Source: an uncultured Bacteroidales bacterium (GTDB lineage: Bacteria; Bacteroidota; Bacteroidia; Bacteroidales; S143-33). Taken from it: 64,000 nucleotides of DNA. The notes under the pieces are model-generated. The model had not been told where the DNA came from. It did no database searches and saw only the letters and a list, made by a program, of their open reading frames with translations. Positions 1 to 64,000 of the stretch are shown here, in pieces (the first letter of the stretch is position 1; every line of letters starts with the position of its first letter). The translations under genes were made by a program, and so were the position numbers. Where the stretch lies: contig CAZYSM010000007.1 of NCBI GenBank assembly GCA_964649975.1, forward strand, positions 1,042 to 65,041. The letters are read 5' to 3'.

Positions 1-2501
1 ACAATCTCGTCCAGATTGCGCTCCATAAATAGAATTTTGTAAACGTGTTTGTCCGGAAGGTAAGGCAAGAGATGAGACACGATTTTTACGGCTTTGCCAG
101 AGAGATTGTCAAGGAAATCAGACTGTTGTGCGATTTTTTTCACAGCTTCGTGTTCGTAATATCCGCGCGGATTGTTCTCATCTTTTTCCCGTTTATGGTC
201 AGTGAAAATTTCTATTCCTGCCTGCTCAAGGATTTGCATCATCAAGGAAGTGCCAGAACGTGGAATTCCACTGACCACTATGATTGGATCTTTATCCGAT
301 GCCTGTGCAATGGCTTTTGTTTCTGGCTTTACGCGTAAGTCATCCGGCTGGTCTAATATCTGTTCCTGAAAATCTGAAATAAATTCCTGCGGAGAGGTGA
401 AGTATTTTCTGTGATGTTCGGCTTTTTCTGGATTGTTAAGATGTTTTTCATACAGGTCAATGAGGATGTTCCTTGCCCGGGTGAAGTTGGGAGCAATTAA
501 CAGAGTGACTTCCAGAGCCAGAGCTGCACGTTCATATTCGCCAAGTTCTTTGAGCGTCAGTCCCAGGAGATACTGTGTGCGGTAATTGTAATAAAGCAAT
601 GTGGCGGACTGTAAAAGATAGTCCAGAGCCAGTTGGTAATGGTTTTGCAAAAAAGCTACATAGCCAAGCTGATAAAGGACATTGGCATTTTCCGGGTCAA
701 GGTCATAGGCTTGTTGCAGGAATTTTTCCGCACTGGCAAAATCTTTTTTCAAAATGTAAATCTCTGCAATCTTGCTAAGAAAATCCGGATTAGGGATGAT
801 TTTTTCCTTTATCCCCAGGAGTAGGTCCAGAGCTTTGTTGTATTCTTTCTGATCGCTGTATAACGAGGCTTTGAAAATATCGGACAGATATTTATCCTTT
901 CTTGCGCCCTGTAATGCACGGCGTTTGTCAGATAGACGTTCTTGCAGTCGGGACAGTTCCTTTTCGTCTTTATCCTTGCTTTGGTGCAATTGCTGGATTT
1001 TACCAGAAAGTTCGGAAATTTCTTTTGTCAGATTGTCGGTATATTCTGCTAATTTCTGGTCAAAGGTCTTTATAACATCCCATGCACGGTCAGGGTCGGA
1101 TAATCTTTCGTAGCAGGTAGCCAGACGGATAGCAAACCTGCCCAGATGCGGTTCCTGGTCAAAGAGGTCCTGCAATATCAAAGCTGCTTTGTCAAAGAGA
1201 TTGGCAAACATATAAGAGCGAGCCAGATTGTAATTAAGCTCTCTCTGGGTCTTTTGTGCTGCCCGGAAACCGTCGCTGTCAGGTTTTTCAATGTAGCCCA
1301 GGTCAATGAGCTGTTGGAGAATTTCTGCCCGGTCGTAATTACTCTCAGCTGCGGATTTATTGTGGCGTCCGTCCTGCCCGGGGATTTTGTCCCAGGACGG
1401 AACAGTTTTTATTTCCGTGGGCTGGCGGAAAGCATTGACAAGCGGAACTCCGTCCATATCCTGTCCCACAGGCAATCCGTAGGCGTAAAGTATTGTAGGC
1501 GTTATATCCAGCAAAGATGCCCCGTAGATGCGTTCGTCTTGCTTGAACAGAGGTCCGTGCAAAAGCAAAATTCCGTAGTTACGGTGCTGGTAAGCCGGTC
1601 CGGCCGGCTCGGACGGAACAGCACGGGGACGCAGATGGTCAGAATGAAATCCGTGGTCCGAGAGCAAAATCAGATTTACATCATCGCCGGCAAGGTCCAG
1701 CAAAGCCCCGAGCATATAATCCTGCAAAATGTATGTGCCTTCCACAACCTGATTGAAAAGTTCATAATCCTCCTCTGGAATGTGCGGAAGCCGTGGCGGA
1801 TAATATTGCATAAATCCGTGGGACATGTGGTCAATGATGTCATAATAAACAGCCATAAATTCCCAAGAGGTGTTTTCCATTAGCCAAGTGGCCACGTTAT
1901 GCACGGAAAAGGTTGTGGCAAGGTTTTCGGTTATTCCTTGCAGACGTTTGGGATTTTTTTCCAGAATTTCCCTTGCCTGTGGCACGAGTGGCAATAGCAT
2001 CTCGCCGGAAATTTCTGGCAGGAGCAACCGCAGATGATTGAAAAATTCTGCAAATTCCGGCGGATGCACTGTTCCCTGCGGTAGAGGTTGGAATTTGAAA
2101 TCCTTAATTGCCTTGAAAAAGTTTGAAACCATAAAGCCATTTATAGGCTCTGCTGGATGCGAGGGCCACCAGTTAACCACATTGCAGAAATAACCATTTT
2201 GCGTCAGGATATTCCACACGGCTTTTGTCTTGCGTGAGAGCGAGGAAATTGGCTGCACTCCGCTCATATCTGCCAGAGGTTCGGAAAATCCCAGTACTCC
2301 GTGCTTGAATGGATATTTTCCTGTGGCAATGGTTGTCCAAAGCATAGGCGAGAACGGAGGATCAAGGGTGGCAATGTTCCCTATGGTACCAGAGTCAATC
2401 ACACGGGCAATAGTAGGCATTTTGCCCTGTTCCACCAGACGGTTAATAACTTTCCAGTCTGCACCGTCCCATCCCACAACGAGTAATTTAGTCTTTTTCA
2501 T
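1..2501 (-). CDS. Alkaline-phosphatase-superfamily (type I phosphodiesterase/nucleotide pyrophosphatase-like) - TPR - sulfotransferase fusion protein; 3' end runs off the window
   Basis: Not in the supplied ORF track because it is open at the window edge. My reverse-complement read from the ATG at 2501-2499 gives MKKTKLLVVGWDGADWKVINRLVEQGKMPT... Metal-ligand-type motifs IIDHMSHGF (about 1815-1840) and LLSDHGFHS (about 1640-1665) are present. TPR-like helical repeats span about 350-1100. A PAPS-binding-type loop VVSGIPRSGTSLMMQIL lies at about 240-290; I checked that it is in frame with the start. No minus-strand ORF starting at 2501 is listed, which fits an ORF with no stop inside the window. 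Confidence 0.75.
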   Translation of the reverse strand, partial: MKKTKLLVVGWDGADWKVINRLVEQGKMPTIARVIDSGTIGNIATLDPPFSPMLWTTIATGKYPFKHGVLGFSEPLADMSGVQPISSLSRKTKAVWNILTQNGYFCNVVNWWPSHPAEPINGFMVSNFFKAIKDFKFQPLPQGTVHPPEFAEFFNHLRLLLPEISGEMLLPLVPQAREILEKNPKRLQGITENLATTFSVHNVATWLMENTSWEFMAVYYDIIDHMSHGFMQYYPPRLPHIPEEDYELFNQVVEGTYILQDYMLGALLDLAGDDVNLILLSDHGFHSDHLRPRAVPSEPAGPAYQHRNYGILLLHGPLFKQDERIYGASLLDITPTILYAYGLPVGQDMDGVPLVNAFRQPTEIKTVPSWDKIPGQDGRHNKSAAESNYDRAEILQQLIDLGYIEKPDSDGFRAAQKTQRELNYNLARSYMFANLFDKAALILQDLFDQEPHLGRFAIRLATCYERLSDPDRAWDVIKTFDQKLAEYTDNLTKEISELSGKIQQLHQSKDKDEKELSRLQERLSDKRRALQGARKDKYLSDIFKASLYSDQKEYNKALDLLLGIKEKIIPNPDFLSKIAEIYILKKDFASAEKFLQQAYDLDPENANVLYQLGYVAFLQNHYQLALDYLLQSATLLYYNYRTQYLLGLTLKELGEYERAALALEVTLLIAPNFTRARNILIDLYEKHLNNPEKAEHHRKYFTSPQEFISDFQEQILDQPDDLRVKPETKAIAQASDKDPIIVVSGIPRSGTSLMMQILEQAGIEIFTDHKREKDENNPRGYYEHEAVKKIAQQSDFLDNLSGKAVKIVSHLLPYLPDKHVYKILFMERNLDEI

Positions 2502-2751
2502 TGTCCTGATCCTTTTGGTGTGGAAACGGCGGGATAATCAAATGCTCATTATCAAAGCGCCATCCACGGGCTTTGCGGAGTGCAATGGTGGCTTTATAGC
2601 CCAGAGCCATGAGAGAAAGGCTGCCCGCAGGCGTTATAGGGATTTCTTTACCGTCCGGGGTAATGAACCTGTAATCTTTTTCATACAGGTCTTTTAGCAA
2701 TTGTATGGTTAAGGTGTCAGTCATAGTTATATAAGAAATTTTTATAAGCAC
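2488..2751 (-). CDS. small hypothetical protein (87 aa; alternative start at 2724 giving MTDTLTIQ...)
   Basis: ORF track. Its last 14 nt overlap the ATG of the downstream fusion gene (2501), suggesting translational coupling. Its base composition resembles the downstream gene rather than the AT-rich upstream TIR gene. I recognise no family. Confidence 0.5.
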   Translation of the reverse strand: MLIKISYITMTDTLTIQLLKDLYEKDYRFITPDGKEIPITPAGSLSLMALGYKATIALRKARGWRFDNEHLIIPPFPHQKDQDNEKD

Positions 2752-2787
2752 AGGAAAATTAGCTGGTTTGTTATTATGAGTTTTCAG

Positions 2788-4323
2788 TTAGTATTGCTTT
2801 ATTAATTCTTCTATTTTATTGAGTTTGTAAATTTTTTCGTCTATTAATGTTATTTGTTTTTGTGTTGGATAGGATAAATTTTGTTTCAGGAACAGAAGTA
2901 TCCTTTTTGCTTTTTCGTATTGATGTTGTCTGACTAATTGATTGGTATAGTTGATGTAATAGGCTACATACCGATTGTTTAACCTGTGAATGAAATCGTA
3001 TAAGATGATTTTTTTTGCTTGCGGAATATTTTTTAAAGAGATGAGAAAAGTAATTTTATTAAAAAGGGTTTTATGCGTTTGAGGATTGAATTTTCCGGAT
3101 TTTAAATAAATATCCACTTCTGTTTTTAAGTTGTTAACGGCCAGTATATAGGTAGAGTCCAGTTTATACTTCAATATTTTGTTTTGTTCCGGGCTGAGGC
3201 CAGTGTTTTCAAGATTAGTAAGTATTTCAAGGCTTTTGGTGTAGTTTTGATTATTGGAATAATAGTCAGCCAGGGCTAATGTTTTACGGAAATATTCATT
3301 GTTTAGCCCGGTGCTAACCTGTGTTGATGACCTGCTTTTTTCCTTAATGTGGGAGGTGCTGTAAAAACGGTAACCTGCTATTGATAAAATCACAATTAGA
3401 ACTAAGAAAATTATTGCTAAAAAGATAAGGAAATATTTTTTCGTAATATTTGCAGCTTGAGTTTTGTCCTGAGATAATGGGTTTTCAGATGATTTTGATT
3501 TTTTCTCTAATCTGTATAATAATTTTTTGGCTTTTTGATATTTTTCTTCAATTTCCTCTGAATGTCTGTGATTTAAAGCTTCTTTGAAGTATTTAACAGC
3601 TGTTTTGTAGTTTTTTTGTTCCAGGGCTTTTTCGGCTGTTTCTATATTTTTGTGGTATAAGATTTCTTCATTGCATATATGTATTTGTTCCCTTACGTAG
3701 TCTAAATCAGGTTCAAATCCGTCTTGATATAATTTTATAGCCTCTCTGTAAGTTTTTATAGCTTCGTGATATTTTTTTAGAGAAAAAAGAAATGCTGCTT
3801 TTTTTATAAGGTCTAAATATTGTTCCTGGATAGACATATTTTTATCTTCTTGTGAATCAGTGAAAATGGCTTCTTCTTTGTTTAGAGTAATATTGTGGCC
3901 GTTTGGTATAAAAATCTCCTCTATTTCTTTGATTATTTGATATAATGCGAGTTCTGTATTGCCCCAGTATTTATCTGTAACAGGAATTTTATTTTCAGGT
4001 TTTACATCCAGCTTTGCTATAATGGTATTTTCCCAATAGCAGGGTTCTAATAAAATGGCTATTGCCTTAATCTGACGGCCATTTATAAGGTTTTTCAGAA
4101 AATCTTTTTCTAAAAATCCGGAAGTTATGAAATCAACGCTTATTAATAGAAATAAAACATCCGGCCTGTTTTCAAATTCTTTTAAATTTATTTCGTTTTC
4201 AACTATAATCTGGTAGTATGAAAAAGATAAATTATTATTAAGTTCAAAAGCTTTTAAATGTTTTAAAAATCTGTGATATAAATATTTATTTTCTTGAGAA
4301 TAAGCTATAAAAATTCTTCTCAT
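2788..4323 (-). CDS. TIR-domain single-pass membrane protein (N-terminal TIR, TPR-like helical repeats, one TM helix, helical C-terminal domain)
   Basis: The N-terminus has the TIR_2-like pattern: RIFIAYSQEN..., DVLFLLISVDFITSGFLEKDFL (a conserved Glu candidate) and IKAIAILLEPCYWENT. Repeats such as YHEAIKTYREAIKLY and YKTAVKYFKEALNH follow. A hydrophobic segment FLIFLAIIFLVLIVILSIAGY is encoded at about 3372-3437. The C-terminal 190 aa are helical and TPR-like. Confidence 0.7.
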   Translation of the reverse strand: MRRIFIAYSQENKYLYHRFLKHLKAFELNNNLSFSYYQIIVENEINLKEFENRPDVLFLLISVDFITSGFLEKDFLKNLINGRQIKAIAILLEPCYWENTIIAKLDVKPENKIPVTDKYWGNTELALYQIIKEIEEIFIPNGHNITLNKEEAIFTDSQEDKNMSIQEQYLDLIKKAAFLFSLKKYHEAIKTYREAIKLYQDGFEPDLDYVREQIHICNEEILYHKNIETAEKALEQKNYKTAVKYFKEALNHRHSEEIEEKYQKAKKLLYRLEKKSKSSENPLSQDKTQAANITKKYFLIFLAIIFLVLIVILSIAGYRFYSTSHIKEKSRSSTQVSTGLNNEYFRKTLALADYYSNNQNYTKSLEILTNLENTGLSPEQNKILKYKLDSTYILAVNNLKTEVDIYLKSGKFNPQTHKTLFNKITFLISLKNIPQAKKIILYDFIHRLNNRYVAYYINYTNQLVRQHQYEKAKRILLFLKQNLSYPTQKQITLIDEKIYKLNKIEELIKQY

Positions 4324-4434
4324 AAACTTCTATGTCTCTGTGAATTAATGAAATAATCAGAATAAAATTGCATTTTGGAATAGATAAAGGTAAAATTTAA
4401 TTCTATTTTAATGAAAAATTTTTTATGGAATTAT

Positions 4435-4442
4435 TATTTTTG
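4435..4442 (+). promoter_or_regulatory. candidate Bacteroidota -7 promoter element (TAnnTTTG) upstream of the ParM-like gene
   Basis: tatttttg lies 39 nt upstream of the ATG at 4481. I saw no clear -33 TTTG at the expected spacing. Confidence 0.3.
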
Positions 4443-4480
4443 TCTATTAGGATTGGTATCAAAAACAAAATTTTACGAAT

Positions 4481-5506
4481 ATGGAAAATTTTAAAACAAT
4501 TATTTTTCCCAGCGTGTTTGAGCGTCATAATTCTGAATTGGATAAAGTGGCAGATAACTTATTGGATGGTCTGAAAATATTTCTCAATGGTGAGGCTTAT
4601 ATTATAGGCAATTTAGCTTTTTCCGAAGGATTAAATCCACACCGGACAATAAACAGCTCACCTGATGACCTTGATTACAATTTGTTTTTGTATGCAGCTC
4701 TGTTGTTGATAGATAATCAGGAAAACCGGCCTGTTTACCTGACTACCGGTTTCCCTTTTTCTACTTATAGGATTAATAAAGAACTTGCCGAGAAAATTAT
4801 AAAAGGTAAGCATATTATTGATTATGACGCCTCTACTTTTAGTGATAAGATGAAACTAAGTAAGGAGGTTAATGTTGCCAAGGTTGATATTCTGCCAGAG
4901 TTGCAGGGTAGTATTCTTGGTTTGAGAAAAGGCAAGAAAAAGGTTTCAGGAAATTTCTTTATAGTGAGCATTGGCTATGGTACTTTTGAAGCGGCTTTGA
5001 GCACTCCCAGCGGTATTGTGCAAAGAACAGCTGTTAGCACAAAAGGTATAGTCTATGCTATTGATATGCTTATTAAGGAGCTGGAAAAAAGTTATTATCT
5101 GGGATTGAAAACCAAACAGCAAATAGATAATTTCTTTCAGAGGGATTACATTATTTTGAACAGAAAGAGGATTGACATCCGGAAAATGAAGAGTGAGGTA
5201 CTTAATTCTTACTATGAAAATGTTATCTCTCCTGAGTTGAGAACAGCTTTTACGGATATTGATTTTGCCAAGGCCAATAAAATGTATATAACGGGTGGAG
5301 GAGCATTATACCCGGATTTGATAGATAATTTTTATACTGAGTTTGGTGAGATTGTTGATATTGAAGTAGTAGAAAATCCTTTGACTTTGGCCAGTGAAGG
5401 ATTTTTCTTGAACTCGCTGGAGAAAAAAGATGTTCTGGAAATACCTGTGGGGCTGGATATTGGTAATTCTAATACAGTATTGACAGTGTCAGATGTAAAA
5501 ATATAA
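4481..5506 (+). CDS. ParM/StbA-like actin-fold (ASKHA) ATPase, atypical: phosphate-1 motif located at the C-terminus
   Basis: Motifs occur in ParM-like order: KTIIFPSVF, NGEAYIIGNLA, TTGFPFSTY, ILPELQGS, FFIVSIGYGTFEA (phosphate-2-like), MYITGGGALY (adenosine motif). The C-terminal PVGLDIGNSNTVLTV (5447-5488) is phosphate-1-like. An in-frame TAG at 4448-4450 excludes an N-terminal extension. Confidence 0.75.
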   Translation: MENFKTIIFPSVFERHNSELDKVADNLLDGLKIFLNGEAYIIGNLAFSEGLNPHRTINSSPDDLDYNLFLYAALLLIDNQENRPVYLTTGFPFSTYRINKELAEKIIKGKHIIDYDASTFSDKMKLSKEVNVAKVDILPELQGSILGLRKGKKKVSGNFFIVSIGYGTFEAALSTPSGIVQRTAVSTKGIVYAIDMLIKELEKSYYLGLKTKQQIDNFFQRDYIILNRKRIDIRKMKSEVLNSYYENVISPELRTAFTDIDFAKANKMYITGGGALYPDLIDNFYTEFGEIVDIEVVENPLTLASEGFFLNSLEKKDVLEIPVGLDIGNSNTVLTVSDVKI

Positions 5507-5513
5507 TAAAAGA

Positions 5514-5552
5514 CAAAAAAGGCGGGGCAGCCTTGATGCCCCGCCTTTTTTA
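5514..5552. terminator. bidirectional rho-independent terminator between the ParM-like gene (+) and sufS (-)
   Basis: Perfect 9-bp stem ggcggggca (5521-5529) / tgccccgcc (5537-5545), flanked by an A-run upstream and a T-run downstream. Confidence 0.8.
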
Positions 5553-5553
5553 T

Positions 5554-6777
5554 TTATACCAGCATTTGTTTTGCTTTTTTTACAGCTTCAATAAAACGGT
5601 CAATTTCCTCAAAGGTGTTGTACATAGCAAAGCTGGCGCGTGCTGTACCCGGGATGCCCAGACGATACATCAAAGGATGTGTGCAGTGTTTACCTGTGCG
5701 CACAGCAATGCCCATCTGGTCAAGTATCATGCCTACGTCATTGTTATGAGCGCCCTCTATGTTAAATGAAAGCACACTGATTTTATTATCTTCTTTTGTA
5801 GCATATACGGTAATGCCCTCTATTTCCTGTATTTTATCAATGGCATAGTTAAGCAATTGTTTTTCATATTCTTCAATGTTATCCATGCCTATTGCGGAAA
5901 TATAGTCAATTGCAGCTCCCAGACTAATAGCTCCGGCATAGTTTGTTGTTCCGGCTTCAAATTTCAGAGGCAGGTCCTGGAAGATTGTTTTTTCCAGTGT
6001 AACGTCTTTAATCATATCACCACCGAACTGATAAGGAGGCAGTTTTTCCAGCCATTGTTCTTTGCCATAGATTACTCCTATTCCTGTTTCTGCATATATT
6101 TTATGTCCGGAGAATGCAAGGAAATCGCAATCAAGTTCCTGGACATTAATTTTTTCGTGCTGTATGGATTGCGCAGCATCAATAAGCACAGGTACACCCT
6201 GGTTGTGAGCATAGTCAATGAATTTTTTTATCGGGTTGATAGTGCCCAGGCTGTTTGATACGTGTGGAAGTGCAACAATTTTTGTTTTTTCCGAGAACAA
6301 TTTTTTATAGGCCTCAAAGTCCAGCTGATAATCCTCTGTAATTGGTACGGCTTTAAGTTTGGCACCTTTTAACAGAGCTATTTGTTGCCAGGGAACAATA
6401 TTAGCGTGATGGTCCATTTCGCTAATAATTATTTCATCACCTTCAGAGATAAAAGCCTGGGCAAAGGTAGTGGCGATGAGGTTTATACTTTCGGTAGTTC
6501 CTCGGGTAAATATTATTTCGTAATCGTTTGCAGCGCCAATGAAATTTTTGACTTTTTTGCGAGCCTGTTCATATAAATCTGTAGATAAATTACTTAGATA
6601 ATGTACTCCGCGGTGGATGTTTGCATTTTTATGCTTATAAAAGTCAGCAACTGCTTCAATTACCTGAATGGGCTTTTGAGTAGTAGCAGCATTGTCCAGA
6701 TATACCAGTGGATATCCATTTACCTGCTGATGAAGCACCGGAAAGTCCTGGCGGATTTTGTTTACATCAAGTTTCAT
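5554..6777 (-). CDS. sufS: cysteine desulfurase, SufS-type (class V aminotransferase)
   Basis: Motifs LVYLDNAATTQKP, HHANIVPW, FSGHKIY (PLP Lys) and RTGKHCTHPL (catalytic Cys loop). Confidence 0.9.
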   Translation of the reverse strand: MKLDVNKIRQDFPVLHQQVNGYPLVYLDNAATTQKPIQVIEAVADFYKHKNANIHRGVHYLSNLSTDLYEQARKKVKNFIGAANDYEIIFTRGTTESINLIATTFAQAFISEGDEIIISEMDHHANIVPWQQIALLKGAKLKAVPITEDYQLDFEAYKKLFSEKTKIVALPHVSNSLGTINPIKKFIDYAHNQGVPVLIDAAQSIQHEKINVQELDCDFLAFSGHKIYAETGIGVIYGKEQWLEKLPPYQFGGDMIKDVTLEKTIFQDLPLKFEAGTTNYAGAISLGAAIDYISAIGMDNIEEYEKQLLNYAIDKIQEIEGITVYATKEDNKISVLSFNIEGAHNNDVGMILDQMGIAVRTGKHCTHPLMYRLGIPGTARASFAMYNTFEEIDRFIEAVKKAKQMLV

Positions 6778-6849
6778 GGCAGCTTTTTTTTGACTAAAAT
6801 AAAATTTTAGACTTTATTCCGAAAAGTTCTGAAAATGTTTTACAATATT

Positions 6850-8412
6850 TTATTTATCAGAGGTAGGAGGGAGTTTTTTAAGGTTTATCTGTCGTTGGAG
6901 TATATAATCAGAGGATTTGATATTGAGGTTTTCCTTAAAGAGTGTTTCGCCATTATATGGGTTTTGTATCAAAAGGTTGTATTCGTGATATGGTTTGGTC
7001 AGGAAAATGAATTTTCCTTTTTCATCTGGTTTTGCAAAGTATTCTGCACCTGTAATTTTGTCTTTTATTTTGACTATGAGGTTGTTAGGTTTTGTAAAGC
7101 CAGCCAGATGGCAGATATTGACCTGATAGTCTTTTTTCAAATATCTAAATTCCACTTTGTATATATCAGCATTTCCCAGTCCTCCAGGACGGTTTGAGGC
7201 AAAGAAAGCCGTGCTGGAGTCAACAGGGTAAAAGAAAATATCGTCATAGATTGTGTTAATCGGATATGGGAGACCCTGGGCCTGCCCCCATTGTCCAAAT
7301 TCGTCTTTTTCCGAGACAAATATGTCGTAGCCACCAAGGCTGTTATGGCCGTTGGAGGCAAAGTAAAGATGCTTACCGTCAGGAGTTATATAAGGAGCAT
7401 CTTCGTCTGCTGCTGTGTTAATATTAGGACCGAGATTTATGGGTTTTGTCCATGTTCCGTCGTTCTGAAGCTTGGTCATCCAGATATCCATACCACCAAA
7501 GCCTCCGGGACGGTCAGAGGAGAAATACAATATTTTTCCGTCGGAGGTAATAGATCCATGGTTTTCGGAATTATTAGTGTTAATCGGTCGTGGAAATTTA
7601 TGCAGCTTTGTCCAACGTCCGTTGATTAGCTTTGCCCAGTATAGATTTCCGTTACCGTCATCTTTGTAGAGGATAAGTATTTTATTATCCGGATTAAGGC
7701 TACAACTGGCTTCATTAAAGAGTGTGTCAACTACTTTTACCGGACGGGCAGGAGACCACTGGTCTGTGATAGTATTATACTCGGAATAGAAAATATTTTC
7801 GTCATATTGTTGGTCTTTGTACAAAACGGAGTTCTTATCCACTTTACGGCGGGAGGTGAAAAGAAGCAATTGATTATCTTTATCATAAATGGGCGAATGC
7901 TCAGTGTATAAAGAGTTAATATTTTTACCGAGATTGGTTACTTCTACAAAGTTGTCAACTTTTTGGTCAATTGAATCGAGCAAATCTCCTACAATAAGCA
8001 AGAAATCGTCAGGCAGATATTCTTCCTGGTCAAGATGTTGAAGTATTCTTACAGCACTATCCAGATTGTTGGTGAGGTAATAGGCATAAGCTTTGTAAAA
8101 TTGCAGGGCTGTTTTGCTGATTTTTTTTCTATCCCGTGGACGGAATAGATCGGAAGCTGTCAGGAATTGGCTGAGAGCACTATCTGCTTTTCCCTTGGTA
8201 TGTAAGTAAGCAATCCCAAGTTTGTAGTAAAATTCTGCATTTGTTGGGTCAAAGGCTATCATCTGCTTATAAAGCCTTATAGCCCCGCTAAAATCTATTT
8301 CATAGAATAGATGGAGAGATGTAGGCAGGGAGTCCTGCTTGGAATCAATAGTTTGTCCTATTCCAAGCAAAAAGCTAAAAATCAGAATATATGTCAGAAT
8401 TATTTTTTTCAT
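6850..8412 (-). CDS. secreted TPR + PD40 (TolB-like beta-propeller repeat) protein
   Basis: I chose the start at MKKIILTYILIFSFLLG (signal peptide) rather than the ORF-track start at 8448. TPR-like segments include FYYKLGIAYL. Repeated PD40-type motifs: LLFTSRR, ILYFSSDRPGGFGGMDIWM, HLYFASNGHNSLGGYDIFV, FFASNRPGGLGNADIYKV. It overlaps the ribD 3' end by 38 nt. Confidence 0.8.
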   Translation of the reverse strand: MKKIILTYILIFSFLLGIGQTIDSKQDSLPTSLHLFYEIDFSGAIRLYKQMIAFDPTNAEFYYKLGIAYLHTKGKADSALSQFLTASDLFRPRDRKKISKTALQFYKAYAYYLTNNLDSAVRILQHLDQEEYLPDDFLLIVGDLLDSIDQKVDNFVEVTNLGKNINSLYTEHSPIYDKDNQLLLFTSRRKVDKNSVLYKDQQYDENIFYSEYNTITDQWSPARPVKVVDTLFNEASCSLNPDNKILILYKDDGNGNLYWAKLINGRWTKLHKFPRPINTNNSENHGSITSDGKILYFSSDRPGGFGGMDIWMTKLQNDGTWTKPINLGPNINTAADEDAPYITPDGKHLYFASNGHNSLGGYDIFVSEKDEFGQWGQAQGLPYPINTIYDDIFFYPVDSSTAFFASNRPGGLGNADIYKVEFRYLKKDYQVNICHLAGFTKPNNLIVKIKDKITGAEYFAKPDEKGKFIFLTKPYHEYNLLIQNPYNGETLFKENLNIKSSDYILQRQINLKKLPPTSDK

Positions 8413-9400
8413 TTGTAAGGATAAAAAGCGTTTCGGCCTCAAAATCAAGTTTTTTTATATAGTGTCCTTTTATTTCTGGAGCCTTAATTCCCTTCAAAAA
8501 TAATGATTTTGATATAAAAATCCTACTTTCATCCCATAAGTTTTGATTTAAAAAAGATTCAAGAAATTTTGTACCTCCTTCAATGATAACGCTCTGTATA
8601 TTTATGGAATGCAGGTGGTTAAGTAGTGTATGCGGATTTCTGAATTCCTCCTGTATCAGACAAATAGTTTGGGCGCTATTGTCAAATATCCGGGAGTTTG
8701 CAGGGATTCGTCCTTTGGTATCAAGGCATATCCGTATGGGATTATTTCCGTACCACAGGCGGACAGTTAGCTGTGGATTATCGTTTATCACAGTATTTGT
8801 GCCAACGGCAATGGCTTGTTCCTGAGTTCGCCATTTGTGTACCAGGGTACGTGCCCAGCGGCTGGTAATAATATTTGATTTGCGGATGTTATCTGTTCTC
8901 TCCCGGTCAATGAAGCCATCTGCTGTTTGTGCCCATTTCAGAATTACGTATGGTCTTTTTTTTTCGTGGAAAGTAAAGAAACGGCGATTAATCCAGCGGG
9001 ATTGTTTTTCCAGCACTCCCACTTTGACGTCTATACCTGCTGCTTTGAGTTTTTCAATTCCTTTGCCAGATACTTTTGCCGAGGTATCTATGGTTCCTAT
9101 GACCACTCGTGGAATTTTCCATTTAATTATCAGGTCGGCACAGGGCGGAGTTTTTCCGTAATGTGAACAGGGTTCCAGGTTGACATATAAAGTGGAATGA
9201 GGCAGTAGAGATTTGTCTTTTACGCTATTGATAGCAATGACTTCGGCGTGGGGCTCGCCAGCGCGTTTGTGGAAACCCTCACCAATAATTTTGTCCTGAT
9301 AGACGATGACAGATCCTACTACTGGATTAGGATAGGTGCGCCCCAGAGCATTGGAAGCCAGTTCCAGGCAGCGCTGCATATACAGTTGATCTTTGTCCAT
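8375..9400 (-). CDS. ribD: bifunctional riboflavin biosynthesis protein RibD (deaminase/reductase)
   Basis: Deaminase zinc motifs HAEVIAI and PCSHYGKTPPC, with a C-terminal reductase-like domain. Confidence 0.9.
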   Translation of the reverse strand: MDKDQLYMQRCLELASNALGRTYPNPVVGSVIVYQDKIIGEGFHKRAGEPHAEVIAINSVKDKSLLPHSTLYVNLEPCSHYGKTPPCADLIIKWKIPRVVIGTIDTSAKVSGKGIEKLKAAGIDVKVGVLEKQSRWINRRFFTFHEKKRPYVILKWAQTADGFIDRERTDNIRKSNIITSRWARTLVHKWRTQEQAIAVGTNTVINDNPQLTVRLWYGNNPIRICLDTKGRIPANSRIFDNSAQTICLIQEEFRNPHTLLNHLHSINIQSVIIEGGTKFLESFLNQNLWDESRIFISKSLFLKGIKAPEIKGHYIKKLDFEAETLFILTNEKNNSDIYSDF

Positions 9401-9405
9401 AAGTC

Positions 9406-10521
9406 TTAGTTTTCCGCAGTAGCTTTTATTGTGCCGTTTTCTACATAAAATATTTTGTAATTAAGCTTGAGGTTATGGAATATCTGTTTCAAGCGTTGTT
9501 CGTTGGTATGTGTAATAAAAATTTGCCCAAAAAGGCTGTCCGATACCAGAGCTACGAGTTTTTCCACACGTTGAGGGTCAAGTTTGTCAAAAATATCATC
9601 CAGCAGGAGCAGTGGTTTGATTTTCAGGTGTTTTTTTATAAAATCATGCTGGGCAAATTTCAGGGCTATCAGAAAAGATTTTTGTTGTCCCTGCGACCCG
9701 AATTTTTTAATAGCACGCCCGTCTATGAGCAGTTCCAGGTCGTCGCGGTGTATTCCGTAATAAGTATATTGCAGTGCAAGGTCTTTGTCCAGATTGTTTT
9801 TCAGCAGCAGACGGAAGTCATTATTATTAAGATGGGATTTGTATTTGAGGGAAACTTGCTCTCTTTCCTGGGAGAGGAAATTGTAATATTCCTGAAAAAT
9901 CGGAATAAACTCCTTAACAAATTCTCTGCGTTTTTCATTGATATACTGTGCTGCTTCAATGAGCTGTTCGTCCCAGATTTCCAGCATTTCGCGGTCAACA
10001 TACCTCTCTCTGGCAAAAGTTTTTATCAGCTGGTTTCTTTGATTAAGAATTTTGCGGTAATTGGAGAGGATTTTCAGATATTGTCCATTGGCCTGGGATA
10101 TGATAATATCCATCAGACGGCGGCGTTCGTCGCCACTTCCACTTATGAGTCTGCTATCGTCCGGCGTAATAACCACAGCAGGGATAAGACCTATATGTTT
10201 TGATAGCCTGGGGTATTTTTTTCCGTTGCGTTTAACGGTTTTATGGTCTTTTTGCACGGTGATGGTGATTTCCTCTTTGCTGCCCAGGCGGTTATATGTT
10301 CCGCGCAAGGAGAAAAACTGTTCTCCGTAAAGGATATTTTGCTGGTCGGGGGTGTTGAAATAGCTTTTGGTAAAGGATAGATAATAAATAGCATCCAGAA
10401 TGTTGGTTTTGCCCATTCCGTTGAGCCCTACAAAACTGTTAAGTTTCGCATTGGGCGATATTTGTATTTCTTTTATGTTTTTGAAATTCGTAATTGTCAA
10501 ATTTTCCAGAACAAGGTCCAT
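9406..10521 (-). CDS. recF: DNA replication and repair protein RecF
   Basis: N-terminal L.NLTITNFKN, Walker A GLNGMGKTNILDAIYYLS, C-terminal LLLLDDIFDKLD. Confidence 0.9.
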   Translation of the reverse strand: MDLVLENLTITNFKNIKEIQISPNAKLNSFVGLNGMGKTNILDAIYYLSFTKSYFNTPDQQNILYGEQFFSLRGTYNRLGSKEEITITVQKDHKTVKRNGKKYPRLSKHIGLIPAVVITPDDSRLISGSGDERRRLMDIIISQANGQYLKILSNYRKILNQRNQLIKTFARERYVDREMLEIWDEQLIEAAQYINEKRREFVKEFIPIFQEYYNFLSQEREQVSLKYKSHLNNNDFRLLLKNNLDKDLALQYTYYGIHRDDLELLIDGRAIKKFGSQGQQKSFLIALKFAQHDFIKKHLKIKPLLLLDDIFDKLDPQRVEKLVALVSDSLFGQIFITHTNEQRLKQIFHNLKLNYKIFYVENGTIKATAEN

Positions 10522-10541
10522 TAATTCACAGCTTTACAGTT

Positions 10542-12308
10542 CTACAATTCCAGGTTGAGTTTTTTTCTGAATTCCTCCAGAGCAGGATTTTTCTTTGCCA
10601 GATATTCATATTTTTCTTTTTCTGTAATAGGACGGCGTTCTACTTTTTTGGCCGATACGATGAGGTCTATCTCCAAAGTGCGTCCGCATTTTTTATACAG
10701 AAATTGTTTTAATTGAGATTTTAGTTTCGCTATTTCCTTTTTCTGTATTTCATTCATCAAATGGATAATTATTTTATCACCAGCTACTTCCGGGGATATT
10801 TTTTTGAAAAGCAGCTGGAGACGCGGACGTTCTTTGAGGTATAAATCAGCAAATTCCCTCCAATAGCGCAAAAGCAAGGTTTTGTCTATATCTTTTTTTA
10901 TTGCAGGGTTTTGAGGATTACTCTCTTTTTTTTCAGGAGGTTGTTTTTCTGCAACTGCTGTTGAAGCATTACTATCTTCTGTAACAGGTTTATTAGACGT
11001 GGAGGTAGTTTGCGAAGAGCTATGTTTTATAATGTTTTTTATTGACGGCATGGTAGTTTTGACACTGGTGTGGGTATCAGCAGCTTGATGATTTTTTTGT
11101 GCTAATCTCTGGGATAGTGAAATATTCTTATTATCTGTAGTTGCTGAGCTGGCAGCCTTAGCTGATGAGGAGGTGCTGCTGTTTTTTGAAGCGTTTTCTT
11201 GTTGAGCTATTTGTTGTGTGATGTCCGAAAGTTTTATCAAGGCCAGCTCAACGTGTAAGCGTTTGTTCTGCGAGGTTTTATAATTGACATCAAAATGATT
11301 GATTATATCAAGGGCCTTGAGAATGAACTTGATAGGTGTTTTCTTTATTTGTTCCAGATAGCGCTGTTTGATATTTTCACCTACTTCAAGGAGCTGAAGT
11401 GTTTTCTGGGTGCGGCTCACCAGCAAATTGCGGAAATGTTCGGCCAGTCCCTGCAAGAAGTGCTGTGCATCAAATCCTTTTTGTAAGATTTGGTCAAAGG
11501 TCAGGAGTACCTGCTGATAATCTCCTTGCAGGAAATTTTCCGTTAGACTGAAATAATAGTCATAGTCCAGTACGTTGAGATGGTCTATGACGCTCTGATA
11601 AGTGAGTTTCCCACCTGTGAAGCTTACTAATTGGTCAAATATGGATAGAGCATCACGCAGAGCACCATCAGCTTTTTGTGCTATTATGGACAGAGCGTCA
11701 TCTTCGGCTTCAATGCCCTCCTTTTCGGCTATGGCTTTAAGGTGCGATACTATTTGTGGAACTTTTATCCGTTGAAAATCAAATACCTGGCACCGCGAAA
11801 GAATTGTGGGCAGTATTTTGTGTTTTTCCGTGGTAGCCATTATGAAAATGGCGTGTGCCGGCGGTTCTTCCAGGGTTTTGAGGAAAGCATTGAAAGCTGC
11901 CTGCGAAAGCATGTGCACCTCGTCAATGATATATACGCTGTATTTGCCTATCTGTGGCGGAATCCGTACCTGGTCAATGAGGTTGCGGATGTCTTCCACT
12001 GAGTTGTTTGAAGCAGCATCCAGCTCGTGTATATTGAAGGATCGGCCTTCGTTGAAAGCACGGCATGATTCGCACTCATTACAGGCTTCGCCTTCGGGCG
12101 TGGGATGTTCACAGTTAATTGTCTTGGCAAAGATACGGGCACAGGTAGTTTTGCCCACCCCGCGCGGCCCGGAAAAAAGATAGGCATGTGCCAGTTTACC
12201 GCTGCGGATGGCATTACGCAGGGTCGTAGTAACAGATTCTTGCCCAACTACTTCCGAGAACTTTTGAGGACGATATTTTCTGGCCGAAACTGTAAATGTT
12301 TTTTCCAT
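10542..12308 (-). CDS. dnaX: DNA polymerase III subunit gamma/tau
   Basis: I chose the start at MEKTFTVSARKYRPQKF. Walker A GPRGVGKTTCARIF, zinc module CNECESCRAF, then a Ser/Thr-rich linker and a C-terminal tau-type domain. Confidence 0.9.
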   Translation of the reverse strand: MEKTFTVSARKYRPQKFSEVVGQESVTTTLRNAIRSGKLAHAYLFSGPRGVGKTTCARIFAKTINCEHPTPEGEACNECESCRAFNEGRSFNIHELDAASNNSVEDIRNLIDQVRIPPQIGKYSVYIIDEVHMLSQAAFNAFLKTLEEPPAHAIFIMATTEKHKILPTILSRCQVFDFQRIKVPQIVSHLKAIAEKEGIEAEDDALSIIAQKADGALRDALSIFDQLVSFTGGKLTYQSVIDHLNVLDYDYYFSLTENFLQGDYQQVLLTFDQILQKGFDAQHFLQGLAEHFRNLLVSRTQKTLQLLEVGENIKQRYLEQIKKTPIKFILKALDIINHFDVNYKTSQNKRLHVELALIKLSDITQQIAQQENASKNSSTSSSAKAASSATTDNKNISLSQRLAQKNHQAADTHTSVKTTMPSIKNIIKHSSSQTTSTSNKPVTEDSNASTAVAEKQPPEKKESNPQNPAIKKDIDKTLLLRYWREFADLYLKERPRLQLLFKKISPEVAGDKIIIHLMNEIQKKEIAKLKSQLKQFLYKKCGRTLEIDLIVSAKKVERRPITEKEKYEYLAKKNPALEEFRKKLNLEL

Positions 12309-12321
12309 GACAGACAGATAT

Positions 12322-13272
12322 TTACAAACGTGCAAAAGTATAACATGCTACAAAAGCATACGAGATGCCCAGTAGCATGATGATTTTCAGTAGATTGCTT
12401 ATTTTGTGATAATCTTTCGGGCTCTTTGCTTTGATAATCAGGATTATAACTACCAGGCCCGGTAAAATCAAAAATAAGCCTAAATAAATTAATGACAAAA
12501 CCGTTCGTAAATATTTTATGAAAATAAAAATCAGTCCTGCCATAGAGGCCAGAGTAAGAATGATTACAGAAATTTTCGTGATTTTTTCACCAAAAACTAT
12601 TGCTAAAGTGGAATAACCCTGGGATATATCACCTGGCAAATCTTCCATGTCTTTTACAATTTCGCGTATTAAAGTGAACAAAAAAGCAAATGCAGCATAA
12701 GCTATCATCCAATAAGCTATGATTTTCAGGTCTATATCCATAACACGGATTTCTGGAGTATAGTATTTCATTGCTGGTAAAAGGTCGTAAATAGCTATTA
12801 GCAGGGGAACCAGGGCCGCAAGGAAGCTAACAATAAGATTACCCAGCAGGAAACTTCCTTTGAAACAGCAAGAATAAAACCATAGCAATGTGGCAGCTAT
12901 AAAAAAGATAAGTGAAAATTTGGGATACCCTATTTTTAATGATATATAAAAGCCTGCAACTAAGCCTATTATGCTTAGTGCTGCATATAGGATTACCGCC
13001 AGATTTGTGCTGAAATAATAGCCGATAACTGGGTCTTTTTCATTAATCCTGTCGGTTTCCCTGTCAAAATAATCATTAATAATATATCCGCCGGCTGCTA
13101 TTAATATTGTTGCAAGTATCAGAAGGATAAAATCTGTCAGTGACAAACGCAGCTGCAGCTGGTAAACTTTCAGTATGCTGTTTACTATGCAGTAGCGCAG
13201 TACCACAAAGATGTATATAATCATCAAGAGGTTTTTCCAGCGTATAAGGCGGAAAAAGTATTTCATTTTCAA
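12322..13272 (-). CDS. UbiA-family polyprenyltransferase (DGGGP-synthase-like subgroup suspected)
   Basis: About 8-9 TM helices. First Asp-rich motif NDYFDRETDRIN and second motif KDMEDLPGD. Confidence 0.8.
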   Translation of the reverse strand: MKMKYFFRLIRWKNLLMIIYIFVVLRYCIVNSILKVYQLQLRLSLTDFILLILATILIAAGGYIINDYFDRETDRINEKDPVIGYYFSTNLAVILYAALSIIGLVAGFYISLKIGYPKFSLIFFIAATLLWFYSCCFKGSFLLGNLIVSFLAALVPLLIAIYDLLPAMKYYTPEIRVMDIDLKIIAYWMIAYAAFAFLFTLIREIVKDMEDLPGDISQGYSTLAIVFGEKITKISVIILTLASMAGLIFIFIKYLRTVLSLIYLGLFLILPGLVVIILIIKAKSPKDYHKISNLLKIIMLLGISYAFVACYTFARL

Positions 13273-13284
13273 TAAGTTTAATGT

Positions 13285-14562
13285 TTACGGAATATTGCCC
13301 GAACGCCATTGTTTTACAGCGTATTGCCAGAATTCCCGGTATTGTGCGCTGGGCACAAGGATGTAATCCTGGTCTGAAAACCGGCTTTTATTTTTCCGGA
13401 AGACAAAGGAAATGTATTTTCCTTTTTCGGCAAAATAATATATCCATTGCTCTTTGTCTTCAAATTTATATACCACAGGTGGCGGTCCAAAGATAATATA
13501 AATCATTCCGCGGTCGGTTTGCCATCCTTGCTTGTGTGTGGTAAAATAGTAATTGGCCAGGAATACCCTGTGATAATATGCTTTAATTAATTCTTTGGAC
13601 TGTTGCGGATTTTCTGTGACTGAGATCCAGAAACTATCCACGGTAAGTTTTGGACTATAAGAGTGAAGTAGGCGAGCGTACTCTTCAGTAGTTGTCAGAT
13701 AGGCCAGTGGCGGAATCATTTGCGAAGCCCTGTCTATCTGAGGATAATATGGATTGAATAGCACCAGGGTTTTTCCGCGTTGAACCAGGGAATCCGCTGT
13801 TATCAGATATATCCCGGGCGTAGAGAATTCAACAGCTTGCAAGGATGGTATTTTCATTATTGTGTCTGCATAAATTTTGCGGGTGCGCCCGCCCAGGTAA
13901 AATGGTGGCTTGGGAAGAGTAGTATCAAGGGGATAGTGATAGATGAAAAGTGAATCCTGGCCGGAATTATGCTGAATAATATATTGATGTCCGGGATAAA
14001 CTACATTGCCAAAAACCGGACGAAAACTGCGAGCATCTTTTACGAGGAAGTTATTTGGACTGTTACGGGAGGATTTGTCGTTATAGATGAATTTTAAATT
14101 TGATTTTTTGCGGTAAAGGTCTTTTACATAAATGTTTAGTAAAAATCCTGTATCGTGATTTGGACGTAATTGTACCGGAAAGATTAGTTCCCGCCTATTT
14201 TTGTTGTATCTGATTGTCAGGATTTTTGTGATTGTGTCAATTACTTTTCTGTTGGTCAGGCTGGGCGTGAGTTTATAGTTAAGCAATATTTTTGCCTGTT
14301 CGCCACCTTTAGCCATTAAGAAACGCAACTGAGGCAGGTAAAAATAATTATAAACAACCGTAATCGAATCGTTTTTGTTATACACTGTGAATTCTGGAAA
14401 AATTGTAGTTGCTTTGGGATTATAAAGGTTGGCAAGGTTAATATATTGTTGATTTATAGGAGATTGTTCCCTGGGCGTAAAGCATGCTTGTAGCAAAATA
14501 CTAACAATAAAAAATAAGATAAGAGACTTTTTTAAATGCATTTGGCTTATTTTTTTGTTCAT
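13285..14562 (-). CDS. GWxTD-domain lipoprotein
   Basis: Signal and lipobox SILLQAC. C-terminal HKQGWQTDRGMIYIIFGPP matches the GWxTD signature. Confidence 0.8.
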   Translation of the reverse strand: MNKKISQMHLKKSLILFFIVSILLQACFTPREQSPINQQYINLANLYNPKATTIFPEFTVYNKNDSITVVYNYFYLPQLRFLMAKGGEQAKILLNYKLTPSLTNRKVIDTITKILTIRYNKNRRELIFPVQLRPNHDTGFLLNIYVKDLYRKKSNLKFIYNDKSSRNSPNNFLVKDARSFRPVFGNVVYPGHQYIIQHNSGQDSLFIYHYPLDTTLPKPPFYLGGRTRKIYADTIMKIPSLQAVEFSTPGIYLITADSLVQRGKTLVLFNPYYPQIDRASQMIPPLAYLTTTEEYARLLHSYSPKLTVDSFWISVTENPQQSKELIKAYYHRVFLANYYFTTHKQGWQTDRGMIYIIFGPPPVVYKFEDKEQWIYYFAEKGKYISFVFRKNKSRFSDQDYILVPSAQYREFWQYAVKQWRSGNIP

Positions 14563-14638
14563 TTTGAGTAAAAAATGTTTTTTAAATTTATAAGAATATT
14601 GTAAATTTGAAAAAATATTAAAATAAAAATTAACTGTC

Positions 14639-15196
14639 GTGAAAGTAAAAGGTACGGCTGTTAGGGTTATGCCTGATTTTGTTAAAAAGAAGTATCCTGC
14701 ATTTTACGATACCTGGCTTTCGGGTTTAAAGTCTGAGAGTAAAAAAATTTTTGAAAATCCGATTTTTGCAACCGAGTGGTACGAGCTGGTACTAACGCAT
14801 TCGCATCCTACTCGTGTGCTGGCTGATATAGTTGGTAAACCAGCCGAGGATCTTGCTTATGAAATAGGCTTGTTCAGCGCTGAGGAGGCGCTGACAGGTG
14901 TTTATAATATTTTTCTGAAAATTGCAAAATTGAAGTTTACCCTCAAACGTATTCCAGATTTTTTCCGGGCCTATTACGAGCCTTTTGTCTTTGAATTTTT
15001 ACAGACAGGCGAGCGTTTTGTCAAATTCAAGTTCGGTTATACCAATTCTGAGGAAAATCTCCTGTATTACAGGAATAAAGGTTGGGCTACTAAATTGATA
15101 GAAATGACAGGCCAGGGTGAAAATCCCGAGGTTAATCTGGATATCCAGAAATATAAAGATGACTTATATTTTGCAGTTTTTGCGGTAAAATGGTAA
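14639..15196 (+). CDS. hypothetical protein, tandem paralog A (possibly DUF2378/TIGR02265-like small ligand-binding fold)
   Basis: The GTG start is supported by full-length alignment with the adjacent paralog: MKVKGTAVRV... versus MNIKGTAVRA..., and both end in VKW. Confidence 0.6.
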   Translation: MKVKGTAVRVMPDFVKKKYPAFYDTWLSGLKSESKKIFENPIFATEWYELVLTHSHPTRVLADIVGKPAEDLAYEIGLFSAEEALTGVYNIFLKIAKLKFTLKRIPDFFRAYYEPFVFEFLQTGERFVKFKFGYTNSEENLLYYRNKGWATKLIEMTGQGENPEVNLDIQKYKDDLYFAVFAVKW

Positions 15197-15221
15197 ATTA
15201 GGAAAAATAAAATATTAACAG

Positions 15222-15776
15222 ATGAATATAAAAGGCACTGCTGTAAGAGCATTTCTGCAGTTTATAGATGAGAAATATCCCAATTATTATGATGAATGGT
15301 TGAGCCGTCTCCAAGGCGATTCCAAACGGTATTTTTTTCAGACTATCCTGCCCAGCGAATGGTACCCTCTTTATGAGACTGCTGTCGCACCTCTGGAAGT
15401 ATTAGCCTCGGTGCTGGATGTAAAAAAGGAAGATCTGGCTTTTGAAGTGGGGCGGTATAGCGCACGTGTGGCTCTTACCGGGGTATATAAATTTTTTGCT
15501 TCCCTGGCCAAGCCTACATATATCATTAAGCGTGGTTCTATTATGTTTAAAACTTATTATGACCCAGCAGAGGTGGATTATGAAATACTGGGAGTAAACG
15601 AAGTTATGTTTATGTTTGGACGCCATCAGGAAAAGGAAACTTTGATATATCACAGAGTGAGAGGATGGATTTTTGAGCTGACTTTTATAACCCAGAAAGT
15701 TGAACCTACTGTGGATTTTTCCATCATTGATCATATGAATGGCCTTTTTTCAGGAAAATTTATTGTTAAATGGTAA
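15222..15776 (+). CDS. hypothetical protein, tandem paralog B
   Basis: 184 aa and collinear with 14639-15196. Shared blocks: KGTAVR, KYP.(F/Y)YD.WLS.L, WY.L, LA(Y/F)E(I/V)G, ALTGVY, YY(E/D)P, final VKW. Confidence 0.6.
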   Translation: MNIKGTAVRAFLQFIDEKYPNYYDEWLSRLQGDSKRYFFQTILPSEWYPLYETAVAPLEVLASVLDVKKEDLAFEVGRYSARVALTGVYKFFASLAKPTYIIKRGSIMFKTYYDPAEVDYEILGVNEVMFMFGRHQEKETLIYHRVRGWIFELTFITQKVEPTVDFSIIDHMNGLFSGKFIVKW

Positions 15777-15780
15777 AAAA

Positions 15781-16236
15781 ATGATAGTTTTTGATAATCG
15801 GTGGATTGTCAGGGATTTCCAGCCACAGGATTATAAACAGGTTATAAATTTATGGATTGAAACTAATCTTACCCGCCCTGAACGTGGTGATAATCTTGAT
15901 GTTATTCTGCGTACAATTGAACACGGAGGAAAATTACTGATACTTGAAGACAAGACCAATAGCCTGGTTATTGGTACTTCGTGGATAACCAATGACGGAC
16001 GGCGTTTGCATTTGCAATATTTCGGAATATTGCCTTCCTATCAGGGACAGAAACTTTCTCACTATCTTATGATTGAATCCTTGCGTTTTGCCAGGCAAAC
16101 AGGATTGCAAATAAAACTGGAAGTGCACCAGGAAAACTTCCGGGCTATAAATTTATACAAAAAATGGGGCTTTAAGCGGCTGGGAGATTATGATATTTAT
16201 ATACTCAGAGATGTGGAAAATATTGATATTGATTAA
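15781..16236 (+). CDS. GNAT-family N-acetyltransferase
   Basis: I chose the start at MIVFDNRWIVRDF. The GNAT core pattern is FGILPSYQGQKLSHYLM ... NFRAINLYKKWGFKRLG. Confidence 0.8.
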   Translation: MIVFDNRWIVRDFQPQDYKQVINLWIETNLTRPERGDNLDVILRTIEHGGKLLILEDKTNSLVIGTSWITNDGRRLHLQYFGILPSYQGQKLSHYLMIESLRFARQTGLQIKLEVHQENFRAINLYKKWGFKRLGDYDIYILRDVENIDID

Positions 16237-16331
16237 TATAGCTGCCTCACCTATTTTTTGTTTTAGAAAATTTATCTTTACTTGCTGATAGGAAAAAATT
16301 AATTTTGTAGGTCAAATATTAATTTCTGAAT

Positions 16332-17279
16332 ATGTACGAAAAGAAAATTCAATTAGGAGATATTAATCCGACAGATTTTTTTGGTATCAATGACTTGAAT
16401 ATCAATCTTATAAGGAATTACTTTCCCAAAATACGCATAGTTGCCCGCGGTACCAGCGTTAAAGTAATTGGCGACCAGGAGGAAATTATGCTTTTTGAGC
16501 AAAAACTCAAGCTTTTATTGGATTTTTATAATAAATTTCACAGGCTTACTATTGCAGATATTGAAGAACTGCTCAGTAGTGATGCCCTGGCTATTGACGA
16601 AATGGAAGCCATTGACCAGGCTGGAGTATTGGTTTATGGCGTTAATGGTAAACCTATTAAGCCAAAGACCATTCATCAGAAGGAACTGGTAAAGGCTTTT
16701 GCAAAAAATGACCTGGTCTTTGCCATAGGGCCTGCCGGTACCGGAAAAACATATATTGCTATTGCTCTGGCTTTACGTGCTTTGCGCGACCATGTGGCAC
16801 AGCGTATTATCCTGAGCCGCCCGGCTGTGGAAGCTGGTGAAAAACTGGGTTTTTTGCCCGGTGATTACAAGGATAAATTAGACCCTTATTTGCAGGCACT
16901 TTACGATGCACTGTATGATATGCTGCCAGCACGCAAGCTGGAAATGCTCATGGAAGAGCGTGTCATTCAGATTGCACCTCTGGCATATATGCGTGGCCGT
17001 ACCCTCAGCAATGCTGTGGTTATCCTGGACGAGGCACAAAATGCAACCAAAGGACAGCTTAAAATGTTCCTTACCAGGATGGGACAGGGATCTAAGTTCA
17101 TCGTTACTGGTGATATTACTCAGATAGATTTGCCTGATAAAACACAGTCGGGGCTGAAACATGCTTATGACCGTTTGCGTGAGGTCAGTGGCATTTCTTT
17201 TGTAATATTTGACCAGCGCGACGTGGTACGGCATCCTCTGGTGAAAAAGATAATTGCATTATACGATGATGAGGAATAA
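16332..17279 (+). CDS. phoH: PhoH-family ATPase
   Basis: Motifs GPAGTGKTYIAIALALRAL, ILSRPAVEAGEKLGFLPGD, VILDEAQN, GDITQIDLP. Confidence 0.9.
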   Translation: MYEKKIQLGDINPTDFFGINDLNINLIRNYFPKIRIVARGTSVKVIGDQEEIMLFEQKLKLLLDFYNKFHRLTIADIEELLSSDALAIDEMEAIDQAGVLVYGVNGKPIKPKTIHQKELVKAFAKNDLVFAIGPAGTGKTYIAIALALRALRDHVAQRIILSRPAVEAGEKLGFLPGDYKDKLDPYLQALYDALYDMLPARKLEMLMEERVIQIAPLAYMRGRTLSNAVVILDEAQNATKGQLKMFLTRMGQGSKFIVTGDITQIDLPDKTQSGLKHAYDRLREVSGISFVIFDQRDVVRHPLVKKIIALYDDEE

Positions 17280-18108
17280 ACTTTTGTCTTGGTTCTTTTT
17301 ATTGCTTTCTGTGATTGTATGGGCGCAGCCCGATTCCTCCTTTGTCTTTGTCAGAGGCGGTACTTTCCGCATGGGGGCTAATGACGGTCAGCAGGATGAG
17401 AGACCACGGCATCGTGTACGTGTTTCGGATTTTTATGTATCACGTACAGAAATTACCTATGCGCAGTTTGTCAAATTCCTGAATGCAAAAGGTAATCAGC
17501 GCCAGGGTAATACTGAATGGATTGATTTATCAGGTAGCTGGCGCAGTTATAAATGCCCGATTTATCAGAAGGACGGAAAGTTTTATGTCCGGCCCGGATA
17601 TGAAAATTATCCTGTGGCTTTTGTGAGCTGGTGGGGAGCAGAGGCCTATGCCGAATGGGTAGGCGGACGCCTTCCTACCGAGGCTGAGTGGGAATATCTT
17701 GCCCAAAAGGCTGATAGCCTTGTTAAAGGCAAAAAAATTTTTACTATAGCCCGCCTCAGGGAAAATTCCGGCTATAAACCCAATCCGGTTGCTACACTTA
17801 ATCCTACTCCGCCAGGGATATATGACTTGTTCGGTAATATGTACGAATGGTGCTACGATTGGTACGATGAGGATTACTATAGAAAAAGTCCAAGACGAAA
17901 TCCGCTGGGCCCGGAAAACGGACAGATGAAAGTTATTAGAGGTGGTTCGTGGGAAACGGCAGCTTCCTCGGTGCGGATTACTAATCGCGCTGCACTTGGC
18001 CCTGATAATAACAATATCACTGTGGGCTTCCGTGTTGTCATTCCTACCAAAAAGTGGAAAAAATTTATTTCTAATACAGCTGTGCAATACGGTCATAAAG
18101 ATTTCTGA
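17266..18108 (+). CDS. secreted formylglycine-generating-enzyme (SUMF1/FGE-sulfatase) family protein
   Basis: I chose the start MMRNKLLSWFFLLLSVIVWAQ (signal peptide); the ORF-track start is 17254. Motifs RGGTFRMG, ERPRHRVRVSDFYVSRTEITYAQF, GNMYEWCYDWY, VIRGGSW. It overlaps the phoH stop by 14 nt. Confidence 0.85.
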   Translation: MMRNKLLSWFFLLLSVIVWAQPDSSFVFVRGGTFRMGANDGQQDERPRHRVRVSDFYVSRTEITYAQFVKFLNAKGNQRQGNTEWIDLSGSWRSYKCPIYQKDGKFYVRPGYENYPVAFVSWWGAEAYAEWVGGRLPTEAEWEYLAQKADSLVKGKKIFTIARLRENSGYKPNPVATLNPTPPGIYDLFGNMYEWCYDWYDEDYYRKSPRRNPLGPENGQMKVIRGGSWETAASSVRITNRAALGPDNNNITVGFRVVIPTKKWKKFISNTAVQYGHKDF

Positions 18109-18145
18109 GTTTAACAATACTTTGCAAATTTTTGCTTTTAGCGGT

Positions 18146-18176
18146 TTTGATTTTCTGTCAGCTTTTTATACTTTTG
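18146..18176 (+). promoter_or_regulatory. candidate Bacteroidota-type promoter (-33 TTTG, -7 TAnnTTTG) for rplY
   Basis: tttg at 18146-18149 and tacttttg at 18169-18176, separated by 19 nt, about 70 nt upstream of the ATG. Confidence 0.4.
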
Positions 18177-18247
18177 CACGGCAAAACGGGTGATGGGAAC
18201 CGTGCCTTATGGTAGCGGTTTGAGTAGCCCACAAAAATTAAGTTGCT

Positions 18248-18832
18248 ATGAAAACAATTGACCTGAAAGTTTTTAAAAGGGAAGGTAAAGGTAAGTCTTA
18301 TGCTCGTAAGCTGCGCCGTGAAGGAAAAGTGCCTTGCGTTATTTATGGCGATGGCGAAATTATCCACGGCTATGTTATTGAAAAAGATCTCAAAGATTTA
18401 ATTTACACACCTGAGGTTTTTCTGATTAATGTTGACCTGGAAGGAGAAAAGATGCAGGCTATCCTCAAGGATGCTCAATTCCATCCTGTGACCGACAGAG
18501 TATTGCACATTGATTTAATGAAAGTTACCGAAGACAAACCTGTACGTGTTTACATGCCTGTTAAGCTGGTTGGTTTTGCAAAAGGTGTACAGGCCGGTGG
18601 TCAGCTTTATCAGCTTATGCGTTATATTAAGGTTAAGGGGCTGGTTAAGGATATTCCTGCTCATCTGGAGGTTGATGTTACTAACCTTGGCCTTGGTAAG
18701 TCTCTTAAGATTTCCGAGTTGCACTTTGATAACCTTGAAATAATGGAGCCGCCGAGCTCTGTTGTTGCCCTTGTAAAACTTACTCGTGCTGCTATCAGCC
18801 GTATGCAGGAAGAAGCAAAACAGAGCAAATAA
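18248..18832 (+). CDS. rplY: 50S ribosomal protein L25 (Ctc form)
   Basis: N-terminus [24 protein letters not shown] and a two-domain length of 194 aa. Confidence 0.9.
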
Positions 18833-18862
18833 ATCCTTGGTGTTTTCGCCTATGGAAAGAGA

Positions 18863-18896
18863 GAGGATGTCCGGCAGGGCATCCTCTTTTTTTATT
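18863..18896 (+). terminator. rho-independent terminator after rplY
   Basis: Stem gaggatg (18863-18869) / catcctc (18880-18886) followed by a T-run. Confidence 0.75.
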
Positions 18897-18954
18897 TTTC
18901 AGGAATCGTCAAAAAATATTAAATTGCACGTCAGTTTTACAAAAATCTGGGAAT

Positions 18955-20679
18955 ATGATGCAGCAAATTAATGATTTCCTGATTAATCTGGATAAGTATC
19001 TTGGTAGCTCTCCATGGTTTGTGTATTTACTTCTGGGTACTGGTATTTTCTTTACTATCTATCTAAAATTTCCGCAAATACGTTATTTCAAACATGCTAT
19101 CCGTATTGTTTCCGGAAAGTATGATAAAGAAACTGACAAAGGGGATACATCGCATTTTCAGGCTTTGTCAACCGCATTATCTGGTACAGTGGGCACGGGT
19201 AATATTGCCGGGGTGGCTCTGGCTATCCATCTCGGAGGACCTGCTGCTCTTTTCTGGATGTTACTAACAGCAGCTATAGGTATGACTACAAAGTTTGTAG
19301 AAGTTACTCTTTCCCATAAATATCGTGATTTCTTACCTGATGGAACGGTCTCTGGTGGCCCAATGTATTATATGCGTAAACGCTTGAATATAAGGACTAA
19401 AAACGGAAAACTAATTAAAACAGGATATTTCCTTGGGGCGCTTTTTGCACTGGCTACAGTACTATCATCTTTTGGTTCGGGGAATATGCCTCAGATTAAC
19501 AGTATAGCAAATGCAATGTGGGCTACTTTTAAGGTACCGCAGATATGGACTGGCGTGGTCTTATCTATACTTCTTGCTTTGGTGATTATCGGTGGAATAA
19601 AACGTATTGCCAAGGTTACTGAAAAGCTTGTGCCCGGAATGGCTCTTTTATATTTTATAGGTGTGCTGGCTGTGCTTATCACAAATTATAAAAATTTGCC
19701 TTTTGCTTTTTATTCAATTTTCCATGATGTTTTTACGGGGACAGCTGCTATGGGTGGTTTCCTGGGGGCAAGTGTAGCTTTTGCTTTTAACCGTGGTGTC
19801 AACCGTGGATTGTTTTCCAATGAAGCAGGACAGGGTTCGGCGCCTATTGCTCATGCTGCTGCCCGTGCCCATGAGCCAGTATCCGAGGGTATGGTTGCCC
19901 TGCTTGAGCCTTTTATTGATACTATTATCATTTGTTTCCTCACAGGAATGGCAGTTTTGGCTTCAGGAGTATGGACACAGAAATTTGAAACTAAGTTCCA
20001 GACAGCTGATATAATTGTTCTAAACCGTATTTATAATGAGAAAAACAGACAGGATGTGAAAATCCTCTCCGAAGCCTTTAACCGTAAGCGTCCTATGCCA
20101 GTATATAATGGTACACTGGAAGTTAAAGAGGGAAAAATCATTACTCCGGTTTCTGTGATACATGCACGTTCCCTGGCAGAAAATGTCCGGGTGTTGGAAC
20201 ATGGAAAACCTTATACCGGTAAAATTCCTGTATATCAAGGACAGGTGAAACTTCCCGAAGGTATGGAAATGCGCGGAAAATCATTGCTGCATTCTGCTCC
20301 TCTTACTGCCGAAGCCTTTAAGCGTAGCTTATTCGGTAATTGGGGACAATATATCATTTCAATAGGCCTGTTGCTTTTCGCCTTTTCCACTGCTATTTCC
20401 TGGTCTTACTACGGAGACAGGGCCATTACTTATCTGATAGGACCAAAATGGGTTATGCCTTACAGAATTTTATATACTGCTGCCTTCTTTATAGCTTCTT
20501 TTACCGACACAACTATTATCTGGAACCTCTCAGCTATTACAATCGTACTTATGGCTATACCAAACTTATTTGGCCTCTTAATCTTGCACCGTGAGGTTAA
20601 GCAGACTATTAAAGATTACTGGAAAATATTCCGTAAAGAATTTCCTGAGGAAAAGATTGAAATTAAAGGTGAATATTAA
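18955..20679 (+). CDS. alanine/glycine:cation symporter (AGCS) family transporter, long form
   Basis: Motifs [67 protein letters not shown]. Confidence 0.9.
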
Positions 20680-20756
20680 TTAAATTTTTTTGATTTATGC
20701 TAAGGAAAATCTTTTCTTTCTTTGTAAAGAAAAACAAGGAACATATACCGGGTCAG

Positions 20757-21320
20757 ATGAAATATCTTATTGTTGGATTGGGAAATATAGGGCAGGAATA
20801 CGTGATGACAAGACATAATCTCGGTTTTCAGGTGCTGGATTATTATGCCCAGAAAAATGATTTGACTTTTGAGACAAAACGTTATGGTGATTTGGCAGTC
20901 AGACGACTGCATGGACGCCAGCTATTCCTGCTTAAGCCTTCTACTTATATGAACCTCTCGGGCAAGGCTGTGCGTTATTGGCTGGAAAAAGAAAAAATCC
21001 CAGTGGAAAATCTTCTGGTTATTGTAGATGATGTTAACCTGCCGCTTGGTACTATACGTATCCGTGCAAAAGGTTCTCACGGAGGACATAACGGATTGAG
21101 AAATATTTGCGACCTTCTGGGACATTGCAATTATGCCCGTCTGCGCTTTGGCATTGGTAATGATTTTCCGCGTGGGGGCCAGGTGGATTATGTCCTGGGT
21201 GAATGGACACCAGAACAGTGGCAGACAGTCAAGGAACGTATCCCAATTGCAGCCGAGGCCATTGATGATTTTGTTCTGCAAGGCATTAACCGTACAATGA
21301 CCAGGTATAATTCAAAATAA
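20757..21320 (+). CDS. pth: peptidyl-tRNA hydrolase
   Basis: I chose the start at MKYLIVGLGNIGQEYVMTRHNLGF, the canonical Pth N-terminus; the ORF-track start at 20697 would add 20 aa. Also GSHGGHNGLRN. Confidence 0.9.
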   Translation: MKYLIVGLGNIGQEYVMTRHNLGFQVLDYYAQKNDLTFETKRYGDLAVRRLHGRQLFLLKPSTYMNLSGKAVRYWLEKEKIPVENLLVIVDDVNLPLGTIRIRAKGSHGGHNGLRNICDLLGHCNYARLRFGIGNDFPRGGQVDYVLGEWTPEQWQTVKERIPIAAEAIDDFVLQGINRTMTRYNSK

Positions 21321-21327
21321 GTTTCCT

Positions 21328-22512
21328 ATGAATGAACGAAATATTTTTCTCAAACATGTAGGGCAGACCACACGTAAGCCCTTGTTGCTGCATATTGACC
21401 GTGCAGAAAATATCTACCTGTACGATACCAACGGAAAACGATATATTGACCTGTGCGCAGGTGTATCGGTCAGCAACCTCGGACATAAGCATCCACGCGT
21501 GGTGGAAGCTGTAAAAAAACAGATAGATCGTTATATGCATCTGATGGTTTATGGAGAATTTATTGAAAGTCCGCAGGTGCGTTATGCCAAGCTTCTGGTG
21601 GATAATCTGCCAGCCTCTCTCAATTCGGTTTACTTTGTCAATTCAGGCAGTGAGGCTATTGAAGGTGCTATTAAGCTGGCCAAGCGTTATACAGGCCGTT
21701 CGGAAATAGTCTCTTTCTGGAACGCCTACCACGGAAGCACTCATGGTGCTTTAAGCATCCTTGGTGATACGGATTTCACACGGGCTTTCCGTCCTTTGTT
21801 ACCTGATATACGGCGTTTACATTTTGGAAACATGGATGAACTACAGCAAATTACCGATAGGACGGCTGCCGTAGTAGTGGAACCCGTCCAGGCCGAGGCC
21901 GGAGTGGTTGTTCCTTCACCGGAATATATGAAACGTCTGCGTGAACGTTGCTCTGAGGTTGGTTGTCTGCTGATTTTTGACGAGGTACAGACCGGATTTG
22001 GTCGCACCGGACGTCTTTTTGCCTTTGAGCATTTTGATGTGGTACCAGACATTCTGGTTATTGCCAAGGCTGCCGGCGGTGGTATGCCTCTTGGTGCTTT
22101 TATCTCTGATAAGGCTATTATGGATACTCTGGCCTATAAACCGGCTCTGGGACATATTACCACTTTCGGAGGTCATCCAGTTTCCTGTGCCGCAGGTATG
22201 GAAGCACTGAAAGTTATCCTGGAGGAAAATATTATTGCGGATGTGCAACGTAAAGGTCAGATGTTCATTGATTTACTAAAAGACCATCCTAAAATAAAAG
22301 ACATCCACGGAATAGGTTTGATCATTGCCGTCAAGCTTGAAAGTGAGGATTACCTTACTCGTTTTATGGACCGTCTGGTGGATAACGGGCTGGTAACTGA
22401 TGTTTTCCTATTTGCAAGGGATAGTTTTCGGATAGGCCCACCCCTGATAATTACCGATGAACAGATTAAAGAAATTGTCACGCTGATTAGGAAAACTCTG
22501 GATGAGGTTTAA
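21328..22512 (+). CDS. class-III (acetylornithine/GABA-type) PLP aminotransferase, specificity unknown
   Basis: Motifs NSGSEAIEGAIKLAKRY, IFDEVQTGFGRTG, VIAKAAGGGMPLGAF. Confidence 0.85.
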   Translation: MNERNIFLKHVGQTTRKPLLLHIDRAENIYLYDTNGKRYIDLCAGVSVSNLGHKHPRVVEAVKKQIDRYMHLMVYGEFIESPQVRYAKLLVDNLPASLNSVYFVNSGSEAIEGAIKLAKRYTGRSEIVSFWNAYHGSTHGALSILGDTDFTRAFRPLLPDIRRLHFGNMDELQQITDRTAAVVVEPVQAEAGVVVPSPEYMKRLRERCSEVGCLLIFDEVQTGFGRTGRLFAFEHFDVVPDILVIAKAAGGGMPLGAFISDKAIMDTLAYKPALGHITTFGGHPVSCAAGMEALKVILEENIIADVQRKGQMFIDLLKDHPKIKDIHGIGLIIAVKLESEDYLTRFMDRLVDNGLVTDVFLFARDSFRIGPPLIITDEQIKEIVTLIRKTLDEV

Positions 22513-22566
22513 TGCTAATGCAGAATACAAAAAAGGCTTCCTTGGGCATAAAGCCCCTGGAAGCCT

Positions 22567-23394
22567 TTATTCCAAGTTAACAAACTTATTCCTCGTTTTA
22601 TATACAGCTGTTTTTAGCATTTCAATGTCTTTGGTGGAAAAGACAGGTGTGTCGTTTTCATATTTTACTTTGCGCAGAATAGCATCAATAGGGCGTATTT
22701 CTTCCAGTACTTCTCTGGCCATATCTGATAATTGGGCATGTTTGTCCAGGAGGTTGACCAGTTGCTGGGAAGCGAATTTTTGTTCAGCTACTTTTGTATA
22801 TATAATTTGCGGGTCAGAAGCTTTTTCCGCAGATTTGAGAGCCAGAAACAGCCCTTCTACAAAAGAACCTGCCAGTACCACAGATGCAACATCGCTTTTA
22901 CCACGGTCAACCAGGTAGGAATAAGTTTTATAATAACTTTCCGTGGCAATTTTATAAAGAGAATCCGGGTTGTTTATATTTTCGTCAATCCTTGTCAGGA
23001 AATCATCTGTAAAGAGTAAATTAAGACCCAGCTCATCAGCCAGATATTTTATGGCATTGAAATATTCTTTTACAATCAATGATTGGTTAAAAACGTTAGC
23101 GTAGCTGAGGTCTGTTCCGTAAATGCCCATATTAAGGGCCTGGGCTTTGGTAGTTAGATAATCTTTATCTTTCTCGGTGCTGTTGAGTAAGTTTTTATCA
23201 AAACTGACTTTTGCCTTGGTGATAATTTCCGTGACCTCATAAGGAGTGGGTAGTGGAAAAACTTTTAGTTCTGGTTTTTCTTCGTTAATAGTGGGATGGA
23301 CAGTTTTTTCGGGTTGTTTTTTTTCTTTTTTGCAGGAAAAAGTAAAAATCAGGGTTAAAGAAAAAAGAATTATTAAAGCGAGTTTGAATCTCAT
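22567..23394 (-). CDS. hypothetical helical lipoprotein
   Basis: Signal plus lipobox LIFTFSC. I recognise no family. Confidence 0.6.
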   Translation of the reverse strand: MRFKLALIILFSLTLIFTFSCKKEKKQPEKTVHPTINEEKPELKVFPLPTPYEVTEIITKAKVSFDKNLLNSTEKDKDYLTTKAQALNMGIYGTDLSYANVFNQSLIVKEYFNAIKYLADELGLNLLFTDDFLTRIDENINNPDSLYKIATESYYKTYSYLVDRGKSDVASVVLAGSFVEGLFLALKSAEKASDPQIIYTKVAEQKFASQQLVNLLDKHAQLSDMAREVLEEIRPIDAILRKVKYENDTPVFSTKDIEMLKTAVYKTRNKFVNLE

Positions 23395-23450
23395 TTTAAG
23401 CTTTTTAGAAGTTTCTTATAACAAATTTATAAAAAAAATACAATTGATTT

Positions 23451-24203
23451 TTACAAACTTTGATTTAATTGAGGATACTTTTTGAAGAAACTTCTTAATT
23501 TCATAGACAAAACGCCCCAGAAAGCTTCATTAAATATTCCTCCGCTCATTTTGGAATGACCTTTTTGCCTGTCGGTGAATATTATCGGGACTTCTATGAT
23601 TTTTGCGCCCATTTTCCATGCGGTAAATTTCATTTCTATCTGGAAGGCATAGCCTTTAAATCTTATTTTGTCCATATCTATTGCTTGCAGTAATCTGCGA
23701 CGGTAACATTTGAAACCAGCAGTGGTATCCATGATTTTCATACCTGTAATAAAACGAACATAAGCCGAGGCATAGTAAGACATTATAATTCTGCCTATTG
23801 GCCAGTTAATTACATTTACACCATTGACATACCTTGATCCAATGGCCATATCTGCTTTTTCTTTCTCACAGGCCTGGAGTAAACGTGGTAAGTCATTGGG
23901 ATCATGTGAGAAATCAGCATCCATCTCAAAGATATATTCATAATCTCGCTCCAGAGCCCATTTAAACCCTGTGATATAAGCCGTACCCAATCCGAGCTTG
24001 CCAGGCCGCTTGATTAAATGAAGACGCTGGGGATATTTTTCTTTTTGTAGTTCTTCAACTATTTGTGCGGTACCGTCTGGTGAATTGTCGTCAATGATAA
24101 GAACTTCAAAATTTTCTGGCTGGTCAAGGACTGCCGGAATAATCTCTGAAATGTTTTCCTTTTCGTTGTATGTAGGTATGATGACGAGTTTTTTTTCTTC
24201 CAT
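23451..24203 (-). CDS. GT2 polyprenol-phosphate mannosyl/glycosyltransferase (Dpm1-like)
   Basis: Motifs VIIPTYNEKENI, IIDDNSPDGT, EMDADFSHDP. Confidence 0.85.
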   Translation of the reverse strand: MEEKKLVIIPTYNEKENISEIIPAVLDQPENFEVLIIDDNSPDGTAQIVEELQKEKYPQRLHLIKRPGKLGLGTAYITGFKWALERDYEYIFEMDADFSHDPNDLPRLLQACEKEKADMAIGSRYVNGVNVINWPIGRIIMSYYASAYVRFITGMKIMDTTAGFKCYRRRLLQAIDMDKIRFKGYAFQIEMKFTAWKMGAKIIEVPIIFTDRQKGHSKMSGGIFNEAFWGVLSMKLRSFFKKYPQLNQSL

Positions 24204-24205
24204 AG

Positions 24206-25225
24206 CTATTTGTTATTTGTAAGTTGCGAAAAATATCTGTGTTTTTTTACATAATATTGCCAGATAATACTTTTGCGGATAATTTCCTTGTAGTCAAATT
24301 TATTATTTTTTTTCAGTGCTGCACGCTTTTTTAACATTTTTGAAAGATTCTTATAAAAATTACAATGGGCTTTTATTACCTGAAAGAAGCCTGCTTTGGG
24401 ACGTGTCAATAAGAAGTTGAACGCAGCAATACCGTCAAGTATCATCCGCCATAGGATTAGCCAGAAAGCTTTGCTTCCGGGCATGTTTTTTACTATGGTA
24501 TAAAGGCTGTTGCGGAAGTTGAAAAAAATTTTCCTCGGATTATGATAGTTGAGTGTACCTCCACCAAGATGATAGACTTTTACCTGCGGAAAAACATATA
24601 TCTCTTTCCCAAGGTTTTTCAGCCGCCAGCACAGGTCAATTTCTTCCATATGAGCAAAGAAATCTTCGTCAAAGCCGCCTGCTTCAAAAAAGTCTTTTGC
24701 ACGGATGAACATTGCTGCGCCAGAGGCCCAGAAAATAGGTACTATATCGTCATACTGTCCATTGTCCTTTTCCGTCACGTCCAGGATGCGGCCACGAGCC
24801 AGAGGATAAGCCCATTTATCCAGAAAACCACCACTGGCTCCGGCATATTCAAAAGTGTCTTTTTGTTGGTAAGAAAGAATTTTTGGCTGTACTGCTGCTA
24901 TGTCAGGATTATTTTCCATAAATTCAATGATGGGATCTATCCAGTTTGGCGTGACTTCTACATCTGTATTTAACAAAACAAAATAATCTGCGGTGATTTG
25001 TTTCAGTCCGCGGTTATAACCACCGGCAAAGCCGTAATTATTTTCCAGTTGTACAATTTTTACCTGCGGAAAATTCTTCCTGACGTAGTCCAGGGATTTA
25101 TCAGTAGAGTTGTTATCAATGATGTAAATATCAGCGTCGTGGGTGTTTGCTATCACGGATGGCAGAAAGGTCGGCAGGATTTTCTCTCCATTCCAGTTAA
25201 GCAGAGCCACAGCGGTCTTAGCCAT
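24206..25225 (-). CDS. GT2-family glycosyltransferase
   Basis: Motifs ALLNWNG, IYIIDNNSTD, YGFAGGYN, LLNTDVEV, and FFAHMEEIDLCWR typical of rhamnosyltransferase-like GT2 enzymes. Confidence 0.8.
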   Translation of the reverse strand: MAKTAVALLNWNGEKILPTFLPSVIANTHDADIYIIDNNSTDKSLDYVRKNFPQVKIVQLENNYGFAGGYNRGLKQITADYFVLLNTDVEVTPNWIDPIIEFMENNPDIAAVQPKILSYQQKDTFEYAGASGGFLDKWAYPLARGRILDVTEKDNGQYDDIVPIFWASGAAMFIRAKDFFEAGGFDEDFFAHMEEIDLCWRLKNLGKEIYVFPQVKVYHLGGGTLNYHNPRKIFFNFRNSLYTIVKNMPGSKAFWLILWRMILDGIAAFNFLLTRPKAGFFQVIKAHCNFYKNLSKMLKKRAALKKNNKFDYKEIIRKSIIWQYYVKKHRYFSQLTNNK

Positions 25226-26006
25226 ACATTATCTTTTTAATAGTTTCTACAAGCTTTGCAAATACGTATGGATTTGATGCAATAATTTCTTTACCAAATA
25301 ACCAGTTATTTCCACCGCGGAAATCTGCAACTTTTCCGCCGGCTTGCTCTACAATAAAAGCACCCGCTGCAACATCCCACGGACTGAGGCTATATTCAAA
25401 GAAACCGTCAAAACGTCCGCAGGCTACATATACCAGGTCGGTAGCAGCAGATCCCAGACGGCGTAATCCGTGGCTGGTCTGCATAAAATGTTTTAATAGG
25501 TCCATATAACGATCCAGACGACTGTAGTCATAGAATGGAAATCCGGTTGCCAGCAGGGTCTCGTCTATGTCAGAGGTTTTTGTTACAGATATTTTTTCGC
25601 CATTGAGAAAAGCTCCTCCTCCTTGATAGGCATAAAAAGCTTCGTCTGCGCCTATTTCATATACCACGCCCAGGACGGTTTGTCCTTTTTCCTGTAGTGC
25701 TATACTAACAGCAACAGGCATTAATCCGTGGATAAAGTTTGTAGTACCATCCAGGGGGTCAACTATCCAGTTGAAGTTTTCCGACTGACGTGTTTCTGTT
25801 TGTTCTTCGGCTATAAAGCCACTATCAGGAATAAGTTTCTGTAATTCCGAAATGATAAATTTTTCGGAATTTTTATCTATTTCCGTGACATAATTATGTA
25901 CTCCTTTGCTTTCAATTTTATGGATTGATTTACGGTTATTGCGGATATATTGTCCTGCTTCGCGAGCAATATCTACAACTTGCTTGGTTAATTCTTTGTA
26001 ATTCAT
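25218..26006 (-). CDS. inositol monophosphatase family protein
   Basis: I chose the start at MNYKELT; the ORF-track start is 26033. Motifs WIVDPLDGTTNF and GSAATDLVYVACGRFDGFFE. Confidence 0.85.
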   Translation of the reverse strand: MNYKELTKQVVDIAREAGQYIRNNRKSIHKIESKGVHNYVTEIDKNSEKFIISELQKLIPDSGFIAEEQTETRQSENFNWIVDPLDGTTNFIHGLMPVAVSIALQEKGQTVLGVVYEIGADEAFYAYQGGGAFLNGEKISVTKTSDIDETLLATGFPFYDYSRLDRYMDLLKHFMQTSHGLRRLGSAATDLVYVACGRFDGFFEYSLSPWDVAAGAFIVEQAGGKVADFRGGNNWLFGKEIIASNPYVFAKLVETIKKIMYG

Positions 26007-26010
26007 AGCT

Positions 26011-27249
26011 TTACTTTTTTTGCGTTGTCTCAATTACTTCATCCACGTCTTTTGGCGGATAATTAATTGGTCCAGGTTTAACCTCAGCCAGACGATATAC
26101 CTGATCTGGTTTGACTTTGGCATAAATTATCCAGCCAATACCCGTAATTATCATTATCACTGAAATTATTTGTGCCTGCGTGGCAGATATTCCAAAGAAG
26201 TGGTAACGGTTGGTTATACGTATGAATTCAATGAAAAATCGTTCCAGACCGGCCAGAATGAGATAAAGGGAAAACAGAACTCCTGGCGTTTTAATTTTTT
26301 TCCGCAAACTCCACAGGATGATAAACACTATGAGCATTATGGTAATCTCGTATAGCGGAGTTGGAAAAACTGGCTGAGGCAATACGTGGCAATAAATGTC
26401 ATTGCAGTGCGGAATTTTCACTCCTTCGTTAATAACATTGTGCGGATAGTTATATGCCCATGCCCAGTCGGGCAAGAAAGAGAGCCATTTGGGTTTTGGT
26501 GCAGTATTGACAATGCCCCAGCATCCGTCACCTGCCAGCTGGCATCCCATACGCCCCACAGCATAACTTATAGAGAGGACTACAGCAGCTACGTCGCCTA
26601 TATGTATCAGGTTGATATTATATTTACGCAGGTAAATAGCTACAGCAATGAAGCCTACCAGAAAACCTCCGTAAAAGGCCAATCCGCCGAAGGAAAAGAT
26701 TGATCCCCATGGGTCCACCAGAAATTCATCCGGGATATGAGCAAGGATGTGGAAAATCTTTGCACCTATCAGGCCCCAGATACCTCCTACAACGATTAGG
26801 TTCCCGATGAGTTCGTGAGGCCACATTTTACGGGCTATCAATTTGGGCTTTGGTAATTTACGTTTGTTCTTGTCCCACCAAACGTATAGGGCTGTTAGTA
26901 AGCCAATTATAATTCCGCCTGTTGTACTGCCACCTCCGGAAACAAGAAAGCCCTGAGGGTCTAAAACAAATTCGTTGTAATGTTCAAAGGCTGCCACTAA
27001 TTTGTATCCAATCAATCCAGCTATTACAAATGCCAGTAGCAATTCGTGTATTTTAGCTGGTTCTCCGATTTTTTCCTTAACGTAGAAAGGTAAAAACAAT
27101 CCTTCTTTTTCCTTACGTTTTATTTCATAATACGCTACTATAGCCCCGACGGTAAAGGCCAGAGCTACCATAAATCCATATGTCTGGATAGGCAGTGGAA
27201 TATATATTCCGAAAATATCTTTTATTAAATCCGATAATCTGGGGTACAT
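26011..27249 (-). CDS. lgt: prolipoprotein diacylglyceryl transferase, long Bacteroidota-type form
   Basis: Polytopic membrane protein. The N-terminus YIPLPIQTYGFMVALAF, the segment GRMGCQLAGDGCWG (in place of GRxGNFxNxE) and TPLYE are Lgt-like. This is a recognition-level call only. Confidence 0.7.
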   Translation of the reverse strand: MYPRLSDLIKDIFGIYIPLPIQTYGFMVALAFTVGAIVAYYEIKRKEKEGLFLPFYVKEKIGEPAKIHELLLAFVIAGLIGYKLVAAFEHYNEFVLDPQGFLVSGGGSTTGGIIIGLLTALYVWWDKNKRKLPKPKLIARKMWPHELIGNLIVVGGIWGLIGAKIFHILAHIPDEFLVDPWGSIFSFGGLAFYGGFLVGFIAVAIYLRKYNINLIHIGDVAAVVLSISYAVGRMGCQLAGDGCWGIVNTAPKPKWLSFLPDWAWAYNYPHNVINEGVKIPHCNDIYCHVLPQPVFPTPLYEITIMLIVFIILWSLRKKIKTPGVLFSLYLILAGLERFFIEFIRITNRYHFFGISATQAQIISVIMIITGIGWIIYAKVKPDQVYRLAEVKPGPINYPPKDVDEVIETTQKK

Positions 27250-27270
27250 AGCAAATAAAATTTTTTTCGT

Positions 27271-27942
27271 TTATTCAAAAAGCATTTTTTCAATATAATC
27301 TTTATAATCTTTCATTGCCTTGATAATAAGGCTTTTAGCTTCCTCTGCATTATAGATATGTGTAATTTCACACCTTTGCAAGGCAATATCTGGCATATCT
27401 TTGTATGTAAGGAAATAGTGTTTGAGACGTTCAATAACTGGTTTGGGAACCTGGGAAATATCTGTATATTTACCGTAAACAGCATCGTTTTTGAGCACAG
27501 CCACTATTTTATCATCAGCTTCATTTCCGTCAATCATCCGGAAGCCACCGATAGGAATTGCTCTTACCAGTATATCGCCAGAAGCCACAGTTTTTTCTGT
27601 TAATACGCATATATCCAGTGGGTCACCGTCGCCTATAATTTCTGGACGTTTGAGGATATCTGCGCTGGTTTTGCCCACTCTTTCCCCACAATAAGTTTGT
27701 GGCAGGAAGCCATAAAGAGCTGGCAAAATGCTTGAATATTTCTGAGGACGGTCAATAATACGGTATCCTGTTTCTTTGTGTACTTCATATTTAACGGTAT
27801 CTGTGGTAACCATTTCTATGAAACAAATAACCTCGTTAGGGGCGTTTTGGCCAATATTAACGCCATGCCACGGATGTGCTTTGTGTCTTAGTCCCAGGAG
27901 TTTACCAATAGGGTCGGGACTGTAATTGAACTTTTTTCCCAT
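27271..27942 (-). CDS. ppa: family I inorganic pyrophosphatase (long form)
   Basis: Motifs YEVHKETG, YGFLPQT, GDGDPLDICVL, DDKIVAV. Confidence 0.9.
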   Translation of the reverse strand: MGKKFNYSPDPIGKLLGLRHKAHPWHGVNIGQNAPNEVICFIEMVTTDTVKYEVHKETGYRIIDRPQKYSSILPALYGFLPQTYCGERVGKTSADILKRPEIIGDGDPLDICVLTEKTVASGDILVRAIPIGGFRMIDGNEADDKIVAVLKNDAVYGKYTDISQVPKPVIERLKHYFLTYKDMPDIALQRCEITHIYNAEEAKSLIIKAMKDYKDYIEKMLFE

Positions 27943-28077
27943 GATAATGCAATTTTGAAAATATTTACCAAAAATATATTTTTTGCTAAAAATATTTATG
28001 GAATGAAGGAATATTTTTTTATTCCTGATGAAAATTTGTATTTTTAAGTTCCATTATTAATCAAAAAAGCAAGCATT

Positions 28078-28956
28078 ATGGAAAAGAGAGTTATTGGTGA
28101 TTCCGAACTTGTTTTGGCCAGTGACGGCAGTGTATATCATCTGCGTTTGCTGCCCCAGGATATTGCAGACACTATTCTTTTGGTTGGCGACCCAGGTCGC
28201 GTAGAACTAATAGGTTCCTTATTTGATAAAATTGAATTGAAAAAACACAACAGGGAGTTTTATACCATTACGGGATATTACAAAGGTAAGCGTCTGACAG
28301 CCTTATCCACAGGTATAGGCACGGATAACATTGACATTGTTATTAATGAGCTGGATGCCCTTGTTAATATTGATTTGCATAGCCGTACTATCAAGGACGA
28401 ACATACTACTTTGAATTTTATCCGTATAGGCACTACAGGATCTTTGCAGCCGGATATACCTGTGGATGCACCAGTTGTTGCAAAAGTATCATTGGGCTTT
28501 GATAATTTGCTTAATTTTTATGCAGATCGCGACAAGGCTTCGGATAAGGATATGGAGGAAAAATTCATTGAATTTATTGGCTGGCCAGATGTTCTGCATC
28601 GTCCCTACTTTGTCCATTCCAGTGATCAGTTGTTTGACATGATAGCTCATGATATGCATTACGGAATAACCATTGCTGCACCAGGCTTTTATGGTCCACA
28701 AGGACGTTATCTGCGTTTGCAGCCCCTTGTGCCGGATCTGAACGAACGTTTACGCCAGTTTGAATATAATGGTTTGCGTATTACTAATTACGAGATGGAA
28801 AGCTCTGCTCTGTACGGATTATCACGTTTGCTCGGACATAATGCCCTGGCTCTGTGCAATGTAATAGCAAACCGTTTCCGTAAAGAGTTTAGCCCGGATT
28901 ACAAGAAAGCCATTAAAAACACTATCCAGAAGGTATTGGACAGATTGACAAGTTAA
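28078..28956 (+). CDS. PNP/UDP-family nucleoside phosphorylase
   Basis: Motifs LLVGDPGRV, STGIGTDNIDIVINEL, RIGTTGSL, YEMESSALYGL. Confidence 0.8.
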   Translation: MEKRVIGDSELVLASDGSVYHLRLLPQDIADTILLVGDPGRVELIGSLFDKIELKKHNREFYTITGYYKGKRLTALSTGIGTDNIDIVINELDALVNIDLHSRTIKDEHTTLNFIRIGTTGSLQPDIPVDAPVVAKVSLGFDNLLNFYADRDKASDKDMEEKFIEFIGWPDVLHRPYFVHSSDQLFDMIAHDMHYGITIAAPGFYGPQGRYLRLQPLVPDLNERLRQFEYNGLRITNYEMESSALYGLSRLLGHNALALCNVIANRFRKEFSPDYKKAIKNTIQKVLDRLTS

Positions 28957-28962
28957 TTTCCT

Positions 28963-29802
28963 ATGGAAACACAGGAAATTAAAGCTCTGATAAAACTGTT
29001 GGACGAGCAGGATGAATATATTATCGGCCAGGTGGAAGAACGTTTGCAGCAGTATTATAATATGCTGCCAGTCTCCACCTGGTCGGTTTATTTACAGGAC
29101 TTGCCGGATAGACAAAAACAAAGGTTATATGAAATTCTGAAAAAATTTAATTATGACTGGGTGCTGGAACAGATGCGCATTTGGGCAGCCAGTCCACAAG
29201 TCCTGAGCTATGGATTGTATCTGGTATCCCGTGTTTTCTCACCTCTGCTGGAATTTCCGGATTTTGCCGGACTTTTATATTCTTTTAATAAATCTTTCCC
29301 CGATGAGTTTAATAATTTTCCTGTCAAAGACAAGGCTGTGCTTCTGGTAAAGGCTTTTACAGAATGGTATAGAGGCTATCCCAATGAAATTTTCAAAAGT
29401 GATAGTCCGGCAGCCTTTGACCCTTATGCTGTTTTGATGCTCAGGGAAGGATCTGTGATTACTATTTCGCTGTTGATGTGCGCTGTAATGGAGAAATATG
29501 GTTTACATTGGCTTGTAGTCAGCGATGCCCGTCTGCGTTATACTTATGTTGTTGTACCTGAACAAGATGACGATTTTTTTGTTATAGATACCCGGAATTC
29601 CATTATCACGCAAAGCCTTCCTTTTTCCCGTGATGATATTATCCGTGAGCTACACAAGGGATATTTAAAAAATAATCTGCTGAGTATGAAGTCTCTGGTT
29701 ATGGGCTTGTTACAGGAGGGAATTTTCCCTGAAAATAGTATGCAAGATGAATGGCAAATTATTAACCGTTTTAATTATTTGTTATCTTTGCACTCTCAAT
29801 AA
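28963..29802 (+). CDS. hypothetical protein (possibly an inactive transglutaminase-like/SirB1-like fold)
   Basis: ORF of normal composition between two conserved genes. The segment SLLMCAVMEKYGL...FFVIDTRN only weakly resembles the transglutaminase-like core. Confidence 0.45.
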   Translation: METQEIKALIKLLDEQDEYIIGQVEERLQQYYNMLPVSTWSVYLQDLPDRQKQRLYEILKKFNYDWVLEQMRIWAASPQVLSYGLYLVSRVFSPLLEFPDFAGLLYSFNKSFPDEFNNFPVKDKAVLLVKAFTEWYRGYPNEIFKSDSPAAFDPYAVLMLREGSVITISLLMCAVMEKYGLHWLVVSDARLRYTYVVVPEQDDDFFVIDTRNSIITQSLPFSRDDIIRELHKGYLKNNLLSMKSLVMGLLQEGIFPENSMQDEWQIINRFNYLLSLHSQ

Positions 29803-29814
29803 AATAAACAGGTT

Positions 29815-30870
29815 ATGGATAGAGTATTGGTAGCAATGAGCGGTGGCATAGACAGTTCTATATCGGCTTATCTTTTACAAAAGGAAGGTTACGAGGTTAT
29901 AGGTATTACTTTTGTCAATTACATAGAAAATCCGGATGACCCTTCGGAATTGCAGTTTGTCAATGACGCTAAGTTAGTAGCTGATTTCCTGGGAATAAAA
30001 CATATTGTCATTGATATACAGGAGGATTTTAAGGCTATTGTTGAATATTTTGTTAAGGAATATTTTAACGGACGTACACCTAACCCATGTGTGTTCTGTA
30101 ATCCTACGATTAAATGGCGTGTGTTTGTGGAACATGCTGATTTGTTGGGTGTTAATTATATAGCTACCGGGCACTATGCCCTGAAAAAATATGAAAACGG
30201 ACGTTATTTTATAAGCAAAGGTAAGGATATAACAAAGGACCAGTCCTATTTCCTTTACCGTTTACCTCAGTCCTATTTACAGCGTACGCTTTTTCCGCTG
30301 GGGCAATATACCAAGGATGAAATTAGGCGTATGGCAGGAGACCTTGGTTTACATCGCCTGGTTCAGAAACGGGAAAGTTATGATGTGTGTTTTATAAAAA
30401 ATCAGGATTACCGTGATTTTTTGAAGAAATATGCCGAGAAAAACAATATTGAAATAAAGCCAGGTAAAATAGTGGATGTAAATGGCAATGTTGTAGGCCG
30501 TCACGATGGGCTGGCTTTTTATACCATTGGTCAGCGCCGGGGCCTGGGGGTGGCTATGGGCTATCCAGCTTATGTAAAAGATATTGATGTTAAGAATAAT
30601 ACCATTGTAATTGCGCCCAGGGAGGAACTGGCTAAAAATGAAATTACTGTTAAAGACTGGGTGTTGATGAAATATGAAGCTTTGCCTGAACAAGGATTAA
30701 AGGTGCAGGTCAAAATCCGTTATCGTGATAATGGTACACCAGCTCTGATAAAGCCCGAGGGAGATATTATACGCGTATATTTTTCCTCACCTGCCTATGG
30801 GATAACCCCAGGACAATCTGCTGTGTTTTATGAGGGAGATGATGTTGTTGGCGGTGGAGTTATTGCGTGA
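29815..30870 (+). CDS. mnmA: tRNA 2-thiouridine(34) synthase
   Basis: PP-loop VAMSGGIDSS, NPCVFCN, ATGHYA, KDQSYFL. Confidence 0.9.
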   Translation: MDRVLVAMSGGIDSSISAYLLQKEGYEVIGITFVNYIENPDDPSELQFVNDAKLVADFLGIKHIVIDIQEDFKAIVEYFVKEYFNGRTPNPCVFCNPTIKWRVFVEHADLLGVNYIATGHYALKKYENGRYFISKGKDITKDQSYFLYRLPQSYLQRTLFPLGQYTKDEIRRMAGDLGLHRLVQKRESYDVCFIKNQDYRDFLKKYAEKNNIEIKPGKIVDVNGNVVGRHDGLAFYTIGQRRGLGVAMGYPAYVKDIDVKNNTIVIAPREELAKNEITVKDWVLMKYEALPEQGLKVQVKIRYRDNGTPALIKPEGDIIRVYFSSPAYGITPGQSAVFYEGDDVVGGGVIA

Positions 30871-33800
30871 TAGCAGCGTGGTTTTCAATTACTTTTTTGA
30901 AAACATGAGTAAAAGCATTTTGCGAACTCATTATTTCTGTTATCAAATACCTGTCAGAGATTAGAGCATCAAAGAAATCAGATCGTTTGATTATAATTAA
31001 TTGTGAATTTTCATCTATATTAAGCGTTTGTGTGAAAATGTCCAGGTTTATTCCCCGGATTAAGATTTGTTCATTAACGAAATGATGTGTGGCATCCGAT
31101 ACATGGCCTTTTAGGATAATAATGATAACATCGTCTTTGAAAGCACTATAATCAAATTGCATTCCTTTATTTAAATTGACTATCTCGGCCTGTTCTGCTA
31201 TTTTTATCAAATTATTTTCCGCAACATTGAAGAAAAGAGGATGACGTTTGAAATACTTAATTTTGTCCTGGATAAGAAAGCCATTATGGGATAATATTTT
31301 TATCAATCTTTGTTTGCGGGGCGACATATTAGCCAGATAATCAAAGCATTTAACTGGATTCTCGTCAAAAATAATTTTAGCAGCAGTGGAATAAACAATT
31401 TCTTCGGTGTGATATAAAGCGGCAAATATCTCATCCGGAATATCACTTTTGCGTATTATGCTCAGTACTTTCTGGATATTTTCCTTGTTCCATATCACTA
31501 TGTCCGAATAATCATGCATAGTTACTTTTTGTTCACCAGCAGATTTTTTATAAATCCTTCCCAGCACTTCTATTGCTTTGGCTATTGTCCAGGGACTTAT
31601 CTTATTGTAATCCCTCAGGATAATATCTTTTAATCTTTGTTCAAAGCTCATTCGTTTTTGGGGAAAGCGTTTGCTCAAACGTTTAATTTTTATTGAAGGA
31701 GCAACATCCTCAAAAATAGGACTTACCAATTTTTTTATGTCTGATTCGAAGAAATTGTCTATAATTTCCAGAGCAAAGATAATTTCCTTGCCTACGATAT
31801 TTTTCTGTATTAAGGTAATAATTCTTGGTTCGTAAATAAAACTCAGCAGCAGGAACAATATTTCCAGGTTGAGATCTTTTTCGTATTCCAGTGCCATAAA
31901 CAGTTTGAGAGTGCCTTTTTTGTCATACAGGTCTTCAATAGTGGTATAAATCCATGCCAGATTTTCAACTGTTTCTTCCAATCTTTTCTTTATTTTTTCT
32001 CTGGTATCTTCTTGAGCCTGGAACTTGCAGAAAAATAGTCCCCAGATAGCTTCCAGCTGTACTTCACGATCGGGGTAGTCCATGTGTTTTAGTAACAATT
32101 TTTTAGCTTCCCTTGTTCCAATCTTCGCATAGATTTCCAGGATTTTCAACAAAACATCCCGCGGAGCGTGGGCATCAAAATATTCGTCAAGATATTTGAG
32201 AACCATAGAACCGAATTCCAGTATCACATTTCCGACAATATGCCGGTATTCCTTGTTTTCTATATAACTGACGAGTTTGCGTATTATAGTATCGGTTTTC
32301 AGAACAGGACTAATATTAATGGCTGCCAGACGGATGTATTTATTTTCGTCTTCCATTAATTTGATTAACTCTTCTTCCTGGGGACGATATAATTTTTTGT
32401 GGATGTATTTTATCAATTTAATTCTATCCTTATAGTTATCAGAATAAAGCAATTCCTGAGCCTGTTCCAATGAAATTTCTTCGTTAATTTCCGAATAATC
32501 AAGGAATTCATAAGCGCGTTTGGCAATAAGTTTTGTTTCCTCATCCAGGTTTAGTTCCAATAAAGTATTAATCACTTTTGCCAGACGTTTCCGCCAGGTA
32601 GGGTCAATACTCTTGAGTAATATACGGATAAGGAATTCCTCATTGTGTTGTTTGAGTATTGATGAGGCGTAAGGTTCCAGTATTTTAGGATTTTCCTCGG
32701 ATAATATCGTGGCCGAAAATTCTATGAGTTCAAGGTCGTCACTAACCAGACGTTTTTTCAGAATTTCGCTTCCGTATTGGTACTTATCTGTGCCACGGCG
32801 TTTGTCTTTACTTATTTCCGCAAGGATTTCACGGATTTTTTCCTTGTAAGATTTGTATAAATTTATTGCTACATATACCCAGAAAAGGACAATAGGCAAT
32901 ACCAGCAAAGGATAATATTGCAGCTGAAAACCTTTATCCGTGACCAGCAGCCGGTTAGCCAGCCAGAGCAGTATTCCGGCAATGCCTATGGAAAGCTGCA
33001 TGACAACTCCTACGCGGACCTGTACAGCCAGTTTTTTGTCATCAGGTAGTGGCTGATATAGTATGTTGAAAGCCGGGTCATCCAGTCCGCGCCGTAGTAT
33101 CCTTTCCATGGATTTGAGAAGGGTCATCACGCCCAAAAACAGCACAGTATTTGCTCCGAAAACAAGCGCAATAAATGCCCCCAGCAGGATAAGACTCGTT
33201 GAGGTGAGGGGTAATATTGTAAGCCCCAATCTTACTCCGTAATGGCTCAGTAAACGTCTGGAATAATACGAAATTATGAGTTCGCCTACTTTCAGAGCAC
33301 CGAAGACAATACCAAGATATTGAGCTACATGGTCAGGACTTATAGATACTTTTACAGAAGATAGGAAGCCAAAGTCCACTAAATAAATCATAGTCATGGA
33401 CAGGGTGGCTCCGAGGAAAATCCAAACAAAATACTTTTCTTTTAAGAGAGAGAAAAAGCTTATTTTCGGCTTTTCTGTCTTCTGTTTTACTGTGATTTTT
33501 ATGTCTTCTTTTTCTCCGGATACCTTATAAATCCATTGCAAAATGATTATAGCAACGATAAGAGCGCCAGCTCCAATGTATAGCAGAAAATATAAATGCG
33601 GAACGATGGATTTTAGAAAAGGAATAGCAAAATAACTCAAAATGGCAGCCAGCACTCCGCCCATATTAAACAGTCCGTATAGGCGTTTTACTTGAGCCAG
33701 ATTGAGAAAACGTATAGCCAGGCCGCCCAGTTCTATTGCAGAAAGTGAAATAAAAGGCCATGCCCAGATAAAGACAAAGATGCTAAGTATTTTTTCCGGA

Positions 33801-34126
33801 ACATAATGTAATCCGATAGGCCCTACCAGGCTTATAAGAAACATAAACAGCAGAGCGCCCATAAAGAGCATCCGGCTGTTAACATATTTCTGTGCCAGGG
33901 AATAAAGACTACTGGTGAGATAGCCAAATATCCCGGCCAGGATATATGCATAAGGAAGTTGCTGGCTGCCGTAGTTAACAATAAAGATAGAGTTTGCCGA
34001 AACAAAGTAAAAAGCAACAAACCAACCTATAAAAAAACTGTGTAAAAATAGCAGAACGAAAATATCAACTTCCTTTTCTTTGAGCTCTAAATTTTTTATT
34101 AAGAATGTCCTGAATTTTTCCAGCAT
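30860..34126 (-). CDS. large fusion protein: N-terminal about 12-TM MFS/TLC(ATP/ADP-translocase)-like transporter domain, HEAT-like repeats, C-terminal cyclic-nucleotide-binding-like domain
   Basis: Hydrophobic helices are encoded from 34126 down to about 32850. Armadillo/HEAT-like repeats span about 31500-32800 (for example DREVQLEAIWGL, IRLAAINISPVL). The C-terminus has a beta-barrel pattern, FKRHPLFFNVAENNLIKIAEQAEIVNLNKG...IIIILKGHV, but no clear phosphate-binding cassette. Confidence 0.6.
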   Translation of the reverse strand: MLEKFRTFLIKNLELKEKEVDIFVLLFLHSFFIGWFVAFYFVSANSIFIVNYGSQQLPYAYILAGIFGYLTSSLYSLAQKYVNSRMLFMGALLFMFLISLVGPIGLHYVPEKILSIFVFIWAWPFISLSAIELGGLAIRFLNLAQVKRLYGLFNMGGVLAAILSYFAIPFLKSIVPHLYFLLYIGAGALIVAIIILQWIYKVSGEKEDIKITVKQKTEKPKISFFSLLKEKYFVWIFLGATLSMTMIYLVDFGFLSSVKVSISPDHVAQYLGIVFGALKVGELIISYYSRRLLSHYGVRLGLTILPLTSTSLILLGAFIALVFGANTVLFLGVMTLLKSMERILRRGLDDPAFNILYQPLPDDKKLAVQVRVGVVMQLSIGIAGILLWLANRLLVTDKGFQLQYYPLLVLPIVLFWVYVAINLYKSYKEKIREILAEISKDKRRGTDKYQYGSEILKKRLVSDDLELIEFSATILSEENPKILEPYASSILKQHNEEFLIRILLKSIDPTWRKRLAKVINTLLELNLDEETKLIAKRAYEFLDYSEINEEISLEQAQELLYSDNYKDRIKLIKYIHKKLYRPQEEELIKLMEDENKYIRLAAINISPVLKTDTIIRKLVSYIENKEYRHIVGNVILEFGSMVLKYLDEYFDAHAPRDVLLKILEIYAKIGTREAKKLLLKHMDYPDREVQLEAIWGLFFCKFQAQEDTREKIKKRLEETVENLAWIYTTIEDLYDKKGTLKLFMALEYEKDLNLEILFLLLSFIYEPRIITLIQKNIVGKEIIFALEIIDNFFESDIKKLVSPIFEDVAPSIKIKRLSKRFPQKRMSFEQRLKDIILRDYNKISPWTIAKAIEVLGRIYKKSAGEQKVTMHDYSDIVIWNKENIQKVLSIIRKSDIPDEIFAALYHTEEIVYSTAAKIIFDENPVKCFDYLANMSPRKQRLIKILSHNGFLIQDKIKYFKRHPLFFNVAENNLIKIAEQAEIVNLNKGMQFDYSAFKDDVIIIILKGHVSDATHHFVNEQILIRGINLDIFTQTLNIDENSQLIIIKRSDFFDALISDRYLITEIMSSQNAFTHVFKKVIENHAAITQ

Positions 34127-34173
34127 GAGTATTAAAACCAGTTTTAATGAGTTATATCAAAAACCGTTCTAAT

Positions 34174-35661
<1,488 letters not shown>

Positions 35662-35839
35662 TTATATTTGCCCAAAAAATAATCATAATGAATAAAATAT
35701 CAAAAAAATATTGTTTTTTAAGGAAATAGTATAAGTCACTGTAAATTAAACTACTAAAAAAATATTATAATTGTGGAAAATATTTTTTTCAATAAAAACA
35801 TAAAATTGCTTTTTTTGTAATAAAAATATTGATGTAGCG

Positions 35840-36478
35840 ATGCGAAGATATGATTTTATAGCAATAGAAGGAAATATTGGAGCAGGAAAGACATCTCTGG
35901 CTAATATGCTGGCTCGGGATTATAATGCCAAATTGATTTTGGAGCGTTTTGCAGAAAATCCTTTTTTACCCAAATTTTACGAAAATCCAGAGCGGTATGC
36001 TTTTCAGGTTGAGATGTCCTTTTTAATAGACCGTTACCAGCAGCTTATAGATGATTTGCAGGCTCTGGATTTGTTTAAAGATTTTGTAGTGGCTGATTAT
36101 TATTTTTCCAAGTCTTTGATTTTTGCAAGGAATACACTTGACGATACAGAATTTCAGCTTTACCGTCGTTTTTTCTCCGTTATATATAAAACAATACCGC
36201 GTCCGGATTTGTATGTATATTTGCATGTAGAGATTCCCCGGTTATTGGACAATATAAAAAAACGTGGACGTCCCTATGAACAGAATATCCAGGCCGATTA
36301 TCTTGAAAAAATACAGCAAGGATATTTTGAATATTTCAAACAGCAAAAGGATATGCGTTTTTTGGTGCTGGATATTAATGAGATAGATTTTGTAGAAAAT
36401 GAACAGGATTATAAACGTCTGGTTGAGATAATTTTTGAAAATGAGTACGAAATTGGTCTTAATTATATAAAACTTTAA
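35840..36478 (+). CDS. deoxynucleoside kinase
   Basis: P-loop IAIEGNIGAGKTSLA, ERF.ENPFL, RGRPYE. Confidence 0.85.
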   Translation: MRRYDFIAIEGNIGAGKTSLANMLARDYNAKLILERFAENPFLPKFYENPERYAFQVEMSFLIDRYQQLIDDLQALDLFKDFVVADYYFSKSLIFARNTLDDTEFQLYRRFFSVIYKTIPRPDLYVYLHVEIPRLLDNIKKRGRPYEQNIQADYLEKIQQGYFEYFKQQKDMRFLVLDINEIDFVENEQDYKRLVEIIFENEYEIGLNYIKL

Positions 36479-36497
36479 ATAAATTTTTTCGTAAAAC

Positions 36498-36529
36498 TTT
36501 TGACAATCAAAAAATAAATTTTACATTTG
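36498..36529 (+). promoter_or_regulatory. candidate Bacteroidota-type promoter (-33 TTTG / -7 TAnnTTTG)
   Basis: tttg at 36498-36501 and tacatttg at 36522-36529, separated by 20 nt, 66 nt upstream of the ATG at 36595. Confidence 0.4.
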
Positions 36530-36594
36530 TTTTTGGATTTTAACAATTTTTGAAATAATTTTAAATTCTGAAAAACCTAAAACATTTAATCATT

Positions 36595-38382
36595 ATGAAA
36601 AAATTAGCTTTACAGCTTTTAGCAGTAATTTTAATCTTTGCTTTGGGCGGCTGTGGCGTCAAAAAAATGGTAAAGGATGCCAGCAACGTTAAGTATAACG
36701 TTACGCCTAATCCACTGGAAATGCATGCTGGCAAAGTTCCTATGTCCATAAATGTTACTTTCCCGCCCAAGTACTTCAACAAGAAGGCTTATCTGGTAAT
36801 CACTCCTTATCTTGTTTCTGACATTGACAAGGAGAGCGAACTGGCTTTCAAGAGCCAGACTTTGCAAGGAGAGAAAGTACAGGACAATAACCCGACTATC
36901 TCTTACAAAGAAGGTGGGTCGTACAAATATGTTGATACTATAGACTACAACAGCATTTATCGTCGTTCTCACGTAGAGCTGCGTATGAATGTTAGCAAAG
37001 GTGCTAATGGCAAGAAACTTGAACTGGCCTCTGTTACTATCGCCAATGGTATTATCACTACTCCCGAGTTGGTTACCAAAGGTTTGCTGGTTGATAATCC
37101 TATGGTTACCACAGCTGATGGTAAGCACGTAGGTATGATGAGTCCTGTTGTACCTACTATTGCTAAACCGCAGCCTCGTGAGCTTAAAGAAAATCTCGTA
37201 GTTTACTATCCTATCCAGCAGTCTTATCTGCCACGTAAAGAGCAGCGTAAACCTGAGGTTGATTCATTCCTCAATAGTTTTGAGCAGCTTAAGACTGATC
37301 CTAATATGCAGTTCCTTGGTGTTGATATTGCAAGTTATGCTTCTCCAGATGGTCCTATTCCGTTGAACCATGACCTGGTTATCGGACGTGGCAAAACTGC
37401 TACCAAATTTGTTACTTCCAAATTTAAGAAAATCAAGGCTGAGGATGCTACCAAAGCTATTGAACGTGCTACTACTCCCGACGAAGACTGGGCTGGTTTC
37501 AAGCAGCTTGTTGAAAAATCTAATATTCAGGATAAAGACTTGATCTTGCGCGTATTGCAGATGTATTCTGATCCTAACGTACGTGAGCAGGAAATTAAGA
37601 AGATGGCTGAAGTTTACGATGTATTGAAGAAGGACATTCTTCCAAAGCTGCGTCGTTCTGAAATTCAGGCTAAATTCAAGAGCGTAGAGCGTACTGACGA
37701 ACAGTATGTTGAAGTTGCTAAGAGCAATCCAGATATTCTCTCTCAGGAAGAACTTTTCTATGCTGCTCAGCAGGCTAAAGGCGCTGATAAAGAAACTATT
37801 TACAAGACTTATATTGAGAAATATCCAAATGATTGGCGTGCATACAACAATCTGGCTATTTACTACATTGAGAACGGTAAATTTGATGATGCAGAAAATC
37901 TGCTGGTAAAAGCTGATCAGCTGGATGCAAACAATCCTTCTGTTATTAACAACCTTGGTGTTGTTTACTGGATGAAAGGCGATTACAAGAAAGCTAAGGA
38001 ATATTTTGAGAAAGCTGCCAATCTGGGTGGTTCTAACGAGAATATTAATTACAACCTTGGTGTAATTGCTATTATGGAAGGACAGTACCAGAAAGCACTT
38101 GACCTCTTTGGTGCCCGTCCTACATTTAACAAAGCTCTGGCTCAGCTGCTCACCGGTGATGTTCAGGGTGCTGAAAACACTATCAATCAGGTTAAGTCTG
38201 AATGCGCTTATTATTACTACCTCAAGGCTGTTATTGCAGCACGTCAGGACAAAGCTGATGATGTTTACAGCAATCTCCAGAAAGCAGTTGCCAAAGTTCC
38301 TGCTTTGAAGGATTACGCTAAGAATGACCTTGAATTCCGTAAGTATTTTGACGAAGATACTTTTAAGGCTATCGTTGAATAA
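36595..38382 (+). CDS. lipoprotein with central OmpA-like-looking segment and C-terminal TPR repeats
   Basis: Lipobox FALGGC. The segment GVDIASYASPDGPIPLNHDLVIGRGKTA resembles OmpA-like peptidoglycan-binding motifs. C-terminal TPRs include AYNNLAIYYIENGKFDDAENLL and NNLGVVYWMKGDYKKAKEYF. Confidence 0.6.
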   Translation: MKKLALQLLAVILIFALGGCGVKKMVKDASNVKYNVTPNPLEMHAGKVPMSINVTFPPKYFNKKAYLVITPYLVSDIDKESELAFKSQTLQGEKVQDNNPTISYKEGGSYKYVDTIDYNSIYRRSHVELRMNVSKGANGKKLELASVTIANGIITTPELVTKGLLVDNPMVTTADGKHVGMMSPVVPTIAKPQPRELKENLVVYYPIQQSYLPRKEQRKPEVDSFLNSFEQLKTDPNMQFLGVDIASYASPDGPIPLNHDLVIGRGKTATKFVTSKFKKIKAEDATKAIERATTPDEDWAGFKQLVEKSNIQDKDLILRVLQMYSDPNVREQEIKKMAEVYDVLKKDILPKLRRSEIQAKFKSVERTDEQYVEVAKSNPDILSQEELFYAAQQAKGADKETIYKTYIEKYPNDWRAYNNLAIYYIENGKFDDAENLLVKADQLDANNPSVINNLGVVYWMKGDYKKAKEYFEKAANLGGSNENINYNLGVIAIMEGQYQKALDLFGARPTFNKALAQLLTGDVQGAENTINQVKSECAYYYYLKAVIAARQDKADDVYSNLQKAVAKVPALKDYAKNDLEFRKYFDEDTFKAIVE

Positions 38383-38402
38383 AGTTTGTTTTATAAATTA
38401 AG

Positions 38403-38440
38403 AAAAAATGGGGCGCCCCAAAGGGCGCCCCGTTTTTTTT
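38403..38440. terminator. bidirectional rho-independent terminator between convergent genes
   Basis: Perfect 9-bp GC stem ggggcgccc (38410-38418) / gggcgcccc (38423-38431), a 4-nt loop, an A-run upstream and a T8 run downstream. Confidence 0.85.
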
Positions 38441-38468
38441 AGATTTTGTTTCAGTAATAAGTGGATAT

Positions 38469-39893
38469 TTATTCAACTTTTGTCACTTTGAGCATATTTG
38501 TTTTATGGCTTACATCAATGGGCGTGCTTCCTATGTGTATTACATAATCTTCAGGTTTTAAGTATCCTTGTTTTTTCAGCATATCAATAGAAGCGCTAAT
38601 GGCGTGATTAATTTCATCAAGTTCTGTGAAATAAAATGCACGTACGCCCCATAGGAGGGATAATGCGCTGAGTAGATGTTCGTGACGGGTAAAAGCATAA
38701 ATATCAGCTTTGGGTCTGTATCCTGCAAGTGTGTAGGCTGTTTTTCCAAATTCCGTGAAGGTGACAATGGCTTTAGCGCCAATGATTTCGGCCAGGCGTG
38801 CAGCACTAAAACATATTGAATCACGGACAAAGCGCGGACTATCTGGCAGCGGAGGTTTTCCACGGTTGTAGTTGTATTTTTTCATCTCAGTTTCCTGGAT
38901 AATTTTATGCATAGCCTCAATGACCTCCACGGGATATTTGCCCATAGCTGTTTCGGCACTGAGCATGAGCGTATCAGCTCCGTCCAGCACAGCATTGGCT
39001 ACATCTGTAGCTTCGGCACGGGTAGGACGAAAATTATTAATCATGCTTTCCATCATCTGAGTGGCGATAATTACTGGTTTTTTGTTCTCAATGCACTTTT
39101 CCACTATTTCCTTTTGTATAAGTGGTACCTGTGCAAAGTCCATTTCCACGCCAAGGTCTCCGCGGGCGACCATAATTGCGTCAGCCTCGTCCATGATTTC
39201 CTCTATATTCTTTACGGCTTGCGCTTTTTCAATTTTGGCAATTACGTATGCGTGCTTTTTCTTGCGTCTTATCAATTGCTTGAGTTCTATAACATCACTT
39301 GCCCGGCGTACAAATGACAGGGCTATCCAGTCCACGCCGTTTTCCATAGCAACGATGGCATCTTCAATATCCTTGTCTGTCATACTGGGCAGAGATATAT
39401 CTGTATGAGGCAGATTAACACCTTTGCGGGACATTAATACTCCACCATAGATAACTCTTGCTTTTACGCTCGTTTTTTTATTTGTCTCAATGATTTGCAA
39501 TTTTAATTTACCATCATCAATAAGTATTTCCTCTCCGGGTTCCACATCCAGCGGAAAATCTTCGTAATCTACATAAACGCGTTTGTTATTCCCGGTGATT
39601 TTTTCTGTAGTAAATTCCAGAATATCACCGGCTTTAATTTCTGTTTGTCCGTTTTCTATTTCGCCAATACGGATTTTGGGTCCTTGCAGGTCTGCAATAA
39701 TGGCGATATTGCGCCCCAGTTTTTTGCTTATTTCACGCACTATTTTAATATCTTCCTTTATCTGGCGATGGTCAGCATGGGAGCAGTTGATGCGCACACT
39801 ATCCAGTCCTGCCATTATCATCTTTTCCAGCACTTTGGGGTCGCGCGAGGCCGGGCCCAGAGTAGCTATAATTTTTGTTCTTGAACCATACAT
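38469..39893 (-). CDS. pyk: pyruvate kinase
   Basis: Motifs TKIIATLGPAS, NCSHADH, DLQGPKIR, MVARGDLGVE. Confidence 0.95.
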   Translation of the reverse strand: MYGSRTKIIATLGPASRDPKVLEKMIMAGLDSVRINCSHADHRQIKEDIKIVREISKKLGRNIAIIADLQGPKIRIGEIENGQTEIKAGDILEFTTEKITGNNKRVYVDYEDFPLDVEPGEEILIDDGKLKLQIIETNKKTSVKARVIYGGVLMSRKGVNLPHTDISLPSMTDKDIEDAIVAMENGVDWIALSFVRRASDVIELKQLIRRKKKHAYVIAKIEKAQAVKNIEEIMDEADAIMVARGDLGVEMDFAQVPLIQKEIVEKCIENKKPVIIATQMMESMINNFRPTRAEATDVANAVLDGADTLMLSAETAMGKYPVEVIEAMHKIIQETEMKKYNYNRGKPPLPDSPRFVRDSICFSAARLAEIIGAKAIVTFTEFGKTAYTLAGYRPKADIYAFTRHEHLLSALSLLWGVRAFYFTELDEINHAISASIDMLKKQGYLKPEDYVIHIGSTPIDVSHKTNMLKVTKVE

Positions 39894-39924
39894 AGTTATT
39901 ATATTTTGGGTTTGAAGTTATCTT

Positions 39925-39956
39925 AAAAAAAAGCCTCCGCAAACATTTGCAGAGGC
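39925..39956 (-). terminator. rho-independent terminator after rocD
   Basis: Stem gcctccgcaaa (39933-39943) / tttgcagaggc (39946-39956) with one mismatch. The A8 run at 39925-39932 is the T-tract on the minus strand. Confidence 0.7.
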
Positions 39957-39965
39957 TTTCGTTTT

Positions 39966-41210
39966 TTAGAATTCAAGCACTGCCTTGCGGATGCGGTCAA
40001 TAGCGTCTCTCAGTTGATCTTCGTTAATTACCAATGGCGGTGCAAAGCGGATTATATGGTCGTGTGTGGGTTTGGCCAATACTCCGTATTCTGCCATTTT
40101 CAGGCAAACATCCCAGGCGGTTTTTCCGTTTTTAGGACGGATAACAACAGCATTGAGCAGGCCTTTCCCTCTTACCTCTTCAATGATGTCAGTTTCCTGC
40201 TGAAGTTTTTTCATTTCCTGACGGAAAATTTCTCCAAGTATGAGGGCGTTTTCAGCCAGTTTTTCTTCTACAACAACTTTAAGAGCTTCAATGGCAACAC
40301 GTGCAGCCAGAGGGTTACCTCCGTAGGTAGAGCCGTGTTCGCCAGGTTTGATGGTCAACATAATGGGGTCATCAGCCAGTACTGCGGAAACAGGCAGTAC
40401 ACCGCCACTGATGGCTTTGCCAAGGATGAGTATGTCGGGATGTACATTTTCCCAGTCGCTGGCAAGCATCTTTCCTGTGCGGGCGATGCCTGTCTGAACC
40501 TCATCAGCAATGAACAGAACATTATTGTCCTTACACATCTGGTATGCTTTAGCCAGATAACCATCCTCGGGTACTACTATGCCTGCTTCTCCCTGTATAG
40601 GTTCTACGAGGAAAGCAGCTACATTAGGGTCTTTAAGGGCTTGTTCAAGGGCTGTAAGGTCATTATAAGGAATGGTGATAAATCCCGGGGTATAAGGTCC
40701 GTATTCGTTTTTTGCAGTGGGGTCAGTAGAAAAAGAAATTATCGTGATGGTGCGCCCGTGGAAGTTATTTTCGCAGGTGATGATTTTTGCTTCATTCTCG
40801 GGTATTCCTTTAACTTTATAAGCCCATTTACGGGCGAGTTTGAGAGCGGTTTCCACAGCTTCGGCACCTGTGTTCATAGGCAGGAGCTTGTCGTAACCGA
40901 ATAACTTAGTGGCATATTCCTCAAATTCTCCCAGAACATTATTATAAAAAGCTCTGGATGTGAGCGTTAGCTTATCTGCTTGCTCTTTCAGGGCTTTGAT
41001 AATACGGGGATGACGATGTCCCTGGTTAACTGCAGAATAGGCAGATAGAAAATCGTAATATTGTTTTCCCTCTACGTCCCACAGGTAAGGACCTTCTCCT
41101 TTTTCCAGCACTACGGGTAGAGGGTGGTAGTTGTGTGCACCGTACCGCTCCTCACGTTCCATGTATTCTTTTGCAGTCATATTAGTTAATTTTAAAGGTT
41201 TCTGCTGCAA
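39966..41210 (-). CDS. rocD: ornithine aminotransferase (ornithine--oxo-acid transaminase)
   Basis: Motifs [53 protein letters not shown]. An alternative start at 41180 (MTAKEY) is possible. Confidence 0.9.
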
Positions 41211-41300
41211 GTTTAAAAAAATCTCGGATTAATAAAAATGCTTTGAGCAAGTATTGTGGAATAATTTTTTAATTTTGTTCAAACCCTAAATTTAATATGC

Positions 41301-41798
41301 ATGGCAACATATTTACATAATCTTTCTTTTTACGATAGTGACCAGGTGCCGGATGCTTCCCAGTTTAGTTTTGGAATTGTTGTTGCACAGTGGAATGGCG
41401 AAATAACAGGGGCTTTGTTTGAAGGAGCTTATGATACATTAGTGGAACACGGTGCAAGGAAGGAGGATATTATAAAAGTGGAGGTGCCCGGTAGTTTTGA
41501 GCTTACTTATGCAGCCAAACTTTTGTTGGAAAAAACTCCGGTAGATGCTGTTATTGCCATTGGTTGCGTCATCCGTGGCGAAACTCCACATTTTGAATAT
41601 ATCTCTTCGTCGGTGTCTCAGGGATTAACTCAATTGAATTTGCAATATGACCGTCCCGTAATTTTCGGTGTTCTTACTACAGATAATTTGCAGCAGGCCA
41701 TAGACCGTGCTGGGGGAAAATACGGAAATAAAGGAGTGGAAGCTGCTGTTACAGCTATAAAAATGGCTGCCCTGAAAAAAAGTTTTATTGGATACTAA
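41301..41798 (+). CDS. ribH: 6,7-dimethyl-8-ribityllumazine synthase
   Basis: Motifs [39 protein letters not shown]. Confidence 0.9.
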
Positions 41799-41827
41799 AA
41801 AAAGCCGCCTCATTGGCGGCTTTTTTT
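41797..41827. terminator. bidirectional rho-independent terminator shared by ribH (+) and dnaA (-)
   Basis: Stem gccgcc (41804-41809) / ggcggc (41815-41820), flanked by an A-run and a T-run. The dnaA stop codon abuts the T-run. Confidence 0.8.
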
Positions 41828-43262
41828 AGTATTGCAGTGTTCTGGAAATATCTTCTACGTACTGCTTGACGTTTTTGTCAGTAGCCATAAGGTCTTCCAC
41901 GGTTTTGAACGCGTGTAACACGGTGGAGTGGTCTCTTCGTCCCAGCTCAGCACCTATACGGGAAAGAGAAGCTTCAGTGTATTTCCTGGCCAGATACATG
42001 GCTATTTGTCTTGCCAGTACTATTTCTCTGGTTCTGGCTTTGGATAAAATGACTTTTTGGTCCAGTTTAAAATACTCACTGACAGTACGCAGGATATAAT
42101 CAATAGTAATTTCTTTTCTGCGTTCTTTTACAAGATTTTTAACAACATTTTTTGCCATATCCAGGGTTATACGTGTGTTTTTGTACATAATGGAATAAGC
42201 AATCAGGGAATTTAGAGCCCCTTCCAGTTCGCGTATGTTGGTGGCAACATTTTCCGCAAGATAGCGCAATATACGGTCGGGGATATTATATCCGCCCTGG
42301 TATGTTTTGTATTTGAGGATTTTCAGGCGTGTTTCAAAGTCAGGATGTTTTAGTTCTGCTGTTAATCCCCATTTTAATCTCGTGACCAAACGCTCTTCCA
42401 TACCGTCAAGATCAACAGGAGGGCGGTCACTGGTTAATACAATTTGTTTATTTTCAAGATGTAAGGTGTTGAAAATGTTAAAGAATTTTTGCTGGGTTTT
42501 TTGTTTACCTGCTAATTCCTGGATATCATCAACAATGAGTACGTCTATTAACGAATAAAAACGGATAAATTTGTTGATTTCGTTATTTCTGATGGCAGTA
42601 GTGAATTGTTCTTCAAATTTAGCAGCAGATATATATAATACGGTGTGTTTGGGGAAATTTTCTTTTATTTTTATACCAATAGCCTGAGCCAGGTGTGTTT
42701 TTCCGGTACCTGTAGGACCATATATCATAAGAGGATTGAAATGGCTTTTTCCTGGATTTTTAGCTATTTCTATACCTGCATTTCTGGCTAATCTATTGCA
42801 GTCGCCTTCAATGAAATTGTCAAAAGTATAGTCAGGTTTGAGGTTGGAATCTATCCGTCTTTTACCTATACCAGGAATGATCTGTGGATTAGAGATTTCT
42901 TCTGTAGCTACGGGGGTATTGACAGGCTCATTTTTTAGCTGAGGAGCAACGTTCCCGGGTAGTACATACAGGCGACTTCCTTTGCCATTATTCTTTTGGC
43001 CATTGTTTTTTATAGCTACAATCTCATATTCCAGCTTGGCATTCGGTCCAATAGTTTGCTTTAATGCTTTACTCAATAATCCTAAATAGTGTTCTTCCAG
43101 ATACTCGTAATAATACGCACTGGGAACACGTAGAGTAATTTTGTTTTTGTTAAGTTTAACAGGTTCAATTGGTTCAAACCAATTGCGGTACGATTCAGGC
43201 GATACGTTGTCCTTTATAATGTCCAGGCATTGACGCCAGACACTATTTACATCCCTTTGCAT
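41826..43262 (-). CDS. dnaA: chromosomal replication initiator protein DnaA
   Basis: Motifs NPLMIYGPTGTGKTHLAQAIG, LIVDDIQ, and the C-terminal DNA-binding domain ARQIAMYLARKYT..SL..IG..LGRRDHSTVLHA. Confidence 0.95.
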   Translation of the reverse strand: MQRDVNSVWRQCLDIIKDNVSPESYRNWFEPIEPVKLNKNKITLRVPSAYYYEYLEEHYLGLLSKALKQTIGPNAKLEYEIVAIKNNGQKNNGKGSRLYVLPGNVAPQLKNEPVNTPVATEEISNPQIIPGIGKRRIDSNLKPDYTFDNFIEGDCNRLARNAGIEIAKNPGKSHFNPLMIYGPTGTGKTHLAQAIGIKIKENFPKHTVLYISAAKFEEQFTTAIRNNEINKFIRFYSLIDVLIVDDIQELAGKQKTQQKFFNIFNTLHLENKQIVLTSDRPPVDLDGMEERLVTRLKWGLTAELKHPDFETRLKILKYKTYQGGYNIPDRILRYLAENVATNIRELEGALNSLIAYSIMYKNTRITLDMAKNVVKNLVKERRKEITIDYILRTVSEYFKLDQKVILSKARTREIVLARQIAMYLARKYTEASLSRIGAELGRRDHSTVLHAFKTVEDLMATDKNVKQYVEDISRTLQY

Positions 43263-43645
43263 AGCTTCCCCCCTATGTTTAATTTTTTTGTAATTTCTTT
43301 ATATAAAACTTGTTAGGTGTTTTGAGTGGGTAAATTTCTCAACATAAAATTGAGATATTTTTTTTAATCTGTAAAATTTCAAGCTCTGACAATTTTTCAG
43401 TTTTGGTTTTACGATTTTATATTCAAAACATTAGACAATGTTAAAAAGATTAAAAATATATATTTGTTTGATTGTTAATAAACTCTGTATTATTATGTAA
43501 ATCAATAAGCTGTGTTTGTCCTCTCTTTTTCTAACAAATGTAAAACAAAGTTTACTTATTTCATAATTTTTAACAAAAAAAATTAAACCTTTCATCAAAA
43601 TAATAAAATTATATTTGCACATTAAGAATAAAAAAATAAAGAATT

Positions 43646-44323
43646 ATGGAAGATATTGTAAAGAATTTGCAGCGTATTTTGCAGGAGTTACCCCCGCATG
43701 TTAAACTAATTGCTGTTAGTAAGACCCATCCTGTAGAAAAGATTTTAGCTGTATATAATGCCGGGCATAAAATTTTCGGAGAAAATAAAGTCCAGGAGAT
43801 GGTTTCTAAATACGATCAGCTGCCTAAGGATATCCAATGGCATCTGATAGGTCATCTGCAAACAAATAAGGTAAAATATATTGTGCCATTTGTGACTATG
43901 ATACATAGTGTTGATAGTGAGAAACTTATGGCTGAGATTGACAAAAGGGCTAAGAAAGTTAACAGAGTGATAGATTGTTTGCTGGAGATTCATATAGCAG
44001 AGGAAGAGAGCAAGTTTGGTTTGAGCTTTGAACAGGCCGAGGAATTAATTTCCAGCAGAGTTTATAGGAAATATCCTAATGTAAATATCCGTGGGCTGAT
44101 GGGAATGGCTACTTTTACCGAGGCTAAGGATCAGATACGCAGGGAATTCCGCAGTCTGAAACAATTTTTTGACATGCTTAAAGAAAAATATTTTGCTGAT
44201 AAACCGGATTTCAATGAGCTATCCATGGGTATGTCAGGTGATTACAAAATTGCAATAGAAGAAGGTTCAACCATGGTGCGTATAGGCACTGCTATTTTCG
44301 GAAGACGTAATTATGTTAATTAA
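43646..44323 (+). CDS. yggS: YggS-family PLP-binding (PLP homeostasis) protein
   Basis: Motifs LIAVSKTHP, FGENKVQE, WHLIGHLQTNK, LSMGMSGDY, RIGTAIFG. A TAnnTTTG element (tatatttg) lies at 43610-43617. Confidence 0.85.
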   Translation: MEDIVKNLQRILQELPPHVKLIAVSKTHPVEKILAVYNAGHKIFGENKVQEMVSKYDQLPKDIQWHLIGHLQTNKVKYIVPFVTMIHSVDSEKLMAEIDKRAKKVNRVIDCLLEIHIAEEESKFGLSFEQAEELISSRVYRKYPNVNIRGLMGMATFTEAKDQIRREFRSLKQFFDMLKEKYFADKPDFNELSMGMSGDYKIAIEEGSTMVRIGTAIFGRRNYVN

Positions 44324-44407
44324 CGTTTGCGGAAAAGTGTTAAAGACATGGTAATTTTTTGGTCTTTTTTATTATTTTTATGAACGAAATTAAAAAAATA
44401 GATAGCT

Positions 44408-45469
44408 ATGCTGACAATAGACAAAATCGTTGAATTATTGGGAGATGAAGCCGAAGATTTACTTAATCACAAGGCTTTGTTCCCAAAGGAAAATTTACAT
44501 CTGCCTGGTCCGGATTATGTAGATAAAATTTTTGCACTTTCCGACCGTAATCCGCAGGTAATGCGTAATTTACAATGGTTAATGGATACAGGTCGTCTGG
44601 GCGGAACAGGTTATGTTTCAATTCTTCCGGTGGACCAGGGTATTGAGCATTCGGGCGGAGCTTCTTTCACTCCTAATCCGGAATATTTTGACCCTGAGAA
44701 TATCGTTAAATTAGCTATGGAAGCCGGATGTAACGGTGTTGCCAGTACACTTGGAGTATTGGGTATGATGTCCCGCAAGTATGCTCACAAGATTCCTTTT
44801 ATTGTTAAGATCAATCATAATGAGCTGCTTACTTATCCGAATATGTACGACCAGACCCTCTTTGCCAGCGTTAAGCAGGCCTGGGAGCTGGGTGCTGTAG
44901 GTATTGGTGCCACAATTTATTTTGGTTCGCCAGAAAGCCGCCGTCAGATTATGGAAATAAGTGAGGCTTTTGAATACGCTCACGAGCTTGGTATGTTTAC
45001 CGTACTCTGGGCTTATCTGCGTAATAAAGAGTTCAAAACCAAGGATACTGACTATCATACAGCTGCTGATCTTACAGGTCAGGCTAACCATCTGGCTGTT
45101 ACTATTGAGGCTGATATTGTTAAACAAAAGCAGCCTACTACTGGTAAGCCTGGATTTATTGATCTGGGCTTTGGTAAATACCATAAGGATATGTATGACA
45201 AGCTCGTGGGTAATCATCCTATTGACTGGACACGTTATCAAGTTATCAACCAGTACCTTGGACGTATTGGTCTGATTAACTCCGGTGGAGCTTCCTCTGG
45301 TGCTGGCGACCTGGCCCAGGCTGTGCGCACTGCTGTTATAAACAAACGCGCCGGTGGTATGGGATTGATTTCCGGGCGTAAAGCATTCCAGCGCCCAATG
45401 AAGGAAGGTATAGAGGTGCTTCATGCTATACAGGATGTTTATCTGTGTAAAGAAGTTACCATTGCATAG
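44408..45469 (+). CDS. fbaB: class I fructose-bisphosphate aldolase (FbaB/DhnA type)
   Basis: The length, the N-terminus L..EAE.LL.HK and the blocks [25 protein letters not shown] all resemble FbaB. Confidence 0.85.
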
Positions 45470-45493
45470 GTCACTGCTTGTAATTAACTTTGT

Positions 45494-45522
45494 GGGGATG
45501 CCATCGCGGCATCCCCGTTTTT
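45494..45522 (+). terminator. rho-independent terminator after fbaB
   Basis: Stem ggggatgc (45494-45501) / gcatcccc (45508-45515) followed by gtttttg. Confidence 0.7.
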
Positions 45523-45545
45523 GTATATGCTAATAACGATTTTTC

Positions 45546-46373
45546 ATGCTGAAGGAATTTATAATCAACGGAGAAAAATTCCGGATATATAACCGTATCC
45601 TTGAGCCACAGACTATCAGGCCAGTAAATTGCAATTGCAGGGATATAAAAGCAATTATGCAGAGTAATGGCGTTTTGATGGCCAGGTGGGTCAGGAATTT
45701 TTCTTCCCGTCCTACACAGATATGGTATGTCGTACAGCAGGAGTATCATCCATTGGAAGATTACGCACCACGTACGCGCACACGTATCCGTCGGGGCGGT
45801 GAGAATTTTTCTCTGTCCGATCCTCTGCCTGTTTCACCGGAAATGGCATTCATTATTTTACAAATAGATGAGGCTTTCGGGCAATATCTATATGGTAGAG
45901 ATCTTGATGTTCTGAAACAGCATCTTGCTTCACTGACGCAGGAATACAGGATTATGTTTGTAAAGGATAAGCAGGATAAGCCAGTGGGCTATTTGCTTTT
46001 GTATATGGACAGGGATTTTGTTCATATCCGTACTATTCATATTCCGCGGGAATATCAGCGCAAGCAGGCATCATATTTTGTTTTTTACAAAATGTCTGAG
46101 TTATTTCTGCCTTCTGGTAAGGCAAAGGCTATTGTTATGGGGATGCGTAATTTTTTGCATCCTTCGCAGGTGCAGGAACTACTCCTGCAGAAGTTTTTTT
46201 ACAAAAAACTTTATGTGAGGATGGAGATTTGCCTATCCTTGAGGGCCAGGATTATATATTATTTATTTGTTCCGTTTATGCCTTTTATGAAAAAAATCAA
46301 TTTACAGCCTGTCAATAAATTAAAGGCTTTCCTGATGTTTATAAAATTTGATCTGGAGGATAAAAAAGAATAA
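45546..46373 (+). CDS. hypothetical protein (weak GNAT/FemAB-like acyltransferase resemblance)
   Basis: ORF track. The segment PVGYLLLYMDRDFVHIRTIHIPREYQRKQASYFVFYKM has a GNAT beta4-alpha3-like pattern. Low certainty. Confidence 0.45.
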   Translation: MLKEFIINGEKFRIYNRILEPQTIRPVNCNCRDIKAIMQSNGVLMARWVRNFSSRPTQIWYVVQQEYHPLEDYAPRTRTRIRRGGENFSLSDPLPVSPEMAFIILQIDEAFGQYLYGRDLDVLKQHLASLTQEYRIMFVKDKQDKPVGYLLLYMDRDFVHIRTIHIPREYQRKQASYFVFYKMSELFLPSGKAKAIVMGMRNFLHPSQVQELLLQKFFYKKLYVRMEICLSLRARIIYYLFVPFMPFMKKINLQPVNKLKAFLMFIKFDLEDKKE

Positions 46374-46411
46374 TTTTTGTAAGAGACAATTAATTGCGAA
46401 ATTTATTATTG

Positions 46412-48430
46412 ATGAGATTAAAGCTTGTATTATTATTTATCCTTTTTGGCTTTGGTGTTTATGCCCAGGATTTCAAAGATGTGGATAAAGGTTTATCCGT
46501 AGATACCCTGGAGGTTATAAAATTGTTAGAGCGAGATGGCTGTGCCCAGGATAAGGATACTTTGTTTATTTATCTTTCTAAACTATCTGCACTTAGGTGT
46601 GATAGTATATCTGCCAGAGAACGGGCTTCTTTTGCCAGGCTTTTTTCGCACATAGCAGATTTATTAGTGGATAACGACAGTCCGGAGGCTGCTATGACTT
46701 TTGCCAACAAAGCTTTGCAGTGCAATCCGCAGGATGGTTGGGCCAAATTGGTATTGGCCAGGATAATGTTACTTTCGGGCAATGCCGATAGTGCTTATGG
46801 GATTTTGAAGCAAGTATATGGTAATATTTCATCTGGTGCTTATTCCCGTGTTATTGGTATTGCAGGAGAGGTGGCACAAAGATACTCAGAGAAAATTCTA
46901 TCCTTAATGCATCAGGGTCAATACTTACCAGCTTTGACTTATGCGCGGATTGTTGATACTTTATTAATGATGTATCCTACTGCAGATACAGCATTTAAGA
47001 CTTTATTCAAAAGCTTGCTTTTGCGTGTTTATGGCTATGAGTTAGAACTAATGAAAAGAGACTTAGACTGGGGCAGGTATGATTCGGCTTTGGTCAGGCT
47101 TGGTTATATTGAGGATTTTTGTAGGCGTTATTCCTATGTTTTTTCTGCTGATGAGCGTATGAAGCATTCTGATAATCTTAAATATGTTGTTTTTCAGGCT
47201 ATTGATAGGTCTCTGAAAGACAGACGGATTTATGTAGCACTTAAATTCCTTAATGGATATTATAATTTGTGTGAAGTCCTCAATGATAAAGAATGCCTCA
47301 GCCTACTGGACAACGAACGGAACAGGGTTTACAGGGAGATTTTTGGCTATCGCCTCTCTCGTATGAGAAATTTATGGAGGCAAAAGGATATTAAGTCATT
47401 GATATTTCTTATTAAAGAAACTGATGATTTTGTAAAAAAGTATAATATACAGGATATTTCACAGTATCAAAAATTAAAAGATTCTGTTTACCTCTACCAG
47501 GTGAGTAGTTATGTAAAACTTTTGCAGATATATTTACATAGCAAGCAATATGATTCTGCGTTTTCTATCCTTAATTTGTTGACTTCGGATAAAGAATTGG
47601 CAAGGTATATGCCAGACACATTGATTAATTATTATCCTGAGATTGTTAGAAAGAGTGTAATTGCTTCTTTGTCTGATACCAATATTAGTAAAAATAAACT
47701 GTTTGATATAGAGGAGGTTATACTTAAGAATAATCTTGCTGATGATACTCTTGTGAGGATGCTATATCTTAAAAGATTAAAGCGATTGTCTTATGAGTGT
47801 GCTTATAAGCACGAGTTATTTTTTTCCAATCTCAGGCAGTATCAGCTTTCTCTGCTTAATAGAGATTTTCTTGGGGCACGTGCTATATTGGAGAAAACAC
47901 TTAAATTATCAGATTCTCTTTGTCCTCTGCCAGAAGATACGGTGATTACTTTGCTGAATGATTTGAGTGCTGCTGTAACTTACGACCTTTTGCAGAAACA
48001 GGTTTTTGAGGCTTTCAAAAATAAAGATTATCAGAAAAGTTTTGAATTTTTACTGGCAGCCCAAAAATACTATCACGAACAGGCTTTGTCTCGTTTTGGT
48101 ATGCCCCAGCCGGATTTATATCAGACAATTATTTCTTTTAATCTGCCTTTTGTTTTGTATGCTGCCCGTGAGTTAGTCTATTTAGACAGTTTGCAGCTGG
48201 CTTATGATTTATTGAAATATGCTAATAGCCAGGGTGTACCTGCTACAAGGACAAAAGATATACAGAAAGAACTGGGTTTTCGTCTGGCTGTCCATGATTT
48301 CACCCTTAATCCTTATGAAAATTTGAGGAAATCTTTACGCCGGTATAAACGTTATCATCCCTGGTGGTTCAGATATATGATTAAGCAATATATTAGGCAA
48401 CGTTCGCGGATGAAAGCTTTTAAATTTTAA
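46412..48430 (+). CDS. secreted all-helical (TPR-like) hypothetical protein
   Basis: I chose the ATG at 46412 (MRLKLVLLFILFGFGVYAQ, signal peptide) over the TTG at 46394. The sequence is a long helical repeat. Confidence 0.6.
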   Translation: MRLKLVLLFILFGFGVYAQDFKDVDKGLSVDTLEVIKLLERDGCAQDKDTLFIYLSKLSALRCDSISARERASFARLFSHIADLLVDNDSPEAAMTFANKALQCNPQDGWAKLVLARIMLLSGNADSAYGILKQVYGNISSGAYSRVIGIAGEVAQRYSEKILSLMHQGQYLPALTYARIVDTLLMMYPTADTAFKTLFKSLLLRVYGYELELMKRDLDWGRYDSALVRLGYIEDFCRRYSYVFSADERMKHSDNLKYVVFQAIDRSLKDRRIYVALKFLNGYYNLCEVLNDKECLSLLDNERNRVYREIFGYRLSRMRNLWRQKDIKSLIFLIKETDDFVKKYNIQDISQYQKLKDSVYLYQVSSYVKLLQIYLHSKQYDSAFSILNLLTSDKELARYMPDTLINYYPEIVRKSVIASLSDTNISKNKLFDIEEVILKNNLADDTLVRMLYLKRLKRLSYECAYKHELFFSNLRQYQLSLLNRDFLGARAILEKTLKLSDSLCPLPEDTVITLLNDLSAAVTYDLLQKQVFEAFKNKDYQKSFEFLLAAQKYYHEQALSRFGMPQPDLYQTIISFNLPFVLYAARELVYLDSLQLAYDLLKYANSQGVPATRTKDIQKELGFRLAVHDFTLNPYENLRKSLRRYKRYHPWWFRYMIKQYIRQRSRMKAFKF

Positions 48431-49037
48431 TGTTTTTCAGGTATAATATTGCCTCATTACCCATATTGAATATCAAATCCAGAATGCTAAGGTTTGGTGT
48501 AAATCCGAATTTATCCTCAAATACCTGGGGATAAGGCGGATAATTTATTTTTGATGGGTTTTTGGGTGAAAGACTATAACGGTAATCTAACCAGCCATTG
48601 GGCAGAGGATTTTCATATCTGTCTGTTAGTTCTATTTTTTTGTCTATCTGTAATATTCGCAGGAAAGTCTTTAGAAGTGCGATATTGAGGTCAAATAATT
48701 TTTCTGGTTTTTGTTTCAGAGTATAAGCAATTTCATCAAAGAAAAAATCAAAGAAAGGTGCTGAGGCATAGGCCGTTTTTATGGTTTTCAGATGATTATC
48801 CACCCAGTTCTTTGTATAATCAATTTCTATTTCGGTGATAAGTTTTTTGTTTTTGGAACGTCCGCCGATAACAGGGACAATTAAATTGTGTTTGCCCTGG
48901 GGCGAAAGTATTGTGCAGCGGTTTCTATAAGTCTGCTTAATGAAGTTTTCCTTGCTCTCTATCAATACCTTTTCCTTGCTGAGGAATATGGCAAACCATT
49001 CAATATTAGGGCAATAAGCTGTTGACAATAGTACCAT
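48420..49037 (-). CDS. WbqC-family protein
   Basis: N-terminus STAYCPNIEWFAIFL....VLIESKENFIKQTYRNRC.I is characteristic of WbqC-like proteins. Confidence 0.8.
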   Translation of the reverse strand: MVLLSTAYCPNIEWFAIFLSKEKVLIESKENFIKQTYRNRCTILSPQGKHNLIVPVIGGRSKNKKLITEIEIDYTKNWVDNHLKTIKTAYASAPFFDFFFDEIAYTLKQKPEKLFDLNIALLKTFLRILQIDKKIELTDRYENPLPNGWLDYRYSLSPKNPSKINYPPYPQVFEDKFGFTPNLSILDLIFNMGNEAILYLKNIKI

Positions 49038-49050
49038 TTTCGTGAATTTT

Positions 49051-50646
49051 TTATAAAATTACCAACAGTTGAACGAGCAGGATTACCATTACCAGGGCAA
49101 AAGGATATGTTGCAGCATAAGCCACAGAAATAGCAGAGCAATTGTTTTTCTCCTGTATCACACCCAGAGCAGCGGTACTTGTAAGTGCTCCTGTTAGCAA
49201 TCCAAGTAGGGATAAGAAGTTTATTTTAAGTATTTTCCATCCAACAAAAGCACCTATCATAACAGAAGCAATGATTAACACAACAGCTTCGGCAATCATA
49301 ATGAGACCGTGTCCGGATAGAATATCCTTTACGTGAGCGCCGGCATCAGCGCCTACTACAGCAATGAACATCAACAGTGCTAATTTTTTCAGGATGTTTC
49401 CGCCATTTGCCGGCACTGTCCACAGAATAGGCCCAGTTTTTCCTATACGGCTGAGTATTAATCCACTAAGCAGGGCGCCTCCTGTTATGCCAAGCTTGAA
49501 ATGTATATGCGCACCCAGAGGTATTTCTATTTTTCCCAGTAATAAGCCTATAAGCAGGCCAAGGAATAGAGGCAGGAAATCTATTTCGGATAATTTTTTC
49601 ATTTCGTCGCCTACTATTGCTGCTACTTTTTCCAGGTCGGTTTTTGCGCCAGCTACCAGTATTTTGTCGCCAAACTTGAACGTACTTTCCGGAGTGGGCA
49701 TAAGTTCAATACCCGAACGTCGTATTTTTATTATCCTCACATTGTATTTGTCGGATAATTTTAGATTTTTGTATTTTTTGTTCACCACTTCCTTATTTGT
49801 AACAAGCATCCAACGGATGTCATATTTTCCGGGTAGTTCAATTATCTCATCTACTGGTTGTCCAAAGAGCAGGGCAGCGCGTTTCTGGTTCTGGTCGGTT
49901 CCTACAAAACGTATCAGGTCATTTTTGTGGAGAACTGTCTCGGCATTTGGGGTGAATACCTGATCTCCGTGCTTGACGCGTGAAATAACCCCGCCTGTAA
50001 TTTCACGTATTTGCAGTTCTTTGAGGCTTTTTCCTTCCAGGTTAGGATTATCTATGCGAAAATTTTGTCCATAAGTACGTGGATGGTCCTTAAGAAGCTG
50101 CTGTTGATATTTTTCTTTTTCCTTTTTCAGGTCAATGTGGAAAAGTTTTGGGAGTATGTTTAACAATATAATCAATCCGAACAAGCCTATGGGATAGGCC
50201 AGTCCGTAACCTACCGAAGCTTTTGACGAACCAGTGGCTTCAATGGCTACTGCCAGTCCAGGGGTGCTGGTAACCGCACCGGTAAAAATGCCTGTGTTAA
50301 AAGCTTTGTCAATATGGAAAATTTTGCCGAAAGCAAAGGCTATAATTGCAGTGCTAATGAGGATTATACTTGTCAATAGTAACATCTGTCTGCCTTCGCG
50401 GCGAAAACTCTCAAAAAATCCTGGACCTGATTGCATACCTACAATAAAAATAAACAAGACCAGACCGAATTTGAGAAAATCCTTTGGGATTTTTACTCCG
50501 TAGTTGCCAATGATTATTGCAACTATCAGTATAGCAGCAATATCCAGACTGGTGCCCATAATTTTTATTTTGCCCAATAACAGCCCTAATGCCAGTATGA
50601 GAATCAAGGCGATATAACCTTCCATATTTGGTAAACTTGCAATCAC
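49051..50646 (-). CDS. AAE-family (YidE/YbjL/AspT-like) transporter with two central TrkA-C/RCK_C domains
   Basis: Duplicated membrane halves flank two RCK_C-like segments (GKSLKELQIREITGGVISRVKHGD..., LKLSDKYNVRIIKIRRSGIEL...). Confidence 0.85.
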   Translation of the reverse strand: MIASLPNMEGYIALILILALGLLLGKIKIMGTSLDIAAILIVAIIIGNYGVKIPKDFLKFGLVLFIFIVGMQSGPGFFESFRREGRQMLLLTSIILISTAIIAFAFGKIFHIDKAFNTGIFTGAVTSTPGLAVAIEATGSSKASVGYGLAYPIGLFGLIILLNILPKLFHIDLKKEKEKYQQQLLKDHPRTYGQNFRIDNPNLEGKSLKELQIREITGGVISRVKHGDQVFTPNAETVLHKNDLIRFVGTDQNQKRAALLFGQPVDEIIELPGKYDIRWMLVTNKEVVNKKYKNLKLSDKYNVRIIKIRRSGIELMPTPESTFKFGDKILVAGAKTDLEKVAAIVGDEMKKLSEIDFLPLFLGLLIGLLLGKIEIPLGAHIHFKLGITGGALLSGLILSRIGKTGPILWTVPANGGNILKKLALLMFIAVVGADAGAHVKDILSGHGLIMIAEAVVLIIASVMIGAFVGWKILKINFLSLLGLLTGALTSTAALGVIQEKNNCSAISVAYAATYPFALVMVILLVQLLVIL

Positions 50647-50770
50647 GTTTTTAATCTTTTTTTTGCAAAAATAGTGTTTCGTTTCTCAAAAAAAATGAGA
50701 AAAAGCATTTATTTTTGTGTAAAATTCGGGCATAAAAATTGTTTTTTTATCGGGTAAAATATTTTCCGGC

Positions 50771-53700
50771 ATGAAAAAGTCAGTTATTGTTTTTATAAGT
50801 ATATTATTGTTAATCCCTTCCTTTGGACGAAATCTGGATGATATAAAGCGTAGCGGAGTTATCTATGTGGCTTTTACCGAAAGTTCCTATAACAGTATAA
50901 ACCGTTATATTGCCGAAGAATTTGCCAGGTTCCTCAATGTTAAGATGGAACCAGTTTTTACCACCTGGCAGCAAAATTTTTCCCGGAATGGTAAAATTCC
51001 CTCCGACCTGGAGACTAATCCAAATATTTCCTACACACCTGATGCTCTGCGCAAAGCTGATTTTATTTGCGGCACTATTTATGTCTATCCCTGGCGAAAA
51101 AAGCTTTTTGATTATGCTGGAATAATGTATGTTAGTGATTTGCTGGTTGTTAGAAAAGGATTTGCCTGGAACTATTTTTTCCGTCTTATTTTACCTGATG
51201 AGGTCCTTGGTTTGCAGATGGATAGATATGACATTAAATCTTACAAAGACCTCAGAGGTCTCAGAATTGCTCTGCTGTCAAATTCCAGCTATCAAAAGGA
51301 TATACAGCGTATTAATGACCAGATAGGCGGAGGTATTAAAGTTGTATTGACCAAAAGTGAAGAGCAGTCCCAGAGATTGATGGAAGAAGGAAAAGTGGAC
51401 GGATTTGTGGCTGTATCTTATCTGGCTCTTAAATACCTGAAAAATCATCCTGAGGCAAAGCTGGCTTTCCCGGTAGGAAAACCTTTTAAGGTGGGATGGG
51501 CTGTTGAGAAAGGTAATGTGCAGCTGCAGAGAGAGATAAATAATTTCTTTGAGACTATCAAAGGTAATGGACGGCTGGATAAGCTTTTTATGGACCATTA
51601 CAATATTGATTACAAAACTTATCTTGAAATTATCAATTCTTATGCTCAATCTTCTGAATCCGGACGTGACCTGGACGAAATTATGGCTTCGGGTAAGATT
51701 ATCATTGCTGTCAGAGACCGTGAAATGATTTATCATCCTACCGGAAAAAAACAATTTTCTCAATATCTGGCCGAGGAATTTGCTAATTATCTTGGTCTGG
51801 ACCTTGAGCTGGTAGTGGCCCCTAATCTGGCTACATATTTTGAGGACAGCGAGGGAAAAATAGTCAAAGATTCCAGCTATACGCCGGAATTTATGAAAAA
51901 GGTTGATGTGGTATGTGACCTGCTCGCGCCTGTGCCCTGGCGATTAAATAAAGTGGATATAATTGGATATATGCCTCTGGCAAAGGTTGTGGTGGCACGG
52001 AAAGGCCTGAAAATAAATACAATTGCAGACCTGAAAAAATATAGAGGCGTCACTGCAAAAGGTTCATCCTATGAGCAAGCTCTCATTGATAACGGAATTA
52101 CAAATTATTACTATGCACCGGCAGAAAAATTAATGGACGAGGTAGCCTCTGGGCACGCTGATTACACCCTTCAGAGCTTTATTTACAATATTTCGGATTA
52201 TCCAAACCTGGAAGTCAAGTTCATTGTCGGAGATATTAATAAAGTTGGTTGGGCTATTAAACGCAATGAACCTAAATTGAGGCAGAAAATTCTGGAATTC
52301 TTTGAGTTTGCAGAAAAATACGGTATTCTGGATACGTATTTTAAGATGCAGACAGGTATGCCTTTCAGATCTCTGGAGAAATACCTTATAGCCTTGCATC
52401 AGGCTTATAATATCGGTGTTTTTCCGTTTGTTTTTTATGGCACTGATCAGGGCTTGCCACAGGAGGACGTTATGGATATTATGCAGGACCGTAAAGGTTA
52501 TATCTGGTTTGCCACACTGGGTGGATCAGTCAGATTCAATGGCCGTAAAATGCAGGTATATACCACCAAAGACGGACTTCTGAGCAACGAAGTTTTTGAT
52601 ATTGCCGAAGACAGAAAGAAAGATACACTCTATCTGGCTACTTTCAGGGGAATATCCTCTTATTCAAATTACAAATTTGATTCTGTCTATACTGGCAAGG
52701 CTTTCCGTCATATCTATATTGATAAATTTAATAACAAATGGTTTTATGGTGATTTTGGCACGGTGATACTGAAAGATAATGGTGCCGAAGTTGATTTGAA
52801 TTATAAGCTTAAAAATTTCCCTCTGAAAATATATGCTGTTGATTATCTGGATTTTCCTACTTATTATCTTATTGCTACAAATAAAGGGCTGTTTTTGGTA
52901 GATACATCTTTTAGCCAGAGCAAAAAGATTTCCAATGATATTTTCTATGACATTTTTATTGACAGCGACCAGAATATATGGTTGACCGGCAGCAAAGGCA
53001 TTTTTTACAACAGCAATCCATATAGCATCCAGAAAGGTAATATCGGACGCAGGGTTAACAAGGAACTGAAAATCAGTGATGATATAATTTCCAGGATTGT
53101 CCATACTCGCGACGGAGCTATCTGGCTTATAAGTAATTTCCGGGCTTATCAGATTTTTTCCCTGCGTCAATCACCTATTATTTATGACCAGAATATTGGT
53201 CTGTCCGGACAAAAAATTCTTTCCTTCTTCACTGATAATGAGGGTAATTACTGGTTTGGTTATTCTGGTGGAATACAAAAATTAACTAATAAGAGCCTTA
53301 GGATTGTCGCTCCGGATAAGCTTAAGTATTATGTTCATTCAATGGTCTATGACAAATATAATCATCTGTGGGTGGCCTTTACCAATAGTCTCTACTGGCT
53401 TGGAGATTCTATTGTCCAATTTTCCCGCAGGCTTTCCGGTATGGAAAAACCTTACGGCGTTGGCCTTGCCCCGGATGGAAATATTATTATTGCTTCGGCT
53501 TCTGATATTTATCTGGTTGACCCTGCTACGCTTAAAATACTGAAACATAGAATATTGCCATATAGCATTCCACAGGTGTATAAAGTTTTTGTCTCATCAA
53601 AAAACGAAATTTTTATTCTAACCGGTTCAAATGATTTTATTTATTATCTTAAAAACTTTGACAGCCCGATAAAAAAATTGGAAAGCCCTCTGACCAGTTT

Positions 53701-55687
53701 TGTCTATCAATTGGTAGAATATGACGGATTAGTAATAGGCGGAAATAATTCATCAATAATCTATTTTAACGGGGATAAGTTTAAAATTCTCAAGAACATT
53801 AATCATACTGTATGGACGCTCAAGGTGATTAACGATAGCCTTTATGTAGGTACCGAAGCAGGTCTGGGTATTTTTGCCGCAGGTAATTTTCAATTACTTG
53901 ATAATCTTGAACTGCCTGATAATTATGTTACTGCTATAGAAAAAGCTAATAAACCTGGATATTTGTGGATTGGTACTAACAAAGGCTTTTGTTATGTCAA
54001 TATCAAGGATAATAAAGTGGAATTCTCAATTGATGCCAATGACGGATTACCAGGTAATGAAATTGCCTTTGATGGTTTGCGCCTGGATGCCAAAGGTTTA
54101 TTATGGATAGGCACACTTCACGGAATTGCCACCTATGATATTAAGAAAAAGGAAATTAAGAAATATGCGCCTAACTGCCAGATTGAAGCTATATACCTCA
54201 ATGGCGAAAGAATTTATGACCTGCCGCATTACCTTAAATACAGACAGAACAACCTTACCTTTGAATTGACCGGATTATCATTCCGCAATGAGGAATCCCT
54301 TGTGTATGACTATTATCTGCGCGGACTTAAATCTAAGAATTTCCCCGGATGGAAAGGACATTCTTATAAGGCTACTTTCCAGAACCTGCCGCCAGGAAAA
54401 TATACTTTTTCCTATCGTGCCAAAGGTAAAGACGGTATATGGAGCTATTACAAGAGCATTAATTTTGTTATTATGAAACCGCTCTGGCAAAAGACCTGGT
54501 TTATTGTCCTGATGGTTCTTGTCTTTTTTGCCGGAGTGTTCGGATTTATTAAATGGAGGGAATATAATTTACGTAAGCGTAATGAGCTATTGGAGCGTCT
54601 GGTGGAAGAGCGTACCCACGAGATAGAGATGCAAAAAGTAGAATTGGAACAGAAAAATATAGAACTGGAGCAGCAACAGGAAGAGATTATTGCCCAGCGT
54701 GACGAGCTGGCTCGCCAGAGAGATATTGCACGCAAGCAGCGCGATGAAATTGCCCGTCAGAAACAGGAAATTATGGACAGTATCTATTACGCTAAACGTA
54801 TCCAATCCGCCATACTCCCGCCCTTGTCACAGGTCAAAACTTATCTGCCCGAGTTCTTTGTCCTGTATCTACCGAGGGATATTGTTTCTGGTGATTTCTA
54901 TTGGTTTAAGAAAATAGGCGATAATATCATTGTGGCAGCGGCCGACTGTACAGGCCACGGAGTACCTGGTGCTTTTATGTCAATGCTCGGAACAGCTTTG
55001 CTGGAAGAGATTACACTGATTTATCGTGATAGCCTCAATTCCGGAAAAATACTGGACACTCTGCGTGAGCGTGTTATAGAATCCTTGCACCAGACAGGGC
55101 GTATTGAGGAAGCAAAAGACGGTATGGACATAGCTCTTTATATCCTTAATCAGAAGACTTTGCGCCTACAATTCTCAGGCGCTTTTAACCCATTGATTAT
55201 TGTCCGGGGAGATACTCTTATTGAACTCAGACCTGATAGGATGCCTATTGGCATCTTTGAGGATGTTAAGGATAATTTTAATACCGTTCTTTTTGATGTA
55301 GAAAAGGATGATATGATTTACAGTTTTTCCGACGGATATGCTTCGCAGTTTGGCAGTCCTAAGGGCAAAAAGTTCCGGATTACTCGCCTGCGTAAATTGC
55401 TGTTGGCTATCAGTGATTTGCCTATGGATGAACAAAAGGAAAGTTTGCAGAATGCCCTTAAAAACTGGATGGGAGAGACTTATGAACAAGTGGACGATAT
55501 CCTTGTTATTGGCGTAAGGATTACCTGGGAGCGAACACAGGAACCAGATCCCATTGATATGTCAAAATACGAGGAGTTTATTACTGTTATGAATATCCAG
55601 ATAAGCAAAAAGACCGAGCCGGTTGCTCTAAAAGTATCAGAACAAAAGCAGGATAATCAAGAGGATAAAGATAATGAACAGGCTTAA
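50771..55687 (+). CDS. giant sensor phosphatase: signal peptide, 2x SBP_bac_3 (MltF-N-like) domains, Reg_prop beta-propeller repeats, Y_Y_Y domain, TM, coiled coil, PP2C/SpoIIE phosphatase, acidic tail
   Basis: SBP-like starts are IKRSGVIYVAF...EEFARFLNV and MASGKIIIAVRD...EEFANYLGL. A propeller motif is DRKGYIWFATLGGSVRFNG. The Y_Y_Y block is LTFELTGLSF...LPPGKYTFSYRAKGKDGIWS. The TM helix WFIVLMVLVFFAGVFGFI is at about 54497-54556. The SpoIIE motifs are YYAKRIQSAILPP...SGDFYWF...AAADCTGHGVPGAFMSMLG. Confidence 0.85.
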   Translation: MKKSVIVFISILLLIPSFGRNLDDIKRSGVIYVAFTESSYNSINRYIAEEFARFLNVKMEPVFTTWQQNFSRNGKIPSDLETNPNISYTPDALRKADFICGTIYVYPWRKKLFDYAGIMYVSDLLVVRKGFAWNYFFRLILPDEVLGLQMDRYDIKSYKDLRGLRIALLSNSSYQKDIQRINDQIGGGIKVVLTKSEEQSQRLMEEGKVDGFVAVSYLALKYLKNHPEAKLAFPVGKPFKVGWAVEKGNVQLQREINNFFETIKGNGRLDKLFMDHYNIDYKTYLEIINSYAQSSESGRDLDEIMASGKIIIAVRDREMIYHPTGKKQFSQYLAEEFANYLGLDLELVVAPNLATYFEDSEGKIVKDSSYTPEFMKKVDVVCDLLAPVPWRLNKVDIIGYMPLAKVVVARKGLKINTIADLKKYRGVTAKGSSYEQALIDNGITNYYYAPAEKLMDEVASGHADYTLQSFIYNISDYPNLEVKFIVGDINKVGWAIKRNEPKLRQKILEFFEFAEKYGILDTYFKMQTGMPFRSLEKYLIALHQAYNIGVFPFVFYGTDQGLPQEDVMDIMQDRKGYIWFATLGGSVRFNGRKMQVYTTKDGLLSNEVFDIAEDRKKDTLYLATFRGISSYSNYKFDSVYTGKAFRHIYIDKFNNKWFYGDFGTVILKDNGAEVDLNYKLKNFPLKIYAVDYLDFPTYYLIATNKGLFLVDTSFSQSKKISNDIFYDIFIDSDQNIWLTGSKGIFYNSNPYSIQKGNIGRRVNKELKISDDIISRIVHTRDGAIWLISNFRAYQIFSLRQSPIIYDQNIGLSGQKILSFFTDNEGNYWFGYSGGIQKLTNKSLRIVAPDKLKYYVHSMVYDKYNHLWVAFTNSLYWLGDSIVQFSRRLSGMEKPYGVGLAPDGNIIIASASDIYLVDPATLKILKHRILPYSIPQVYKVFVSSKNEIFILTGSNDFIYYLKNFDSPIKKLESPLTSFVYQLVEYDGLVIGGNNSSIIYFNGDKFKILKNINHTVWTLKVINDSLYVGTEAGLGIFAAGNFQLLDNLELPDNYVTAIEKANKPGYLWIGTNKGFCYVNIKDNKVEFSIDANDGLPGNEIAFDGLRLDAKGLLWIGTLHGIATYDIKKKEIKKYAPNCQIEAIYLNGERIYDLPHYLKYRQNNLTFELTGLSFRNEESLVYDYYLRGLKSKNFPGWKGHSYKATFQNLPPGKYTFSYRAKGKDGIWSYYKSINFVIMKPLWQKTWFIVLMVLVFFAGVFGFIKWREYNLRKRNELLERLVEERTHEIEMQKVELEQKNIELEQQQEEIIAQRDELARQRDIARKQRDEIARQKQEIMDSIYYAKRIQSAILPPLSQVKTYLPEFFVLYLPRDIVSGDFYWFKKIGDNIIVAAADCTGHGVPGAFMSMLGTALLEEITLIYRDSLNSGKILDTLRERVIESLHQTGRIEEAKDGMDIALYILNQKTLRLQFSGAFNPLIIVRGDTLIELRPDRMPIGIFEDVKDNFNTVLFDVEKDDMIYSFSDGYASQFGSPKGKKFRITRLRKLLLAISDLPMDEQKESLQNALKNWMGETYEQVDDILVIGVRITWERTQEPDPIDMSKYEEFITVMNIQISKKTEPVALKVSEQKQDNQEDKDNEQA

Positions 55688-55692
55688 CCATC

Positions 55693-55753
55693 GGCTGCCC
55701 GGAAAAACGGAGTATTTATCAATATGCCGTATTAATCTCTCTTCCGGGCAGCC
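55693..55753. repeat. 12-bp perfect inverted repeat with 37-nt spacer between convergent genes (possible bidirectional terminator or structured element)
   Basis: ggctgcccggaa (55693-55704) pairs with ttccgggcagcc (55742-55753). There is an inner acgg/ccgt pairing and no clear T-tract. Confidence 0.6.
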
Positions 55754-55761
55754 AGCATGGT

Positions 55762-56622
55762 TTAATCGGTTTCTTCCGGAGAGAGGCCTTTTTCCAGAAG
55801 GGCTATAAGTACTAACACTACGAAAATCACGAGCATAAGCAAAATTTCTTTCCAGTATTTCACTGGCTCTATCCATATCTCGTGGATAACACCCCAGCGG
55901 CTCAATACTTCAATAAAATTCCAGAATAATATCACCGTGGGAATAGCGTATTTAATAGCATAATCCAGATGTGTTACCCTCCATAATTTTATCATCAATG
56001 TACCTGACCATAATAACGATCCAAAAGCAACAATATAAGTGACTATACTATGTACGCCGAAAAATCTTTCGTCATAGGCAAATAATAGTGCCAGATAGCA
56101 TGCCCACAGCACAAGGTTGATTTCTATAAATGTGATTAATGCCGTGTTTTTATTTGCATAATCAAGGTTAAGTGCTTTTTTTATCCTGAAGGTTTTTTGT
56201 ACCCACAGGAAAAATTTGCATCTGGTTTTTGTACCAAAAAAGTAATAGATCATTGCAATAGCGAAAAATCCCACCGACGAAGGCATAATTAAATACTCTG
56301 GCTTTGTTACAATTTTTCCGTCTATGATTAATGGTGGAACTCCGTAGCGGTGTGCATAATATACGTAGGCAAATTCTATCCAGCCTGTCCACACAAGAAG
56401 ACCTCCGGCAAACCCCATAAAAGTAGCCCAGTTGGAATTTTTCATACGCATACCCCATAATAATAATGCAAATCCAATGATACCCAGTAATATAGCCGAA
56501 TGGTACAGATATGATCTTCCCAGAAACTTTTCCATTAATATCATAGCAGCATGCCCCAGAGGCATCGTAAAAAGAACAATGAAAAATGACAATAAGCCAA
56601 CAAATGGTTTACTAAGTCTCAT
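55762..56622 (-). CDS. polytopic inner-membrane protein, unknown function
   Basis: ORF track; about 8 hydrophobic helices. It is the last gene of a co-directional cluster. Confidence 0.6.
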   Translation of the reverse strand: MRLSKPFVGLLSFFIVLFTMPLGHAAMILMEKFLGRSYLYHSAILLGIIGFALLLWGMRMKNSNWATFMGFAGGLLVWTGWIEFAYVYYAHRYGVPPLIIDGKIVTKPEYLIMPSSVGFFAIAMIYYFFGTKTRCKFFLWVQKTFRIKKALNLDYANKNTALITFIEINLVLWACYLALLFAYDERFFGVHSIVTYIVAFGSLLWSGTLMIKLWRVTHLDYAIKYAIPTVILFWNFIEVLSRWGVIHEIWIEPVKYWKEILLMLVIFVVLVLIALLEKGLSPEETD

Positions 56623-56683
56623 GGCAAGAGTTTTTTAATGTAATTTCAGTAATATTTTTATTAAAAGATATGACTTTTGTCAA

Positions 56684-57868
56684 TTATTTTGTTGAAAAAT
56701 TCAGACTTAGTTTTATGAAAATTGCATTGAATACGAAGGTTGTATTATTATTTGCCGGAGAGGAGAAATGTCCTTTGAATATCTGGCCAATGATTGATAT
56801 ATCTGCATTATCCGCCAGGGAATATGTAAAAGATGGCATAAGGAAGTAGCCTTTTTCCTTGGGAAAATACATAAAAGCCATAGATGTATTGAGTAATGGA
56901 TATGGCTGGGCCGAAACCTGTGCAAATACGTTATATCTTGCAAATGATAAATGCTTTACGTCCATAGGAGCAGAGTATAAGTCCATAGGTGAGGTGATAA
57001 ACAAATTATCTTTCTGTGGATTATAAAGGAATTCGCCCATAAAAGTCACGGAATTTTTCAGACTATAATCCAGTCCAATGGATATGAGGAAAAGCCCAGA
57101 GGTATCAGCAAAATTCTTTTTTGGATGCAGGTACGTTCCTTCGCCCCGGAATGTTATGTTTTTAATATATCCTGTCCAGCCCAGTCCAAGGGCATAATCC
57201 TGTGAGTTTAATATACCGGCAAGTAATTGAATATCGTAGGTGCCAATTGTTGTGGCAAATTTTACAGCAGAAGTGATGTTTGTATCTCTATCCAGTTTTG
57301 ATGCTACTTCCACGGAACTCATAGGTGAAATGTAATAAATAGCATCAATGGCATCACTGCCCGGACGTTCGGCATAGTCCACATCAAAGAACGAGTAATT
57401 ATTGAACAAATCGTTAGGGTTCCATACAAATGTCTTTGCCCAGTTGATACGCTGCCTACCAATTGTCAGCTCAAAGTTATTACCGGAATAATGGACATTC
57501 AGTCTGTCAATGGCTATGTTCCATAATACAGATTGTTCAGAAACAGCATTCCACGAAAGCGGCACAATACCCATATCCTTTTTGACAAAATCACTATATC
57601 CAGGAAAATATTTGACGGTTTCCCCGGTAAAAATTCTATTGCGGACAGACAGGTTAAACGTAAAATTGCTTTTGTATGCCAGTTGCAGGTTCAGGCGCGA
57701 GTGGATAAGATTATCATTGATCCAGTTACCCTGTATGCTGTCAAAATAGGCTGACTGCATATTGTGAACATAGCCCGACAGGCGGAGATGCAAAGGTTTA
57801 TCCGTCTGTGCTGCCAGCGGAAAGAGAGTTAACAAGGTCAGGATTATATTAACAAATTTCCGTGACAT
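56684..57868 (-). CDS. outer-membrane beta-barrel (porin/alginate-export-like) protein
   Basis: I chose the start MSRKFVNIILTLLTLFPLAAQ (signal peptide); an alternative start is 57886. The sequence shows an alternating beta-strand pattern, and TIGRQRINWAK resembles the GRQ..WG motif of export-type barrels. Confidence 0.6.
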   Translation of the reverse strand: MSRKFVNIILTLLTLFPLAAQTDKPLHLRLSGYVHNMQSAYFDSIQGNWINDNLIHSRLNLQLAYKSNFTFNLSVRNRIFTGETVKYFPGYSDFVKKDMGIVPLSWNAVSEQSVLWNIAIDRLNVHYSGNNFELTIGRQRINWAKTFVWNPNDLFNNYSFFDVDYAERPGSDAIDAIYYISPMSSVEVASKLDRDTNITSAVKFATTIGTYDIQLLAGILNSQDYALGLGWTGYIKNITFRGEGTYLHPKKNFADTSGLFLISIGLDYSLKNSVTFMGEFLYNPQKDNLFITSPMDLYSAPMDVKHLSFARYNVFAQVSAQPYPLLNTSMAFMYFPKEKGYFLMPSFTYSLADNADISIIGQIFKGHFSSPANNNTTFVFNAIFIKLSLNFSTK

Positions 57869-57870
57869 TG

Positions 57871-59142
57871 TTAGAGTTTTTTCCACAGTAATTGTGCTTG
57901 CTGTTGTGCCATGGCAAAGACTTCTTCCTCGTCAATAGTTGTAACCTTCCTGTCTTTAAGGACTATTTTTCCATTGCTGATAACGTGTCGTACGTGTGCC
58001 GAGGATAGAGCATAAAAGAAATGTCCGAGGAAATTTGTGGATGTAATGGGCGTACGTGGCTGATAGTCAAATATAACAATATTATTCTCTGCATGTCCGC
58101 TGAAATTATTTTCAGCGAGGTAACGGTCATTATTTCGCAGACGCTGGTAGATCATGTCCATATCCTGCTGTTCAAATGCCAGGCCAGCGAAATAAGCAAA
58201 TTTGGCACTTTGTATCATATCCGAGTGCATACCGTCGGTGCCCAGCATAATACGGTTGGTGTCAAGTCCTTTTGCGGAAAAAAATCCTACCTGGTTATTG
58301 AGATTGCTTTCAGGATTTTGCACTATCCAAGCACGGGAGTTACGCAGGATTTCCCGCTCCTCATCATTAATATGTATAGCGTGAGCCAGTATGGTTTTTG
58401 AGGAATTCAGGAACCCAAAGTCATTCAGCCGGTGTATAACACGTTTGTTATGGTGTATTGTACACAAATCCTCATCCACTTTGTCCTCAGCCACGTGGAT
58501 ATGTATGCCTGAACCGTAAGTTTCCATCATATCCGCTGCTTGTTTTAATGTTCTGTCTTCCAGTGTAAAGGAAGCGTGTAATCCTATGAGCCCTTGCCGT
58601 TCTTCCAGGTAAGCTTTTGTTTCTTCCAGACCTTCAATGGATTTCTCGTATCCGTCGCGGTCGGATATTTCGTAACATAACAAATGAGATAGACCGACTT
58701 TTTCCAGGGCATTGGCAATAATTTCCAGTGAACCTGTAATAAAATTAGGTGAAGCGTGATGGTCTATGATAAATGTAGCACCTGCTTTCAATGCGTAAAT
58801 GGCTGTGGATAAGGCACTTGCTTCTATGGCTTGTTCAGTGAGTTTTTTATCCAGGTTCCACCAGACGTATTTGAGTATTTCGTAGAAGTTAGAAGGATTT
58901 TTTTTAGGAGCTGGCATACCTGTAGCCAGTGCAGAATAAATATGATGATGTCCTATTACAAAAGACTTTGTTGTTAATCCGCCCTGTGCATCAATTATTT
59001 GTGTGGCATTTTCGGGGATTTTGTCAATGAATTCAATTTTTCCTTCCTTACCCTGATAGACTTTGATATTGCCCTTGTATAGAGAAAAGTCGTATGGATT
59101 GATATATAAAGCATCTTTGATGTAGAGTTCGTTATTTTTCAT
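57871..59142 (-). CDS. amidohydrolase-superfamily protein, SsnA/chlorohydrolase-like
   Basis: I chose the start MKNNELYIKDALYINP; it is embedded in the stop region of the upstream gene (ATGAAAAATAA), and the ORF-track start is 59184. Metal motifs VIGHHHIYSAL, IIDHHASP, IHIHVAE, GTDGMHSD. Confidence 0.8.
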   Translation of the reverse strand: MKNNELYIKDALYINPYDFSLYKGNIKVYQGKEGKIEFIDKIPENATQIIDAQGGLTTKSFVIGHHHIYSALATGMPAPKKNPSNFYEILKYVWWNLDKKLTEQAIEASALSTAIYALKAGATFIIDHHASPNFITGSLEIIANALEKVGLSHLLCYEISDRDGYEKSIEGLEETKAYLEERQGLIGLHASFTLEDRTLKQAADMMETYGSGIHIHVAEDKVDEDLCTIHHNKRVIHRLNDFGFLNSSKTILAHAIHINDEEREILRNSRAWIVQNPESNLNNQVGFFSAKGLDTNRIMLGTDGMHSDMIQSAKFAYFAGLAFEQQDMDMIYQRLRNNDRYLAENNFSGHAENNIVIFDYQPRTPITSTNFLGHFFYALSSAHVRHVISNGKIVLKDRKVTTIDEEEVFAMAQQQAQLLWKKL

Positions 59143-61153
59143 ATTTGTCAATGAGTTTTTGTATTTGGTCTTCAAGATTTTCAATTTTCTTTTGGTATGC
59201 TTTTTCTGCTTTTTTGAAGCGTTCCATTGCCTCTTTTAATTCTTTTTCTTTTTCATTAATTTTTTGTTCCAGTTCCAGGATTTGAGCAACTTTTTCCGAG
59301 ATAATATTTTGTTTGATAGAATTGTCTATTTTTAGCTGTTTTATTTCTTCCTTCAGTTCATTAATTTTTTCATTATAATCTTCCAGTTTCAATTTGTATT
59401 CAATTTCTTTTTGCTCAAAATTTTCTGTTTTCTGAGTAAGTTCTTTTACGAGTTGCTTGGTACGTTCGTTGATAAGTACATAATTAATAGTTGTGCCAAG
59501 GTCTGCAGTGAATTTCTCAATAAAATTAATATGGTAATCTTCAAATTTTTCATTGGATGCTATTTCCAGGATGCCATAAATCTCATCTTCAAATTGTATA
59601 GGGAACCAGGCTATTGTATTAGGACGCCCGTAACCAAAGGCTGTTTCATAGAAAATATAATTTTCCGGCACAGGGGAAACAATAATTGGTTTGGCATCAG
59701 CGGCTACGGTTCCGATAAACCCTTCTGTCAGACGGTATTCCAGATTTGAAATTTTTTTCTTATCGTAGGCAAAGGCAATGTTTAGCTTATAAACAACTTC
59801 GTCTGCTTTATTTTCTTTGTAGTATATTGCTCCCATAGGAGCATTTAATGTTTTTAGCAGTTCTCTCAGGGAATTTTCCAGCAGGGAGTTTAGGTCAGTA
59901 GAATGTTCGCGCAGTATATCACTCAAATGGGCAAGCCCCTGGGTTACCCATTTTTGTTTTTCTTCGCTTTCGCGAGTTTTTTGTATGTCTTCGTGATATT
60001 TCTTTAGATAATTTTTTAGGTCAATGATGGAATAAGTAAGCACATCTTCGCTGGATAGTGGCGAAATATCAATATCGTAATTACCTTTTGCCAGTTCCTG
60101 TAATTTTCTGTTTTTAAATCTAAGATTTGAACTAATACGGTTTATTGTAATTGTTATATCTGATAGCTCCCTGGAAATTCGTATTAATTCAAATTTTTCC
60201 AGTGACCCCAATTCAATCCGTTTAAGTGCTTGCAGTATTTTAGAAAGATTTTGGTAGATGATTTTATAAATGTTGTATCCGTAAAATACTAATAATAAAG
60301 TGAATAGACTGATAACAATAAGGATTAAAGTTTCCCTATTTCTGGATTTTTGTGAAATAATATTTTCTTCAGTTTCCAATAGTTGACTTATTGGAGCTTG
60401 TAGGTTGGCAGGATTGACATCTTTAAATAGCCCGGACGAAAAAGGTTTACCGTAAATGTCGAGTAGATAGTAATAGTCTGAAATAGAGAATTTTATGCTA
60501 TTGACTATTGCCAACAAATTGTTTTTAATAATTTGTTGACGGGTAGAATTTACATTTAGTTGTTCAAGCTGTTTAGTGAGTTTTTTTAATTTTCTTTCAA
60601 TATTTACGCTATTGGAAGGTGTAAGTTTACCAGTTAGGCTTACTATTTGACTAACATATTTATCAAATGGAGGATTTAAGAATTCAGGATTATTTTTCAG
60701 CTGGAAAATAAGATTTCTGATAATAGCCAGGCGGCTATCCGTGTTATTATATAATTGATTATTAATTTGCTTTACCTGAATAATTTTATTTTTATATTGT
60801 TCAAAATTGTTTTGTAATTGTTTGAAATAGAAATTTTTACGAATAAAATTGAATTTTGATAATTCCTGTATATATTCGCTGATTTTATTTAATGACTTGT
60901 AAATTTTTTTATATTCATTTTCCTGGATATACTTGTATGGACTATTAAAAATTGTTTTTACTTGATTGTCAATAATAGTTATTTCCTGATTAATTTCATT
61001 AGTTAGTTTATAAGTTTCTATAACTTTTTTATTGAATTCATAAAAAGAAACGAATAATCCAATAACGTATATAAAAACTATAGATATTAAACTAACCCCA
61101 CCAAGCAGGAAATAACCTATAGGTATTTTGGATAAATTAATTTTTCTGCTCAC
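59132..61153 (-). CDS. membrane sensor-like protein: TM - helical extracytoplasmic domain - TM - HAMP - GAF - long coiled coil, no recognisable output domain
   Basis: TM1 is IGYFLLGGVSLISIVFIYVIGLF and TM2 is LILIVISLFTLLLVFYGY. The HAMP-like segment is LKRIELGSLEKF...RELSDITITINRISSNL. The GAF-like segment is LNAPMGAIYY...GFIGTVAADAKPIIV...WFPIQFEDEIYGILEIAS. The C-terminal tail is KE-rich heptads. Confidence 0.7.
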   Translation of the reverse strand: MSRKINLSKIPIGYFLLGGVSLISIVFIYVIGLFVSFYEFNKKVIETYKLTNEINQEITIIDNQVKTIFNSPYKYIQENEYKKIYKSLNKISEYIQELSKFNFIRKNFYFKQLQNNFEQYKNKIIQVKQINNQLYNNTDSRLAIIRNLIFQLKNNPEFLNPPFDKYVSQIVSLTGKLTPSNSVNIERKLKKLTKQLEQLNVNSTRQQIIKNNLLAIVNSIKFSISDYYYLLDIYGKPFSSGLFKDVNPANLQAPISQLLETEENIISQKSRNRETLILIVISLFTLLLVFYGYNIYKIIYQNLSKILQALKRIELGSLEKFELIRISRELSDITITINRISSNLRFKNRKLQELAKGNYDIDISPLSSEDVLTYSIIDLKNYLKKYHEDIQKTRESEEKQKWVTQGLAHLSDILREHSTDLNSLLENSLRELLKTLNAPMGAIYYKENKADEVVYKLNIAFAYDKKKISNLEYRLTEGFIGTVAADAKPIIVSPVPENYIFYETAFGYGRPNTIAWFPIQFEDEIYGILEIASNEKFEDYHINFIEKFTADLGTTINYVLINERTKQLVKELTQKTENFEQKEIEYKLKLEDYNEKINELKEEIKQLKIDNSIKQNIISEKVAQILELEQKINEKEKELKEAMERFKKAEKAYQKKIENLEDQIQKLIDKYEK

Positions 61154-61279
61154 CTTGATAAGATGTTTTTATTTCCAAATTTATTAAAAATAATACTTGA
61201 ATTGAAAATTTAAACAAAAAAATATTACGGATAGGATGGTATGAAGTTTGTAAATTTTATCTAACTAAAAGTTAAGTAT

Positions 61280-61987
61280 ATGCCGTATAGACGTTTGCCA
61301 AATACTGATGCTGCCCGCATTAGATCTATGGAAGCTGCATTATCACAGGCCGAGAAGGATGAGATGGATTTTAAAACAGTCATTCCTTTTGATTTGCAGT
61401 ATAAGTTGAAAAATTTATATCCGGAATTTACTCAAGCAGTGGATTTGTATAATCAAGCATATAAAAGGCAGGTAGAGGCCGGGAAAAAATTGAAAAAGGA
61501 TTTTAAAATGGCACGGTTATATTTGTCTCATTTTCTGCAAGTTTTTAATATGGCTATTATACGTAATGAAATAAATCCCCGGGAAAGGGAGTTTTTTGAA
61601 CTGCCTCCTCAGGATTTATCCTTACCGCGCCTGCAAACAGAAAAGGATTTATTACATTGGGGCGAAATAGTTATTTCGGGTGAAGAAAAACGTCTCTCAA
61701 GAGGCCATACTCCTATTACTAATCCTAAAATAACTCTTGTTAAGCTTTACTATCAACGTTTTAAGGAAAATTATCTATTTTACAAAAAATTACAGGAGAT
61801 TACCGCTGCTAATCTTGAAAACGTCAGCCGCCTCAGACCCAAAGTAAATAAGTTAATACAGAAAATATGGAATTCTGTGGAAGAGTATTTTGCTGATTTA
61901 CCCCCTCGTCAAAAGCGGGAAAATGCTGCACGTTATGGCGTTGTATATTTTTATAGAAAAGAAGAAAGAGAATCTCAAGAAAATTGA
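61280..61987 (+). CDS. hypothetical protein
   Basis: ORF track. The N-terminus MPYRRLPNTDAARIRSMEAAL looks like a hypothetical-protein family I recall from Bacteroidota, from memory only. Confidence 0.6.
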   Translation: MPYRRLPNTDAARIRSMEAALSQAEKDEMDFKTVIPFDLQYKLKNLYPEFTQAVDLYNQAYKRQVEAGKKLKKDFKMARLYLSHFLQVFNMAIIRNEINPREREFFELPPQDLSLPRLQTEKDLLHWGEIVISGEEKRLSRGHTPITNPKITLVKLYYQRFKENYLFYKKLQEITAANLENVSRLRPKVNKLIQKIWNSVEEYFADLPPRQKRENAARYGVVYFYRKEERESQEN

Positions 61988-62020
61988 TTAAATTTAGGAA
62001 TTAAGTTTTTAAATTTGCTT

Positions 62021-62890
62021 ATGCGTAAAGAGGCTGATATAAAAGAACATACCGCTAAAGTCAACAAGAAATTTACTCTCCGTCTATTATTATATTACCT
62101 GTTTTTATTCCTGTTTTTCATAGGTTTATTATTTGTTGTGCGATTTGCTTTCCATGGCCTTAATATTTTACTCTTGAGCTTGTTCATAATTTTGGTGGTA
62201 ATTATAGGTGTGGAGATAATTAAAGTGTTTAAAGTGAAAAAAGTATTGGATGTAGTTAAAGATTTGATTGATAGGGGATTATTTCATTATGCTTATTACT
62301 TGATTTCTTATCTGGAAGAGGCATATTCCTATGAGAGTATTTCTGATATTAAAGATAAACTCAGCGAGTTAATTGATACTGCAGACCTGTATTTTCAGAC
62401 AAAAAACTATGATCAGTTATATGATGCCGAGCTGGATAAAATTATAGACTTGATAAATTTTAATATAGATATCTATGAAGGTTTTTATGTACAAAACCGT
62501 ATTGCTTTTGAGAATTCAAAACAACAGATAGATGAATTTTTGCAAAATGACCCTAAGCTGAAGGAATATCTTGGTAAGGAAAAAGAAATTTTATCTCTGG
62601 AAGAGGAACGTTTGGCTGCTTTTTCTCAGATAAAGAATTATTTTGAGAAAATGAAAAAAGAACAAATACGCCTGATGCTTACTCTTCCTGATATTGATAT
62701 TATGTCAAAAGACTATGGTCGTTTTGTTAATAATCTACTGGATAAGGCATATTATACCGCTGAAGCTCAAGAAATGCTTGCCAGGATTGATAAAGCCAAA
62801 GATATTTTTTATGAAATTTTTCCTGCTATATTAAAAGCAGAGACCAGGGAAGAAATAAAAGAAAAATTAAAACGCTTGGAAAGTATTTGA
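62021..62890 (+). CDS. hypothetical membrane-anchored coiled-coil protein
   Basis: I chose the ATG at 62021 over the TTG at 62015. Two N-terminal TM helices are followed by a helical, KE-rich domain. Confidence 0.55.
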   Translation: MRKEADIKEHTAKVNKKFTLRLLLYYLFLFLFFIGLLFVVRFAFHGLNILLLSLFIILVVIIGVEIIKVFKVKKVLDVVKDLIDRGLFHYAYYLISYLEEAYSYESISDIKDKLSELIDTADLYFQTKNYDQLYDAELDKIIDLINFNIDIYEGFYVQNRIAFENSKQQIDEFLQNDPKLKEYLGKEKEILSLEEERLAAFSQIKNYFEKMKKEQIRLMLTLPDIDIMSKDYGRFVNNLLDKAYYTAEAQEMLARIDKAKDIFYEIFPAILKAETREEIKEKLKRLESI

Positions 62891-62934
62891 AAAGTGGTAT
62901 TTTTGCAGGCAAATTTTAAAAACATTGCCAGAAA

Positions 62935-63264
62935 ATGTTTACAATCATCGAGTCCCTGGAAGAATTTGCAAAAGCCACGCAGCAGCCTGCAGCTCTTTTT
63001 TATTTTTCACACGAACAATGTAATGTTTGCAAAACCCTTAAGCCTAAGGTGCAGGAGTTTATGAGCGAGAATTTCCCGGAGATTAAACTCTATTACGTTG
63101 ACACTGTCAAACACCCTGATATTGCAGGACAAAACCGGGTATTCACCAATCCTGTTGTTCTGATTTTCTTTGACGGACGCGAAATGCACCGATTCAGCCG
63201 TTATTTCAGCCTCCAGCAGCTATACGAAGCTGTTGCTAAGCCTTATGAAATTATTTTTGAATAA
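62935..63264 (+). CDS. thioredoxin-fold protein with CxxC (CNVC) motif
   Basis: FSHEQCNVCKTLKP in a thioredoxin-like context and a length of 109 aa. Confidence 0.75.
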   Translation: MFTIIESLEEFAKATQQPAALFYFSHEQCNVCKTLKPKVQEFMSENFPEIKLYYVDTVKHPDIAGQNRVFTNPVVLIFFDGREMHRFSRYFSLQQLYEAVAKPYEIIFE

Positions 63265-63290
63265 AAAATTTTTATTTCTGATATTACTGT

Positions 63291-63319
63291 ACGGACAGCA
63301 AAAGCTGTCCGTTTTTTTG
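63291..63319 (+). terminator. rho-independent terminator
   Basis: Stem acggacagc (63291-63299) / gctgtccgt (63304-63312), loop aaaa, then a T7 run. Confidence 0.8.
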
Positions 63320-63361
63320 TTTGTTTTTGTGTATCTTTGTAGGAAATAAAATTTATCCCGG

Positions 63362-63955
63362 ATGAAAAATATTGCTGTCTTTTGTTCCTCTTCTAATGCT
63401 CTGGAAAATAAATATTACAATTTTGCCGAAGTCTTTGGCCGTCAGCTTGCTGCCGAAGGATTTAACCTTGTCTATGGAGGAGCTAATGTTGGAATGATGA
63501 AAGTTCTGGCTGATACTGTCAGAGAAAATGGAGGTAAAATCATAGGCGTTATTCCTAAGGCTTTTGACCGTCGCGGATTAACTGAGAAAAGTCTGGACAA
63601 ACTTTTTATTGTCCCTGATATGCAGACAAGGAAGAAGAAAATCATCTCAATCTCCGATGCTTTTGTTGCTCTTCCGGGTGGATTTGGTACACTTGACGAA
63701 TTGCTGGAAGTCATTGTCCTCAAACAGCTTTCTATGATACACGCACCTATTGTGATTTTGAATTTTAACGGTTTCTTTGATAATATGCTGAGTATGTTTG
63801 ACGATATTTTTGAACAAAATTTTGCAAAATCCAGGTACAAAAATATTTATTATGTTGCCGATTGCATTGATGATGTTTTTGAATATATAAAAAAGTACGA
63901 ACCTGTGCTTGACCTTAACTGGCACAAAGTTGACAAAACCGACTTTGAAAAATGA
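63362..63955 (+). CDS. LOG-family (TIGR00730) nucleotide 5'-monophosphate nucleosidase
   Basis: Motifs VYGGANVGMM and ALPGGFGTLDEL. Confidence 0.9.
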   Translation: MKNIAVFCSSSNALENKYYNFAEVFGRQLAAEGFNLVYGGANVGMMKVLADTVRENGGKIIGVIPKAFDRRGLTEKSLDKLFIVPDMQTRKKKIISISDAFVALPGGFGTLDELLEVIVLKQLSMIHAPIVILNFNGFFDNMLSMFDDIFEQNFAKSRYKNIYYVADCIDDVFEYIKKYEPVLDLNWHKVDKTDFEK

Positions 63956-64000
63956 AACAAAATTTACCTGCGGATTTTGAACCAAACAAATTTTATCTTG
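63952..64000 (+). CDS. 5' end of an unidentified CDS (MKQNLPADFEPNKFYL...), runs off the window
   Basis: The ATG at 63952 overlaps the LOG stop codon (ATGA overlap). Only 16 codons are visible. Confidence 0.3.
   Translation, partial: MKQNLPADFEPNKFYL

Follow-up and report, generated by a model that had tools for sequence, protein, structure and literature searches.

ParM/Alp proteins, the BacA–LmdC bactofilin/M23 module, the MreB–RodZ pair, and bacterial TIR defense proteins are the described systems closest to the locus analyzed here. ParM/Alp proteins (Pfam ALP_N, PF17989; Ta0583, pCBH ParM, Dh-cParM1, CorM, and Alp12) have the actin/ASKHA fold, and, to our knowledge, all canonical actin, Hsp70, and ParM proteins carry the phosphate-1 hairpin at the N-terminus. 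Bactofilin and M23 peptidase form a known morphogenetic module, as in BacA–LmdC, where the text does not mention an actin-like component (PMC10945521), and the bactofilins of Bacteroidota bear membrane-targeting sequences (PMC12448750). MreB–RodZ combines an actin-like filament with a single-pass membrane protein that has cytoplasmic binding and periplasmic domains. Bacterial TIR domains, as in ThsB, AbTIR, and Cat1, are mostly associated with defense, and combinations of TIR and TPR include the anti-phage BcTir/Tpr (bioRxiv 10.1101/2023.05.26.542521).

Here, we analyzed a window of 64 kb (the whole stretch of DNA under study) from a Bacteroidales genome, in which an actin-like protein (ALP) and a TIR-fold membrane protein (the partner) are encoded by divergent genes. 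We found that the ALP is a circularly permuted member of its superfamily and that a few related vent bacteria retain the pair as a unit. We read the pair as a probable cytoskeletal module, not as an immune system.

Results

The partner gene (2788–4323, minus strand) encodes a bitopic membrane protein of 511 aa comprising a TIR fold, a TPR-like domain, a transmembrane (TM) segment, and a helical C-terminal domain, and the ALP gene (4481–5506, plus strand) encodes a circularly permuted ParM/Alp-like actin-fold protein of 341 aa. As a previous sequence-only reading had described, the two genes diverge from an AT-rich intergenic region of 157 bp (4324–4480; 19.7% GC). The TAnnTTTG element that it had assigned to the plus-strand gene is present at 4435–4442, 38 nt 5′ of the ALP-gene ATG; however, the whole window contains 98 such motifs against 83.6 ± 7.7 expected, so a single site is no promoter evidence on its own, and only the site itself stands. 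Directly 3′ of the ALP gene is a bidirectional hairpin resembling an intrinsic terminator (5513–5553; 17-bp stem), followed by the convergent sufS (Aminotran_5, 8e-149), which agrees with the earlier placement of sufS behind a strong terminator; the ALP gene has no downstream operon partner. On the other side lie a 78-aa ORF, whose match to STALD was not significant (E = 0.02), and a Phosphodiest-TPR-sulfotransferase gene, which indeed differs in composition (46% GC vs 29% for the TIR gene). Low GC is an ambiguous sign of horizontal transfer: in every genome, the partner gene ranks lowest in GC, with a product that has many K, I, and N residues, and the GC of the ALP gene is about 1 SD or less from the window mean. 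The neighbors are chromosomal housekeeping genes, namely sufS, ribD, recF, dnaX, and, 37 kb off and still inside the window, dnaA; these surroundings are not those of a defense island. An Rfam scan of the whole window found zero RNA elements. No RNA-seq runs containing the locus were found; the matches were four metagenome runs (marked "DNA?"), one of them labelled hydrothermal vent.

The ALP matched Pfam ALP_N at 54.4 bits (gathering cut-off 26.3; E = 2e-14), with the native sequence covering profile positions 16–145 only. When its last 24 residues were shifted to the N-terminus, the match grew to profile positions 1–145 and rose to 62.5 bits. The C-terminus is a β-hairpin (5432–5503, plus strand; aa 318–341) that bears the phosphate-1 motif GLDIGNSNT (nt 5450–5476, aa 324–332), and this motif aligns with DnaK residues 3–20. 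The surrounding AVGLDIGNxxT was invariant at G324, D326, G328, and N329 among 70 homologs, and the AlphaFold2 (AF2) model places strands at residues 321–327 and 331–337. The model as a whole (pLDDT 94.3) has the two-lobed actin/ASKHA fold, with Foldseek TM scores of 0.71–0.76 to Ta0583 and pCBH ParM (probability 1.00) and of 0.63–0.76 across the ParM/Alp proteins compared, although sequence identity to solved ALPs is just 14–18%. Connect-1 (LPE, aa 138; PE shared with ParM/Alp proteins) and adenosine (GGGA, aa 272) motifs are retained, as is a phosphate-2-like SxGYGT (aa 163–168); the latter departs from DxGxGT, and ATPase activity is putative. Thus, the nucleotide-binding motifs do not follow the canonical N-to-C order, phosphate 1 being at the C-terminus, and the ALP is a true circular permutation in which the β1–β2 phosphate-1 hairpin was relocated from the start of the chain to its end. 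The earlier call of a permuted actin-like protein was therefore correct. In the literature that we searched, we found no account of a naturally occurring circular permutant of the actin/ASKHA fold. Long ALP forms were considered as a duplication intermediate of the permutation and discarded, because the family HMM finds no second copy in them and their additional residues make up an acidic tail that is disordered. The Pan_kinase match in one relative (L046) is probably the hairpin alone.

ALP relatives are encoded in at least 274 species genomes. We fetched 80 of the relative loci for context, all of which belonged to Bacteroidota, Rhodothermales, or Balneolales, and the neighbor-joining (NJ) tree of ALPs mirrors taxonomy. 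The window ALP carries both marks of this family, the C-terminal (A/P)(V/I)G(L/I)D(I/V)GN(A/S)xT hairpin and an N-terminal FPSV strand, the columns of which do not vary among 70 homologs. The permuted family is conserved at approximately 50% identity over a phylum-level group, indicating that it is functional and not an assembly artefact. NCBI and JGI annotate its members as 'ParM/StbA family'. Unlike ParM/Alp proteins, however, the family has its phosphate-1 hairpin at the C-terminus throughout, is chromosomal and confined to the three groups named above, and lacks ParR/parC, its partners being a bactofilin or a TPR membrane protein. It occurs as a single copy per locus; 2.9 M viral contigs contained no relatives, and the ALP had zero matches to PADLOC and PHROGs. 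The ALP family is vertically inherited, chromosomal, and uncharacterized.

A bactofilin gene lies directly 3′ of the ALP gene, on the same strand, in 47 of the 80 loci, and bactofilin is the usual partner, being present in 48 of the 80. The adjacent genes are separated by a median of 12 nt and overlap in 18 pairs, often at the stop and start codons, so the arrangement is operonic in most lineages; Pfam Bactofilin matches to these neighbors were as good as 1e-15 to 1e-21. In Sphingobacteriaceae-type loci, a TM-anchored M23 peptidase (5e-37; 10 loci) and a second bactofilin (8 loci) are additionally encoded divergently from the ALP. These relatives thus resemble the BacA–LmdC module, whereas the window ALP gene has no bactofilin or M23 gene beside it; no bactofilin gene was detectable in the 64 kb, including the position directly 3′ of the ALP gene. 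In rumen Bacteroidales, an ADP-ribosylglycohydrolase gene adjoins the ALP gene. A TM-TPR-WD40 protein encoded divergently from the ALP in these bacteria was considered as a homolog of the partner and rejected (hhalign probability 1.8%). Our searches of the literature gave no relevant result for bactofilin combined with ParM or actin-like proteins in Bacteroidota, nor any match to the permuted family or to its link with bactofilin.

The partner begins with a TIR-fold domain (3901–4323, minus strand; aa 1–141). A Pfam scan made no direct TIR call, and the PADLOC ThsB model reached only E = 2e-4 (18 bits). An exhaustive HMMER search, however, returned 1236 relatives, mostly matching aa 3–136, that match TIR_2 at 1e-9 to 1e-17 (1e-14 to 1e-17 for homologs at 1e-25 to 1e-34), and the partner-family profile matches the solved TIR structures of Cat1, AbTIR, and AtTIR. 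Together, these results identify the N-terminus as a TIR domain, as had been proposed, and the AF2 model has an α/β domain at aa 1–141 that matches the BtpA TIR. The family column aligning to the catalytic Glu of AbTIR (NYELDG), Cat1, and AtTIR holds E in 127 of 157 relatives (81%). In the window it holds F75, with D74 and E72 close by, and in one paired genome (L088) it holds L, with zero acidic residues within 3 positions; the (W/Y)xxxE(L/M) Glu is therefore absent from both. N12 replaces the near-invariant D12 in the window. The TIR domains of these two genomes are 44% identical, so the domain is constrained where it is kept.

The TIR domain is followed by a cytoplasmic TPR-like helical domain (3490–3831, minus strand; aa 165–278), the best-conserved part of the partner with 39–48% identity across the four paired loci, and by a single TM segment (3370–3435, minus strand; aa 297–318, YFLIFLAIIFLVLIVILSIAGY), in keeping with the membrane protein called earlier. 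The charge bias flanking this segment is neutral, so the membrane topology is a prediction only, and the all-helical repeat domain at the C-terminus (2794–3312, minus strand; aa 338–510) is presumably periplasmic. The homologs P0125, P0127, and P0129, which are not paired with an ALP, also keep this last domain. A small Glu-bearing TIR gene follows P0127 and P0129, which are distant full-length homologs, and where full-length TIR-TPR-TM homologs occur elsewhere, their neighbor is a second TIR gene instead of an ALP gene. The upstream context of P0125 and P0129 is uninformative or weakly negative, as only 137 and 494 bp separate the gene from the contig end. A word-indexed homolog search with the partner returned the self-match alone, and a metagenome scan with a four-sequence partner alignment recovered nothing beyond the window organism (L094) and a single fragment lacking the TIR (L095).

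The divergent pair was found in three further genomes (L088, L003/L004/L093, and L085), with different flanking genes on both sides in every genome compared; co-occurrence and divergent orientation therefore extend beyond this genome, a point that the sequence-only reading had raised. Across the paired genomes, identity falls to 64–67% for the ALP and 33–38% for the partner, and the spacer is 154–186 bp in three of the four. No clear motif is shared by the intergenic regions, AT-richness aside. In L003 and L085, the TIR domain is cleanly deleted, and the rest of the partner and the divergent pairing are retained. The four paired ALPs are monophyletic in the NJ tree and the nearest outgroup ALP loci (L005, L086, and L087) lack the pairing, whose restriction to four genomes of one clade indicates one evolutionary origin. 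In the metagenome-assembled genome GCA_054920135.1, both families are present on different contigs, which, together with the second TIR gene beside TIR-TPR-TM homologs elsewhere, argues against the ATPase-scaffolded TIR system suggested by the sequence-only reading. The differing flanks, together with the low GC, are compatible with a mobile cassette as well.

Discussion

We place about even confidence in the reading that the ALP forms a filament of the cytoskeleton and that the partner, derived from a TIR–TPR family, is its membrane adaptor in this lineage. The bactofilin context, which comes from other lineages than that of the window, suggests that the ALP family may form a nucleotide-dependent cytoskeletal filament at the membrane or cell envelope, and not a plasmid-partition or defense ATPase. 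The window belongs to a small AT-rich clade in which no bactofilin is adjacent; there, the divergently encoded bitopic membrane protein would take its place. The partner would then serve as an adaptor or anchor for the filament, probably contacting it through the conserved cytoplasmic TPR domain; this role is suggested by adjacency in four genomes of one clade. Such an adaptor would be analogous to RodZ for MreB, with the proposed combination of an actin-like filament and a single-pass membrane protein bearing cytoplasmic binding and periplasmic domains, or to the membrane-bound bactofilin of other lineages. The analogy would be one of layout, as RodZ and the partner have no relation in sequence or fold (an HTH domain in RodZ, a TIR fold and TPR in the partner) and the interaction with the ALP is putative. 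The partner descends from a TIR-TPR-TM family whose other members adjoin a second TIR gene in a defense-like arrangement; in the ALP-linked branch, the TIR has lost its catalytic Glu, and it either remains under constraint as a non-catalytic domain (the window and L088) or is deleted (L003 and L085).

The sequence-only reading had suggested a different role, in which a membrane TIR sensor or effector, activated or scaffolded by ALP filaments, would make up a two-gene anti-phage or NAD-signaling system. The TIR_2-type N-terminus, the fusion architecture shared with BcTir/Tpr, the similar layout around P0127 and P0129, the constraint on the TIR where it is retained, and the occurrence of an AT-rich pair in differing genomic contexts, as is often the case for mobile defense cassettes, all speak for such a system. 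Nevertheless, we consider it very unlikely. The partner differs from known TIR defense proteins in lacking the catalytic Glu, in being membrane-anchored, and in its extra helical domain, and the pair outlives the loss of the TIR, which is dispensable in the sister lineage. The ALP side is no more favorable: the family is far wider than the pairing, is vertically inherited, and usually has bactofilin as its neighbor, which does not sit with a scaffold for TIR oligomerization, and it has no PADLOC, PHROG, or viral-contig match. Among the housekeeping neighbors, neither a second TIR gene, as in a BcTir/Tpr-like operon, nor a ThsA effector gene (SIR2/SLOG or Macro), as in Thoeris, was found within the 64 kb. 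PADLOC calls no system here, consistent with the earlier statement that the pair is not a named one. A ParM-type segregation machine, in which the ALP pushes or positions a cargo such as a plasmid, an organelle, or part of the chromosome, with the membrane TPR protein as adaptor instead of ParR/parC, might be expected from the closest solved structures (ParMs and Ta0583), from the database label of the relatives, and from the proximity of dnaA. This is highly improbable, however, because a ParR-like DNA-binding gene, centromere repeats, and a plasmid or phage context are absent, a terminator directly follows the ALP gene, and the family, which is missing from viral contigs, is chromosomal, single-copy per locus, and tied to bactofilin and M23 peptidase rather than to partition genes.

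It is also possible, if rather doubtful, that the two genes have no functional link and are chance neighbors whose adjacency reflects a shared recent ancestor, with the ALP using unlinked partners, such as bactofilin elsewhere, and the partner having its own role. The single origin of the pairing in one clade, its absence from the closest outgroups, and the unlinked families in GCA_054920135.1 are as this would predict; divergent genes need not share regulation, and the spacers have only AT-richness in common. On the other hand, adjacency and divergence have outlasted considerable sequence divergence of both proteins and the replacement of both flanks in every genome compared, and the spacer has stayed short in most of them. 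We retain the membrane-adaptor reading set out above, while noting its restriction to one clade.

More speculatively, the permuted ALPs could be an unrecognized, phylum-wide third cytoskeletal actin of Bacteroidota beside MreB and FtsA, co-assembling with or guided by bactofilin at the membrane, and in the hydrothermal-vent clade the filament could have been rewired to an adaptor exapted from an immune-type TIR-TPR protein; we offer this as a tentative suggestion that is somewhat unlikely to hold in full. A bolder variant would have NAD/ADP-ribose chemistry regulate ALP filaments; genes of this kind adjoin the ALP gene in two independent clades, encoding the TIR fold here and the ADP-ribosylglycohydrolase in rumen Bacteroidales.

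The locus also holds a warning for the mining of defense systems: an unusual ATPase with a TIR fold beside it is not an immune system when the TIR has lost its catalytic Glu and sister lineages do without the domain. The partner may exemplify the recruitment of an immune-type protein to a structural function. The ALP–bactofilin operon ties together two classes of bacterial cytoskeletal polymers so far studied apart. It provides a hypothesis for culturable hosts (Mucilaginibacter, Pedobacter, Sphingobacterium, Dysgonomonas mossii, and Roseivirga), namely that an actin-like and bactofilin system may act in envelope morphogenesis.

Results

We examined the divergent gene pair formed by an actin-like protein (ALP; 4481..5506 (+), 341 aa) and its partner (2788..4323 (−), 511 aa), and found both ORFs at the positions proposed by the sequence-only reading. 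The 157-bp spacer between them is indeed very AT-rich (19.7% GC), and a TAnnTTTG match, put forward as a −7 element, is present at 4435–4442 (+). However, this lone match carries little weight as a promoter, because the spacer is AT-rich and the motif is common (98 matches in the window against a chance expectation of 83.6 ± 7.7). Downstream of the ALP gene, a bidirectional terminator with a 17-bp stem (5513–5553) is followed by convergent sufS, as suggested. The other flank also differs in composition: a large Phosphodiest–TPR–sulfotransferase gene has 46% GC, versus 29% in the TIR gene and a window mean of 38.8%. Within this flank (window 1–2724, −), the gene encodes a 929-aa fusion of a type I phosphodiesterase/alkaline-phosphatase, TPR repeats and a sulfotransferase, an unusual architecture, and its start (2501) is overlapped by a 78-aa ORF (2488–2724). 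The window, from a hydrothermal-vent metagenome, also contains ribD, recF, dnaX and dnaA, and the surroundings are therefore a chromosomal housekeeping region. The dnaA gene (41826–43262, −) and the AT-rich stretch after it (~31% GC around 43000–43600) probably represent the chromosomal origin region (41826–43640), which places the window on the chromosome. The second-lowest-GC patch (59132–62900; 27–32% GC at about 60000–62000) contains a 673-aa GAF-domain protein together with two ORFs, of 235 and 291 aa, that lack a Pfam match.

Pfam ALP_N covers ALP residues 4–140, reaching profile positions 16–145 only, and the last 20 residues of the window ALP, IPVGLDIGNSNTVLTVSDVK, resemble the phosphate-1 hairpin, the opening element of every canonical actin, Hsp70 and ParM protein. 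The 70 homologs share the FPSV strand as their N-terminal start, and their C-terminal G-x-D-x-G-N is invariant. Against PDB sequences, family profile positions 320–337 aligned to DnaK residues 3–20, and positions 132–213 to DnaK 162–250 (phosphate-2 region). When the last 24 residues were put in front, the ALP_N match widened to profile 1–145 and rose from 54.4 to 62.5 bits, and in an AF2 model from the 70-sequence alignment (pLDDT 94.3, pTM 0.92) the final two elements are strands. On the strength of the homolog motifs, DnaK alignment, de-permuted score and modelled strands, we conclude that the ALP is truly a permuted actin fold; the exact packing of its C-terminal hairpin is putative. Foldseek neighbours included the polymer-forming actin homologs Ta0583, pCBH ParM, CorM, Dh-cParM1, pSK41 ParM, Alp12 and MreB (TM up to 0.76, identity 14–18%). 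Throughout the family (alignment A3), the phosphate-2 motif reads S-x-G-Y-G-T-x-E, versus the usual D-x-G-x-G-T, with S163, G165, G167 and E170 invariant; judged from these residues, ALPs may not share the catalytic chemistry of canonical ParM/actin.

The ALP family is broad and vertically inherited. A homolog search returned 226 proteins (about 46–67% identity), many on megabase contigs, and relatives occurred in 274 genomes scanned at one genome per species. All 80 fetched loci belonged to Bacteroidota (Bacteroidales, Cytophagales, Sphingobacteriales, Odoribacteraceae, Dysgonomonas), Rhodothermales or Balneolales, and the groups in an NJ tree matched taxonomy. No relatives were found in 2.9 million viral contigs, nor is there a PADLOC, PHROG or dedicated NCBIfam model for ALP. 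Long permuted ALPs (428–567 aa) occur among homologs P0063–P0119 (e.g. P0072, P0075, P0094 and P0119; loci L046, L047 and L067). Most have an acidic, K/E-rich, apparently disordered C-terminal tail of 90–225 residues terminating in the conserved peptide (D/E)DYEPDFS, a layout resembling the linker and C-terminal peptide of FtsZ; in the short forms P0054 and P0077, the terminal peptide is FEPTFS. Loci encoding long forms had no adjacent bactofilin.

Bactofilin was the sole ALP partner crossing lineages. It adjoined ALP in 48 of the 80 loci by neighbour clustering, and in 47 lay immediately downstream on the same strand (median gap 12 nt, 18 stop/start overlaps), with Pfam confirming the assignments. 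In 10 Sphingobacteriaceae-type loci of Sphingobacterium, Pedobacter and Daejeonella (L057, L060, L063, L064, L069, L070, L072, L076, L077, L080), a TM-anchored M23 peptidase (282 aa, PF01551 5e-37) is divergent from the ALP–bactofilin operon, accompanied in eight by a second bactofilin (~125 aa). Bactofilin paired with M23 is recognised as a morphogenetic module (PMC10945521), and a membrane-targeting sequence is usual in Bacteroidota bactofilins (PMC12448750). Dysgonomonas (L078, L081) instead has the order bactofilin–ALP–bactofilin. The remaining recurrent neighbours represent lineage-specific synteny. Judged by these neighbours, the family's role is cytoskeletal or in the envelope; no description of the permutation or the bactofilin link appeared in the literature searched. 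In rumen Bacteroidales (L007, L013, L015, L019, L020; also L006, L008), an ADP-ribosylglycohydrolase (PF03747, 6e-17), the second ADP-ribose-related neighbour of the family, lies directly upstream of ALP on the same strand, and a 799–1105-aa TM–TPR–WD40 protein is divergent from both. The latter was rejected as a homolog of the window partner (hhalign probability 1.8%).

The window partner matched only TPRs in Pfam, and ThsB marginally in PADLOC. An exhaustive HMMER search recovered 1236 relatives, the majority matching aa 3–136; these score TIR_2 at 1e-9 to 1e-17, and their profile matches the solved TIRs Cat1, AtTIR and AbTIR. With a predicted TM helix (hydrophobic core, aa 297–318), the partner is a TIR membrane protein, as first described. 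Its AF2 model (pLDDT 88) comprises a TIR-like alpha/beta domain (aa 1–141) followed by a disordered linker, a TPR-like helical domain (aa 165–278) and a confident all-helical domain (aa 338–510); Foldseek returned only generic TPR or 14-3-3 matches and the BtpA TIR. The Glu of the TIR family motif LLLISxDFxASDYCYxxE, kept in 127 of 157 relatives, falls in the same column as the catalytic Glu of AbTIR (NYELDG), Cat1 and AtTIR. In the window TIR this position is F, preceded by D (−1) and E (−3), and N replaces the near-invariant D12; by its sequence, it is unlikely to be an NADase.

Each of the three closest ALPs (64–67% identity) has a divergent partner homolog beside it: 571 aa (TIR_2 2.6e-9) across 154 bp at locus L088, 396 aa across 186 bp at L003/L004/L093, and 403 aa across 480 bp at L085. 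The pairing is thus conserved beyond this genome, in one clade. Its four ALPs are monophyletic, and the neighbours on either side of the pair change from genome to genome. The partner was absent at the next ALPs out (L005, L086, L087; 57–63% identity) and from all other 79 species loci of ALP. The homologs P0125, P0127 and P0129 are full-length with the complete TIR–TPR–TM–helical architecture; P0127 shares a MAG with ALP P0007 on separate contigs, and its 5 kb flanks are ALP-free. From the neighbourhoods on both sides and the monophyly, we conclude that the linkage had a single origin and was kept through substantial divergence and rearrangement, being neither ancient nor obligatory. At L090:495-2827 and L092:5001-7564, P0129 and P0127, respectively, precede a TIR_2 gene (250–257 aa) that keeps the Glu, a candidate two-TIR module whose layout recalls the BcTir/Tpr anti-phage operon.

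Within the paired clade, the L088 TIR also lacks the Glu (FFNTQLL, no acidic residue nearby). At L003 and L085, only the first beta-strand (VFI(S/A)YSA) remains, fused straight to the TPR domain after roughly 150 residues were cleanly lost in frame; since these are sister taxa, the deletion was one event. The retained TIR is constrained as a fold: it shares 44% identity between the window and L088, against 48% in the TPR domain and 34% in the C-terminal domain. Such a pattern suits a non-catalytic domain for interaction or oligomerisation, dispensable to the module, and does not fit an NAD-consuming effector.

Discussion

The TIR gene and ParM-like ATPase had been proposed as a two-gene defence or signalling module. 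The pairing is conserved, but an immune system does not accord with a TIR that lost its catalytic Glu and was deleted in a sister lineage, or with a vertically inherited, bactofilin-linked ALP family, and we regard defence or signalling as highly improbable. ParM-type segregation with a novel adaptor, which the ParM structural neighbours might suggest, is scarcely credible; no ParR-like gene was found at any ALP locus examined. It is also possible, albeit somewhat unlikely, that the adjacency is coincidental and retained by ancestry, as the single origin would allow; the pair has nevertheless persisted while its flanks were exchanged.

We are fairly confident that ALPs constitute a cytoskeletal-type, bactofilin-associated family of permuted actin-like proteins and not defence genes. 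ALP would build nucleotide-dependent filaments at the membrane, tethered or patterned by bactofilin in most lineages or by the bitopic TPR protein in the paired clade. The conserved cytoplasmic TPR domain of the partner would be the likely contact to the filament, and its helical C-terminal domain would lie on the periplasmic side; MreB–RodZ is the closest functional analogy. For this mechanism as a whole, we consider the case evenly balanced.

The pair in the window itself is an elaboration confined to a narrow lineage. The novelty lies in an actin-like family in which a circular permutation is fixed and bactofilin is the partner, joined in the paired clade by a TIR-derived membrane protein. 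This permuted family is of moderate-to-high interest for bacterial cell biology, and its cultured relatives make testing easy.

Follow-up and report, generated by a model that had tools for sequence, protein, structure and literature searches.

The gene at positions 4481-5506 of the window, the stretch of 64,000 nucleotides analysed here, encodes what we take, with a probability of about 0.8, to be a natural circular permutant of the actin (ASKHA) fold, which belongs to the ParM/ALP lineage, completes its ATP site in cis and forms a chromosomally encoded filament. The chain begins at the β3 strand of ordinary ParMs, passes through subdomains IB, IA, IIA and IIB and returns to IA for its last helix, from which a 5-residue linker leads to the β1-P1-β2 hairpin (P1, phosphate-1) that is N-terminal in ordinary actins. 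This hairpin would dock in cis beside the N-terminal strand, rebuilding a normal ATP site, and the permuted protein would bind ATP and polymerize as ParM does. The permuted architecture is probably old and common to remote relatives, several of which seem to lie in plasmid parC-parM-parR cassettes built around a permuted ParM. The chromosomal family of Bacteroidota and Rhodothermia would then be a domesticated branch without the ParR and parC it once had, and in many of its lineages the ParR position would be occupied by a bactofilin gene whose product has a conserved Trp as its C-terminal residue.

The limits of the gene are those given in the original prediction (table 1). The in-frame TAG is real and no ATG, GTG or TTG start lies between it and position 4481, so that an N-terminal extension of the ORF is not possible; the strong terminator described after the stop codon does follow directly 3′ of it. 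All the motifs initially quoted were found at their expected positions in the ORF, including NGEAYIIGNLA (residues 36-46). The strand KTIIFPSVF corresponds to β3 according to the alignment with canonical relatives, the entry of the canonical HMM at about position 21 and a strand of the model (E4-10). Glu140 is the counterpart of the glutamate in ParM VMPES, where canonical relatives have V-I-P-Q-P, and S163, G165, G167 and E170 of the phosphate-2 motif (P2) are invariant in the alignment of 91 homologs. The C-terminal P1 stretch, EIPVGLDIGNSNTVLTVSD, covers residues 320-338 (nt 5438-5494).

Table 1. Features of the permuted gene and its immediate surroundings (positions in the window).
Feature	Position (nt)	Strand	Residues	Details
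CDS, permuted ParM/ALP-type actin-fold protein	4481-5506	+		341 aa plus stop; ORF list and Pfam ALP_N
In-frame TAG, upstream bound of the reading frame	4448-4450	+		sequence and frame check
Upstream intergenic region	4324-4480			157 bp, AT-rich; 0 direct-repeat families (repeat search)
New N-terminal strand KTIIFPSVF	4493-4519	+	5-13	equals β3 of canonical ALPs ('..FPSVVG' after the P1 hairpin)
TTGFPFSTY	4742-4768	+	88-96	β4 strand and next turn, subdomain IA; G90 and P92 invariant
ILPELQGS	4889-4912	+	137-144	β5 end and connect-1 helix; Glu140 invariant (91 sequences)
Variant phosphate-2 motif FFIVSIGYGTFEA	4955-4993	+	159-171	S163-x-G165-x-G167-T168-x-E170, not D-x-G-x-x-T-x-D
Adenosine-binding motif MYITGGGALY	5282-5311	+	268-277	G272-G274 invariant; weak MreB_Mbl match over residues 265-308
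Short linker KKDVL	5426-5440	+	316-320	joins last helix (H303-315) to relocated hairpin; AF2 block 311-320 pLDDT 95
Relocated β1-P1-β2 hairpin IPVGLDIGNSNTVLTVS	5441-5491	+	321-337	phosphate-1 loop D326-I-G328-N329-S-N-T332
Bidirectional intrinsic-terminator hairpin	5513-5553			17-bp stem, 8 GC pairs, T-runs both sides; common to convergent sufS
sufS	5554-6777	-		convergent neighbour; Aminotran_5, E=8e-149

Pfam places the permuted protein in the ParM/ALP lineage, with an ALP_N (PF17989) match of 54.4 bits (E=2.1e-14; gathering cut-off 26.3), and precomputed annotations list this domain for most of its homologs. The AlphaFold2 (AF2) model (pLDDT 94.2, pTM 0.91) and Foldseek predict a two-domain actin fold, composed of two RNase-H-like halves with subdomains IB and IIB. 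Against the PDB, Foldseek retrieved 824 chains at E≤1e-3, the top 50 being ParM, Alp, Ta0583, MreB, MamK and related actin-family chains; pCBH ParM (6ixw; E=3e-16, TM 0.74) ranks first, followed by Ta0583, Dh-cParM1, CorM, pSK41 ParM, Alp12 and Alp7A, with MreB after them. These alignments are sequential only. The ParM-like assignment made at the outset is thus upheld by both profile and structure comparison. A PDB search with the family profile returned only Dh-cParM1 (E=0.003), a marginal similarity to solved ParMs, and the RRM and DHFR matches of a single-sequence PDB search (E>1e-4) were discarded as spurious; because PDB sequence searches gave spurious or marginal matches only, the fold assignment rests on Pfam and Foldseek. 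An identity as MreB/Mbl was also rejected, as PF06723 (MreB_Mbl) scores 16.8 bits against a cut-off of 27 and NCBIfam NF010539 15.8 against 293, and as ParM-type structures stand above MreB in Foldseek. The nucleotide-site motifs are all present, namely P1 (324-332), E140, P2 (163-170, with Ser) and GGG (272-274), but their order is not the canonical one: P1, N-terminal in that order, is here the last element of the chain. Because P1 comes last and profiles are entered at position 16 or ~21, the protein is filed as a permuted variant, not as an ordinary ALP member.

The lack of an N-terminal P1 pointed out in the original prediction is objective, since the first 15 positions of the ALP_N profile have no counterpart; the profile aligns residues 4-140 to its positions 16-145 of 148. 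The copy of P1 noticed near the C-terminus (residues ~321-337) follows the pattern G-x-D-x-G-N-x-x-T, which is invariant in 27 and in 91 homologs (46-65% identity; G324, D326, G328 and N329 in all 91, T332 nearly so), a conservation far beyond chance. A normal N-terminal P1 is absent from all the homologs, which without exception keep this C-terminal motif. In a set of 68 distant full-length relatives, P1 is found at the C-terminus only in 31 and at the N-terminus only in 33; none has both. The nearest canonical relatives start with G-[IL]-D-x-G-[FY]-G-x-x-K, reach the FPSV strand ~10 residues on and end where the permuted linker starts. In an exhaustive search, the matches of canonical relatives are shifted by about +20 residues and do not extend as far as profile position ~317, while permuted relatives are co-linear with the profile to its end.

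The relocated segment can also be recognized as the canonical one. When 142 permuted proteins were compared with an HMM built on the N-terminal hairpin of canonical proteins, it matched the C-terminal motif in 137 of them. After in-silico de-permutation, HMM position 8 or earlier was reached in 95% of cases, with a median gain of +5.3 bits, against 2.7% and +0.5 bits for shuffled-hairpin controls; for the protein studied here, ALP_N then covered profile positions 1-145 instead of 16-145 and scored 63.5 bits instead of 54.4. The segment thus lies at the opposite terminus in homologs while the rest of the chain is co-linear, as expected of a natural permutant, and the circular permutation first suggested from the motifs is supported by homologs, canonical relatives, de-permutation and the ordered hairpin of the models. 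The sequence, homology and topology of the permutant are demonstrated. A tree restricted to the core sets 28 of 29 permuted proteins apart from 36 canonical ones in every bootstrap when one rogue taxon is allowed; the exact permuted/canonical split is poorly supported (20-30% bootstrap), because the P0223 subgroup, which is plasmid-borne, floats in the tree.

In actin, ParM and Hsp70, the first Asp of P2 helps to position the catalytic Mg2+/water. This Asp is replaced here by Ser163, as the original prediction had remarked; 27 of 31 permuted relatives have the Ser form, and 26 of 33 canonical ones have the Asp form. Because the replacement is family-wide, ATP hydrolysis may be slow, altered or absent. 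At the extreme, the permutation and the Asp-to-Ser change might have abolished hydrolysis altogether, leaving a degenerate, non-catalytic actin fold that acts as a static scaffold or regulator and perhaps still binds nucleotide. Beyond the frequency of Ser at this site, such a reading could draw on the clearly degenerate P1 of some family members (P0166, MDIGRART; P0153, LDVDDRC) and on a precedent for non-dynamic chromosomal ParMs, the filaments of Cb-cParM being reported as stable after hydrolysis (PMC12270681). However, the invariance of D326, G328, N329, E140, G165, G167, E170 and GGG272-274 would scarcely be expected if the nucleotide site did not work, and relatives with a Ser-type P2 sit in iteron-bearing, partition-like cassettes, where dynamics are normally needed. 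Judged by their conservation, P1, E140, the Ser-type P2 and the adenosine GGG are under strong purifying selection. We regard a complete loss of catalysis as unlikely, although worth keeping in mind.

In the AF2 model, the C-terminal hairpin consists of the strands E321-327 (pLDDT 94) and E331-337 (pLDDT 86). A second model, of a 49%-identical homolog, has a pLDDT of 91, with a hairpin block at 93 and a disordered 19-aa insertion in the linker (pLDDT below 50). The C-terminal segment is therefore an ordered β-hairpin (pLDDT about 86-94) in two independent AF2 models, and the disorder that could have been feared for it is not seen. The actin fold and the ordered hairpin are predicted with high confidence, and from pLDDT, secondary structure and homology we infer that the hairpin lies at the nucleotide site. 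Mean-field DCA (205 permuted sequences, effective 71) was set aside as support for this placement, control segments of domain II being equally biased (binomial p=0.22); the top hairpin couplings had looked domain-I-specific before these controls.

A hairpin located at the chain end could alternatively be donated in trans to the next protomer, so that completion of the ATP site would be coupled to oligomerization or filament formation. Cis and trans docking are indistinguishable in monomer AF2 predictions, and the linker is long and disordered in some clades, with ~19 extra residues inserted at 316-320 in the alignment of Odoribacter-type homologs. In most members, however, it counts ~5 residues and is predicted to be ordered (pLDDT 95), which fits a direct cis connection, and the overall confidence of the two monomer models is high (pTM 0.89-0.91). 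Both chain termini of actin folds lie in subdomain IA, and cis closure would thus need no strain. A swap of this kind appears improbable.

As to the label 'ParM/StbA-like' initially given to the protein, it holds for fold and lineage but not for function, as no ParR gene, parC repeats or plasmid context accompany the gene here. Remote permuted relatives (22-26% identity) do occur in plasmid cassettes in several cases, with 11-bp iterons upstream and a small ORF downstream. Locus L085 has 23 copies of the 11-bp unit upstream of its permuted homolog and L086 short 11-bp arrays; by synteny, a small downstream ORF stands beside the permuted gene in both of these and in L088, L090, L093 and L094. 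These small ORFs in the ParR position matched no Pfam family. The plasmid-type contexts of permuted relatives include TrfA with a resolvase and a toxin-antitoxin pair, Rep_1, and PolB, and permuted proteins are carried by Pigmentibacter and Aeromonas plasmids. In other distant subgroups, no match was found for P0201 among plasmids or for P0188 among phages.

From such relatives, the product of the gene studied here could be imagined to be a type II (parMRC) partition motor belonging to a plasmid that has integrated or to another mobile element, and some databases do call family members 'plasmid segregation protein ParM'. Its surroundings speak against this. The neighbours are housekeeping genes (sufS, ribD and recF), and no ParR-type adaptor gene adjoins it: the terminator and the convergent sufS occupy the downstream side, so that neither a ParR nor a bactofilin gene can follow in the same operon. 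Upstream, the repeat search found no family of parC-like direct repeats in the intergenic region, which would therefore hold no parC-like centromere. Rather than on plasmids or low-copy replicons, homologs lie on chromosomes of 3-8 Mb, and about 30 Roseivirgaceae-type loci with identical flanking genes indicate a stable chromosomal position within genera. Among PLSDB plasmids, the protein found weak partial matches to canonical Clostridium ParM/StbA only. We thus hold a partition motor to be very improbable at this locus. Finally, a local artefact, whereby a frameshift, misassembly or wrong start would have fused an unrelated P1-like peptide to a chain deprived of its true N-terminus, has nothing in its favour beyond the unusual architecture and can be dismissed, since the homologs share the C-terminal motif and lack an N-terminal one, the architecture recurs in 226 database proteins and at least 251 species genomes (isolates of Roseivirga, Cyclobacterium, Mongoliibacter and Odoribacter included), an identical protein is present on independent metagenome contigs, and upstream of the gene there is an in-frame stop and no alternative start.

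The reading of a permuted, chromosomally encoded filament protein gains substance from the loci of other members of the family, whose hosts include rumen and gut Bacteroidales, Odoribacter and marine Cytophagales. A bactofilin gene (PF04519) lies directly downstream of the family gene in 45 of 82 loci, which span Cytophagales, Balneolales, Rhodothermales and Sanguibacteroides, and a C-terminal Trp ends 43 of these 45 linked bactofilins; in Roseivirga the bactofilin tail reads …DNYGxVAW. An upstream TPR/membrane gene was rejected as a general partner, being conserved in one closely related locus only. Because ParR and parC have been lost and bactofilin stands in the ParR position, the most likely role is that of a chromosomally encoded cytoskeletal filament, working with bactofilin in many species, where polymerization and interaction are read from synteny only. 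For the gene at 4481-5506 itself, function is the least constrained part of this explanation, because neither a bactofilin nor a ParR-like gene was found in the window, which contains no second ALP copy either; as the gene is monocistronic here, any partner would be encoded elsewhere. More tentatively, and against somewhat unfavourable odds, the whole clade of permuted actins with a co-evolved Ser-type P2 might be filament NTPases that serve plasmid partition on the one hand and, on the other, a chromosomal module in which bactofilin replaces ParR and binds via its C-terminal Trp peptide.

The best structural matches are pCBH ParM of Clostridium botulinum (6ixw, 6izr), Ta0583 (2fsj), pSK41 ParM (3js6), Alp12 (4apw) and Alp7A (5ec0), with E=3e-16 to 3e-12 and TM up to 0.74. 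Like the permuted protein, they are two-domain actin folds of ~340 residues with ALP_N and the same order from β3 to the last helix. However, they start with β1-P1-β2 whereas the permuted protein ends with it, identity is 15-18%, and their P2 begins with Asp instead of Ser. Moreover, all except Ta0583 are plasmid-borne, while the gene studied here is chromosomal and has neither ParR nor parC. R1 ParM (1mwm, 4a61, 4a62) is homologous in fold (Foldseek E~1e-9) and differs in topology. The layout of R1 parMRC is reproduced by distant permuted relatives with two 11-bp iteron clusters upstream and a downstream small gene with an acidic/aromatic C-terminal tail; unlike the R1 system, the gene at 4481-5506 lacks all other parMRC components. 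Chromosomal encoding is shared with the ParM-type actins Dh-cParM1 (8x1i) and Cb-cParM. Such chromosome-encoded ParMs have canonical topology, belong to Firmicutes and mostly occur together with cParR genes (PMC12270681); Bacteroidota, permutation and bactofilin are not mentioned in that work.

The nearest canonical ALPs (e.g. P0187, P0199, P0217 from a Halanaerobiales MAG, and P0233) show 21-23% identity over about 290 residues, and an HMM built from 12 of them gives the permuted family about 104 bits. Both groups have the motifs FPS[VI]V, Y-x-[VI]-G-x-x-A, TG[LF]P and GGG, but the canonical proteins have D-x-G-x-x-T-x-D as P2 and P-Q-P in connect-1 (P-E in the permuted ones), and their chain ends right after the last helix. 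MreB resembles the permuted protein in its actin fold, chromosomal location and likely cytoskeletal role, yet is unpermuted. We take the P1 of the permuted protein, G-L-D-I-G-N-S-N-T, to be nearer to the D-L-G-T-x-N-T of MreB and Hsp70 than to the ParM form, and its P2, ending in G-T-x-E, presumably resembles that of MreB. Known bactofilin modules (Caulobacter BacA, Helicobacter CcmA, Myxococcus BacNOP-PadC) are the other term of comparison, and the frequent downstream bactofilin suggests that family gene and bactofilin form a two-polymer module. In the literature on known bactofilin systems, we found no actin-like partner. The original prediction knew of no permuted ParM-like protein, and in our literature search we likewise came upon neither a permuted ParM or actin nor an ALP paired with a bactofilin.

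Few protein folds have been studied as much as the actin/ASKHA fold, and the phosphate-1-first order serves as a signature for finding its members. Hundreds of Bacteroidota species, as well as some plasmid partition cassettes, share the conserved permutation described here. A conserved permutant means that the ATP site can be built with a P1 hairpin coming from the other end of the chain, and offers a natural experiment on the tolerance of the nucleotide site, including the linked Asp-to-Ser change in P2. Because the permuted ParMs of Aeromonas and Pigmentibacter plasmids are annotated 'hypothetical protein', partition systems are being missed. The permutation also frees the C-terminus right after the catalytic hairpin, where clade-specific conserved tail peptides are attached. 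In Bacteroidota, the family represents an uncharacterized, widespread chromosomal actin-like protein whose frequent operon partner is bactofilin and, if the association is true, a chromosomal ALP with bactofilin would make a direct actin-bactofilin cytoskeletal pair, the first of its kind.

The protein encoded by the 341-codon ORF of the window is an actin-like protein (ALP) that carries its phosphate-1 strand-loop-strand (P1, the beta1-P1-beta2 hairpin) at the C-terminus. Indeed, the motifs quoted in the original prediction, which described a ParM/StbA-like protein with P1 moved to its end, were all found where it had placed them; the in-frame TAG upstream of the gene is real, and no start codon separates it from the ATG. 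The Pfam ALP_N profile matches the protein with 54.4 bits (E = 2e-14, cut-off 26.3), a significant match that identifies an actin-like protein. As this alignment starts at protein residue 4 and profile position 16, the first 15 profile positions, which cover P1, are left unpaired at the N-terminus, from which the motif had been said to be missing. Only nine residues follow T332, and the terminator proposed 3' of the stop codon is a hairpin with a 17-bp stem and flanking T-runs, common to the ALP gene and the convergent gene. A 12/12 match to the sigma-70 consensus (TTGACA, 16 nt, TATAAT) was also noted within the final ALP codons, directed into the terminator; it is probably a chance occurrence in AT-rich DNA, and the Bacteroidota promoter consensus differs.

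AlphaFold2 predicts an actin fold whose C-terminal hairpin is ordered. The model of the window protein, built with a 91-sequence alignment, reached a pLDDT of 94.2 and a pTM of 0.91, its secondary-structure string is that of the actin fold, and a short, confident linker leads from the last helix (303–315) to two terminal strands (321–327 and 331–337; block pLDDT 94 and 86). In an independent second model, that of the Odoribacter homologue P0109 (49% identity, pLDDT 91), the linker holds approximately 19 extra residues and is disordered (residues 328–333 below 50), and confidence is back to 93 in the hairpin. The C-terminal segment is thus an ordered hairpin in both models, which would superpose on beta1-P1-beta2 of ParM. 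The best Foldseek match in the PDB was the pCBH ParM (6ixw, E = 3e-16, TM 0.74), followed by Ta0583, Dh-cParM1, CorM, pSK41 ParM, Alp12 and Alp7A; MreB, R1 ParM and MamK ranked below these ParM-type actins. By profile and fold, the window protein belongs to the ParM/ALP lineage, and its motif order is not the canonical one. It is not an MreB, and the MreB profiles score it below their cut-offs; nor, in this genome, does it belong to a parMRC system.

Four tests agree on the circular permutation that had been proposed. An exhaustive HMMER search of 1.84 billion representatives with the family profile gave 294 matches, and outside the family the full-length matches split into two classes. Proteins of the first are co-linear with the query through the terminal hairpin (e.g. 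profile 27–338 versus protein 30–339), start with [FY]-P-S-[VL]-[VI]-A and end with ...G-[IV]-D-[IV]-G-N-x-x-T.... Those of the second are offset by approximately 20 residues (profile 4 versus protein approx. 22), carry ...G-[IL]-D-[LV]-G-[FY]-G-x-x-K... at the N-terminus with F-P-S-[VI]-V-G about ten residues on, and stop just past the last helix, the match ending before profile position approximately 317. This pattern arises because P1 is N-terminal in the offset class and C-terminal in the co-linear class: among 68 full-length matches, 31 had a C-terminal P1 only, 33 an N-terminal P1 only and none had both (the four missed by the regular expression were, by inspection, N-terminal variants in three cases and a degenerate C-terminal form in the other). 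Secondly, an HMM of the canonical N-terminal hairpin alone found its best match in the C-terminal motif of 137 of 142 permuted proteins, with low scores, as expected from about 10 residues; the remaining matches fell mostly on phosphate-2 (P2), a structural paralogue of P1. Thirdly, an HMM was built from 12 canonical relatives; unaltered sequences of the family scored approximately 104 bits with it and entered at position approximately 21, none (0%) at position 8 or before. De-permutation, by which the last 24 or so residues are put in front, brought 95% of sequences to position 8 or before and raised the score in 111 of 112 (median +5.3 bits), versus 2.7% and +0.5 bits with a shuffled hairpin, 23% and +1.5 bits with a reversed one, and no change upon truncation. 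Lastly, for the window protein itself, de-permutation increased the ALP_N score from 54.4 to 63.5 bits and extended coverage from 16–145 to 1–145.

Among 5.8 billion proteins searched, we identified 226 relatives of the window protein, most of them 338–358 aa long; at source, some go by the name ‘ParM/StbA family protein’ and others by ‘hypothetical protein’. Alignments of 27 and 91 members (46–65% identical to the query) show an N-terminal P1 in none of them and a start of approximately x-x-F-P-S-V in all; within the C-terminal motif, G324, D326, G328 and N329 are invariant, and A322 and T332 are nearly invariant. E140, S163, G165, G167, E170 and G272–G274 are invariant too. An artefact was rejected as a reading of the C-terminal motif, which is conserved across a large family; the window's own protein was also found again on independent metagenome contigs. 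When each species was represented by a single genome, at least 251 species proved to encode relatives, on chromosomes as large as 8 Mb; they comprise rumen and gut Bacteroidales, Odoribacter, Culturomica, Sanguibacteroides, Azobacteroides, Cytophagales (Roseivirga, Cyclobacteriaceae, Penaeicola), Balneolales and Rhodothermales. Some members are atypical. P0166 and P0153 have decayed motifs (P1, MDIGRART and LDVDDRC; P2, VDVETD) and may be pseudo-ATPases; P0121 (454 aa) bears a low-complexity extension of approximately 110 residues N-terminal to the FPSI strand; P0196 (378 aa) retains only the last 60 or so residues of the family (…GIDIGNSNTVITQYEDINIESGNLRFK), joined to an unrelated acidic N-terminal region, and may be a gene fragment or fusion.

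The permuted proteins also differ in P2, which reads S-x-G-[FY]-G-T-x-E in 27 of 31 (one more has Gln) versus D-x-G-x-x-T-x-D in 26 of 33 canonical relatives, and in connect-1 (P-E versus P-Q-P). In actin, Hsp70 and ParM, the first P2 aspartate normally helps to hold the catalytic Mg2+ and water. Since it is replaced family-wide, hydrolysis chemistry may differ, and this is the main biochemical uncertainty.

A neighbour-joining tree of the shared core (29 permuted and 36 canonical proteins, 293 columns, hairpins removed) recovered the permuted/canonical split, exactly so in 20–30 of 100 bootstrap replicates. Because at most one taxon was misplaced in every one of the 100 replicates (P0223, from a Silvanigrellaceae MAG, in 68), a single origin has good support for the Bacteroidota family together with the P0178-, P0201-, P0209- and P0188-type groups. 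The P0223 subgroup (P1, D-x-G-N-x-x-L-K; P2, Q-x-G-x-G-D) may share this origin or may reflect a second event.

These distant permuted relatives have plasmid-type surroundings. P0223 adjoins TrfA, a resolvase and a BrnT/CopG toxin–antitoxin pair, and a 104-aa ORF begins 2 nt past its stop; a Rep_1 gene lies near P0198; P0188 is preceded by a family-B DNA polymerase and a 5'-3' exonuclease and followed by a 91-aa ORF; an 89-aa ORF follows P0209, and ORFs of 116 and 87 aa follow P0201. None of the small downstream ORFs has a Pfam match. Their charged tails finish with a peptide that is aromatic or acidic (...EEIATF, ...ESIEGW, ...IDSFFSN, ...DDDYDDLK), resembling the ParM-binding tails of ParR adaptors (compare PDB 4a62). 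Upstream of the P0209 gene, 23 tandem 11-bp units (TATTTTACTAG-like) form two clusters that stop 38 nt short of it; at the P0223 locus, 22/23-bp replication-type iterons (TTAGGGCGTTATCACCCACC) lie by trfA, with short 11-bp arrays upstream of the P0223 gene. From synteny, these relatives appear to sit in parC-parM-parR cassettes with a permuted ParM. Relatives of P0223, all annotated ‘hypothetical protein’, also occur on sequenced plasmids, namely P. ruber pGTC16762-3 and eight Aeromonas plasmids (e.g. IncU pMC64A); the two that we translated are both permuted and followed by a small ORF, and are probably unrecognized partition cassettes. At locus L088, two small ORFs lie downstream of a permuted ParM-like gene, whose other neighbours are a 604-aa HSP70/MreB-like protein, an HNH nuclease and a patatin-like phospholipase; this setting resembles a defence island or mobile element.

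Features of the window, of homologous loci (L) and example proteins (P)
Locus	Feature	Coordinates	Strand	Remarks
Window	In-frame TAG	4448-4450		
Window	ALP gene	4481-5506	+	
Window	Sigma-70-like match	5480-5507	+	
Window	Terminator hairpin	5513-5553		
Window	TPR/membrane protein gene	2788-4323	-	511 aa, divergent from ALP gene
L001	Bactofilin ORF	7056-7514		
L069	Bactofilin ORF	6027-6587		
L061	Bactofilin ORF	5788-6369		
L077	Bactofilin ORF	6121-6696		
L075	Bactofilin ORF	6065-6469		
L085	11-bp repeat array	4702-4963		5' of P0209
L086	Iterons and short 11-bp arrays	4402-4688, 4733-4995		P0223 locus
L088	Permuted ParM-like gene and neighbours	2349-8353		
L093	Permuted ParM-like gene + small ORF	4001-5408		Aeromonas media pMC64A, NZ_CP047963.1
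L094	Permuted ParM-like gene + small ORF	4001-5323		Pigmentibacter ruber pGTC16762-3, AP029162.1
L006-L034	Terminal-peptide examples			Rumen Bacteroidales
L001, other Roseivirga loci	Terminal-peptide examples			
P0063, P0065, P0072, P0075, P0094, P0119	Terminal-peptide examples			Long forms

The window is chromosomal and AT-rich (38.8% GC). Its ALP gene is flanked by the TPR/membrane protein gene and by convergent sufS, with a PD40/TPR protein, ribD and recF beyond; no ORF precedes sufS downstream, no direct repeats were found upstream, the whole 64 kb holds neither a bactofilin nor a second ALP copy, and positions 1–64000 match no Rfam family at the gathering threshold and contain no tRNA gene. 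The 511-aa protein has TPR repeats, one predicted transmembrane segment (…LIFLAIIFLVLIVILSIAG…), a C-terminal repeat region and an N-terminal region of approximately 145 aa, starting RRIFIAYS, that is TIR-reminiscent without a Pfam match; a homologue (31% identity, E = 1e-46) occupies the equivalent position by the P0005 ALP in one related locus, L096, and in no other locus. Elsewhere in the family, 45 of 82 loci have a bactofilin gene (PF04519, E = 1e-18 to 1e-23 in five lineages) immediately 3' of the ALP gene and in the same orientation, usually after a gap of 0–15 nt. Such loci occur in Roseivirgaceae, Cyclobacteriaceae, Penaeicola, Balneolales, Rhodothermales and Sanguibacteroides, and not, among these 82, in rumen Bacteroidales or most Odoribacteraceae. 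The bactofilin ends in Trp in 43 of the 45 (…DNYGxVAW, …DRFW, …FRSW, …PRTW), after an acidic, low-complexity and otherwise unconserved tail, and this terminal peptide looks like a docking peptide. Where no bactofilin gene adjoins, family members often have a clade-specific peptide of their own past the hairpin, …L[RK]FK or …[FY][EK]P[DTA]FS, the latter sometimes preceded, in some Bacteroidales, by an E/K-rich low-complexity linker of 110–220 residues. A third conserved, clade-specific peptide at this position is …IP[AS][ED]Y.

In a searchable literature that is incomplete, full-text search found no account of permutation in a ParM, an actin or an ASKHA protein, and none of an ALP–bactofilin pair; one apparent match was the name of an author, and earlier mention elsewhere is possible. 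A 2025 paper on genome-encoded ParMs mentions neither Bacteroidota, permutation nor bactofilin.

Beyond the topology, conservation, homology and synteny observed in the permuted family, a mechanism can be proposed. By pairing with beta3, the N-terminal strand, and with beta4, the TTGFP strand, the hairpin would rebuild subdomain IA and the ATP site, and the permuted protein would bind ATP and polymerize. On plasmids, it would serve a partition cassette as motor; in Bacteroidota, it would form a domesticated cytoskeletal filament whose adaptor may often be a bactofilin, perhaps bound via its terminal Trp peptide in the groove used by ParR.
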